Positions 1-32,000 of a DNA stretch of 32,000 nt are shown here, piece by piece. Position 1 is the stretch's first letter, and the number at the start of each line of letters is the position of its first letter. Where the stretch lies: positions 73,381-105,380 of the forward strand of contig NZ_QWEI01000009.1 of assembly GCF_003515775.1 (NCBI RefSeq). Direction: 5' to 3'. Made by a program: the position numbers and the translations under genes. The DNA is from Ureibacillus yapensis. GTDB lineage: Bacteria > Bacillota > Bacilli > Bacillales_A > Planococcaceae. The notes beneath the pieces were generated by a model. The model had not been told where the DNA came from. It searched no databases and saw only the letters and a list, made by a program, of their open reading frames with translations.

Positions 1-18
1 AGTTTAAGCACATTTAAA

Positions 19-50
19 ATTAAATGGTGCAGAACAAAGCCTGATTCGAA
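19..50 (-). repeat. possible degenerate short-form copy of the dispersed hairpin-repeat family
   Basis: attaaatgg...cctgattcgaa resembles the short form aaatggcctgattgctaaag at 28887-28913, but has a 12-nt insertion. Confidence 0.3.
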
Positions 51-139
51 CTTGCCCATTTACATTGGTTGCCTTGCTTTTCCATTCTCTGCTGCCCTAT
101 TCCTTTTTTCTTCGTAATTGGCCGATAACCTTGAATTTT

Positions 140-769
140 TTATTTGGATAAAAGCCTCAAGACTTCTTCCTTTGTTTTCACATCTTTCATATCTGTCATT
201 GCGAAATAAATGGAATTGCTTTCTACCGGTTCACGGTTGTCTTCTACCATTACATGCGTAATACTGGCGCCGCTTTCTTTAATCAACTGTTGCAATTCAA
301 AGAAACGTTCCAATTTTTCTTCTTTAAGCGAAGCCGGATCGATCGGCGTGGAAGAATATAATTTTAGAGTACGTTTTTTGGAACCTAAATAACTTACTTT
401 AAATTCTTCATCATAACTTTCAAATCCCAGTTGTTCAATCGCAGGAATCACTTTCTCTAATTTATGTAAAGCTTTGTCGGCCTTCAATGCTTCAGGATAA
501 TCATCAGTAATCGTATCAGTTGAAGGATTTAGTGTTGCTTTGAATAGTAGATCCGGATGTTTTTTCGGAAATACCACAAACGTAGGATGAGCAGCAATAC
601 CGTTTTCAATTACCTGTTCTACGCCAATTTTAAATCCATATTTCTCCTTTATATACTTTTCAACTTTTTGTGCATCCGTACTGTCAGCAAAGTACAGGGC
701 AATGCCTGCAACTAAGGAAAAAAGAATTATTATTAGAATAGGTTCCAAGTTTTTCTTCACTTGTTTCAC
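140..769 (-). CDS. hypothetical membrane-anchored protein
   Basis: 209-aa ORF. One N-terminal hydrophobic helix (ILIIILFSLVAGIALYF) is followed by a soluble domain. No family recognised. Confidence 0.6.
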   Translation of the reverse strand: MKQVKKNLEPILIIILFSLVAGIALYFADSTDAQKVEKYIKEKYGFKIGVEQVIENGIAAHPTFVVFPKKHPDLLFKATLNPSTDTITDDYPEALKADKALHKLEKVIPAIEQLGFESYDEEFKVSYLGSKKRTLKLYSSTPIDPASLKEEKLERFFELQQLIKESGASITHVMVEDNREPVESNSIYFAMTDMKDVKTKEEVLRLLSK

Positions 770-891
770 TCCAACTTTTGAAATTAATGTTACTTGATTG
801 CAGCAAAATTAAGATATGAATTTTTACTCCTACTTCACAACTTTTCCTCTCTCGATTCTGCCATCCTAATCTCTTTAAAGGTTATTCCACC

Positions 892-950
892 ATCTGGTCC
901 ATTAATGAAAAAAGTGCTGATCCATATTACAGAATTGCGCCCGATTGCAG
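892..950 (-). repeat. dispersed hairpin repeat, long form
   Basis: atctggtcc-attaatgaaaaaa-gtgctgatcc..gaattgcgccc-gattgcag. A6 tract gives U6 after the hairpin on the minus strand. Lies 94 nt downstream of the stop of 1044..1430. Confidence 0.8.
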
Positions 951-1043
951 ACTATATAACCCTCAAGTTTGTTGAAGAATGTAAACACATTATAGAAAAT
1001 ACAAGTCATATCATTTACTTAACTTTAATTCAAATTCTTCTAC

Positions 1044-1430
1044 CTAATCGTTCCATTCAATCTTAAATGGTATTAGCGCTAAAAGTGAGAACAATGGGAA
1101 AATCAAATATACAGACATTAAATCAACAATAGTTAAGAACCAAGCATCAATACAACCTATCAACATTAACCCTATAATATTAAACAAAATAATCGATACG
1201 ATTTTATTTTTAATCTTTTTAGAAATATAAATATTAATAGGAGCTGCCAAAACAATAGTAAAAAAATAAATTGCTAGATAGAGCATTACAAAAAGCATTA
1301 GATTCTCAAACATCGAAAGAGGCATTAAGTCCGATTCCGCCTCTCTCTCGATCAATAGAATACTTAACGTGGTAACTAATGCCACAATTATTGGTAATAG
1401 AAGCATTCTTGCTATATAATTTTTTCTCAT
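1044..1430 (-). CDS. small multi-pass membrane protein, hypothetical
   Basis: 128-aa ORF with about 4 hydrophobic segments. AAGAGGAAAG sits 4-5 nt upstream of the ATG. Confidence 0.55.
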   Translation of the reverse strand: MRKNYIARMLLLPIIVALVTTLSILLIEREAESDLMPLSMFENLMLFVMLYLAIYFFTIVLAAPINIYISKKIKNKIVSIILFNIIGLMLIGCIDAWFLTIVDLMSVYLIFPLFSLLALIPFKIEWND

Positions 1431-1690
1431 TTGACTTTCCTCTTTAAATTATTAAAATCCAGTTCTTAAGATGACCGTTCTCTCTATTAAAGAATTGCAA
1501 ATCAATTGTGGTAGATAGTCAATTAACTTATTAATCTTGCTGCTTAGATTTTAATTCAGCCCGTAATTTTTTTATTTCTTCCGTTTGTTCAAGAATATTA
1601 TTGTTCAATCTTCTTATTAAATCATATATAGCAATTTACTTCTTAGAAAAATAAAAAATGCCGGTTTATCGATATTAAAACCATAAATAT

Positions 1691-1709
1691 ATCTTAACAT
1701 TAATATTCA
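1691..1709 (-). promoter_or_regulatory. variant of the conserved extended -10 19-mer (TGAATATTAATGTTAAGAT on minus)
   Basis: 16/19 match to the 19-mer at 17056, 19627 and 24417. Contains a TGnTAAGAT extended -10. Directly abuts repeat copy 1716-1776. Confidence 0.4.
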
Positions 1710-1715
1710 ATTATT

Positions 1716-1776
1716 AAATGGCCCTTTTTATGATAGGAATGCTGATCCTATTACAGAATCGCGCCCGATTGTTTAA
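1716..1776 (-). repeat. dispersed hairpin repeat, long form (gctgatcc subfamily)
   Basis: aaatggccc-tttttatgataggaat-gctgatcctattacagaatcgcgccc-gattgttt. Confidence 0.8.
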
Positions 1777-1821
1777 GCATTGAACATATTGAACAAATAT
1801 GGTTCATGTTGAATTTACGAT

Positions 1822-1862
1822 AATAAATTAAAGCCCCGAATTCTTGACAAGGAATTCGAGGC
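1822..1862 (-). terminator. intrinsic terminator of the SASP-like gene
   Basis: Minus strand reads GCCTCGAATTC-cttgtcaa-GAATTCGGGGC (11 bp including one G:U), followed by TTTAATTTATT. Confidence 0.8.
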
Positions 1863-1893
1863 TAGTACAATTTACTTCTATAATTGGTTTTTA

Positions 1894-2103
1894 TTATCGA
1901 ATGTCGCAGTTGTTTGCATCACCATTACGGTTGCGTTTGAAATTAGCTTCGTTAATACGCTCTTCAAGTTCACTTGCAGCTCCGTTACGGTTGAAGTCAG
2001 CTTCTGCTGCAAATTCTTCACGATTATTTACATATTGGTTGCGATTGCGGTTAACGCTTGCTTCATTCGCAAACTCTTCTCGGTTGTTACGATTGTTAGC
2101 CAT
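1894..2103 (-). CDS. small Asn/Arg/Glu-rich repeat protein, candidate gamma-type-like small acid-soluble spore protein
   Basis: Start moved to MANNRNN (ATG at 2103), 7 nt after GGAGGTGA. Three repeats of about 20 aa carry EEFANEA, EEFAAEA and EERINEA, which resemble GPR cleavage sites (E-F-A-x-E). A forespore-type promoter lies upstream. Confidence 0.55.
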   Translation of the reverse strand: MANNRNNREEFANEASVNRNRNQYVNNREEFAAEADFNRNGAASELEERINEANFKRNRNGDANNCDIR

Positions 2104-2127
2104 CTTTATTCTCACCTCCACCACAGA

Positions 2128-2156
2128 TAGTTTGCGAAGAAAATTCCTTTATATTC
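2128..2156 (-). promoter_or_regulatory. candidate sigmaG/sigmaF-type promoter
   Basis: Minus strand reads GAATA-N17-CAAACTA, compared with the remembered consensus GHATR-N17/18-CATxxTA. Sits about 25 nt upstream of the RBS of 1894..2103. Confidence 0.5.
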
Positions 2157-2171
2157 TTCTAAGGCAAAATA

Positions 2172-2211
2172 TAAAAAAACTGCCCATTCCAAATACAAAG
2201 GCAGTTTTTTG
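2172..2211. terminator. weak bidirectional hairpin flanked by A-run and T-run
   Basis: aaaaaaACTGCC-15 nt-GGCAGTtttttt. The stem is only 6 bp. Confidence 0.4.
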
Positions 2212-2227
2212 TAGTTATTAAGTTAAC

Positions 2228-2264
2228 ACTAAGGATGACGCTCACCTTATTTCAAATTGCGCCC
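2228..2264 (-). repeat. dispersed hairpin repeat, right-half copy
   Basis: gacgctcaccttatttcaaattgcgccc aligns with gacgcatcccttatttcagaaaagcgcc at 23860. Confidence 0.55.
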
Positions 2265-2360
2265 TAGGCAAATTTATTCGATGATAACGCAGCAAGTGGA
2301 ATCGGACTTCAACCGATTCACCTATTGCTAAATAAATATAAATAATCGGTAATCGGCACC

Positions 2361-2397
2361 TAAAAATAGCACCTTTCAAACTGCTTGAAAGGTGCTT
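2361..2397 (-). terminator. intrinsic terminator downstream of the alcohol dehydrogenase gene
   Basis: AGCACCTTTCAA-5 nt-TTGAAAGGTGCT (12 bp). ATTTTTAGG follows on the minus strand. Confidence 0.7.
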
Positions 2398-2429
2398 TTC
2401 TCATTTCAATTTCGTACTTTGAGAATGTA

Positions 2430-3497
2430 TTAATTCATTTTTAAAATAGGTTTAATAACTGAACCATTCTCTGATTCTTCAAAGGCCTTATTTATTTGTT
2501 CAAAATCATAAAATTTTACCATTCGATCAAATGGAAATTGCCCCTTTTTATAGTAAGAAATCAATTCTGGAATAAATTTTTGTGGAATTGCATCACCTTG
2601 ACTTGTTCCTACAATACTGCCGCCTTTTAGTGCCAAGATTTCCAAAGGTATATTAAGGCTATAATCCGTCACGACAGTAGCCAGTTTTCCGAAAGTATCC
2701 AGCGATAGGATTGCTTGTTCAACTACCATATCTACTCCAGTCGTATCAAGTACATGCTGAACGCCTTTACCAGTAATTTCGTTGATTTTTTCCGCAACAT
2801 TTACATTGCGACTATTAATAGTAGCTGTCGCACCCAACTCTTCCGCAAGTTCCAAGCGATTATCATGGAGATCGATTGCGATAATATTTTCGCACCCTGC
2901 AATTTTAGCAGCCATAATTGCACTTAATCCAACAGCCCCGACTCCAAATACCGCAATAGAACTACCTGCTTCAGGTTTTAGCACATTTAAAACAGTACTA
3001 GCTCCTGTTTGCAAGCCACAACCTAGTGGAGCCGCCAATGCTAAGTCCATATCCTTATCAATTTTCACAATATTCCTTTCGTTAACGAGTGAGTATGTTG
3101 CAAATGAAGATTGTCCAAAGAATCTGGATACCAATTGATTGGTATCTTGATCTATATGACTATTTAAATTAAGGTCAGCATAATATCTGCAATGTGCAGG
3201 GTGATTAGCTAAACAATTATCACATTTTCCGCAACTTGCAAATGAGACAACCACATGGTCTCCTTTTTGAAGTTCAGTCACTTCAGATCCTATCTCTTCA
3301 ACAATTCCAGCGCCTTCATGACCCAGAACTGCGGGTGGATTGACCATACCTGTGTCTCTCCCTGAAACATCAGTATGGCAAATCCCGGATGCTGTTACTT
3401 TTATTAAAACATCTTTTGATCCAAGTTCAGGCAATTCAACGTCAGTGATTTCAAAAGGTTGTCCCGTTTTAGGTGTGACTGCAGCTTTTATTTTCAT
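2430..3497 (-). CDS. Zn-dependent medium-chain alcohol dehydrogenase (aryl/benzyl-alcohol dehydrogenase-like)
   Basis: GICHTD and GHEGAGIVEEIG catalytic-Zn motifs, a structural-Zn cluster CGKCDNCLANHPAHC, and a Rossmann motif VFGVGAVG. Confidence 0.9.
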   Translation of the reverse strand: MKIKAAVTPKTGQPFEITDVELPELGSKDVLIKVTASGICHTDVSGRDTGMVNPPAVLGHEGAGIVEEIGSEVTELQKGDHVVVSFASCGKCDNCLANHPAHCRYYADLNLNSHIDQDTNQLVSRFFGQSSFATYSLVNERNIVKIDKDMDLALAAPLGCGLQTGASTVLNVLKPEAGSSIAVFGVGAVGLSAIMAAKIAGCENIIAIDLHDNRLELAEELGATATINSRNVNVAEKINEITGKGVQHVLDTTGVDMVVEQAILSLDTFGKLATVVTDYSLNIPLEILALKGGSIVGTSQGDAIPQKFIPELISYYKKGQFPFDRMVKFYDFEQINKAFEESENGSVIKPILKMN

Positions 3498-3821
3498 AAT
3501 TATATTCTCTCCTTATGTAAAGTTTGTATTTGCTTTCTAATGGCAATTCACTCGTGGGAATGTCGCAGATAGCCTATCTTGGTTCCTCTTTCTGCAGCAC
3601 CATGAATAGACCTTCACTTTAAATTTGATTCCCCACCCGTATAAAAATAAACTTCATTTCAAATAAGGTTAGATTAATAAAAGCAACAATCGTCAGTTTT
3701 TTTACGGAAGAAACCCACTCACTTCCAATCCGTTCCAATCGTACAGAAATGAGTCCTTTTCTGAGCATACGAACGTATTTCTCCGAAGAAGGCAATTAGT
3801 GTGCGGAAGGGCGGCAAGCTC

Positions 3822-3883
3822 TTGGCCTTCATAAAAACAAACGCTGATCCTTATTGCTGAATCGCGCCCCTTAATGGAATAAC
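3822..3883 (-). repeat. dispersed hairpin repeat, long form with alternative right end
   Basis: cttggcc-ttcataaaaacaaa-cgctgatccttattgctgaatcgcgcccc-ttaatggaataac. Ends 8 nt from the stop of 3891..4511. Confidence 0.75.
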
Positions 3884-3890
3884 TGCACTA

Positions 3891-4511
3891 TTAGTAGGCG
3901 ATACCTACACGTGTTTTTATATAATCGCTGCTTTTTATTTGGCTAAATGCAAATTCTGCTGTATCCGGGACTGAAATTTTACTACCGCCCTCCGGTAAAA
4001 AATTAGGTTCTATTCGATATTTACCTAACCTTTCTCCATCCGGCAAATATGTAGGACAGACAATGGTCCATTCTAGGTTCGATTGTTGAAGCATATCGTA
4101 CACTTTATTATGTTCTTGGGCAGCGCGGACTGACTTTTGTTTTGATTCACTTGACTGGTAACGCAGTAATTTGGGGCTAATTCTACTTTGAAGGATTCCG
4201 GCAGTTCCAATAGTGATAATTCGTTTTATACCTTCTTTTTCCATAGCTTCGATAATAAATGGCATACTTTCCGATAAAGTGGTTCCCCCATCAGTATTGA
4301 GTGCACTAATAATCACATCAATTCCATAGATCGCACGTATGATATCATCTTTATTTAATACATTGCCTCGAAAAAGAGTCAAATTTTCATGGTTTATTTG
4401 AATCTTCTCTGGAGTGCGAACTAGTACAGTAACATGCTGTTTGTCTTCAAGGGCATAATTAACTAATTGACTTCCAACTCGTCCAGTTCCACCTAAAATT
4501 AATATATTCAC
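3891..4511 (-). CDS. NAD(P)H-binding atypical SDR oxidoreductase (YwnB/BVR-B-like)
   Basis: N-terminal ILILGGTGRVGSQL Rossmann motif in a 206-aa protein. GTG start with GGGAGG upstream. Confidence 0.85.
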   Translation of the reverse strand: MNILILGGTGRVGSQLVNYALEDKQHVTVLVRTPEKIQINHENLTLFRGNVLNKDDIIRAIYGIDVIISALNTDGGTTLSESMPFIIEAMEKEGIKRIITIGTAGILQSRISPKLLRYQSSESKQKSVRAAQEHNKVYDMLQQSNLEWTIVCPTYLPDGERLGKYRIEPNFLPEGGSKISVPDTAEFAFSQIKSSDYIKTRVGIAY

Positions 4512-4677
4512 TCTAAAAAGAACCTCCCTCTATGAATTCAATCATTACACTAAACCATTAAAACAATTTATATTTTTTAATTACGTTGGATGACTTAAAG
4601 TATATTATATATTTTCACAAACTCTTAAAATTTAGGATGAGATAATTTTCTTTGGAGAAGATGCTCCACAATCTCCC

Positions 4678-4747
4678 TCTTTTCATGAAGAAAGTACGCT
4701 TTCCTAATTTCAGAAAAGCGCCCTTTTATGGAATAACTAAATTTGTT
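4678..4747 (-). repeat. dispersed hairpin repeat, long form with alternative right end
   Basis: acaatctccctc-ttttcatgaagaaagta-CGCTTTCC-taatttca-GAAAAGCG-ccc-ttttatggaataac. Confidence 0.75.
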
Positions 4748-4796
4748 CTCATTAATAAAACCAATTATTTCATCAAATTACCGGTACTTCGAGATT

Positions 4797-4832
4797 AAGA
4801 AAAAGGCGACAACTATTATTTAGCTGTCGCCC
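4797..4832 (-). terminator. intrinsic terminator of the SEDS gene
   Basis: Minus strand reads GGCGACAGCT-aaataat-AGTTGTCGCC followed by TTTTCTT. Sits 30 nt after the stop codon. Confidence 0.8.
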
Positions 4833-4859
4833 TTTTTATCATCATTCTGATTTTTGACT

Positions 4860-6194
4860 TTAAATGTTTATATCATCTGCTATCGTTGGTTCCACAATAT
4901 CCTTTCTTCGATAAACATTTAAAATGAACCCTAAAACAGCAGCATAAAAAAGGATTGCACTTCCTCCATAACTAATAAATGGCAGGGAAACTTCCATGAT
5001 GGGCACGATTCCAAAGGCCATCAATATATTCCAAGTAGTAGGAACGGCAAATAATACAGAACCACCGATTACGATTAATCTCCCATAAAGATCTTTTGTT
5101 TTAAATGCATTTTTTGAGATTCTTAAAATAAAAATCAGCAGAACCAAGCAAAGACCGATTCCGAATGTCCAACCAAGAGAATAGACGAGGAAGGGGAAAG
5201 CAAAATCTGTATGTGATTCTGGCAACAATTGAAATTTCAAATCATTATTAAGCCCGTTACCGAACCATCCCGCTTCTGCAAGTACATTCCTAACGACCAT
5301 ATACATATATCCGGCTCCATTTGGATCGGCATTTGGGTTTATAAAAGTAGATAATCTAGTAAGAAAATAACTTTGGTGTGAGGTCGTAGTAATAATGATA
5401 ATGATGAAGATGATACCAGCCACTAGATTTGATACGACTAGGTTGATAGCTAATTTCTTATGAACACGTGCAAATGTAAACATTCCTAGTAAACAGAAAA
5501 AGTAAATGACCCCAACCATAAAGTTTGGCACTATCATGTAGAGCAATATGGGAATCCAAAATAAAACAAGAAGAAATCCTTGTTTTTTCCAACTGCGAAA
5601 CTCATTTATTTTGTTAAAAATACCGGCCCAAGCCAGGAAAAAGAAAAATAAACTCAATATAGTGCCATCGACCGTTAGGCCTGGAAGTGAAATCCATCTT
5701 TTTGCTCCGTTGACCGTATATCCAAATAAATAGAGATATACGTGAATGAACAAGCCGATAGCATAAAAGTGCATCCACCAATTCTTTGATTTTTGATAAT
5801 TAAAGGAAAGAAACCCAATAATCACAAGAGCAGCTAAGGAGTACCAGATAGCTTGTCTCCCCATAATATGGGTGATTGATGATGAAATCCCAGGAATTCC
5901 ACCAACTAACGGGAGAAAACTGATACTAGCAAAAATAACAAATAAAACAATTAGAATCCAATCCATTTTTGGCTTATGAAGGTGATTTAATTTCTCTCCA
6001 ATAATAAATGGATTTCCCATTTCTTGAATGGCCTTTTCTTCTGAATCTTCTTCAGAAAATCCTCTTTTTTTGTAAGATTGACTTAACTCTTGCAGATGAT
6101 GAGTAAGCTCTTTTTTTATCCTGTTGTGGGCCTCCGTAGATTTGACTTTGGAAGTGACTTTGCTTAAAAATTCTTCAAATTTGGGAGAACTCAT
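4860..6194 (-). CDS. SEDS-family (FtsW/RodA/SpoVE) protein with an N-terminal cytoplasmic helical domain (DUF1700/HAAS-like)
   Basis: C-terminal SLPFISYGGSAILF SEDS signature and about 10 TM segments. The first 75 aa or so (IKKELTHHLQEL...GFSEEDSEEKAIQEMGNP) match the helical prefix usually found beside PadR regulators. The ATG overlaps the upstream stop (ATGA). Confidence 0.85.
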   Translation of the reverse strand: MSSPKFEEFLSKVTSKVKSTEAHNRIKKELTHHLQELSQSYKKRGFSEEDSEEKAIQEMGNPFIIGEKLNHLHKPKMDWILIVLFVIFASISFLPLVGGIPGISSSITHIMGRQAIWYSLAALVIIGFLSFNYQKSKNWWMHFYAIGLFIHVYLYLFGYTVNGAKRWISLPGLTVDGTILSLFFFFLAWAGIFNKINEFRSWKKQGFLLVLFWIPILLYMIVPNFMVGVIYFFCLLGMFTFARVHKKLAINLVVSNLVAGIIFIIIIITTTSHQSYFLTRLSTFINPNADPNGAGYMYMVVRNVLAEAGWFGNGLNNDLKFQLLPESHTDFAFPFLVYSLGWTFGIGLCLVLLIFILRISKNAFKTKDLYGRLIVIGGSVLFAVPTTWNILMAFGIVPIMEVSLPFISYGGSAILFYAAVLGFILNVYRRKDIVEPTIADDINI

Positions 6195-6613
6195 AAAGAT
6201 GCCTCCGTTATGAAGGGATTAAGGGATAGTCCTTGTTTAGTGGTATCTTGTTTATAAGTAGCTAAGTATTTTTTACCTTTGGAGTTTAAAGAATAATATT
6301 TCTTGTTATTTATCCAATTTGAAGTAAGCATTTCTCTATTTTCTAATAGATGTAGCAGTGTATAAAGCTGCCCTTCATTTTTTTGGAAAGCACGTTCATT
6401 TTTTTGAAAAAGTTGGACAGAAATATTGTAGCCATCCTTTGATTCGTGCTGAACAGATTCTAATATAGCTATAATGGTTTCTGTATGAAATTGTGATTGC
6501 TGATTCGTACGAATGGCTTCACGCACGGCATTTTTTCTTTCATTAGAAAAAGAAAAATCCTTGAATATTGATTTTTCCATCGAACTCTTCAGGTTCTTAA
6601 ATGGATCATTCAT
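6191..6613 (-). CDS. PadR-like winged-helix protein with an N-terminal extension, in the position of an anti-sigma factor
   Basis: IIAILE..KDGYNISVQL..EGQLYTLLHLLENREMLTS..KKYYSLNSKGKKYL fits the PadR wHTH pattern. No TM segment and no Cys/His zinc motif. Coupled to both neighbouring genes. Confidence 0.7.
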   Translation of the reverse strand: MNDPFKNLKSSMEKSIFKDFSFSNERKNAVREAIRTNQQSQFHTETIIAILESVQHESKDGYNISVQLFQKNERAFQKNEGQLYTLLHLLENREMLTSNWINNKKYYSLNSKGKKYLATYKQDTTKQGLSLNPFITEASL

Positions 6614-6616
6614 CTC

Positions 6617-7168
6617 CTAAACCTCCTCTATCATCTTGTCTTTTAATAATTCCTTCGCACGCTTTAATCTCGTTTTTAATGTATTTATATTTACTGAAGT
6701 AATCTTGCTTATCTCTTTTAAAGACAGTTCTTCATAATAATGTAGAAATACGACTTCTCTGTACTTTAGAGGCAAATTCATGACGGCATTCGTTAAGCTA
6801 TTTTCTTCACTATGCTTGATAACCTCCTCTTCCACCTGTTTTGACTTAGAAGGAATATGGTCAAATACTTTATTGCTAAGCGTTATTTTGCGATAATGCC
6901 AGCTTCTTAAATAGTCCTTGCAGTGATTACTCGCAATGCGATATAGCCAAGTTTTTATTGTTGACTGCTGATTAAATTGATTTAATTTTTCATAACACTT
7001 TATAAATATCTCTTGTGCTAAATCTTCTGCTATGGTTCGGTTTTTTACATATGTATATACAAGATGCAGGATATCATCGCTGTATTCACGCATTAATTGA
7101 TCAATAATCTGCTCATGCTCATCCAGCATCATTTCATCTGTCACCGCCAATTGGTTTAGTTCATTCAT
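6617..7168 (-). CDS. ECF-type sigma-70 family RNA polymerase sigma factor
   Basis: Region 2 (DLAQEIFIKCYEKL...TWLYRIASNHCKDYLR) and region 4 (LSLKEISKITSVNINTLKTRLKRAKELL) are present. 183 aa. Confidence 0.9.
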   Translation of the reverse strand: MNELNQLAVTDEMMLDEHEQIIDQLMREYSDDILHLVYTYVKNRTIAEDLAQEIFIKCYEKLNQFNQQSTIKTWLYRIASNHCKDYLRSWHYRKITLSNKVFDHIPSKSKQVEEEVIKHSEENSLTNAVMNLPLKYREVVFLHYYEELSLKEISKITSVNINTLKTRLKRAKELLKDKMIEEV

Positions 7169-7195
7169 CTAGTTGTCACCCCCTCATATATCTTA

Positions 7196-7222
7196 GACGA
7201 AGCTACCCTTCATTCAGTTTGA
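7196..7222 (-). promoter_or_regulatory. candidate ECF-type (autoregulatory) promoter
   Basis: Minus strand reads TCAAAC-N17-CGTCTAA, about 25 nt upstream of the sigma ATG. This follows the AAC-N16/17-CGT architecture typical of Bacillus ECF promoters. Confidence 0.55.
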
Positions 7223-7265
7223 AAAAATATAATTTTTTTATGACCGTCTGTATTCTAGAGTATAA

Positions 7266-7300
7266 GTGGAAAAAGGAACAACCTCTTATCAGATTGTTCC
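7266..7300 (-). terminator. hairpin plus T-run, related to the short form of the repeat family
   Basis: Minus strand reads GGAACAATCTGATAAGAGGTTGTTCC followed by TTTTTCC. The arms carry the AACAATCTG / CAGATTGTT motif of the repeat termini. Confidence 0.5.
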
Positions 7301-7493
7301 AAAATGTTGTAGGTGGTAGGTTAGGTTGCTTTTAAGACTACTTATTCGACTAATGATCCCTTATTTCTCAGAAGGAACTGTAATTGCAACAGTTCTAATC
7401 AGAATTGCATATTGTTGTAAATCTGCATTTACCGTTACCAATTAGTTTAAGTGTAGACCTCCACAATATCTACTTTGCAAAATAATTGTTATT

Positions 7494-7558
7494 AAACAAT
7501 ATGGCCCTTTAGCTGAAGAAGGCACAATTCCTTTTCAAGAATTGCGCCCGAGTGTTGA
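7494..7558 (-). repeat. dispersed hairpin repeat, long form
   Basis: aaacaatatggccc-tttagctgaagaagg-CACAATTC-cttttcaa-GAATTGCG-cccgagtgttga. Lies 44 nt downstream of the stop of 7602..8336. Confidence 0.85.
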
Positions 7559-7601
7559 TTACAAAGATTCAAAATAATAAAGTGTTCCTGTTATAACCCC
7601 T

Positions 7602-8336
7602 TCATTCTCCTTCAACGATTTTTGCAAATTCATCAAGAGTTGTTGAATAATTGATATAAATCCGTGGCAAAAGATAGAGTTCGTCTTTTTTGCCCTTCTC
7701 AGAAAATAGTTCAGGTGTTGTCGTAAGTCCAAACAAATAGTATTTCTTCGTTTCTGCTACCACCTTATTATTGAAATTTCCGTAGGGGTACGCAAGAACA
7801 TTCACTGGTTTGCCCGTTATTTTTTGAATTTTATCTTTGGATTCTTTCAGTTCGTATTCATAATTGTTTATTTTCGTCAAATAAGGATGTGTAGCAGTAT
7901 GAGATTGAATTGAGATGATTCCCGAATCAGCCATCATTTTTAAATCCGATTTCGATAATCGGTTGGAGCGACCGATAAAGTCAGCAATAACAAAAATGGT
8001 ACCACTTGGTTTAAAACGGTCGGTTTTCAGTTTTTGAAAGATATCAAATGCATTGAGATTGTTTTTGTACCCATCATCAAAGGTAATGAAAATGGGTTTG
8101 TTTACTTTATCAATGTCTTGCCATCGATCAAAAGTTAATAATGTGAAGCCATGGTCTTTTAGATAAATCATTTGTTTCTCGAAATTTTTCGGTGTTACAT
8201 ATAACTCCTTAGCACCATGACCTTTAAATTCGTCAATTGAATGATATATTAAAATAGGTACTTTACGTTGAGCAGAAACTTGTGATGGAAGAATTAATAT
8301 AAGAAGACAAAGGAAAAACATTGCAACCTTTTTCAT
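7602..8336 (-). CDS. secreted polysaccharide deacetylase (NodB homology domain)
   Basis: Signal peptide MKKVAMFFLCLLILILPSQVSA, ITFDDGY motif and HTATHP motif. GAGGAG RBS. Confidence 0.9.
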   Translation of the reverse strand: MKKVAMFFLCLLILILPSQVSAQRKVPILIYHSIDEFKGHGAKELYVTPKNFEKQMIYLKDHGFTLLTFDRWQDIDKVNKPIFITFDDGYKNNLNAFDIFQKLKTDRFKPSGTIFVIADFIGRSNRLSKSDLKMMADSGIISIQSHTATHPYLTKINNYEYELKESKDKIQKITGKPVNVLAYPYGNFNNKVVAETKKYYLFGLTTTPELFSEKGKKDELYLLPRIYINYSTTLDEFAKIVEGE

Positions 8337-8545
8337 AAAACTCCTCGCTTTATATCTTTTTTTATTATTCTTTATTATCCCTCAAAAGCATGGGGCTATT
8401 CTGACTTCTCCCATAATACATTCCATCTACCATTGATCAAGTGTGACTTTAATAATCCTGCTCTTAAGTTTAATTCCTTCGACTAATCTCCAAAAATATA
8501 CTAGCATTACCATAAGTATTTTATTTTTCTTGATATTTTTCCTCT

Positions 8546-8610
8546 ATTAAATGGCTCTTAATTGAAAACAAGCGCTAATCCGTATTACAGAATCGCGCCC
8601 GATTGTTGAG
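8546..8610 (-). repeat. dispersed hairpin repeat, long form
   Basis: attaaatggctc-ttaattgaaaacaa-GCGCTAATC-cgtattaca-GAATCGCGC-ccgattgttgag. Confidence 0.85.
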
Positions 8611-8715
8611 GATTGTTATTGAACTAAAGCCTCCGTTACTTTAAGTACATCTTTTCACAATATCCTAAATTAAATTTTTTAAACTTACAGGAATTGGGTT
8701 AATCCGCTATATTTA

Positions 8716-8738
8716 CCCTTTCGCCAAGAAAGGGCGCC
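8716..8738 (-). repeat. hairpin-only relative of the repeat / weak terminator
   Basis: CCCTTTC-gccaa-GAAAGGG-cgcc lies 40 nt after the stop of the serine hydrolase gene. No clear U-tract. Confidence 0.35.
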
Positions 8739-8777
8739 ACTTTTATTCTCGATATGCACACGTTAATGGAAGATACT

Positions 8778-9827
8778 TTAGTCTTCATGTTTCATAGACA
8801 TGGCAAGTCGCATCACCAGCCTTACAGGAGTTGCTGGGTTTTCCATTTGATTGACATCTCCAATAAAAAACATATCCTTTTCGGGATAGTAAAATGCTAA
8901 GGAACCTGTCGAACCAGAATGACCAATTAACTCACCTTTTCCCATAAAAAGAGTTGCAAGACCATTTAGTGGAACTCTCATATATCCAGCACCGTAATGA
9001 ATTGGAAGCATAGAAGCCTGCAACCTGTTATTTACTTTTAGTTCATGAAAAACAGTATTATTAAATAACTTTCCTTTAAAGAAAGACTTGATAAATACCA
9101 TTAATTCACGAGCCGTAGAAACACAACCGCCACTTGCGCGAATGCTCCTAAGTAATTTGGGACGGTATAAGGCAGTGTTCTTATAATAAACATACGGGAT
9201 AAAATCATCCTCATCTTTTGGGAGATAAGTATTTTTGAGTTCTAAAGGATCAAAAATTAATTGTCTATACACATCATCCAATGTTGAATTAGTAACCATT
9301 TCAATTATTTTTCCGAGGATTTCAAAGTTTATATTTGCGTAATGAGCTCTTTTTCCCATATCTGGTGCAAAGTGTGGTTTTATTTCCTTCGTCTTTATTA
9401 TGGTTTCATTAAAATCAATTTGCACATCCATATAAATAGCACGTTTTCTCGACTTATTGCTACCCTCCTCAATCACATCCCTCAATCCACTTGTATGAAA
9501 CAATAAGTTCGAGAGTGTAATTCTATTAGAATACTCTCGACCTTTGTATACGTGAAGGTTCCTTAATGTGTCTTTTTTTAAATATTTTGTTATTTCATCA
9601 TCCAGTGACAGTTTTCCCTGGTCTCTCAAAATAAAAATACAAGTGGTTGTGAACAGCTTTGTGATACTTGCAATAAAGAATGGCGTATCTACATTCTTAC
9701 CCCCGTACCCAAAACTGTATGAAACATCTCCATTGGAGTTTTCTACAAGAAGAACAGATTCATGTATTTGCTTTTTCTTTGTAACGTTTCCGAAAATTTT
9801 TTGGAATTTTTGTTTTTGAATTTCCAA
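8778..9827 (-). CDS. serine hydrolase, beta-lactamase/PBP4* family (class-C-like)
   Basis: SxxK (ASITK), YxN (YANIN) and HSG motifs. Start moved to a TTG 7 nt after GGGGGAGG, because the track start lies inside the SD. Confidence 0.85.
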   Translation of the reverse strand: MEIQKQKFQKIFGNVTKKKQIHESVLLVENSNGDVSYSFGYGGKNVDTPFFIASITKLFTTTCIFILRDQGKLSLDDEITKYLKKDTLRNLHVYKGREYSNRITLSNLLFHTSGLRDVIEEGSNKSRKRAIYMDVQIDFNETIIKTKEIKPHFAPDMGKRAHYANINFEILGKIIEMVTNSTLDDVYRQLIFDPLELKNTYLPKDEDDFIPYVYYKNTALYRPKLLRSIRASGGCVSTARELMVFIKSFFKGKLFNNTVFHELKVNNRLQASMLPIHYGAGYMRVPLNGLATLFMGKGELIGHSGSTGSLAFYYPEKDMFFIGDVNQMENPATPVRLVMRLAMSMKHED

Positions 9828-9860
9828 ATGGCTAACCTCCCCCAATGTTAATGTTATTCA

Positions 9861-9888
9861 TTACGATTTTGACTGATACCATTGTTCC
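9861..9888 (-). promoter_or_regulatory. weak ECF-like promoter candidate upstream of the serine hydrolase gene
   Basis: Minus strand reads GGAAC-N18-CGTAA. The spacer is one nt longer than in the sigma gene's own candidate promoter. Confidence 0.25.
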
Positions 9889-9949
9889 ATTAAATGGCCC
9901 TTTAATGAAAAAAGCACTTTCCTTATTTAAGGAAAGCGCCCTTTAATTT
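9889..9949 (-). repeat. dispersed hairpin repeat, long form (best-folding copy)
   Basis: attaaatggccc-tttaatgaaaaaag-CACTTTCC-ttatttaa-GGAAAGCG-ccc-tttaattt. Minus strand: GCGCUUUCC/GGAAAGUGC (9 bp, one G:U) then U6. Contains the stop codon of 9943..10368. Confidence 0.9.
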
Positions 9950-10368
9950 AATAAATCTAAAACCACTTCTGTAATCCTTTGCCTTAATACTAATTGAGCT
10001 TTTCTAGCTGTTATATTTAAGTCTTCAATATCTTCTGTTTGCTCTTCCCAAGATAATTTGGTTTCATTTTCTAATTTAACCACTTCATCCTCTATCCAAT
10101 TTCGATAATCCTTATAAATTTTTTCAGCTTTTAATTCGCTTCTGAATAGATTAGGTACCTGATAATGTAAACTGGCAAGCTGTTTTTGGAATTCTATTTC
10201 TCCTTGTTCATTTATCATTTTATTAAATTCAAAAAGTAGTTCTTCTATTAGTTTTTTAGGAAACTTTTCATGTTTCATTTTTTGTTCTAAGTTAGATACA
10301 GTAATTTCATCTAAATTATTATTCTTAATACTTAAAAAATCATTAAAGAATTTATTAAGCTTGCTCAC
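9943..10368 (-). CDS. hypothetical helical cytoplasmic protein
   Basis: ORF of about 141 aa. Start moved to a GTG 8 nt after GGGGAGG. No family recognised. Confidence 0.5.
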   Translation of the reverse strand: MSKLNKFFNDFLSIKNNNLDEITVSNLEQKMKHEKFPKKLIEELLFEFNKMINEQGEIEFQKQLASLHYQVPNLFRSELKAEKIYKDYRNWIEDEVVKLENETKLSWEEQTEDIEDLNITARKAQLVLRQRITEVVLDLLN

Positions 10369-10444
10369 AAAAAACACCTCCCCTAATAACTACGATTATA
10401 TCAGTTGGAAGCTATTATAGAATCATAATTACACATTAAAGTTA

Positions 10445-10475
10445 TTCAACAATCTGGCCCGATTGCTGAATAAGG
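10445..10475 (-). repeat. dispersed repeat, short form (termini only, no hairpin core)
   Basis: TTCAACAATCTGGCCCGATTGCTGAATAAGG equals the left arm joined to the right arm of the long form, fused at GCCC. Confidence 0.8.
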
Positions 10476-10552
10476 ATTGTGCCGTAACTGTTGAGTTTTG
10501 AATACTTATAGAAAATTAAAAAGAGGCTGGGACATAACTAGCTTCAAATATT

Positions 10553-10600
10553 GAGAAAGGTGAATTGAGCGTCCTCAATTTCACCTTTCTCTGTTTTTTG
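10553..10600. terminator. strong hairpin terminator downstream of uxaC, with its T-run on the plus side
   Basis: GAGAAAGGTGAATTGAG-cgtc-CTCAATTTCACCTTTCTC then tgttttttg on plus. On minus the tail is AATATTTGAAG. Confidence 0.7.
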
Positions 10601-10801
10601 CTATTAATTCTTATGAAGCAGATTTAAACAAGTGCATACTTTCATTCGCTCGACAAGGTCCACCACGTGTTGCTCGGTAAAGACGACACCGACTTTTTCC
10701 AACGCGTCTACCGTTTGGAAGACGATTCTCAATCACCAGGTATTCGGATTCTTCTATGTTTACAAACTACGCGACAAGCGGTCCATTTTTTCGCTTTCGA
10801 A

Positions 10802-12232
10802 TCAGTTCGGCGCTAGTGAAGACTTTAGGTTAAAATCAAAGTATTCTTGTGCGTTATTATAAGAAATATCCTGAACGATTTGACCTAACCAGGCTAAATC
10901 ATTTGGGTATTCTCCATTTTCAACCCAATTGCCGACAATATTGCACAATATTCTTCTAAAGTATTCATGGCGGCTATAAGATAAAAAGCTCCGTGAATCC
11001 GTCAGCATCCCGATAAATCTGGATAATAATCCGAGATTCCCAAGTACCTTCATTTGCGCCTCCATACCGTCGATGTGATCATTAAACCACCAGGCGGATC
11101 CGAACTGTACTTTCGATGGGATACCTCCTTCTTGGAAATTACCGGCCATCGCAGCCAGTACCTCATTATCTTTTGGATTCAGGCCATACAAGATGGTTTT
11201 TGGAAGGTTGTGTTCCCGGTCAAGTTCATCCAGTAATTGTGAAAGAGGTACGGCAATCCCCCCATCGCGGAAAGAGTCTGCACCCACATTTGCTCCAATT
11301 GCACGGAACAAGCGCGAATTCGCATTTCTCAATGCCCCAATATGATATTGCATTACCCAGCCCTTCTTGTGATAGGCTTTACCGAGATTTACAAGGAGCT
11401 GTGTTAAAAATTGATTGTTTTCCTTTAATGAAATGGGCTCATTGTTCAATGCATTGTGTACAATCGCATCAAGTTCTTGCAATGTAGCTGGTTCATAGAC
11501 AACTGTCTCGATACTGTGATCAGATAATTTACAGCCGATTTCATTGAAATAATCGATCCGGCTTTCCAACGCACGCATGAGGTTCGAGAAATCTGTAATC
11601 TCAATTCCGGTCAGCTGTCCAAGCTTACCTGCATACTCTGCCCATAATTGCGTCTGTTGAATGGCCATGATGGCATCCGGACGAAATGCCGGCAACACGG
11701 TAGTCGAAAACTCTTGATCCTCTTGAATCATCTTATGATAACGCAAATCATCAATCGGATCGTCTGTTGTACCTATCAGTACGACGTTTGACTGTTCGAT
11801 TAAACGTCTTGCCGAAAAGTCGGGGTCTTGAATCTTCGCATTACATGCATCCCAAACCTCTTTGGCAGTCGCCCCTTTCAGGATCGTATCCACCTGGAAG
11901 TATCGTCTTAGCTCCATGTGTGTCCAATGGTAGAGCGGGTTTCCCATCAGCTTTTCTACGGTTTCAGCCCATTTGACAAATTTCTCGTAGTCATCTGCTT
12001 CCCCCGTAATGTAATATTCGTCTACTCCATTTGCTCTCATCGCGCGCCACTTGTAATGGTCGCCGCCAAGCCACAACTCCGTGATATTTTTATATCTTTT
12101 ATTTTCATAGATTTCACGCGGGTCCAAGTGGCAATGGTAATCATAAATTGGCATTTTAGCAGCAAAGTCGTGATAGAGCACTTTTGCCGTATCTGTTTGC
12201 AACAAAAAATCTTTATCCATAAAGGTCTTCAA
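10802..12232 (-). CDS. uxaC: glucuronate isomerase
   Basis: N-terminus MKTFMDKDFLL...PIYDYHCHLDPREIYENK...GDHYKWRAMRANG is the UxaC signature. 476 aa. TTG start 9 nt after GAGGAG. Confidence 0.95.
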   Translation of the reverse strand: MKTFMDKDFLLQTDTAKVLYHDFAAKMPIYDYHCHLDPREIYENKRYKNITELWLGGDHYKWRAMRANGVDEYYITGEADDYEKFVKWAETVEKLMGNPLYHWTHMELRRYFQVDTILKGATAKEVWDACNAKIQDPDFSARRLIEQSNVVLIGTTDDPIDDLRYHKMIQEDQEFSTTVLPAFRPDAIMAIQQTQLWAEYAGKLGQLTGIEITDFSNLMRALESRIDYFNEIGCKLSDHSIETVVYEPATLQELDAIVHNALNNEPISLKENNQFLTQLLVNLGKAYHKKGWVMQYHIGALRNANSRLFRAIGANVGADSFRDGGIAVPLSQLLDELDREHNLPKTILYGLNPKDNEVLAAMAGNFQEGGIPSKVQFGSAWWFNDHIDGMEAQMKVLGNLGLLSRFIGMLTDSRSFLSYSRHEYFRRILCNIVGNWVENGEYPNDLAWLGQIVQDISYNNAQEYFDFNLKSSLAPN

Positions 12233-13783
12233 TTAAATCGTCTCCTCTTTAATCTTCTCTGCTTGAGGATAGCCAACAGGCTGTTGGTCATTCCACAAGT
12301 CTTCATACTTATACCCCGTAAGTGTTTCCACAACTTCTTTTGTTTTTGGATCGACATCTTCTTTACTGCCGTTGTCTTTCAAACGGTTGACTTCATCCAC
12401 AAGAATACCGTGTGTTTCTTTGTTTAATTTAAATGTGAAGGCAGTAATTAGCGCCACAAGAAGCAGTCCAACCACTCCAACGAGCATAATGCCTATAATC
12501 GTATGAACTGCGCTGTCAGGCTGCGTCGATGCGTTTTGGACAAATCCACCGCCCTCCAAAATTGCCCCTACCAGGAAAGTAGCAAGCGCAACGGAAGACT
12601 TTCTAAAGAAAGTCATTACTGAGGCAAAGATTCCTTCGCGTCTTTGTTTCGTAATCATTTCGTCTATATCCGGAATGAATGGGAATGCATTCCAAGGGAC
12701 AAACTCCAGCATACTTCTTCCGATTTGATAGAAGAACGAAATAATGACTAATGTCAGGATTAAGTTGCTTGGATTTAAGAAATACACTGCCGCATAACCG
12801 AAAACACAAAGAATCATTGTTGAATAAGAAATTTTCGCCAAGTTTGCAGGCCCTATCTTGATTATTACGAATCCATAAATGATGGCCCCAGGAATTCCAA
12901 TAATACTTAAAGAGAGTAAATTAGCCGCAACTTCCGACGAACTATTCAACGCATAAACACAGTAGAAAACAAATACTGCGTTAAACGCATCTTTCGCTGT
13001 CATCGAGCTAATATACATCAATAAATGTTTTCGGAAACTCTTTACTTTGAAGGTAGAGGCATAATCAACCATGGTTTGGGCAATCACCTTTAGTCGATCA
13101 GCAAAGCTTATTTTCTCATTCTTTTGATCGGCAAATTGCTGCATTACCTCCGGCGGCACTTCCCGTTCCCAAGTGGTGCGGTAAGAGATATAAACACAAA
13201 CAGCGAAGATAACCGCGAAGATGGCGCCGTTAATTAAAAATGCCGTAGAACTATCTTGGCCAAGCATACCAAATAATTGACCTGGAATAAAGGTTGCCAA
13301 AAATGTACCAAGCCCTGAAATAAACATTCTTGCAGTCGAAAGTTTTGTTCGCTTATTAAAATCAGTTGTCATTTCGGATGGAAGTGTCTCCCACGGAATC
13401 AATACCATGGCCGCAATAATTTCAAAAGCCAAGTATGTGAACAGATAATAGTAAAAGCTCATACCGTCTACCCAAAGCAATACATAGACGAGCATCAATG
13501 GAGAGCCTATGAGCAAGAAAAATCTCCGTCGCCCATATTTCCGGCCCAATTTGAATTTAAAAAAGTTATCCGAGATGGGTCCTACAAATAAACTGACGAC
13601 AGCATCCACAATCCTGGCAATCGCAATAATGGAAGCAGCCTGAACCGGCGATAAGCCGGCATAAGTTGTAAAGAAGAATAGCAGCCAAGCTCCAATTATG
13701 GTAAACGCTCCACCGCCCATCATGTCGGTCAATCCAAATCCAACACTCGTTCTGAGCGTAATTTCCTTATTTTTTCTAGGCAT
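12233..13783 (-). CDS. GPH-family glycoside/pentoside/hexuronide:cation symporter (YjmB-like)
   Basis: 12-TM MFS-like profile with FGLTDMMGGG and RRRFFLLIG motifs. Abuts uxaC. ATG 7 nt after GGAGGG. Hydrophilic C-terminal tail of about 60 aa. Confidence 0.9.
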   Translation of the reverse strand: MPRKNKEITLRTSVGFGLTDMMGGGAFTIIGAWLLFFFTTYAGLSPVQAASIIAIARIVDAVVSLFVGPISDNFFKFKLGRKYGRRRFFLLIGSPLMLVYVLLWVDGMSFYYYLFTYLAFEIIAAMVLIPWETLPSEMTTDFNKRTKLSTARMFISGLGTFLATFIPGQLFGMLGQDSSTAFLINGAIFAVIFAVCVYISYRTTWEREVPPEVMQQFADQKNEKISFADRLKVIAQTMVDYASTFKVKSFRKHLLMYISSMTAKDAFNAVFVFYCVYALNSSSEVAANLLSLSIIGIPGAIIYGFVIIKIGPANLAKISYSTMILCVFGYAAVYFLNPSNLILTLVIISFFYQIGRSMLEFVPWNAFPFIPDIDEMITKQRREGIFASVMTFFRKSSVALATFLVGAILEGGGFVQNASTQPDSAVHTIIGIMLVGVVGLLLVALITAFTFKLNKETHGILVDEVNRLKDNGSKEDVDPKTKEVVETLTGYKYEDLWNDQQPVGYPQAEKIKEETI

Positions 13784-13816
13784 CAATACGCCCTCCTTTT
13801 ATTTAGTTTTATAAAA

Positions 13817-14143
13817 TCAAAATGGTATAAAGTGATAGCAGACGACTTTCACGCCAAATTGACTTAAATTTTTCAAGGTTTCTTTAAGTTCTGAATATAT
13901 TGTTCTCTTGGAGGCAATCCGAGTTTAATATCTTCTAGAAGATTCACACTCTCCATCACTTTGGTATGTAAGCCTTACGCGTTGGCCTGCTTTACCACTT
14001 CTTCAATCCTTTCGAGCGGCTAAACCTATTCTGCAGGTACATCTTGCAGCACCCATACGAACCTTTAATCCAACAATTCGGCAATGTTATTTTAGCGAGA
14101 TCGAGTCATTGCCTACTCCGCACCATCAAAAGGCCATTTGCAT
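13817..14143 (-). pseudogene. uxuA: mannonate dehydratase remnant (N-terminal third, multiply disrupted)
   Basis: Minus-strand translation gives MQMAF*WCGVGNDSISLK*, then DVPAE*V*PLERIEE, then [25 protein letters not shown], then ETLKNLSQFGVKVVCYHFIPF*. This parallels the UxuA N-terminus (MKMTFRWYGEGNDSITLEQ...[24 protein letters not shown]...VVCYNFMPVFDW). At least 6 premature stops and 2 frameshifts; truncated near residue 115. Confidence 0.8.
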
Positions 14144-14158
14144 ATTGTTGGCCTCTAC

Positions 14159-14851
14159 TTATTCAGATGAATAGAAATATTCTGGAAACTCGTGAAGCAG
14201 AATTTCCTTTTCAAACAGCATCAATCTCATATGTTCTTCCATAAGCTCGACTGCCCTATTTTTATCTTTTTCAGCAATGGCTTGATATATTTCCTTGTGA
14301 TGGGCCAGTAACAATGCCCAGTCCAAATCTTTTGTATCGATTAATCGCAACAATCGAAAGCGATTTAAATGACCTGCTATATTCTGAATCATTTTCCATG
14401 TCCGTTCTTTTCCACAAGCGATAAATAACTCTTTATGAAAATGCTCATCCAAGTCATGAAATTTATCGATTTGTTTTACCTGTTTATGATTGTTTACATG
14501 ATGCTCTTGCATTTTTAAGTTGACTTCAAGATTGAAGATAGATTTTTCTGCAACGTGGTCACAACATAGTTCGACAATCTTTGTCTCAATGATCTCCCGC
14601 ACAAACCGAGCCTCTTCAGCAAGATCCAAATTGATGAGTGAAACAAACGTACCTCTCTGCGGGACAATCGTTAACAATTCTTCCTCGGCTAATTTCAAAA
14701 AAGCTTCCCTTATTGGCGTGCGGCTGACATTCAATCGATCAGACATCGCTTTTTCGGAAATTTTGGTTCCAGGAGTTAACTTTAATTTTAAAATTCCTGT
14801 TTTTATTTCTTCATAAGCAAATTCTTTTGCGTTTACGATATTGTTTACCAT
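14159..14851 (-). CDS. GntR-family (FadR/FCD subfamily) transcriptional regulator, UxuR/ExuR-like by context
   Basis: wHTH motif ISEKAMSDRLNVSRTPIREAFLKLAEEELL plus a helical FCD-type C-terminal domain. Start moved to MVNNIV, with AAGAGGAAG 7 nt upstream. Confidence 0.9.
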   Translation of the reverse strand: MVNNIVNAKEFAYEEIKTGILKLKLTPGTKISEKAMSDRLNVSRTPIREAFLKLAEEELLTIVPQRGTFVSLINLDLAEEARFVREIIETKIVELCCDHVAEKSIFNLEVNLKMQEHHVNNHKQVKQIDKFHDLDEHFHKELFIACGKERTWKMIQNIAGHLNRFRLLRLIDTKDLDWALLLAHHKEIYQAIAEKDKNRAVELMEEHMRLMLFEKEILLHEFPEYFYSSE

Positions 14852-14931
14852 CCATCTTCCTCTTTCTTTTATATACTGCATTCCGTATATCAAAAGGGAA
14901 TGAAAATCACCCTCCTTTCCATCCTCAGTTG

Positions 14932-14953
14932 CCATACTAGTATACTAATATGG
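14932..14953. promoter_or_regulatory. 22-bp near-perfect palindrome, candidate GntR-family operator
   Basis: CCATACTAGTATACTAATATGG is symmetric at 20/22 positions, with a central GTATAC core as in enterobacterial UxuR/ExuR boxes (from memory). Lies just downstream of the candidate -10. Confidence 0.6.
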
Positions 14954-14966
14954 TAGTTATTAACCC

Positions 14967-14996
14967 ATTATAAAAAAGCAATCCACAATTTGGCAA
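14967..14996 (-). promoter_or_regulatory. candidate sigmaA promoter of the hexuronate operon
   Basis: Minus strand reads TTGCCA-N18-TATAAT. Confidence 0.55.
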
Positions 14997-15168
14997 GCGC
15001 TTTCATTTATATTTTTGGAATTTTAAGAATACCAATCCATTCATCCAGCTTCATAAAACATATAACATCCCCTCCTAAATTGATGAAACGGAGACTTCCA
15101 TTTCCAAGTTGGTCAGATGCACATATAAATAATCATGTGATTGATTTTTACCTTTAGCACAAGGTTCA

Positions 15169-15429
15169 TTAATTCATGATGTGTACATTTGGCAATGCGA
15201 TTGATTCTAAAAATGCTGTATAAAAACCAAATACACTTATGCCATCCGGAACTGTTACAGGATTGTTGATGGCATTTGCAATAAATTCACTGGCATTAAA
15301 TTGACCACTCGTTATTTTCCCCTCAATAGCAACAAGGAAACCAAAGCCTAAATAAAGTCTTAATATTGTAAGAATGGAAGCAGCAATATTGTTATTCTTC
15401 ATTTTGGGAGACTGAGAGTATTCAATCAT
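15169..15429 (-). pseudogene. DoxX/DoxD-like membrane protein, N-terminal half only
   Basis: ILRLYLGFGFLVAIEGKITSGQFNASEFIANAINNPV...FYTAFLESIALPN parallels DoxX-family N-termini, which run to about 150-170 aa. The ORF stops after 86 aa, has no continuation in other frames, and has poor SD spacing. Confidence 0.45.
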
Positions 15430-15490
15430 CCTTATTTATTAATTATTTTGCATATTTTTTTGGAAGAATCGGACATTCGAGATTTTCCAT

Positions 15491-15709
15491 TCACCTTTTT
15501 ACTCTAAAAAAAAGAGAATCATCGTTAAATGATCCTTTAAATTTTCCAAACAGCATTCCATATTCACATTCGGCGATTTGCCCCATTTCCTTTTCATCGA
15601 GTGAAAAATCAAAGATGGACAAGTTTTCAAGTTGACGTCCTTTGCCATTCGCTACCTCGATTTCTTTTAGTATGATTGTATATCCCACTTTTATATTGAT
15701 TGGCAGCAA
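15491..15709 (-). pseudogene. possible aldo/keto reductase C-terminal remnant
   Basis: GRQLENLSIFDFSLDEKEMGQI resembles the AKR C-terminal ..EN..IFDFELS.EDM..I motif. No N-terminal barrel and no SD. Confidence 0.25.
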
Positions 15710-15720
15710 TTAATTCTAGA

Positions 15721-15773
15721 AGCCATTAACCTCTTTGCTGATTTCTCTAAATAAACGCGCCCGATTGTTGAAC
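15721..15773 (-). repeat. dispersed hairpin repeat, degenerate long form
   Basis: gctgatttctctaaataaacgcgccc-gattgttgaac. Ends 17 nt from the stop of the GNAT gene. Confidence 0.6.
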
Positions 15774-15789
15774 AACATATACCTTTAAC

Positions 15790-16242
15790 CTATATATCTT
15801 GAGATAAACGAACCATATCCTTGCACTGAATCCCATTTTCAAAAATTTCTTCTGGATAGTGCCTAACAAAAAAATCCCTATCAACACCAACTATTCTAAA
15901 GCCACATTTTTGATAAAGCGCCAGTTGCCCTATGCTAGAATTTCCAGTTCCAATTTCAATTGTTTTGTAGCCTTTTGTCTTAGCTACCCTAATTGCATTC
16001 ATTACCAACCGTTTGCCTATACCTCTACCATGTAGTTCATCTATGACTGCGACATTCACAAGTTCCACTGTCTCTGGTCTAGTTGGAAGTAACACATAAA
16101 CTCCAATAATTTGCTGTTCTATTTCAGCTATAAAACATTCACCTCTATTAACATATTCCTCAACAATTTCTCTTGATGGATCAGCCAATAATAGCAATTC
16201 CATTGGAAGTTTTTCACCCTTATCAAGTTTCCTAATATCCAT
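15790..16242 (-). CDS. GNAT-family N-acetyltransferase
   Basis: Acetyl-CoA motif VIDELHGRGIGKRLV. Start moved to MDIRKL (AAGGAG 7 nt upstream). The track's 5' extension runs through a repeat copy. Confidence 0.85.
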   Translation of the reverse strand: MDIRKLDKGEKLPMELLLLADPSREIVEEYVNRGECFIAEIEQQIIGVYVLLPTRPETVELVNVAVIDELHGRGIGKRLVMNAIRVAKTKGYKTIEIGTGNSSIGQLALYQKCGFRIVGVDRDFFVRHYPEEIFENGIQCKDMVRLSQDI

Positions 16243-16316
16243 TTTAATCTCCTTTATTAACTTCTGATTTCTTTGACTATAAGTATACTTCTTCACAATA
16301 CCTTTTCGCGTTACTA

Positions 16317-16384
16317 AAGAATCTGGCCCTTTAATGGAAAAAGCACTTTCCTTATTATTCAAGGAAAGCGCCCGATTGTTGAAG
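16317..16384 (-). repeat. dispersed hairpin repeat, long form (near-consensus)
   Basis: aagaatctggccc-tttaatggaaaaag-CACTTTCC-ttattattca-AGGAAAGCG-cccgattgttgaag. Lies 75 nt downstream of the stop of 16459..16986. Confidence 0.9.
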
Positions 16385-16458
16385 ATTTTTATTCAACTAA
16401 CGATCCTAATTAGCACAATAAGAAAACTCAATCTCTCATTTTATATGAAGTAATTAAA

Positions 16459-16986
16459 TTATAAAGTGTGCTTAAAATCTTTGCTTAAACAAGAACGCTT
16501 AAGTTTCTTGGTTTTTATTAAATATTTAATGTCAGATAAGTTATCATAAGACAATTGAATATAGAAGTAATTAATAAATTCGAGTATGGCAAAAATAAAT
16601 ATAAATCCGTTGATTAATAACCCTTTGATTGGCAGATTGGGATAGTGAACAAGTATATCAATAATAAATAAAATTATAGAAGAAATTATTATAACTATGT
16701 TAATTGTTTTCATTTTTTTCAATAGTCTAACAGTCTTAATTGGAGTTTTAGATTTCTTTTCGGTAATAAGGCGCTTCCATTTGGAATGCCAATAATAAGT
16801 TCCTTGAATGAGAATAAACAACAATAAGCAAAATGAAATCCAAAAAGAAAGTAGTGAATATAATTGCAGATTAGGGTATGTGTAATTAATTAAGCAACTA
16901 AGAGGTATGAACAATATTATCGCAAATCTTTCCCCTGTATATAAATACTTAAATCGTTTTTCTAAATTGCTCTTCATAGTAAGCAC
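16459..16986 (-). CDS. hypothetical 4-TM membrane protein
   Basis: 175-aa ORF with four long hydrophobic segments and very AT-rich codon usage. Confidence 0.55.
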   Translation of the reverse strand: MLTMKSNLEKRFKYLYTGERFAIILFIPLSCLINYTYPNLQLYSLLSFWISFCLLLFILIQGTYYWHSKWKRLITEKKSKTPIKTVRLLKKMKTINIVIIISSIILFIIDILVHYPNLPIKGLLINGFIFIFAILEFINYFYIQLSYDNLSDIKYLIKTKKLKRSCLSKDFKHTL

Positions 16987-17055
16987 ACCTTTTTAATAAA
17001 GTTTCGCCTTCGTATAGATACCTGCCTGTTAATTACATTTCTTCACACCCACTTA

Positions 17056-17074
17056 ATTTTAACATAAATATCCA
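17056..17074 (-). promoter_or_regulatory. conserved extended -10 19-mer (TGGATATTTATGTTAAAAT on minus)
   Basis: Identical to 19627-19645. Contains TGnTAAAAT. Lies 70 nt upstream of the start of 16459..16986. Confidence 0.55.
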
Positions 17075-17142
17075 CATCTATATTCTTTAGGAATATGTAG
17101 TTTAGCACTATATTTGGATTGATTTTACTCACCGAAGTCAGC

Positions 17143-17178
17143 TAATTAAAAAAGAGGAGTTTTAGCAACTCCTCTTTA
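17143..17178 (-). terminator. intrinsic terminator of the YfcC-family gene
   Basis: Minus strand reads AAAGAGGAGTT-gctaa-AACTCCTCTTT followed by TTTAATT. Confidence 0.8.
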
Positions 17179-17286
17179 GTCTGAAATTAGGCATCATATG
17201 TATCTTAATAGAAACCCAGTTCGTCAGGTTTACATCTCTACTTCCACAATTGGAACCAGCTTCATTCTTCTTGTAATCAAATACTC

Positions 17287-18702
17287 TTAGCCTGTGTATT
17301 GAATCATCTGAGCGATAACCAACGTAACAATCCCAATTCCTGAAAATACAAGGAATACCGGCATATAGAAACGAATCCACTTTTGCCAGGATACTCCAGC
17401 AATAACGAGTGCAGCCATAAAGTAACCAGACGTCGGGAATAGTATATGGGCAAAGCCATCCCCGAACTGGAACGCAAGTACAGCTGTCTGTCTTGTTACG
17501 CCAATCATGTCTGCAAGCGGACCCATGATCGGCATCGTGACTAAGGCCTGTCCACTTCCGGACGGGATAATAAAGTTAATCGTCAGCTGAACCAGATACA
17601 TACCTACTGCACCGAGGACGGATGGCATCTCGCCGACCATTGAACCTAGGCTGTGAACGATCGAATCCATAATTTGTCCGTCTTCAAGCACAACTGCGAC
17701 AGAACGGGCAAGTCCAATAATAATGGCTCCCATAAGCACATCACGAAATCCTTCCGTAAACGCGTTAGAGATCTGGGTAGCGTTCAGTCCAGCAATCAGA
17801 CCGACAACGATTCCCATAAAGATAAATAGACCTGCCATCTCTACCATGAACCAATTGAGCTGAAGCACCCCATAGACTAATATTCCAAGGAAGATAAATG
17901 CAGCAACCGAAGCGTATTTTTGTCTTGTGTTCATGCTTTTCGCTTCAATTTTGTCTTTCTGCTTGTAAAGTTCCCTTTTTTCTTGGTCATCTTCATAAAC
18001 ATAGCTGTTTAATGGATTCTTTTGTACCTTTTTTGCATAGCGCATGATGAAGAAAATCCCCACCGATATACAAACAATAAAAAGCGCTAAACGCAAAGGC
18101 AATCCTGAAAACACCGGGACACCTACAATTTTTTGCGACAATCCTACGTTTATTGGGTTTAAAACTCCGGTAGTAAATCCGACAACCGTACCGACAAGAG
18201 CAATCGCTGCAGCTACAATGGAATCATACCCTAAGGCAATGATTAAGGGCATAATGACAGGAATATAAACTAGCGATAGCTCAGGGGTTCCGATTAATGT
18301 TGCTCCAATTGCAAATACTGTTGTTAAAATCGGGATCAGCAAAATACTATTTTTGGCAAAACGGTTTGCCAGCCTGTCCACAACCACTTCAATGATTCCG
18401 GTTGTCTTCAGCACCATAAACATACCGCCGATAATAAACGTGAAAAATACAATTTCTCCGGCATCAATTAGTCCCCGTGGAATAACAGTAAGGAAATCAG
18501 CTATACCAATTGGTGTAGATTCCACATGTGAAAATGAGTTCGGATCAATCGCTGTTCTTCCCTCCGGACCTGGCACACGCTCAAACTGACCTGCAGGAAT
18601 AAAGTAAGTCGAAATGGCAGCCAGTGCACTGAAAATAAATAAGATGACATAAATATGCGGAAGTTGAAACTTCTTCTTTTTGATAATTTCTTCGTTTTCC
18701 AT
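17287..18702 (-). CDS. YfcC-family (DcuC-like) membrane transporter
   Basis: 471 aa. N-terminus FQLPHIYVILFIFSALAAISTYFIPAGQFERV is typical of YfcC-family proteins. Polytopic. GGAGG RBS. Confidence 0.85.
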   Translation of the reverse strand: MENEEIIKKKKFQLPHIYVILFIFSALAAISTYFIPAGQFERVPGPEGRTAIDPNSFSHVESTPIGIADFLTVIPRGLIDAGEIVFFTFIIGGMFMVLKTTGIIEVVVDRLANRFAKNSILLIPILTTVFAIGATLIGTPELSLVYIPVIMPLIIALGYDSIVAAAIALVGTVVGFTTGVLNPINVGLSQKIVGVPVFSGLPLRLALFIVCISVGIFFIMRYAKKVQKNPLNSYVYEDDQEKRELYKQKDKIEAKSMNTRQKYASVAAFIFLGILVYGVLQLNWFMVEMAGLFIFMGIVVGLIAGLNATQISNAFTEGFRDVLMGAIIIGLARSVAVVLEDGQIMDSIVHSLGSMVGEMPSVLGAVGMYLVQLTINFIIPSGSGQALVTMPIMGPLADMIGVTRQTAVLAFQFGDGFAHILFPTSGYFMAALVIAGVSWQKWIRFYMPVFLVFSGIGIVTLVIAQMIQYTG

Positions 18703-18816
18703 TTGAAACCTCCATGAAGTTAATTTCCAAAGACGAATGGATCGTTTGTTTTATCATCAACAACTTTTAGATATTTGACCTGAATTTCACTTTATTTACA
18801 GTTGCTGACAACACTT

Positions 18817-18839
18817 ATTATACAAGCTTATCAAGCTTG
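18817..18839 (-). promoter_or_regulatory. candidate promoter -10 (TATAAT) abutting a 17-bp palindrome
   Basis: Minus strand reads CAAGCTTGATAAGCTTG (7-3-7 palindrome) immediately followed by TATAAT, about 115 nt upstream of the YfcC-family ATG. Confidence 0.4.
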
Positions 18840-19193
18840 AGTCGTTAGACCTTATAACCAATAAATATAGTTTCATCTGTTAAGGACACACAATGAAAAA
18901 TTCCGATTTGTTAACACTGAACAACCAAATGTACAATAATACCATTGCATTATGTGCCAATTCATTTTTTAAAAATAATTTGGGGTATAAAAAAACCGCC
19001 CCCTTCAGATTATATTAATTCGAAAGAGTCAGCTTCCCACACTATGTAGTTATTACTTACTTTAATAAATCCGATGTTTTGCCTTCATAATTTCCTTATC
19101 CCCTAAACCGTAGGGATATTTTAAGCATTTTAGTTTAAAATACTATCTATTAACATGAATACCTAGTTTTCTTATTGATTCAATATTATTCCT

Positions 19194-19257
19194 GAAAATG
19201 GACCGCTTACTGAAAAAGACACAATTCCTCTTCCAGAATTGCGCCCGATTTTTAAAG
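19194..19257 (-). repeat. dispersed hairpin repeat, long form
   Basis: gaaaatggaccgc-ttactgaaaaaga-CACAATTC-ctcttcca-GAATTGCG-cccgatttttaaag. Minus strand: 8-bp stem with one G:U, then UC-U5. Confidence 0.85.
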
Positions 19258-19386
19258 ATAGTTATCCATTCAACTAAAGTCCACGTTAACTCACAAATAG
19301 ATTGTTCACTATCTGTCCCTAAGTAAGATTAGTTCTAATTAAAAATTCGAAGGTTTTATAGTCCCCGTTAATGTAGAAAATTAAAA

Positions 19387-19596
19387 TTAATTCTTTACAC
19401 ACTCGAAATACGTCATTTCTAAACCTGTTTTTTGAATAATAGGATATCCACCAATGTTAAAACAACTATTGGCTGCTTTTGTTACTTCTGTATAACTAAG
19501 ATAAAATTGAGAAGCAATTAAAATTGCAAACACCATTAATGACAATAATCCGAATATTACTACCCCTTGTACGGGAGTAATTTTCTTTATACTCAT
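19387..19596 (-). CDS. small single-TM protein, hypothetical
   Basis: 69 aa from MSIKK, with GAGGTGGG 5 nt upstream. One TM segment (VVIFGLLSLMVFAILIA). Confidence 0.5.
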   Translation of the reverse strand: MSIKKITPVQGVVIFGLLSLMVFAILIASQFYLSYTEVTKAANSCFNIGGYPIIQKTGLEMTYFECVKN

Positions 19597-19626
19597 ATTC
19601 CCACCTCTCTTCAAAACTTCATCTAT

Positions 19627-19645
19627 ATTTTAACATAAATATCCA
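19627..19645 (-). promoter_or_regulatory. conserved extended -10 19-mer (TGGATATTTATGTTAAAAT on minus)
   Basis: Identical to 17056-17074. Lies 30 nt upstream of the start of 19387..19596 and 17 nt from short-form repeat 19662-19692. Confidence 0.55.
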
Positions 19646-19661
19646 ACTTCCTTTTAAGGTT

Positions 19662-19692
19662 GTTCAACAATCTGGCCCGAACACTGAATAAG
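19662..19692 (-). repeat. dispersed repeat, short form
   Basis: GTTCAACAATCTGGCCCGAACACTGAATAAG. Confidence 0.75.
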
Positions 19693-19910
19693 TCATCCTT
19701 TCTCTTCAAGAGTGGCGTATGATTGTGTATCAAGTACCAGCTGGAAATATAGTCGTACCTACAATAGATAATTTTATGCTACCTATATTCTAGGGTGAAA
19801 ACTTATCTGCTCCGCGTTCTAGGTAGTGTAATTAAATCCATAATAGGGAATATTTTTTCTTCGTGGTTTTTTAAAAGTTATGCTATATTCAAAGTGTCAG
19901 GGGTGAGTTG

Positions 19911-20330
19911 ATGAAAAAGTTTTTAACAATTACCGCCATAATTCTTATATTACTCGGAGCAGCTGGCTATGCTGCGTGGCATTTTGGGACAAATATCGCT
20001 TCCGAAAAAATAATCGAAAAAGTGGACTCTACTTTAGATGATGAAAATCTAGAAGAAGTAAAATCCTATATCGAGAACGATTCGAAGGTTCAAGAAATTG
20101 TAAACGAGGCAGCAACTACTAATCCGGATACTCTTCCCTTCCAAACTAAGGAAGAAGCAACACGTGTGTTAATCAAAAAAGTGGGCGTTAATCGTTTACT
20201 TGAGATTCAGCAACAAGCGCAAAACGGTTCAATTAGTAAGGATGAAGTATTATCCGAAATTGAAGGCAAGCTGTCTGAAGATGAAATTTCTGCATTAAAA
20301 TATGTTTTATATAAGGAATTGAATAAATAA
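19911..20330 (+). CDS. hypothetical membrane-anchored protein
   Basis: N-terminal TM segment (FLTITAIILILLGAAGYAAW) followed by an acidic helical domain. ATG 6 nt after GGGGTGAG. Confidence 0.6.
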   Translation: MKKFLTITAIILILLGAAGYAAWHFGTNIASEKIIEKVDSTLDDENLEEVKSYIENDSKVQEIVNEAATTNPDTLPFQTKEEATRVLIKKVGVNRLLEIQQQAQNGSISKDEVLSEIEGKLSEDEISALKYVLYKELNK

Positions 20331-20487
20331 AACTAGCCTTTTAAAAGTTTAAATTAAAAAAGCAGAAAGCTGAAATTCACATAGGTATTTTCAACACAGC
20401 TATTACACTAACTCCAACCACGCGACAGCCTTACAATGTTTCGAGTGTATATGGCAACACATTGTGCTGAGAGTTTAATTTTATATA

Positions 20488-20527
20488 GGCTCGATTCCTA
20501 TTTAGGGGAATCGAGTCCTTTTTTTTG
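20488..20527 (+). terminator. intrinsic terminator
   Basis: GGCTCGATTCC-tattta-GGGGAATCGAGTCC followed by T8. Lies 158 nt after the stop at 20330. Confidence 0.85.
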
Positions 20528-20614
20528 ATCATTCTTCTACTGTTGCAATTTAAACTAAAGCGTCCTTTAATTGACTAATGATTGGCTGAAAAAAGCTGCT
20601 TTCTATTTTTACCA

Positions 20615-20643
20615 TTTACACAACTGCAAAAGTAAGTTAATAT
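20615..20643 (+). promoter_or_regulatory. candidate sigmaA promoter of the YeeE/YedE gene
   Basis: TTTACA-N17-TAATAT, 35 nt upstream of the ATG. Confidence 0.55.
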
Positions 20644-20677
20644 CCCTATTAAACAGATATGAAATAGGAGGATTAGA

Positions 20678-21925
20678 ATGAAACAACAAATAGAATATCA
20701 ACAGAAGCCTTTTATTAAAAATCCAACAACTGTTATACAAGCTCTTAACCCTGTACAAAAACCACTACTATCATTTGGTGTTTTAATTGCAATCATATTA
20801 TTATTTGCCATTATTAATACAGCCGGGATGACACAGGGTGTTTTATATATTCTTGGATTAGCACTTGGAGTAACATTATTGCATGCTCGTTTTGGCTTTA
20901 CGTCCGCATTCCGTCGACTCATGTCTGTCGGTAATGTTCAGGGGTTACAAGCACATATGATTATGCTTGCTGTATCAACAACACTATTTGCGGTTATTTT
21001 AGGAACTGGCTTTAGCTTTACTGGGGTTGACCCTAGCGGTTATGTTTCGCCAGTCGGTGTAAGTGTCATTTTGGGATCCTTTCTATTCGGAATAGGAATG
21101 CAGCTTGGCAATGGGTGTGCATCCGGATTGTTATATAATCTCGGCGGCGGTGCAACGTCCATGCTTATTACATTTGTAACCTTTATGATTGGTTCAACAC
21201 TGGGCGCTTATCATTTGCCGTTTTGGTTAGGTACTCCTTCATTAGAACCTTTTTCATTGGCTGAATCAACAGGACTAGGATTCTTTGGAGCATGGATTGT
21301 ACAATTGGCTTTATTTGGTTTTATTTATTTCGCATTAGTTCAATATGCCAAAAGAAAAAATCCCCCAATGATGAAACCACTTGCTACAACAAGTGGGTGG
21401 AAGAAAATCTTTAGAGGTTCTTGGCCGTTATTTGCTGCAGGTATTATTCTAGCAATCTTAAATGCTATTGTTCTAGCGGTACGTGGTACACCGTGGGGGG
21501 TAACAAGTGCATTCGCTCTTTGGGGAGGGAAAACATTACAAGCAGCGGGTGTTGACGTTCAATCATGGGGATACTTTGCCGGATCTGAGGCTCTTTCCCA
21601 GTCTGTATTGGCTGATTCCACAAGTGTCTTGAATTTCGGCATTATTCTTGGTGCATTTATCGCAGCAACTTCCCAAGGTACATTTAAACCGAAGAAAGTT
21701 AAACCAGGTGTAGCTGGTGCTTCTATAGTTGGAGGACTCCTAATGGGGTATGGAGCAAGATTAGCATTCGGATGTAATATCGGTGCCTACTTTGGCGGTA
21801 TTTCATCTTTCAGCTTACACGGATGGGTATGGATGATCTTTGCAATGATCGGTACAGGAGTTGCTTTATTTATTCGACCATTATTTGGATTAAGTAATCC
21901 AAAAAAGACAGATACATTCTGTTAA
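20678..21925 (+). CDS. YeeE/YedE-family sulfur-compound (thiosulfate-type) transporter, fused two-half form
   Basis: Conserved Cys loops GNGCASG and FGCNIGAYFGG. 415 aa, polytopic. AGGAGG RBS. Confidence 0.9.
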   Translation: MKQQIEYQQKPFIKNPTTVIQALNPVQKPLLSFGVLIAIILLFAIINTAGMTQGVLYILGLALGVTLLHARFGFTSAFRRLMSVGNVQGLQAHMIMLAVSTTLFAVILGTGFSFTGVDPSGYVSPVGVSVILGSFLFGIGMQLGNGCASGLLYNLGGGATSMLITFVTFMIGSTLGAYHLPFWLGTPSLEPFSLAESTGLGFFGAWIVQLALFGFIYFALVQYAKRKNPPMMKPLATTSGWKKIFRGSWPLFAAGIILAILNAIVLAVRGTPWGVTSAFALWGGKTLQAAGVDVQSWGYFAGSEALSQSVLADSTSVLNFGIILGAFIAATSQGTFKPKKVKPGVAGASIVGGLLMGYGARLAFGCNIGAYFGGISSFSLHGWVWMIFAMIGTGVALFIRPLFGLSNPKKTDTFC

Positions 21926-21930
21926 TCACG

Positions 21931-21977
21931 TAAAAATGCCTTCACTTTACAAGTGTAAAGTGAAGGCATTTTTTTAC
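21931..21977. terminator. bidirectional intrinsic terminator between convergent genes
   Basis: aaaaATGCCTTCACTTTAC-aagt-GTAAAGTGAAGGCATttttttt. Perfect 16-bp stem. Confidence 0.9.
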
Positions 21978-22017
21978 TTTTACTCAGTTTATGAATATCC
22001 AATAAAAAGTTGTCCAC

Positions 22018-23583
22018 TTAATGATTGAATATAATAACCCGGTTACGTCCGGCTTTCTTTGCTTCATATAGGGCTTTGTCCGCTAATTCCAATAGTTCTG
22101 TGGAATTAGCAGCCATTTCAGGAAATGAGGCAACACCTGCTGAAAATGTAACAGGACGACCAAAAGGACTATCTGTTTTTTCTAATGCTTTGCGAAGACG
22201 CTCTGCAATCATATAGGCATCTCGCGCATTCGTTTCGGGTAATAAAATAATAAATTCTTCTCCACCAAATCGGAAACATAAATCTTGTTCGCGTGTAGCC
22301 TTTTTCATTTGCTCTGCAAAATACTTTAGGACTTCATCCCCCACTGCATGTCCGTAAATATCATTAATGCTTTTAAAGTGATCTATATCCAGCATAATCG
22401 CAGAAAGTTCTTCTTCTTTTTCAGTCCCTGTTTGCAAAATTTCTTCAAGCGTTCGCCTATTCATTACACCTGTCAGTGGGTCTATAGTCGATTTGTCCAT
22501 AAATAAATTTACCTGACCATGCAAGAAAGAGAAACTTTTAATCATTGCATTTTTTATTTGACGCGCCTCATAATACCAAGCATTCAATTGAATTAATTTT
22601 TCCATTTCGCTTTCTTTTACACTTTCTTCAGTCATGTTCGCAATACTTTGCAATGGTTTTGCGATTTTCCCTGCTGCAAAAATAGCAAAAAAGATGGCAA
22701 CTAAAAGGAGTGGAAGTCCGGTTAAAAACATATTCAACACTAGCTTTTCAACTGAATTGAGAGCAACTGATTGGGGTGTTTGGGCTACTACCCCCCAATG
22801 TGTATTTTCCACTGAACTATAACCTGCAAGCATTTTCGTACCAAGCGTGTTTGTCACAACTTGCGCTCCACTTTCACCATTCATAAGACGTTTGACCACT
22901 TCATTTTCTGATACGACATCACCGACACGCTCTGGATTTTGATGATAAATAATACGCCCCTCTTTATCCACAACAAATACATAAGATCCGTCATTATAAT
23001 AATGTTCCCCTAATATCATGTTGAAAAAATTTGAATCATGGAGGTATATCGTCCCGTTAATTAACCCTTCGTATCTTCCTTCTTGTGAAAAGATAGGATA
23101 TGAAATGGTAATAAGCACTCTACCTGTGGAGGCTGTATATGGTTTTGTGATTGTAGGCTTTTGATTCTTAATCGTTTTTATTCCTTCTTCTGACGTAATG
23201 GTTTTTCCCTTAAGACCAAATTCTATTGGTGCCCCTGCAAGTATTAAGCCTTCCTCATTCGCAATCGTCACAGAATTAAATGTCAATTCTTGCTGCTGTA
23301 AACGACTAGCTTCTTTAATTAATGTTTCTTCATCATCCATACTACTAGCCATTTCCATAGAACTATACTCAAGAACTTTAAGGGCATTGCTCAAATGCAC
23401 ATCTACCATTTGAGAAAGCTTCTGTGAATATACTCTGTTCGTTTCCAGTGATTGTTCTTTTAATAATTTGATAGTTCCTTGATAACTACTTAAAATACTA
23501 CTGGCAATAGATAATAAGAAGGCCAATGCAATAACCCCTATTATCAAGGATTTCAATGTTATTTTATTGCTTGTTTTTAGCAT
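22018..23583 (-). CDS. membrane sensor diguanylate cyclase (Cache-like periplasmic domain - TM - GGDEF)
   Basis: GGDEF domain with RFGGEEF active site and DIDHFKSINDIYGH. N-terminal TM, extracytoplasmic domain of about 270 aa, then a second TM. Confidence 0.9.
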   Translation of the reverse strand: MLKTSNKITLKSLIIGVIALAFLLSIASSILSSYQGTIKLLKEQSLETNRVYSQKLSQMVDVHLSNALKVLEYSSMEMASSMDDEETLIKEASRLQQQELTFNSVTIANEEGLILAGAPIEFGLKGKTITSEEGIKTIKNQKPTITKPYTASTGRVLITISYPIFSQEGRYEGLINGTIYLHDSNFFNMILGEHYYNDGSYVFVVDKEGRIIYHQNPERVGDVVSENEVVKRLMNGESGAQVVTNTLGTKMLAGYSSVENTHWGVVAQTPQSVALNSVEKLVLNMFLTGLPLLLVAIFFAIFAAGKIAKPLQSIANMTEESVKESEMEKLIQLNAWYYEARQIKNAMIKSFSFLHGQVNLFMDKSTIDPLTGVMNRRTLEEILQTGTEKEEELSAIMLDIDHFKSINDIYGHAVGDEVLKYFAEQMKKATREQDLCFRFGGEEFIILLPETNARDAYMIAERLRKALEKTDSPFGRPVTFSAGVASFPEMAANSTELLELADKALYEAKKAGRNRVIIFNH

Positions 23584-23828
23584 TTAATACACCCTTATCT
23601 GTTTGTGAAGAGATTATAAAAACGATTCATACATCATTTTTTACAGCTTTAATGTTATACTATTTCTTTATTAATTTAATTATTATTTCCATTAAATTCT
23701 GCCAAATTGTCCTAGATTATATCCAAGTTCTACTTTAGTTAAATTCCCTTTGAACAAAATGCTTATGCTTACCTTAATTACTAACTTCACAGTCTCTTAT
23801 AAACTATAACCTATATATCTAGGTATTG

Positions 23829-23898
23829 TTCAAATCTGTTGCCCTATTCATGAAAGAAAGACGCATCCCTTATTTCAGAAAAGCGCCGGATTGTTGAG
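23829..23898 (-). repeat. dispersed hairpin repeat, long form
   Basis: ttcaaatctgttgccc-tattcatgaaagaaaga-cgcatcccttatttcagaaaagcgcc-ggattgttgag. Lies 53 nt downstream of the stop of 23951..24346. Confidence 0.75.
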
Positions 23899-23950
23899 TT
23901 TAGGTTTTAGATTTATTGCACGTACTATCGAATAAATAATTAAGGAATCC

Positions 23951-24346
23951 CTAAAATTTCTGAATAAAGTAAGGGCCAAGTTCACTTTCATGTGTCATGA
24001 TAAACGTCCATTTAGAATTCCAATCCATTATATATATGTCGCTGTGGTACATATCATATAAATCATATGGAAGTTCTTCTACTGTAAGTGTTCTAGCATT
24101 TTCAAGAAGATAAGCTTCATCTATAAATTGATAAAAGATAGTACATTTAATTTTCGATTGCTTATTAAAGGCAGCTATCGCTTCATCTTTCGCAAAACAT
24201 TTAACCCTTTCCCAACTACATAAGTGCCACAGGAACCCATCCATCCCAATCAATTTTTGTTCTTCATTTGAAAGATGACTTGCAAAACTTGCACGCCATT
24301 GCTCACGTAAATAGGTTCCCCATTTCGGTATTTCCATTACCCTCAA
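23951..24346 (-). CDS. hypothetical cytoplasmic protein (possibly DUF4275-like)
   Basis: 131-aa ORF with Trp/Phe-rich motifs (FLWHLCSWERV). Start codon uncertain (TTG or ATG, both with poor SD spacing). Confidence 0.5.
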   Translation of the reverse strand: MRVMEIPKWGTYLREQWRASFASHLSNEEQKLIGMDGFLWHLCSWERVKCFAKDEAIAAFNKQSKIKCTIFYQFIDEAYLLENARTLTVEELPYDLYDMYHSDIYIMDWNSKWTFIMTHESELGPYFIQKF

Positions 24347-24416
24347 TTCTTTATATCTTAATTTATTAACCCCTTAACATTTCTTGTTAATACATTGCTT
24401 GAAAACCACACACCAG

Positions 24417-24435
24417 ATTTTAACATAAATATCTA
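24417..24435 (-). promoter_or_regulatory. conserved extended -10 19-mer (TAGATATTTATGTTAAAAT on minus)
   Basis: 18/19 identical to the 17056 and 19627 copies. Lies 71 nt upstream of 24346 and 16 nt from degenerate repeat 24451. Confidence 0.5.
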
Positions 24436-24450
24436 GTTATGTTTGAATTT

Positions 24451-24506
24451 CTTATTCAATTAAAAGGCACTTTAGCTGAACAAGATAAACCCATGCTTAC
24501 CGCACC
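24451..24506 (-). repeat. dispersed hairpin repeat, degenerate copy
   Basis: cttattcaattaaaaggcac-tttagctgaacaag... The left flank and tttagctgaa module match copies 1716 and 7494. The right half is eroded (ccgcacc). Confidence 0.45.
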
Positions 24507-24570
24507 ACTTCCACTTGCTTTTGCTGAAACAGACTATCGACTATTCTTATTCTTCAATCCTATTTATTTT

Positions 24571-24600
24571 CAAGAAAAAAGAAGCACATAAAGCGCTTCT
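24571..24600 (-). terminator. intrinsic terminator of the SLH glucosaminidase gene
   Basis: Minus strand reads AGAAGCGC-tttat-GTGCTTCT followed by TTTTTCTTG. Confidence 0.75.
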
Positions 24601-24614
24601 AAATTTGCTGACTT

Positions 24615-25868
24615 TTATCTATTAAAACCTTTTTGATGCAACCGGTAAATTACAGCGGCCATTTGTGCTCTTGTAGTGAAATCATTAGGGCCAAATCGTC
24701 CATCGGAATAGCCATCCATAATTCCTTCTTGTTTCATAGTTTCAATCGCTATGTATGCCCAAAAATTTTTGCCTACATCTTTATATGAATTCATGCGATT
24801 GTTCGCAGATTGGCTATAAAAACCGGCACTATAAAAGAGCTGTGCCATTTGCGCTCTTGTTAATACGGTATTAGGGGAAAAACGCCCATCGCCAACACCA
24901 TTCATTATTTTATGTTGCGCTACCAAACTAATCGGTTTTAATGCCCAAAAGCCATCATCGACATCTTTGAATGAAATTCCTTCATTTGTTGGAGACAGCG
25001 CTAAAAAGTTGCTCATAATGGCAGCGGCTTGCGCTCTGGTTAAAGAATTGCTCGGCTTATATGTTCGATCCGGATAACCGGATATCCAACCCTTATCTGC
25101 TATAAACAGGATTTGTTCTTCGGCCCAATGTCCAGCTACGTCTTTAAATTTTCTTTTATCATATTGATATAAATCCCACTCATCCATCCTTGAGCCTACT
25201 ATATTTCGATAGTATTCCCCGCCCAAATGGTTATACCCCGCATTGGCAATGTCGTAAAGATATTGTTTGGATGCCTGCTCAAAACTCCATCCACTTTTGA
25301 CTCTTTCTTCATAATTTGTTTTTGCGAAACCATATCTTTGATTTAATAGCAAGTTCCCAGCCAAATAATCAACCGCTTCTTTATAGGAAGAGAAGGCACG
25401 ATACCAGTTATCCCTTCTTTTGCCTTCATCGAATACCTTTCGATTTTCTCCATAATCGGCTAAAACAGGAACCGGTTCATAGTCCTCATCTGGTTGCCCC
25501 TTAAGTTGCCACGCATTATTCGGATTAACTCCCCATACCTTAATTCCGAATATGTTATTGGCATTTATGGCAATTCTCGTTGTTCCATATCCGCTTTCAA
25601 GAATGGCCATTCCAATAACTACACTGGCCGGGATTCCCCACTCTTCATTTGCTTGCATTGCGTAGACAGCAATTTTATCAACAAACGCCTCTTTCATTTG
25701 CGTGGATGGAACACCGTATATAGATAAATAAGCATGACTATTTCTCCCTAACTTTTTATCTTCAAATGGCAAGAGATTAACGCCATTTGCACTTGATATC
25801 AGCGGGTTTATAGTTGTAAATAACAATAAAAATATAAGCAGTCTCCCAACTCTTGTTGCATTTGCCAA
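24615..25868 (-). CDS. secreted GH73 N-acetylglucosaminidase with three C-terminal SLH domains
   Basis: Signal peptide; glucosaminidase motif AILESGYGTT...NNIFGIK; three SLH repeats (FKDVAGHWA.., FKDVDDGFWA.., YKDVGKNFWA.., each ending TRAQ). TTG start 8 nt after AAGGGAG. Confidence 0.9.
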   Translation of the reverse strand: MANATRVGRLLIFLLLFTTINPLISSANGVNLLPFEDKKLGRNSHAYLSIYGVPSTQMKEAFVDKIAVYAMQANEEWGIPASVVIGMAILESGYGTTRIAINANNIFGIKVWGVNPNNAWQLKGQPDEDYEPVPVLADYGENRKVFDEGKRRDNWYRAFSSYKEAVDYLAGNLLLNQRYGFAKTNYEERVKSGWSFEQASKQYLYDIANAGYNHLGGEYYRNIVGSRMDEWDLYQYDKRKFKDVAGHWAEEQILFIADKGWISGYPDRTYKPSNSLTRAQAAAIMSNFLALSPTNEGISFKDVDDGFWALKPISLVAQHKIMNGVGDGRFSPNTVLTRAQMAQLFYSAGFYSQSANNRMNSYKDVGKNFWAYIAIETMKQEGIMDGYSDGRFGPNDFTTRAQMAAVIYRLHQKGFNR

Positions 25869-26021
25869 TGATATAACTCCCTTATATTAAACTTATAGTC
25901 TCAAACTATATCATTATAGTAGCAGTTTTTTATTACCAATAGAGGATAAATCAACATTTATATAGTCCAATTAATGGGTGTGTTCCCAGTAAATTCATCC
26001 CCCAATTCTCAGATGAGCTAA

Positions 26022-26060
26022 ACAAAAAAACCACCATTCATCCTTTTGGACAATGATGGT
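26022..26060 (-). terminator. intrinsic terminator of the AraC-family gene
   Basis: Minus strand reads ACCATCATT-13 nt-AATGGTGGT followed by TTTTTTTGTT. Confidence 0.7.
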
Positions 26061-26139
26061 TTCTTGTACATTTTATGGTCTATTTCTTCTGATTGGTTCT
26101 CTTTAATGAACTGTTTGTTGCTTACCTTCTCCATAAGGA

Positions 26140-27030
26140 CTATAATTCACTAAAATCTAAATTGCTTGGTTGTTTTGGCAGATGTTCAACGTTAAGCATA
26201 TTAGTTGTAGGTACTTTTTCCGTTACTTCTTCAAAACGGAATCCATCTGACCAAACCTTTCCTTCGCCAATCAGTAAAACACCAAAGTGGATAGAAGAGC
26301 TATCTTCAGGAACATCTAACACGATTGAATAGTGATTCCAATCTGTGGTTCCCTGAATGGATCGATTATCCATATTATCAAATTGAATCGTATCTCCAGC
26401 GGCATTATCAATACGAAGCCAAGCACCGCATTTAAGCACATTCTCCGTTTTTAAGAAACATGAAAGCTTTAATCGTTTTCCCTTGTAGCCATGTGCTTGG
26501 AAACCTTGCATCATTGTAGCGAAGTGTTGCGAGTTTGCTTCACTTTTTGCATAAAGCAGCCCTGATTTTGTTCCTGTATGAAAAACATTGGAGTCTACTG
26601 TTAATTCATACAGTTCAGGGTTAGATCCACTTAAACCCCAGCCTTTAATTTGTTTACTTTGATTCATTTCTTTCTCATCCTCCATCATTCGTACGACTTT
26701 TATAAGCTTTCGATATTTTCCCGGTGGCAAGGCGTACACTTCTTTAAACGCTCTTGTAAACGCCTCTTGAGATTGAAAGTGAAATAAGAAAGCAATCGTC
26801 AATATAGATTCATCGGTATGCAATAGCAGCGCAGAAGCCGTCGCTAATCGCTGTTGACGTATATATTCGCCAATTGACATACCTGTTTCTTGCTTGAAAA
26901 TACGCAGTAAATGATATTTTGAGTAACCAATAATCGTTGGAAAAGTATCCAGTTGAATATCGTCCGTCAGATTGCTTTCAATAAATGAAATTACTCTTTG
27001 CGTTACGTCACTGTAATACAACTTGCTCAC
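26140..27030 (-). CDS. AraC-family transcriptional regulator with an N-terminal HTH and an unassigned beta-rich C-terminal domain
   Basis: Double HTH (YSKYHLLRIFKQETGMSIGEYIRQQRL ... FQSQEAFTRAFKEVYALPPGKYRK). The C-terminal 170 aa or so (GAWLRIDNAAGDTIQFDNMDNRSIQGTTDWNHYSIVLDVP) is not GyrI-like. Start is either a GTG inside GAGGTG or a TTG 9 nt downstream. Confidence 0.85.
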   Translation of the reverse strand: MSKLYYSDVTQRVISFIESNLTDDIQLDTFPTIIGYSKYHLLRIFKQETGMSIGEYIRQQRLATASALLLHTDESILTIAFLFHFQSQEAFTRAFKEVYALPPGKYRKLIKVVRMMEDEKEMNQSKQIKGWGLSGSNPELYELTVDSNVFHTGTKSGLLYAKSEANSQHFATMMQGFQAHGYKGKRLKLSCFLKTENVLKCGAWLRIDNAAGDTIQFDNMDNRSIQGTTDWNHYSIVLDVPEDSSSIHFGVLLIGEGKVWSDGFRFEEVTEKVPTTNMLNVEHLPKQPSNLDFSEL

Positions 27031-27134
27031 CTCAAAGTCATCATACCGAATGAAGAGAATCTTTTTTTGATCAATCTTGCTAAAGAGATTACTCGTTGCT
27101 TAAATTCATACATTTATTTTAGTTTTCTATAAAG

Positions 27135-27208
27135 AGTTGTCCCAGATCATTTCTCTATTCATGAAGACAGACGTATCCCTTATTTAGAAAAGCACCCAAT
27201 TGCAAAAG
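27135..27208 (-). repeat. dispersed hairpin repeat, long form with an 11-nt insertion
   Basis: gttgtccc-(agatcatttct)-ctattcatgaagacaga-cgtatcccttatttagaaaagcaccc-aattgcaaaag. Closest to copy 23829. Confidence 0.65.
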
Positions 27209-27320
27209 ATTGTGATTTAAAACCATTTGGTAAAAATTTAAAAATTAAAGTGTCTATTTTTTTAAAGCATGCTAAATTCGAGATGTATCAAACAAGTAAA
27301 AATAAGAAAGGAAGATAATA

Positions 27321-27770
27321 ATAAAATTTAAAGTTGAAACATTTCCAAACTATCGCATTGCTTATATAAGAAGAATTGGCCCCTATGGACCTGACAATAT
27401 TGAAGCAATGGAGTATATAAAAAAATGGGCTAAAGAGAAAAATCTTCTTGAATCTGCAACATTATTTGCTATTCCACAAGATCGTCCAGAAACAACACTT
27501 CCTGATAACTGTAGATTTGATGCTTGCATTGTAATTCCAAATGATTATGATGTGGATAATTCCGTTCTGGAGGGTGAAATTCTCGGTGGAAAGTATCTTG
27601 TTTACGAAGTGAAGCATACTGCAGATGCAATTCAAAAAGCGTATCATGAAATCTATCAATCACTTCAAAGTAATGGATATGAAATGGATAACAAACCAAT
27701 ATTGGAAAAATACACTGGAGATATGACTGGCAATCCTTCTTGCGAAATATGTGTTCCTGTTAAACCGTAA
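27321..27770 (+). CDS. GyrI-like small-molecule-binding domain protein; canonical start codon missing (ATA at the expected position)
   Basis: The track ORF starts at M27408, but the frame is open from 27306 and encodes KFKVETFPNYRIAYIRRIGPYGP, the conserved GyrI-like N-terminus. AAAGGAAG lies 6 nt before ATA at 27321. No ATG, GTG or TTG occurs in frame before 27408. Confidence 0.65.
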   Translation: MKFKVETFPNYRIAYIRRIGPYGPDNIEAMEYIKKWAKEKNLLESATLFAIPQDRPETTLPDNCRFDACIVIPNDYDVDNSVLEGEILGGKYLVYEVKHTADAIQKAYHEIYQSLQSNGYEMDNKPILEKYTGDMTGNPSCEICVPVKP

Positions 27771-27819
27771 TACCCAAGAATTCTTTACTTGTTTGATACA
27801 ATTTTAAACTGAGGAAAAG

Positions 27820-27880
27820 AAGGTCTTAAACATAACGAAACCATGCACAATTCTTGCTGAGAATCACGCTATTTATTGCA
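27820..27880 (-). repeat. dispersed hairpin repeat, degenerate copy
   Basis: aaggtc-ttaaacataacgaaaccat-GCACAATTC-ttgctga-GAATCACGC-tatttattgc. Lies 28 nt downstream of the stop of 27908..28471. Confidence 0.55.
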
Positions 27881-27907
27881 ATAATCAGATATATCAACAT
27901 ATGTAAA

Positions 27908-28471
27908 TTAGCCTTTGTATTTGTTGCTGCCCGGGAGTTCTTTTATTTTATTCCAAGCTTTAATTGCTTCTTCTCGATTTTTGCCTTTGTTTAGTGGATC
28001 CGCAAAATAGTCTCTAATAAACTGATTGTATTCAAATTGTGAGCTTATTTCTTTTTTGTACGAGGGGTCTTTTTTTCTTTCCTCTTCTTCATACCATGCA
28101 TTGACAACGTCCCGATATGTTTTTCCTACATTTTCTCTAAAATAATTTTGAATATAGGTGGAGAAATGAAATTTTGGAATCTGTGACTTAAAGAAGGCTC
28201 TTACAGCTTGACTACAACGGTGATTTTCTGTTATGACCGTATCTAAATTTAAATCTGTTGATATCACTTCCTTTGAAGGAGACTTTCTTTTCTTCAGCGT
28301 CTTCTGTATTTCTCCGGTTAAAAGAAAAGCAGCTATCCTATTTGAAATTTCAGTTTTTGAACCAGAAGCATTTATCCCATGCTCCCTGCAAAAGGTTTGT
28401 AATTCTTCTTTTAACCAATAAAAATTGAGAAAGTCTTGTACATTCAAATCCTTTTTTAGTTCGGGCCTCAA
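27908..28471 (-). CDS. SAP-domain protein (DUF6434-like N-terminus)
   Basis: FYWLKEELQTFCREHGINASGSKTEISNRIAAFLLTGE is a SAP motif. Start moved to a TTG 5 nt after GGAGGTGA, giving (M)RPELKK. Confidence 0.75.
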   Translation of the reverse strand: MRPELKKDLNVQDFLNFYWLKEELQTFCREHGINASGSKTEISNRIAAFLLTGEIQKTLKKRKSPSKEVISTDLNLDTVITENHRCSQAVRAFFKSQIPKFHFSTYIQNYFRENVGKTYRDVVNAWYEEEERKKDPSYKKEISSQFEYNQFIRDYFADPLNKGKNREEAIKAWNKIKELPGSNKYKG

Positions 28472-28517
28472 GAATTTCACCTCCATTTCGAGTTAGTACC
28501 ATTATTGATTCTAAAAG

Positions 28518-28802
28518 TTAGTTTTTATAAATATCGTTAGATGACAGCCATTTTAAAAAATGTTGATACGGATAATATGTAGTCCCTTTCAACTCAACTT
28601 TTGGTGCATCGGGATATTTACTTAGCAGATCGCTCACTTCTTCTTTACTTAATCCTAAATAAAGATACAACTCATTTTCTTTTATTAATGCGGGATATCC
28701 TGAGGAACTCCCTTTTGGATTTTTAAAGTTCTTCAATCCATCTCCTATAAAATAGCCCAAAGCTGCTAACCCTACAGCTATCCAGAAAAAATTTATATCC
28801 AT
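28518..28802 (-). CDS. hypothetical membrane-anchored small protein
   Basis: 94 aa with an N-terminal TM segment (FFWIAVGLAALGYFIG). Strong RBS GGGAGGGGGG 6 nt upstream. Confidence 0.6.
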   Translation of the reverse strand: MDINFFWIAVGLAALGYFIGDGLKNFKNPKGSSSGYPALIKENELYLYLGLSKEEVSDLLSKYPDAPKVELKGTTYYPYQHFLKWLSSNDIYKN

Positions 28803-28886
28803 TTTTAACCCCCCTCCCTATTAAATGTTAACTGTAATACGAATTAATTTGAGAAAAGTTCCTTAAATATATTTTTTACTTGCTTA

Positions 28887-28913
28887 GTTAAATGGCCTGA
28901 TTGCTAAAGAAGG
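28887..28913 (-). repeat. dispersed repeat, short form
   Basis: TTAAATGGCCTGATTGCTAAAGAAGG is the left-end variant ATTAAATGGCC joined directly to the right arm GATTGCT. Confidence 0.65.
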
Positions 28914-28936
28914 CAATGCTAACAAGATATAAGCTA

Positions 28937-28995
28937 TAGGTGCCCAATTAAAAAAAGACACAATTCTTCATTAAGAATTGCGCCCTATTCTGGAA
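28937..28995 (-). repeat. dispersed hairpin repeat, long form
   Basis: aggtgccc-aattaaaaaaaga-CACAATTC-ttcatta-AGAATTGCG-ccc-tattctgg. Gives U7 on the minus strand. Contains the stop codon of the 51-aa ORF. Confidence 0.8.
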
Positions 28996-29140
28996 TTAGC
29001 TTCTGCATAATATCTTCAAATTTTATATATTCAGATTTCATTTTCCCTTTAATTATTTCCATAATTTTTTTAGCTTCTTCTCTTGAATAGCCTTGTAAAA
29101 TCAACTGACAATAAGCATACAAATATTCTTCACTAGTCAT
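28985..29140 (-). CDS. possible 51-aa small protein, below the track threshold
   Basis: Uninterrupted ORF MTSEEYLYAYCQLILQGYSREEAKKIMEIIKGKMKSEYIKFEDIMQKLIPE. No convincing SD. Confidence 0.3.
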   Translation of the reverse strand: MTSEEYLYAYCQLILQGYSREEAKKIMEIIKGKMKSEYIKFEDIMQKLIPE

Positions 29141-29285
29141 TTCAGCCACAAATGTCAACCTTTCTTATTTTGCAATTTAATTCAAATAAAAACGATCATT
29201 GTTGAAGATGTTTACTAATAAAAACAAATTATACTCGAATTACGCCAGGTTGCAATATACGAAAAGCCACTCGTATTCCATTTTA

Positions 29286-29316
29286 GTAAAGGACAATTTT
29301 CTTAAAAAGTTGCACC
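29286..29316 (-). repeat. hairpin module of the repeat family (first of a tandem pair)
   Basis: gtaaaggaCAATTTTcttaAAAAGTTGcacc. Confidence 0.5.
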
Positions 29317-29383
29317 TGAATTTGGCTCTTTTCATGTACAAAGACACCTTTCTTTCTACAAGGCTGCACCTTTAGTTTGATTC
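29317..29383 (-). repeat. dispersed hairpin repeat, long form (diverged)
   Basis: tgaatttggctc-ttttcatgtacaaaga-caccttt-ctttctac-aaggctgcacc-tttagtttgattc. Confidence 0.6.
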
Positions 29384-29440
29384 ATTTTCTATCTTTAAAA
29401 TAATCTCTTATTCACTAAACAATCGATAAGCCTAAAATTA

Positions 29441-29469
29441 GACATAACATTTAACAAAAATACATACTA
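29441..29469 (+). promoter_or_regulatory. candidate forespore (sigmaG/F-type) promoter
   Basis: The -10 CATACTA matches CATxxTA. The -35 region GACATA at N16 is imperfect. Confidence 0.35.
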
Positions 29470-29510
29470 AGGACACCACGTGGCAAACTAAAAACATGGA
29501 GGTGTATATA

Positions 29511-29666
29511 GTGAGTAACAGTCCGAAGAACAAATTAAATGGGACCGCTAGTGATGAGCAAGCAGTAAGGAAGAATTTATCAAGGGAGTTTGATCATGAA
29601 CTTGCAAACGAACCCTTGACACCGGCAGAGAGATATAATAATAAGAAAACTAAGAAGCGGCAATGA
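29511..29666 (+). CDS. sspO: small acid-soluble spore protein, SspO (CotK)-like
   Basis: 51-aa ORF missed by the track. GTG start 6 nt after GGAGGTG. The C-terminus ..EPLTPAERYNNKKTKKRQ parallels B. subtilis SspO ..LTxEERQNNKKRKxNQ (from memory). Confidence 0.65.
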   Translation: MSNSPKNKLNGTASDEQAVRKNLSREFDHELANEPLTPAERYNNKKTKKRQ

Positions 29667-29739
29667 TGCCGCTAGACAAATTGACACAGTGATCAACAAC
29701 ATTGCTAATTAAGCGTATCGTCTTATCAAACTGATACAA

Positions 29740-29775
29740 CAAGCCCCCATCCATAGTAAGATGGGGGCTTGTTGA
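29740..29775. terminator. hairpin terminator between convergent sspO-like and NCS1 genes
   Basis: CAAGCCCCCATC-catagtaa-GATGGGGGCTTG (12 bp). Weak T tails on both sides. Confidence 0.6.
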
Positions 29776-29859
29776 CGCTTATAAATATAATGACCAATTC
29801 AGAATATATAACCGGGTACCATTAAGAACCGCATGAGATATATTCTTCGCGAAAAATAT

Positions 29860-31248
29860 TTATTTCTCGAAAATCGTTCCTCTTTTAAAGGCTGAATTCT
29901 TAAAGGCATATTTCGAAAGTAGATAGTAAGCTATTCCTGCTACTACTAAACCAATAATCCATGCAAGGTCTACCTCAATAAACGCAGCGGCTGCACCAAT
30001 CAACATCGCAAGCAAAGCTGCTGGATTATATCCGGCAAGAGCACCTTGATCATTGTATAATTCCGAAATATTCACTTTCTGTTTTCTTAAAATATAATAT
30101 TCGACTAAGAGTATGGAGACAACCGGACCTAAAAATGCAGAGTAAATGAGAACGAACATATTTAACCCTTTAGCCGATGACTCTTGTACAAGCAGCCAAG
30201 GGAACGCACATAGAGCAAGCAACCCTGTAATCGTTACAGAGATTCTATATTTTAAGCCTGTCAGTAATGTAATTACATAGGCTGGTGGAACAACGTTTGC
30301 TACCATGTTTGTCGCAATTACTGTAAAGACGATAAATAGAGATACACCTGCTGAAATATAAGGATTTTCGATGACCATTGGAAGTGCGATTGCAGGATTC
30401 GTCACCCCTGTCGCTGAAGCTAGCATTGCACCAATAACAATTACAAAACCATATGAAATCGTAATCGGAACAAAGTATAATAATCCGCGTTTCTTATCGC
30501 TAATCCCCGTTTTCAGCTCTCTGGAATAGTCTGCAGCACTTACAAAGATCCCAGCATAATTCCCTAAAAAGACCATAATGAGCCCGAAGAATGGCAGTCC
30601 CCATGAACCTTCCGCTCGTACCCAGTTTTGAGTAATTTCAGTACTATAAGAAGTTACAAGGATTCCAAACACGTAAATAAGTCCTATCATAAAAATAATG
30701 GATGCCAGTGTTTCTACCCATTTAATCGCATGGAAGCCAAATAGCGAGATTACAATCTGAATTGCTTGAAGGGCTACGAAGCAGACAAAAACATTATCAA
30801 ATGATCCATTTGTAACAATCTTCAAAAATTCATTTAAAGCAGTACCGCCAATCCAACTTTGAATACCGTACCAGACGATTGCCGGTATACCGCGCAATAA
30901 TGAAGAAATCACTGTTCCTTTTGTTCCGAAAGACATTCTTAGCTGTACAACGTATGGAATACCTGTTTTATAGCCTAGTCGATCATTTAAAGAAAAAATA
31001 GTTGAAATGATTCCAATTGCAAGCAAAGCGGCAAGTATTGTCTGATAGATATTTAACGTTGCCAGTCCCGCTACAATTACACTGGCTCCCAGCGTCATAT
31101 TTCCTATATTGACCCCATCGCCAATCCACATAAAGATATAATCTCTTGGCTTTACGGTCCTATCATCAACGGATTTGGGATGTAATGATTCATCCATTGC
31201 AGTGAGCTTCGCGTTTTTATCGTCATGACTTTCACTTTTTACCGACAT
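29860..31248 (-). CDS. NCS1-family nucleobase/allantoin/hydantoin:cation symporter
   Basis: 12-TM profile; N-terminal ...PRDYIFMWIGDGVNIGNMTLGA is typical of NCS1. Start moved to MSVKSE, 5 nt after GGAGTG. Confidence 0.9.
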   Translation of the reverse strand: MSVKSESHDDKNAKLTAMDESLHPKSVDDRTVKPRDYIFMWIGDGVNIGNMTLGASVIVAGLATLNIYQTILAALLAIGIISTIFSLNDRLGYKTGIPYVVQLRMSFGTKGTVISSLLRGIPAIVWYGIQSWIGGTALNEFLKIVTNGSFDNVFVCFVALQAIQIVISLFGFHAIKWVETLASIIFMIGLIYVFGILVTSYSTEITQNWVRAEGSWGLPFFGLIMVFLGNYAGIFVSAADYSRELKTGISDKKRGLLYFVPITISYGFVIVIGAMLASATGVTNPAIALPMVIENPYISAGVSLFIVFTVIATNMVANVVPPAYVITLLTGLKYRISVTITGLLALCAFPWLLVQESSAKGLNMFVLIYSAFLGPVVSILLVEYYILRKQKVNISELYNDQGALAGYNPAALLAMLIGAAAAFIEVDLAWIIGLVVAGIAYYLLSKYAFKNSAFKRGTIFEK

Positions 31249-31491
31249 ATATGCACTCCGCACTCCTTTTTACCTTATCCATTGTCGTATGATGTTTTTA
31301 GGGCTAAGTTTTTTCCGATAAATAAAAGTTTAACCTGTTACCTTTTATTTATCCTGTTATACATAGTCTTTTTCATTTGGAGTGATATTTTTCTGCCTAT
31401 AATTAGGCATTTACTTTAACGCACATATTTGATTAATTAAAAAAACAATAACATAGATTAAGTTGCTTTCTAAAAAAGAAAAACAATCTCC

Positions 31492-32000
31492 TTAGTGAAA
31501 GGATTGAGCAGTAGCTATGGGATGAAGTACCCCATCCAGCGCAAAGGAAACTCTGCCTGTTTCTTCTGACACAACAAGTACAAGAGCATCGCTTTTCTCT
31601 GATAAACCTATCGCGGCACGGTGACGAGTGCCAAGTTTTTTTCCGCTTATAACTGCAGTTGTTAAGGGGAGGACGTTTGCGGCTGAAACGATTTGATTAC
31701 CACAAATCAGCACGGCACCATCATGAAGGGGGTTGCCTGGATAAAAGATAGCTTCTAGCAATGCAGGCGTTAAAGTACCCCCTATTGGTATTCCTTTTTG
31801 AATAAAAGAATCAAGCGGATCTTGCCGCTGCACCACTATCAACGCACCATGTCTACGATCGGAAAGTTGCTGAACGCTGTTGGAAAGCTCTATATATTTA
31901 TCTGTAAAAGCTGATAAATAACACTGTAAGTAAAAGGAAGCTGCTACTGACTCCATTTGAATAAATTTTTCTTTAATTTGCTCTAGTTTCCCTAAGAGAC
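31492..32000 (-). CDS. cdaS: diadenylate cyclase, CdaS (YojJ)-like; 5' end beyond the window
   Basis: DAC domain with HDGAV and GTRHRAA motifs. The reading frame stays open upstream of M31956 to the window edge (..LLGKLEQIKEKFIQ), consistent with the N-terminal helices of CdaS. Confidence 0.8.
   Translation of the reverse strand, partial: LLGKLEQIKEKFIQMESVAASFYLQCYLSAFTDKYIELSNSVQQLSDRRHGALIVVQRQDPLDSFIQKGIPIGGTLTPALLEAIFYPGNPLHDGAVLICGNQIVSAANVLPLTTAVISGKKLGTRHRAAIGLSEKSDALVLVVSEETGRVSFALDGVLHPIATAQSFH

Follow-up and report, generated by a model that had tools for sequence, protein, structure and literature searches.

How is an ECF sigma factor held in check when the gene behind it, in the position usually taken by an anti-sigma factor, encodes a soluble PadR-like protein? 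Reviews assign no anti-sigma factor to the ECF group that is associated with PadR, and the summary of Casas-Pastor 2021 given in PMC8999054 describes ECF265 as having "no anti-sigma factor, conserved PadR repressor". The question is raised here by a locus of Ureibacillus yapensis that lies in a stretch of 32,000 nucleotides (the window), in which an operon of three coupled minus-strand open reading frames encodes an ECF sigma factor, a PadR-like protein (LstR) and a SEDS-like membrane protein. As a preliminary description of this DNA had reported, the sigma stop codon TAG (6619-6617) is followed after three nucleotides (GAG) by the LstR ATG at 6613, and the LstR and SEDS-like genes overlap as ATGA (6194-6191). 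The outer features of the locus are the following.

4712..7558, minus strand: whole cassette of about 2.8 kb (promoter, three genes and flanking hairpins), delimited by BLASTN
7275..7300, minus strand: terminator-like hairpin GGAACAATCT..AGGTTGTTCC with TTTTT after it, lying 5' of the promoter and insulating the operon against read-through
4696..4721, minus strand: terminator-like hairpin 3' of the SEDS-like gene, inside a repeat copy
6617..7168, minus strand: ECF sigma factor of the sigma C subfamily, 183 amino acids, assigned by NF006930, Pfam and identity to Listeria

The locus is almost certainly an orthologue of the Listeria monocytogenes sigC (lmo0423)-lstR (lmo0422)-lmo0421 operon. The sigma factor scores 254.3 bits against the "sigma C" model NF006930 (cut-off 198) and is 75% identical to L. 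monocytogenes SigC, with its two sigma domains recovered by profile search as predicted (Sigma70_r2 59.8 bits, r4_2 53.7 bits); LstR is 58% identical to Listeria LstR, and the SEDS-like protein is 53% identical to Lmo0421 over its full length. The two operons share their proteins, gene order, HAAS N-terminus and AAAC-N16-TCGTCTAA promoter, and both are patchy and island-like in distribution. They differ in that the present copy, known here from sequence, is found in a spore-forming host of the Ureibacillus group and at a different insertion site, and in that its SEDS-like protein (444 aa) keeps an RxxxFxNP-to-GYMY loop that Lmo0421 (414 aa) has lost.

The preliminary description knew of no functional work on such a three-part module, which does not hold, given that the Listeria operon has been studied genetically (Hauf 2019, PMC6624303; also Zhang et al. 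2005, J Bacteriol 187:7243, as cited in PMC6624303) and that a HAAS-FtsW/RodA fusion paired with PadR was catalogued by Ravi et al. 2024 (PMC11237479). In Listeria, expression of the operon depends wholly on sigC, deletion of lstR derepresses it about 140-fold, and promoter activity rises 77-145-fold in an lstR helix mutant; mutation of three leucines of the "recognition" helix gives full derepression, and Hauf et al. read LstR as a repressor (PMC6624303). This mutant phenotype fits both a repressor and an anti-sigma factor. The same authors describe how sigma C contributes to the control of its own operon as not known, and found that the sigC promoter is not induced by nine antibiotics or several disinfectants (PMC6624303). 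Two observations presented below go beyond the literature searched, namely the residue losses of the SEDS-like protein and the homology of the LstR extension to membrane proteins encoded next to sigma factors.

The three genes behave as a unit. Their order was the same in 29 of 29 loci recovered by whole-genome searches and in 80 of 80 recovered by a contig-level genome search, so that the survey of sigma/PadR/SEDS triads that had been proposed found it unchanged in all 109 other loci, spread over many genera. By BLASTN, the cassette shows 96-98% nucleotide identity to copies in other named species, with homology ending just beyond the three genes and with flanks that are unrelated between species; it is near certain that the cassette is compact, self-contained and inserted at unrelated sites in many Bacilli. 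The cell-wall enzymes pointed out beside it, a NodB deacetylase (7602-8336) and a beta-lactamase-fold protein (8778-9845), are real genes according to a Pfam-level domain search, but they are conserved neighbours in none of 80 loci, and neither the neighbourhood survey nor the cassette BLASTN found a class B PBP gene travelling with the cassette. Mere adjacency of the three genes is rejected by these conservation data. An arrangement by chance, with no joint function, has a negligible probability, given that order and coupling are the same in the 109 other loci, that the genes are transferred jointly as one cassette and that they are co-regulated in Listeria.

The promoter region contains three elements of interest.

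7193..7220, minus strand: sigma C-type ECF promoter, -35 AAAC (7220-7217) and -10 TCGTCTAA (7200-7193)
7179..7185, minus strand: ribosome-binding site GAGGGGG, 10 nt before the sigma ATG
7251..7262, strand not applicable: small palindrome TATTCTAGAGTA, lying some 30 nt 5' of the -35 element, the sole operator-like candidate

The ECF-type promoter already proposed for the operon is well supported, as AAAC-N16-TCGTCTAA, read as AAACTGAATGAAGGGTAGCTTCGTCTA at 7220-7194 of the minus strand, occurs just once in the window, where chance would give 0.05 matches, and AAAC-N16-TCGTCTA(A) lies in front of the sigma gene at 108 of the 109 related loci and also in L. monocytogenes. A second, weak ECF-like promoter suggested at 9861-9888 departs from the sigma C consensus. 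In the promoter alignment, further conserved positions are A-21, T-1, T+4, A+5 and A+6, and a G-rich block is kept at +17..+22. No operator-like conserved block was found outside the -35 and -10 elements in 61 non-redundant promoters, and no conserved palindrome across 94 distinct promoter regions; the palindrome TATTCTAGAGTA is confined to close relatives. Moreover, the terminator abuts the promoter in many loci, leaving little space for an operator.

The SEDS-like protein (open reading frame 6194..4860, minus strand) is built of two parts.

5961..6194, minus strand: cytoplasmic HAAS/perm_prefix_1 domain, residues 1-78, with a GxP motif (MGNP), assigned by NF038403 and HAAS
4902..5960, minus strand: polytopic SEDS-like membrane domain, residues 79-431, assigned by PF01098 and residue mapping

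The N-terminus had been described as a DUF1700/HAAS-type module, of which the HAAS part stands: residues 18-69 match NCBIfam perm_prefix_1 (NF038403) at 40.8 bits against a cut-off of 30, while PF08006 (DUF1700, now HAAS_TM) gives no match to it at E <= 10. The Pfam HAAS model (PF22564) reaches 13.1 bits in the window protein, below its GA threshold of 27, and matches the N-termini of 10 of 10 orthologues with up to 26.7 bits. HAAS is the best-conserved portion of the protein, with G60 and P62 invariant; covariation between HAAS and PadR was uninformative at Neff 46. As for the rest of the protein, called a full SEDS in the preliminary description, the fold is indeed full-length (PF01098, FTSW_RODA_SPOVE, 160.8 bits, model positions 5-354 of 356; PDB profile matches to RodA and FtsW), whereas four residues important in RodA and SpoVE are missing. 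Asp176, Ile179, Leu182 and Asn224 of the window protein replace Gln111, Glu114, Lys117 and Asp159 (E. coli RodA numbering), residues that matter in RodA/SpoVE and are required in vivo in SpoVE (PMC10449877). Among 25 family members, Gln111 is kept in six, and Pro112, Glu114, Lys117 and Asp159 in none. The protein shares with RodA, FtsW and SpoVE the ten-helix fold family, the Trp102 equivalent and the catalytic Asp of the HTDF motif (E. coli RodA Asp262; LPESHTDFAF in the window aligned to LPERHTDFIF). Unlike them, it scores about half of the equivalog cut-offs or less (RodA 177.8 vs 336.7, FtsW 147.6 vs 337.5, SpoVE 119.8 vs 448.8 bits), has no partner PBP gene and carries the added HAAS domain; PF01098 gives 294-314 bits for the three canonical SEDS proteins of the same genome but 161 here. 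The catalytic Asp is kept in 16 of the 25 members and replaced by N, I or T in the other nine, in which the operon is nonetheless retained. Its loss belongs to one subclade, and because the subclade of the window and Listeria keeps it, the SEDS-like domain may have some enzymatic role there.

LstR (open reading frame 6613..6191, minus strand, 140 aa) likewise divides in two.

6479..6613, minus strand: residues 1-45, conserved two-helix N-terminal extension, a putative anti-sigma domain by conservation and homology
6194..6478, minus strand: residues 46-140, a PadR winged helix of the short type whose wing is shortened, followed by a C-terminal helix, assigned by Pfam PadR, NF006931 and PDB profiles

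The profile search recovered the expected PadR winged helix over residues 50-118 (Pfam PadR, 43.8 bits), and LstR matches NF006931 at 146.7 bits (cut-off 112) over positions 1-133. It matches more than 40 PadR structures, with the short PadR proteins of the PDB aligning at positions 45-134, its PadR core residues are retained, and the winged helix has a pLDDT of 78-92 in the AF2 model. Where short PadR proteins carry GGRRKYY in the wing, LstR has a gap of 4-5 residues and the basic GGRRK motif is missing; one orthologue has about 40 additional wing residues. It was also correctly noted that the gene lacks a transmembrane segment and a zinc anti-sigma motif. Read from the sequence, LstR contains neither Cys nor a hydrophobic segment, the traits of zinc or class I anti-sigma factors (HxxxCxxC, a four-helix domain of about 80 residues, a transmembrane anchor) are absent, and no anti-sigma Pfam model matches.

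The conserved residues of the N-terminal extension are M1, L8, K9, F17, F22 and I34, and the extension carries a motif of about 40 residues, M-[DE]-x-x-[LF]-x-x-L-[KR]-x(7)-[FY]-x(4)-F-x(11)-[IVL]. Matches that include the extension occur only in sigma-linked copies of LstR, whereas other PadR matches to the LstR model begin at position 24 or beyond, mostly at about 40-48. A profile search with the extension gave 104 representatives among 1.84 billion proteins; 31 of these are longer, starting with the module (residues 1-40), which is followed by a single transmembrane helix (about 45-75) and then by outside domains that vary. The N-termini of these single-pass membrane proteins align with the LstR module free of gaps, and the NCBI LstR model matches them at positions 1-43 only. 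In the sampled genomes, all 18 module-bearing membrane proteins are encoded directly after an ECF sigma factor. These sigmas are 34-45% identical to the window sigma, and sigma C is the best NCBIfam model for all six that were scanned; a single supported clade unites 51 of the 52 sigmas linked to LstR, and 17 of the 18 sigmas with membrane partners fall outside it. Since the module is homologous to the N-termini of membrane proteins beside sigma C-like sigmas, LstR is probably a soluble anti-sigma factor, in which an anti-sigma module is fused to a PadR domain and the membrane sensor is supplied in trans through HAAS. Structure prediction points the same way: when sigma and LstR were joined by read-through of the stop codon (2-residue linker, 325 residues, pTM 0.57, the same 11 alignment rows as for LstR alone), the pLDDT of LstR residues 6-35 rose from 53-65 to 76-77. 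This rise is only suggestive, because the fusion is covalent, the alignment holds 11 sequences and the readout is pLDDT rather than PAE or contacts; AF2 also tends to give ECF sigmas a closed form regardless of the partner.

Taken as a whole, and including the anti-sigma step, the following mechanism is given somewhat better than an even chance. Sigma C would transcribe its own operon from AAAC-N16-TCGTCTAA in a positive loop, a dependence known from Listeria, and LstR would hold the operon down about 100-fold, as is also known from Listeria. LstR would do so chiefly as a soluble anti-sigma factor, probably, and not as an operator-bound repressor, with its two-helix N-module of 45 residues binding sigma C as the single-pass membrane proteins would bind the sister sigmas that they follow. 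The PadR winged helix would dock to the cytoplasmic HAAS of the SEDS-like protein, as the general pairing of HAAS with PadR suggests, and the SEDS-like domain, with its polymerase residues lost, would be a membrane sensor and not a working polymerase. The sensed cue could perhaps be a cell-wall precursor linked to lipid, or else the condition of the synthesis machinery. A signal-dependent change of HAAS would then capture or reshape LstR and free sigma C, and translational coupling would re-make the three proteins in proportion, thus resetting the switch. The chain put forward in the preliminary description, from a SEDS anchor or sensor through a PadR-like adaptor to the sigma factor, gains comparative support from the 109 loci and from the adaptor module common to the membrane proteins of sister sigmas.

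The published reading differs at the step of LstR, which would be an ordinary PadR DNA-binding autorepressor of the sigC promoter; sigma C would be constitutively active and only amplify, and HAAS would titrate LstR off DNA on signal. LstR does belong to Pfam PadR and NF006931, the other three Listeria PadR proteins, LltR, LftR and LadR, are ordinary DNA-binding autorepressors (PMC6624303), Ravi et al. propose a HAAS-triggered release of PadR from DNA (PMC11237479), and both the derepressed helix mutant and the palindrome at 7251-7262 would fit. However, the genetics fail to distinguish a repressor from an anti-sigma factor, the promoters keep no operator-like element and in many loci have little room for one, the LstR wing is shortened and non-basic, and the N-terminal extension with its membrane-protein homology is left unexplained, so that this reading is considered possible but rather unlikely.

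Another view makes the SEDS-like protein the effector of the operon, a back-up, drug-resistant or modified-lipid II peptidoglycan polymerase made on demand, with HAAS providing only feedback. The idea was raised by Hauf et al., who also report an lmo0421 mutation in an L-form strain (PMC6624303), and it agrees with the full-length fold and with the catalytic Asp and Trp102 equivalent retained in the window/Listeria subclade. Against it stand the loss of the Gln111, Glu114, Lys117 and Asp159 equivalents from the window protein, with Glu114, Lys117 and Asp159 absent from every one of the 25 members, the retention of the operon where the catalytic Asp is gone, the lack of an accompanying class B PBP gene and the concentration of conservation in HAAS. 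In addition, the Listeria orthologue does not act as FtsW or RodA in vivo: overproduced Lmo0421 substitutes for neither protein and leaves antibiotic sensitivity unaltered (PMC6624303). An effector polymerase is thus improbable.

The favoured reading, with LstR as anti-sigma factor, places the operon between known systems. Like the SigW-RsiW and SigV-RsiV types of B. subtilis, it has a sigma gene followed by a negative regulator and an autoregulated promoter, and the LstR module shares homology with the cytoplasmic N-terminal part of the membrane proteins that occupy the anti-sigma position next to sister sigmas. Unlike RsiW and RsiV, LstR has no transmembrane helix, zinc motif or four-helix class I domain, and the membrane and sensor parts are on a separate protein, with no regulated proteolysis implied. 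HAAS-PadR dyads such as Listeria LltR-Lmo0600 (PMC11237479) likewise have a three-helix GxP HAAS on a multi-pass membrane protein and an adjoining stand-alone PadR gene; here, in contrast, the PadR partner bears the extra N-module and always comes after a dedicated ECF sigma, and the output is probably sigma factor control instead of direct operator binding. ECF265, compared by its summarised description only, also combines an ECF sigma with a conserved PadR neighbour and no recognisable anti-sigma factor, whereas the present analysis suggests that the anti-sigma module sits on the PadR neighbour itself. At just over an even chance, LstR is viewed as a hybrid in which the short sigma C-family anti-sigma module is fused to a PadR winged helix re-used for docking: in one lineage, the HAAS-PadR link to a catalytically degenerate SEDS protein would have replaced the transmembrane helix and outside sensor, giving a split anti-sigma factor with a polymerase pseudoenzyme as its sensor, which would account for sigma control in the PadR-associated ECF sigmas described as "anti-sigma-less".

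As a locus, this is a further copy of an operon already known; the open question lies in sigma control across the family, to which the homology of the LstR N-terminus brings a concrete and cheaply testable hypothesis. If true, it would add a short anti-sigma domain of a new kind, link a HAAS-PadR pair to a sigma factor for the first time and give an example of a SEDS pseudoenzyme serving as an envelope sensor. Additionally, it would help in looking for the inducer of the operon in Listeria lineage II.

Three coupled genes on the minus strand form the locus, and a hairpin lies ahead of their promoter:

7168..6617, minus strand, sigma gene, ORF of 183 aa
6613..6191, minus strand, PadR-like gene (LstR), ORF of 140 aa
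6194..4860, minus strand, SEDS-like gene, ORF of 444 aa
7300-7275, terminator-like hairpin, 55 nt upstream of the -35 element

The TAG stop of the first gene is followed after 3 nt by the ATG of the second, and the second and third genes share an ATGA as overlap. In Pfam, the first product is an ECF sigma factor (r2, 59.8 bits; r4_2, 53.7 bits), residues 50-118 of the second match PadR (43.8 bits), and the third matches FTSW_RODA_SPOVE over the full length of the model at residues 79-431 (160.8 bits). The NCBIfam models are finer and identify the sigma factor as sigma C (NF006930, 254 bits against a cut-off of 198), LstR as the PRK09416 PadR type (NF006931, 147 bits against 112, with the match starting at residue 1), and residues 18-69 of the third protein as permease prefix domain 1 (40.8 bits against 30), while this protein falls far below the equivalog thresholds of RodA, FtsW and SpoVE. 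The ORFs, coupling and domains are thus present as the preliminary description had them, and the architecture and likely logic it proposed are largely right. An Rfam scan of the whole window gave no match.

The description had also taken the module to be unstudied, which is wrong, since Listeria genetics, work on HAAS and PadR domains, and a review of the group ECF265 already exist. Both NF006930 and NF006931 were built from the sigC-lstR pair of Listeria monocytogenes, and in a protein search the LstR cluster of L. monocytogenes came up with 58% identity across the full length. The L. monocytogenes contig, which is the lmo0423-lmo0415 region, encodes a sigma factor of 182 aa, a PadR protein of 143 aa and a SEDS protein of 414 aa, followed by a divergent HAD hydrolase and, further along, pgdA; the window proteins are 75% (sigma), 58% (LstR) and 53% (SEDS-like) identical to these, and the Listeria operon promoter reads AAACC..TCGTCTAA. 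In Listeria, the operon is derepressed about 140-fold once lstR is deleted, and promoter activity depends wholly on sigC; nine antibiotics and several disinfectants all fail to act as inducers, and excess Lmo0421 substitutes for none of the five FtsW/RodA proteins (PMC6624303). Lmo0421, the weakest homologue, was left out of the study of Rismondo et al., and RodA3 is lmo2687 in the published papers, not Lmo0421. The HAAS domain and its obligate pairing with PadR proteins were defined by Ravi et al. 2024, who also describe a class in which HAAS is fused to FtsW/RodA/SpoVE and cite the Listeria protein there (PMC11237479). The review describes ECF265 as an ECF group with conserved PadR repressors and no anti-sigma factor (PMC8999054).

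The promoter motif AAAC-N16-TCGTCTA occurs once in the window, where 0.05 occurrences are expected. Of 109 loci, 108 carry it ahead of the sigma gene, 102 of them with N17 between AAC and CGTC. Autoregulation of the operon from its sigma C promoter and strong negative control by LstR are known from Listeria. Among 61 non-redundant promoters, A-21 (98%), T-1 (92%), T+4 and A+5 (both 100%), A+6 (85%), all outside the pattern used in the search, and the RBS are also conserved. An LstR operator was sought from -60 to +59 as perfect 6-bp arms with a spacer of 0-14 and by information content per column. The 94 distinct promoters share no palindrome at a constant position, and in the 61 non-redundant ones nothing further is conserved besides the -35, the -10, the RBS and the positions just named. 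In the organism's own genome, AAAC-N15-17-TCGTCTA gives 7 matches against 14 for the reversed control, hence no enrichment that would indicate a sigma C regulon, and the operon's own promoter is the only match in the window; this is in keeping with Listeria, where sigma C was found to drive its own operon alone. The second ECF-like promoter that had been suggested at 9861-9888 does not match the sigma C motif. One of the seven genomic matches, AAACCTTTTAAATGACGCATTCGTCTA (G000:C23:257690-257716; minus strand of locus L116, 3191-3217), is located some 40 nt ahead of the gene for a protein of 205 aa that has a hydrophobic segment at its N-terminus; this site could be a second sigma C target or serve as promoter for a different ECF sigma factor.

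The SEDS-like protein is degenerate. It scores 161 bits, against 294-314 bits for three canonical SEDS genes in the same genome, and alignment to E. coli RodA (8tj3) gives the following residues:

Equivalents of E. coli RodA residues in the window SEDS-like protein
Trp102, window Trp167, kept
Asp262, window Asp330, kept
Gln111, window Asp176, lost
Glu114, window Ile179, lost
Lys117, window Leu182, lost
Asp159, window Asn224, lost

None of 25 family members retains the equivalents of Pro112, Glu114, Lys117 or Asp159, and nine of the 25 have Asn, Ile or Thr in place of the catalytic Asp. In RodA, Asp262Ala is inactive and Asp159Val and Gln111Ala have reduced activity, and SpoVE requires the Glu, Lys and Asp159 equivalents in vivo (Nygaard et al., PMC10449877). 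The catalytic Asp is gone (HTDF to HTI, HTT or HTN) at loci L006, L008-L012, L025, L029, L030 and L115, where the operon and the HAAS domain are intact. HAAS is the most conserved part of the protein, with 20 of the first 79 positions invariant, including GxP, and Pfam HAAS matches all ten N-termini examined, below threshold yet consistently. Since this signalling domain is conserved while the SEDS residues are lost, it is the part under selection. No polymerase function has been detected for the SEDS-like protein, and its sequence features point to a role as sensor or anchor.

LstR consists of two parts. Only positions 45-134 align to solved structures of short PadR proteins, with a gap of 4-5 residues where those proteins bear the basic wing tip GGRRKYY; in the orthologue at locus L115 (2314-2847, 177 aa), the PadR wing is enlarged by an insert of some 40 residues in which Ser, Thr and Lys are abundant. 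Residues 1-45 form an extension, or N-module, with conserved hydrophobic positions, for which neither Pfam (E <= 10) nor PDB sequences gave a known family or structure. Across 61 genomes, only sigma-linked copies match the LstR model from position 1, other PadR matches starting later, mostly at 40-48. A profile of the extension, built from 42 sequences and scored against 1.84 billion representative proteins, gave 104 matches at E <= 0.001, of which 31 are proteins of 158-618 aa and the remainder LstR-like proteins and fragments. The longer proteins carry the module at 1-40, a basic stretch, one hydrophobic helix at about 45-75 and unrelated C-terminal domains (BNR/Sortilin-like, LytR_cpsA_psr, DUF4309, MucB_RseB-like); the NCBI LstR model matches them independently, at positions 1-43 only, and 36 residues align with the LstR extension without gaps. 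In the sampled genomes, the genes of 18 of 18 such membrane proteins directly follow that of an ECF sigma, which they abut or overlap, and the N-module is the sole cytoplasmic part of these proteins, so that position and topology are those of classical membrane anti-sigma factors. Their sigma factors are 34-45% identical to the window sigma, and sigma C is the best NCBIfam model for the six scanned. One membrane protein with the module, at locus L134 (1501-2274), has an outside domain resembling signal peptidase I (TIGR02227, 72.9 bits), and others have LCP (TagU-like), BNR or MucB/RseB-like domains; this diversity implies that the putative anti-sigma module has been combined with very varied sensors. 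At loci L161 (2402-2938) and L162 (153-689), a second ECF sigma gene, its product about 33% identical to the window sigma, lies beside a pair of sigma C-family sigma factor and putative membrane anti-sigma factor. In the sigma tree, a single supported clade (98/95) takes in 51 of the 52 sigmas linked to LstR and is separate from 17 of the 18 membrane-partner sigmas, the two exceptions being long branches, which makes it plausible that a PadR domain replaced the transmembrane helix plus sensor a single time.

Because sigma and LstR lie in the same frame, as they also do in 10 orthologous loci, reading through the stop yields a natural fusion. AF2 modelled this fusion, from an 11-row alignment and with a 2-residue linker, at pLDDT 70 and pTM 0.57, with LstR residues 6-35 at 76-77; for LstR alone with the same rows, residues 1-40 reached 53-65 and the winged helix 78-92. 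The N-module thus gains predicted confidence specifically when sigma is present, which, given the shallow alignment and the short linker, is supportive only. In Foldseek, the sigma part of the fusion resembles anti-sigma-bound closed forms (TM 0.71-0.78) more closely than holoenzyme forms (0.34-0.43), a likeness that we discount since AF2 models of ECF sigmas are often closed even for the free protein. Mutual information with APC among sigma, LstR and HAAS in 101 triads, with an Neff of only 46, gave maxima of 0.39 and 0.41, and nearly as much, 0.35, for sigma with HAAS, which are presumed not to touch, so that these values do not set contacting pairs apart.

The homology of the N-module, the sigma adjacency of the membrane proteins that carry it, the missing operator and the atypical wing incline us, by a modest degree, to regard LstR as an anti-sigma factor. 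The Listeria genetics would be explained equally well if LstR were purely a repressor, but that explanation leaves the lack of a conserved operator, the wing and the homology to sigma-adjacent membrane proteins unaccounted for, and we consider it less likely. Repression and anti-sigma activity are not exclusive, and both can hold.

Of 401 genomes sampled evenly across the class, 19 (in 11 of 145 genera) give strong LstR-model matches, and within the window's own genus about 13 of 31 genomes have it. The linkage of the three genes is invariant: their order is constant in 29 of 29 loci from genome searches, one apparent exception having been resolved, and in 80 of 80 from the species collection, with the SEDS gene broken in a few copies (L007, L055, L067, L088, L089, L108). 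At L067 the whole cassette has decayed, each of its three genes being fragmented. DNA identity reaches 96-98% over 2.5-2.85 kb (window about 4712-7558), including loci L035-L040 and L067, among strains labelled Ureibacillus, Psychrobacillus, Lysinibacillus, Sporosarcina and Bacillus, and the flanks are unrelated between strains, homology stopping just beyond the three genes, suggesting that the cassette has recently been transferred laterally as a whole. The nearby cell-wall genes, put forward earlier as relevant partners, are not conserved beside the cassette elsewhere; neither the NodB deacetylase and the beta-lactamase-fold protein nor the neighbouring NAD-binding protein travels with it in 80 other loci. 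High identity, homology that ends at the edges and the absence of accompanying neighbours identify the cassette as a self-contained, laterally moving unit, and this mobility fits its confinement to lineage II in Listeria. In L. monocytogenes, pgdA, a NodB-type peptidoglycan deacetylase gene (locus L117, 7766-8432), lies about 2 kb from the cassette, and in the window a different NodB-family deacetylase gene (7602-8336) is its immediate upstream neighbour; the 80 other loci showed no homologue of NodB up to 3 kb away, so this proximity is probably coincidence. An intergenic repeat of about 40-75 nt, with the core ..AAAGCGCCCTTT(T/A)AT.. and no Rfam match, occurs at 4665-4736, 7484-7561, 8523-8659 and 9866-9958, flanking the cassette on both sides and recurring nearby and in related genomes.

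With LstR as an anti-sigma factor, its N-module would hold sigma C while its PadR domain docks on HAAS, and the degenerate SEDS domain would sense an envelope cue and relay it via HAAS, so that sigma C is released. The locus belongs to the known Listeria-type system, and what is added here is a testable mechanism for that system.

Follow-up and report, generated by a model that had tools for sequence, protein, structure and literature searches.

Short palindromes in a repeat-rich array of Ureibacillus yapensis as probable seams between mobile gene cassettes

Introduction

Integrons are the textbook means by which bacteria stockpile and swap single genes, with each cassette carrying a whole attC site (R''-L''...L'-R') and crossover occurring at G/TT of R'. 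Modular repeats of another kind are found in pneumococcal BOX elements and E. coli BIMEs, which are intergenic and hairpin-forming and consist of end modules enclosing zero, one or several inner modules of ~45 nt. In archaea, dimers of the chromosome are resolved by XerA, a single recombinase that acts on one near-palindromic site whose spacer measures 6 bp. Among the described systems of gene exchange, integrons are nearly absent from Firmicutes (PMC9024848), and two reports on Acinetobacter plasmids (PMC12907356, PMC13141974) describe pdif modules that are shuffled between replicons and carry 11-6-11 arm/spacer/arm sites for a Xer-family enzyme.

The locus compared with these systems here is a stretch of 32,000 nt from Ureibacillus yapensis (hereafter the window; C40:73381-105380, genome 3.79 Mb, 39.5% GC). 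A first-pass annotation of the window had noted short sequences that it took for the fused termini of a repeat element whose hairpin core had been excised or inserted at GCCC. On balance, these short palindromes are better read as bare seams between mobile gene cassettes, in an integron-like system that is probably served by a Xer-type recombinase.

Distribution of the repeat family

Alignment of 11 long copies resolved a clear family of ~80 nt, and an nhmmer profile built from these copies found 82 copies in the genome, which were clustered rather than dispersed. Almost half (39 of the 82) lie on contig C40 between 27 and 152 kb, on one strand except for one weak match, and the remainder at the ends of contigs C12 and C23, on three small contigs (C13, C14 and C26) and in a handful of short runs, with a single copy on the 993-kb contig C1. 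The genes of the array, which are of mixed accessory functions, are nearly all on the strand opposite to the repeats, and each repeat is found 0-150 nt past a stop codon. The window probably belongs to a large chromosomal array of mobile modules that covers at least 125 kb of C40. No part of the window matched Rfam at gathering scores.

Within the genus, a 16-mer of the element was present in all 24 sampled species, at 1-68 copies each, and in a complete genome the repeat clusters switch strand with the replichore. An exact scan of public genomes revealed further arrays in Cytobacillus, Lysinibacillus, Solibacillus, Viridibacillus, Rummeliibacillus, Halalkalibacter, Metabacillus, Virgibacillus, Peribacillus and the B. 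cereus group.

Anatomy of the junction sites

The short junctions of the window are as follows.

8745..8770, minus strand: decayed short junction bounding a beta-lactamase-fold cassette at its 3' end, TTCCATTAAC-GTGTGC-ATATCGAGAA
10445..10470, minus strand: short form, a bare junction site with, on the gene strand, left arm TTCAGCAATC, spacer GGGCCA and right arm GATTGTTGAA
15745..15775, minus strand: short-type junction with left arm TTCAACAATC, spacer GGGCGC and a degenerate right arm, no hairpin
19662..19688, minus strand: short form with degenerate left arm TTCAGTGTTC, spacer GGGCCA and intact right arm GATTGTTGAAC
28887..28908, minus strand: decayed short junction, TTTAGCAATC-AGGCCA-TTTAACTAAG

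The short form at 10445 is borne out by direct reading of the window, in which positions 10445-10470 hold the letters TTCAACAATCTGGCCCGATTGCTGAA, a 10-6-10 palindrome on the plus strand (TTCAACAATC-TGGCCC-GATTGCTGAA). When up to 3 mismatches were allowed, the 26-mer palindrome pattern was matched nowhere else in the window and not once in 100 shuffles. The site is predicted to fold into a stem of 13 bp with a loop of 6 nt (z -4.4). GCCC on the plus strand is GGGC on the gene strand, where a short form reads as left arm, GGGCCA, right arm. The site separates a cassette holding a 144-aa ORFan (9943-10377), for which there was no Pfam match and no counterpart in the genomes of 31 species of the same genus, from the next unit. 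The two other loci that had been listed as short forms are real copies in a poorer state: at 19662-19688 only one arm and the spacer are intact and there is no fold (z 0), and the copy at 28887 is decayed.

Long copies hold a hairpin core of 41-47 nt between two GCCC repeats. On the gene strand, these read as left arm TTCAACAATC, GGGC, then GC with a hairpin and a T run ending CATTAAAG, then GGGC, CA and right arm GATTGTTGAA. The following were found in the window.

885..952, minus strand: long form
1713..1785, minus strand: long form, left arm of the first family and right arm of the second
3812..3889, minus strand: long form, left arm of the second family and right arm unrecognisable
4660..4744, minus strand: long form at the 3' seam of the sigC cassette, with second-family left arm TTCCATAAAA
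7492..7559, minus strand: long form bordering the sigC/PadR/SEDS cassette at its 5' seam; the homology with 7 other genomes begins at GGGC, ~7507
8542..8610, minus strand: long form
9885..9951, minus strand: long form with second-family arms on both sides, TTAAATTAAA ... TTTAATGGAA
16314..16383, minus strand: reference long form, with sites 16358-16383 and 16314-16339 around a core of terminator hairpin and T run
19186..19267, minus strand: long form
23826..23907, minus strand: long form
27136..27218, minus strand: decayed long form
28948..28997, minus strand: partial long form
29286..29383, minus strand: decayed core, possibly two in tandem

The reference copy, which the first-pass annotation had placed at 16317, has its core flanked by GGCCC and GCGCCC just as described there. 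Read on the gene strand, the core forms a hairpin with a T run behind it and was picked up as terminator-like. Its hairpin opens with 10 nt (GATTCTTGAA and similar) that are similar to a right arm, and its tail is similar to a left arm, so that a 10-6-10 site can be recognised in every seam. The same cores, identical in sequence, recur at many positions and in other genera.

Inspection of all 82 copies revealed a second arm family (TTCCATTAAA left, TTTAATGGAA right) beside the first (TTCAACAATC left, GATTGTTGAA right, on the gene strand). The copies at 3822, 4678 and 9889, in which the right end had appeared to restart the left module, are genuine but better read as members of this second family. 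Arms of the two families combine freely, both at one junction and inside one cassette, which indicates that the palindromy is not a hairpin constraint and that the arms are not the inverted ends of one transposon. Since the families mix at a single junction, the termini belong to the neighbouring gene cassettes and not, as had been supposed, to a hairpin element. With regard to an origin as a MITE or mobile insertion cassette, many cassettes have ends of different arm families, hence not inverted repeats, and the shared GGGC could pass for a 4-bp duplication. Two further assignments were revised: the hairpin at 7275-7300, formerly listed as a variant, contains no GGGC, lies inside the sigC cassette and is kept as internal sequence in all those of the eight other genomes, seven in number, whose copy reaches there, and of the two tandem hairpin modules at 29286-29383 one is a decayed core and the second beside it is only possible.

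The family occurs well beyond chance expectation: genome-wide, 57 junctions had GGGC between two strict arms and a control with the core reversed gave 0, with the arm consensus sets taken from the same data in which they were counted. The spacers among these 57 strict 10-6-10 sites were chiefly GGGCGC (35) and GGGCCA (19). Automatic typing of junctions at 7/10 arm matches was too noisy and was dropped.

Boundaries of shared DNA

The main evidence for the cassette reading comes from the ends of shared DNA, among them those of the sigC cassette.

4745..7507, minus strand: cassette of three genes (ECF sigma, PadR-like and SEDS-like), carried at 94-98% identity by 8 genomes from at least 4 genera

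This cassette was found in at least five different contexts. At its 5' seam, homology begins at GGGCC in all seven informative copies, and the seam is short in four genomes (G179, G139, G264 and G256) and long, each time with a different hairpin core, in four others including this one (among them G045 and G006). One and the same seam being short in some genomes and long in others, the short and long forms are alternative states of a single seam; the earlier expectation that both forms would be found at the same locus is thus upheld, with the same cassette junction occupied by both in different genomes. The 3' end of the cassette falls at TTCCATAAAA followed by GGGC, beyond which a core comes next in three genomes and a right arm directly in two. 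In one copy the cassette stops short at a GGGCG within its own terminator, where a core is joined on.

Similar boundaries were seen for other shared units. A gene shared with Lysinibacillus at 92% identity spans GGGCC to GGGCGC, with a seam that is short in Lysinibacillus and long here, and a 97% identical block of Cytobacillus and Bacillus begins at GG(G/A)C|GC, preceded on the left by a core tail in one genome and by a cassette arm in the second. Homology of the beta-lactamase-fold, NmrA-like and 209-aa cassettes also breaks at GGGC, and the 3' seam of the first of these is an intact short form in genome G203 (locus L195) and decayed at 8745-8770 here. The deacetylase and ADH genes, by comparison, break away from the repeats or occupy ordinary chromosomal contexts in other genera. 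In total, four types of junction were seen (arm to arm, arm to core, core to arm and core to core), with only GGGC in common. This shared sequence is too short for homologous recombination, which points to site-specific exchange.

The consistent GCCC boundary that the first-pass annotation had set as a test is therefore present at the shared-cassette junctions, as GGGC on the gene strand. The core does come and go at this boundary, as had been suggested, but it is not the only unit to do so, since whole gene cassettes and the recombinase module described below share it. In ~1.9 Mb of array sequence there was no pair of loci in which the same two neighbours occur with and without a core, and two candidate indels proved to be unrelated leader differences, which leaves simple core insertion and deletion by slippage as possibilities. 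Slippage deletion of cores is possible as an additional process.

A candidate recombinase

A 14-kb array with 14 repeats in U. composti has, as its last co-oriented gene, one for a 280-aa tyrosine recombinase, which is 87% identical to a recombinase located beside repeats in a Bacillus sp. array. This protein scores 226.9 bits against the XerA-type model NF040815, passing the cut-off of 220, and its R, K, HxxR, H and Y catalytic motifs are visible when read by eye against known motifs; its nearest solved relative is P. abyssi XerA. Homologues at 76-93% identity occur in many Bacillaceae genera, including on a plasmid, and were found in 89 of 301 family genomes, many as fragments and in some genomes at up to 5 copies.

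Across 20 loci, the recombinase gene with its leader and terminator forms a unit of 1.06-1.12 kb. GGGC delimits this unit at both ends in 12 of the loci and at one end in further ones. The unit is preceded by the left arm of a cassette and followed by a right arm, as is the case for a core, and repeat matches lie within 1.5 kb in 16 of the 20 loci. The unit starts with the GC-hairpin that is also found in the cores and ends in sequence similar to the core tail, which makes the cores look like miniature derivatives of the unit. Arms of a third family (ACTAAC/GTTAGT) flank a recombinase subfamily of 63-65% identity that is common in another genus, an association suggesting that enzyme subfamily may pair with arm type.

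There is no such recombinase in the genome of U. yapensis, where the best matches are XerC and XerD at 30-33%, and the arrays here are therefore orphan. Within the genus, repeat count does not track the recombinase gene, as illustrated by genomes with 68 (G024) and 33 (G006) copies, neither of which has the gene; in one complete genome (G010), XerC and XerD are the only intact ones. Other tyrosine recombinases near repeats in the U. yapensis genome (C23:55.5-57.9 kb and C5:18.4 kb) were rejected as candidates, being degraded or adjoining dif and showing no consistent linkage to the arrays. No serine recombinase was found inside an array.

A likely mechanism that brings these observations together takes each seam as a 26-bp site, which on the gene strand consists of a 10-bp left arm belonging to the upstream module, a 6-bp spacer GGGCNN and a 10-bp right arm belonging to the downstream module. 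A short form is then one site joining two gene cassettes, and a long form is two sites around an ORF-less module of 41-47 nt whose hairpin and T run may double as the terminator of the upstream cassette. Modules would be cut and rejoined within GGGC, presumably by way of circular intermediates, which would account for all four junction types. The likely catalyst is the 280-aa XerA-like tyrosine recombinase, which would act on arm-spacer-arm sites as Xer enzymes act on dif and which itself appears to travel as a GGGC-bounded module in the arrays of related genomes. The orphan arrays of this genome would be either frozen or served in trans. Against the cassette reading stand the lack of the recombinase in this genome, the repeat counts that do not follow its gene, and the deacetylase and ADH genes with their other contexts; a single enzyme would also need to accept two rather different arm families.

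Alternative explanations

An alternative that we regard as unlikely, albeit deserving some weight, is that only the recombinase element and its miniature cores are mobile, inserting at GGGC within a pre-existing palindromic site, while the gene units are never excised but pass between genomes by ordinary horizontal transfer, with insertion hot spots doing no more than marking their limits. This resembles the first-pass idea of core insertion with a 4-nt repeat. The core-like ends of the recombinase module, its position between a left and a right arm as for a core, and the presence of the same cores at many places, also in other genera, are all in keeping with such insertion. It is harder to reconcile with gene units that occur in at least five contexts with homology ending at GGGC on both sides and with differing neighbouring cores, with two unrelated cassettes joined directly by short forms, and with the one truncation at an internal GGGCG.

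Slightly less credit is due to the explanation that the repeats are a terminator family akin to REP, BIME or BOX elements, in which short forms arise by slipped-strand deletion between the GCCC repeats and genes are shuffled by homologous recombination after DNA uptake. Direct repeats around a hairpin are a classic slippage substrate, and such repeats do flank the hairpin here; the modular build with its iterated core, the hairpin and T run on the gene strand, and the plentiful arrays in genomes that have no recombinase would likewise be as expected. However, the copies are clustered, with just 1 on the 993-kb C1, there is no Y1/RAYT transposase in the genome, the junction types have only 4 nt in common, breakpoints fall at GGGC instead of being spread over 80 nt, and the recombinase module has the same boundaries. 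Single-strand transposition of the IS200/RAYT type, with REP/REPIN repeats, was ruled out, with no match to PF01797 (Y1/HUH) in a genome whose completeness is scored at 100%.

A classical integron cassette array with attC sites, which the co-oriented accessory genes each followed by an imperfect palindrome and the outer ends resembling RYYYAAC/GTTRRRY might bring to mind, is scarcely credible given the lack of IntI, exchange at a central GGGC and not at GTT, arms drawn from different cassettes and the near absence of integrons from Firmicutes (PMC9024848).

Relationship to described systems

Under the preferred reading of the seams as cassette borders, the likeness to integrons, sedentary chromosomal ones included, is considerable: there are long co-oriented arrays of accessory cassettes, each of which ends in an imperfect palindromic site, ORF-less cassettes and many arrays that lack a recombinase (cf. 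CALINs, the integrase-less attC clusters), and cassettes with exact boundaries at a short conserved core are common to distant hosts. However, the recombinase here is XerA-like and fails the IntI model (TIGR02249, cut-off 265), against which it reached 104.6 bits and the best proteins of the U. yapensis genome, XerC/XerD, 87 bits. An attC site is carried by one cassette, whereas homology here breaks at the central GGGC of a 26-bp arm-spacer-arm site whose arms come from two cassettes, with families mixed, and exchange is placed at GGGC and not GTT. No platform of attI and Pc with a divergent integrase was found; the recombinase gene is itself a module, being the last co-oriented gene of the U. 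composti array and internal in other genomes, and the hosts are Bacillales. The cassettes are also large, with up to three genes, and those of sigC and ADH have their own terminators inside.

Genes bounded by arm/6-bp spacer/arm sites, 10-6-10 here, recall the pdif modules, and the junction sites share the arm/spacer/arm architecture of Xer/dif modules in general. The pdif sites mimic host dif, use host XerC/XerD and alternate in orientation; here, by contrast, the sites are all in direct orientation and are unlike the dif-like site of the genome (C23:55338), which by sequence comparison has no similarity to the junction site, and a dedicated single recombinase is the candidate enzyme. Mimicry of host dif was rejected on this comparison. 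XerA is the best-matching protein family (NF040815) and solved structure (4a8e, 5hxy) for the array recombinase, but the archaeal system differs in that there are here hundreds of sites between cargo genes and a recombinase gene that is mobile and patchily distributed. BOX elements and BIMEs, compared by description only, follow the same modular plan as these repeats but are dispersed genome-wide and are not borders of horizontally shared gene units.

In a broader sense, it is an even question whether Bacillales (Ureibacillus, Lysinibacillus, Solibacillus, Cytobacillus, Halalkalibacter, the B. cereus group and others) own an integron-analogous gene-capture system, in which a mobile XerA-like recombinase would swap cassettes, ORF-less terminator modules and its own gene at arm-GGGCNN-arm sites, with arrays of more than 100 kb persisting as orphans after loss of the enzyme. 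Searches of the literature by sequence and by concept found no description of such a system. If true, this would be a parallel to integrons in Firmicutes with a different recombinase and site, and would help to explain the exchange of accessory genes among soil and spore-forming Bacillales; the accessory genes here comprise, among others, those for a beta-lactamase-fold protein, for transporters and for regulators, and a sigma-factor operon. It would also provide an annotation rule for cassette boundaries in these genomes, and the compact 26-bp site with its small single recombinase could possibly serve as a genetic tool. An odd 26-nt palindrome would in this way become a map of where modules start and end.

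Further observations

The polysaccharide deacetylase gene at 7602-8336 (loci L162-L166) is cassette-borne here and in genomes G080 and G248, and is present at ~90% identity in five other family genomes in an ordinary chromosomal context with its own terminator; it may illustrate how a gene is captured into a cassette. Positions 8611-8745, with a long form on one side and the decayed short junction on the other, are a stretch of ~135 nt with no ORF that resembles a small ORF-less cassette. A further junction-like site, absent from the first-pass list, lies at 24455-24480 (TTCAGCTAAA-GTGCCT-TTTAATTGAA) between a DUF4275 gene and an SLH glucosaminidase gene.

Beside the short form at 10445, a second repeat of ~100 nt occupies 10511-10615, with AAAGAGGCTGGGACA followed by a strong plus-strand terminator hairpin. 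Only one copy is present here, but many contig ends in genomes of the same genus match it at 75-91% identity, which suggests that it is probably a multi-copy mobile element there.

The dif-like site at C23:55338-55365 has 3 mismatches to B. subtilis dif and adjoins a frame-split tyrosine recombinase and a 480-aa recombinase-like ORF, and this locus is probably the replication terminus with a decayed integrated element. Finally, a variant family of sites, with arms TTCAACTAAC / GTTAGTTGAA and spacers GGGTGC / GGGGCA, was observed at loci L141, L145 and L147 (genus g20) and L199-L204, in genomes where the variant sites lie side by side with first-family junctions and the recombinase genes are antisense to the orientation of the sites.
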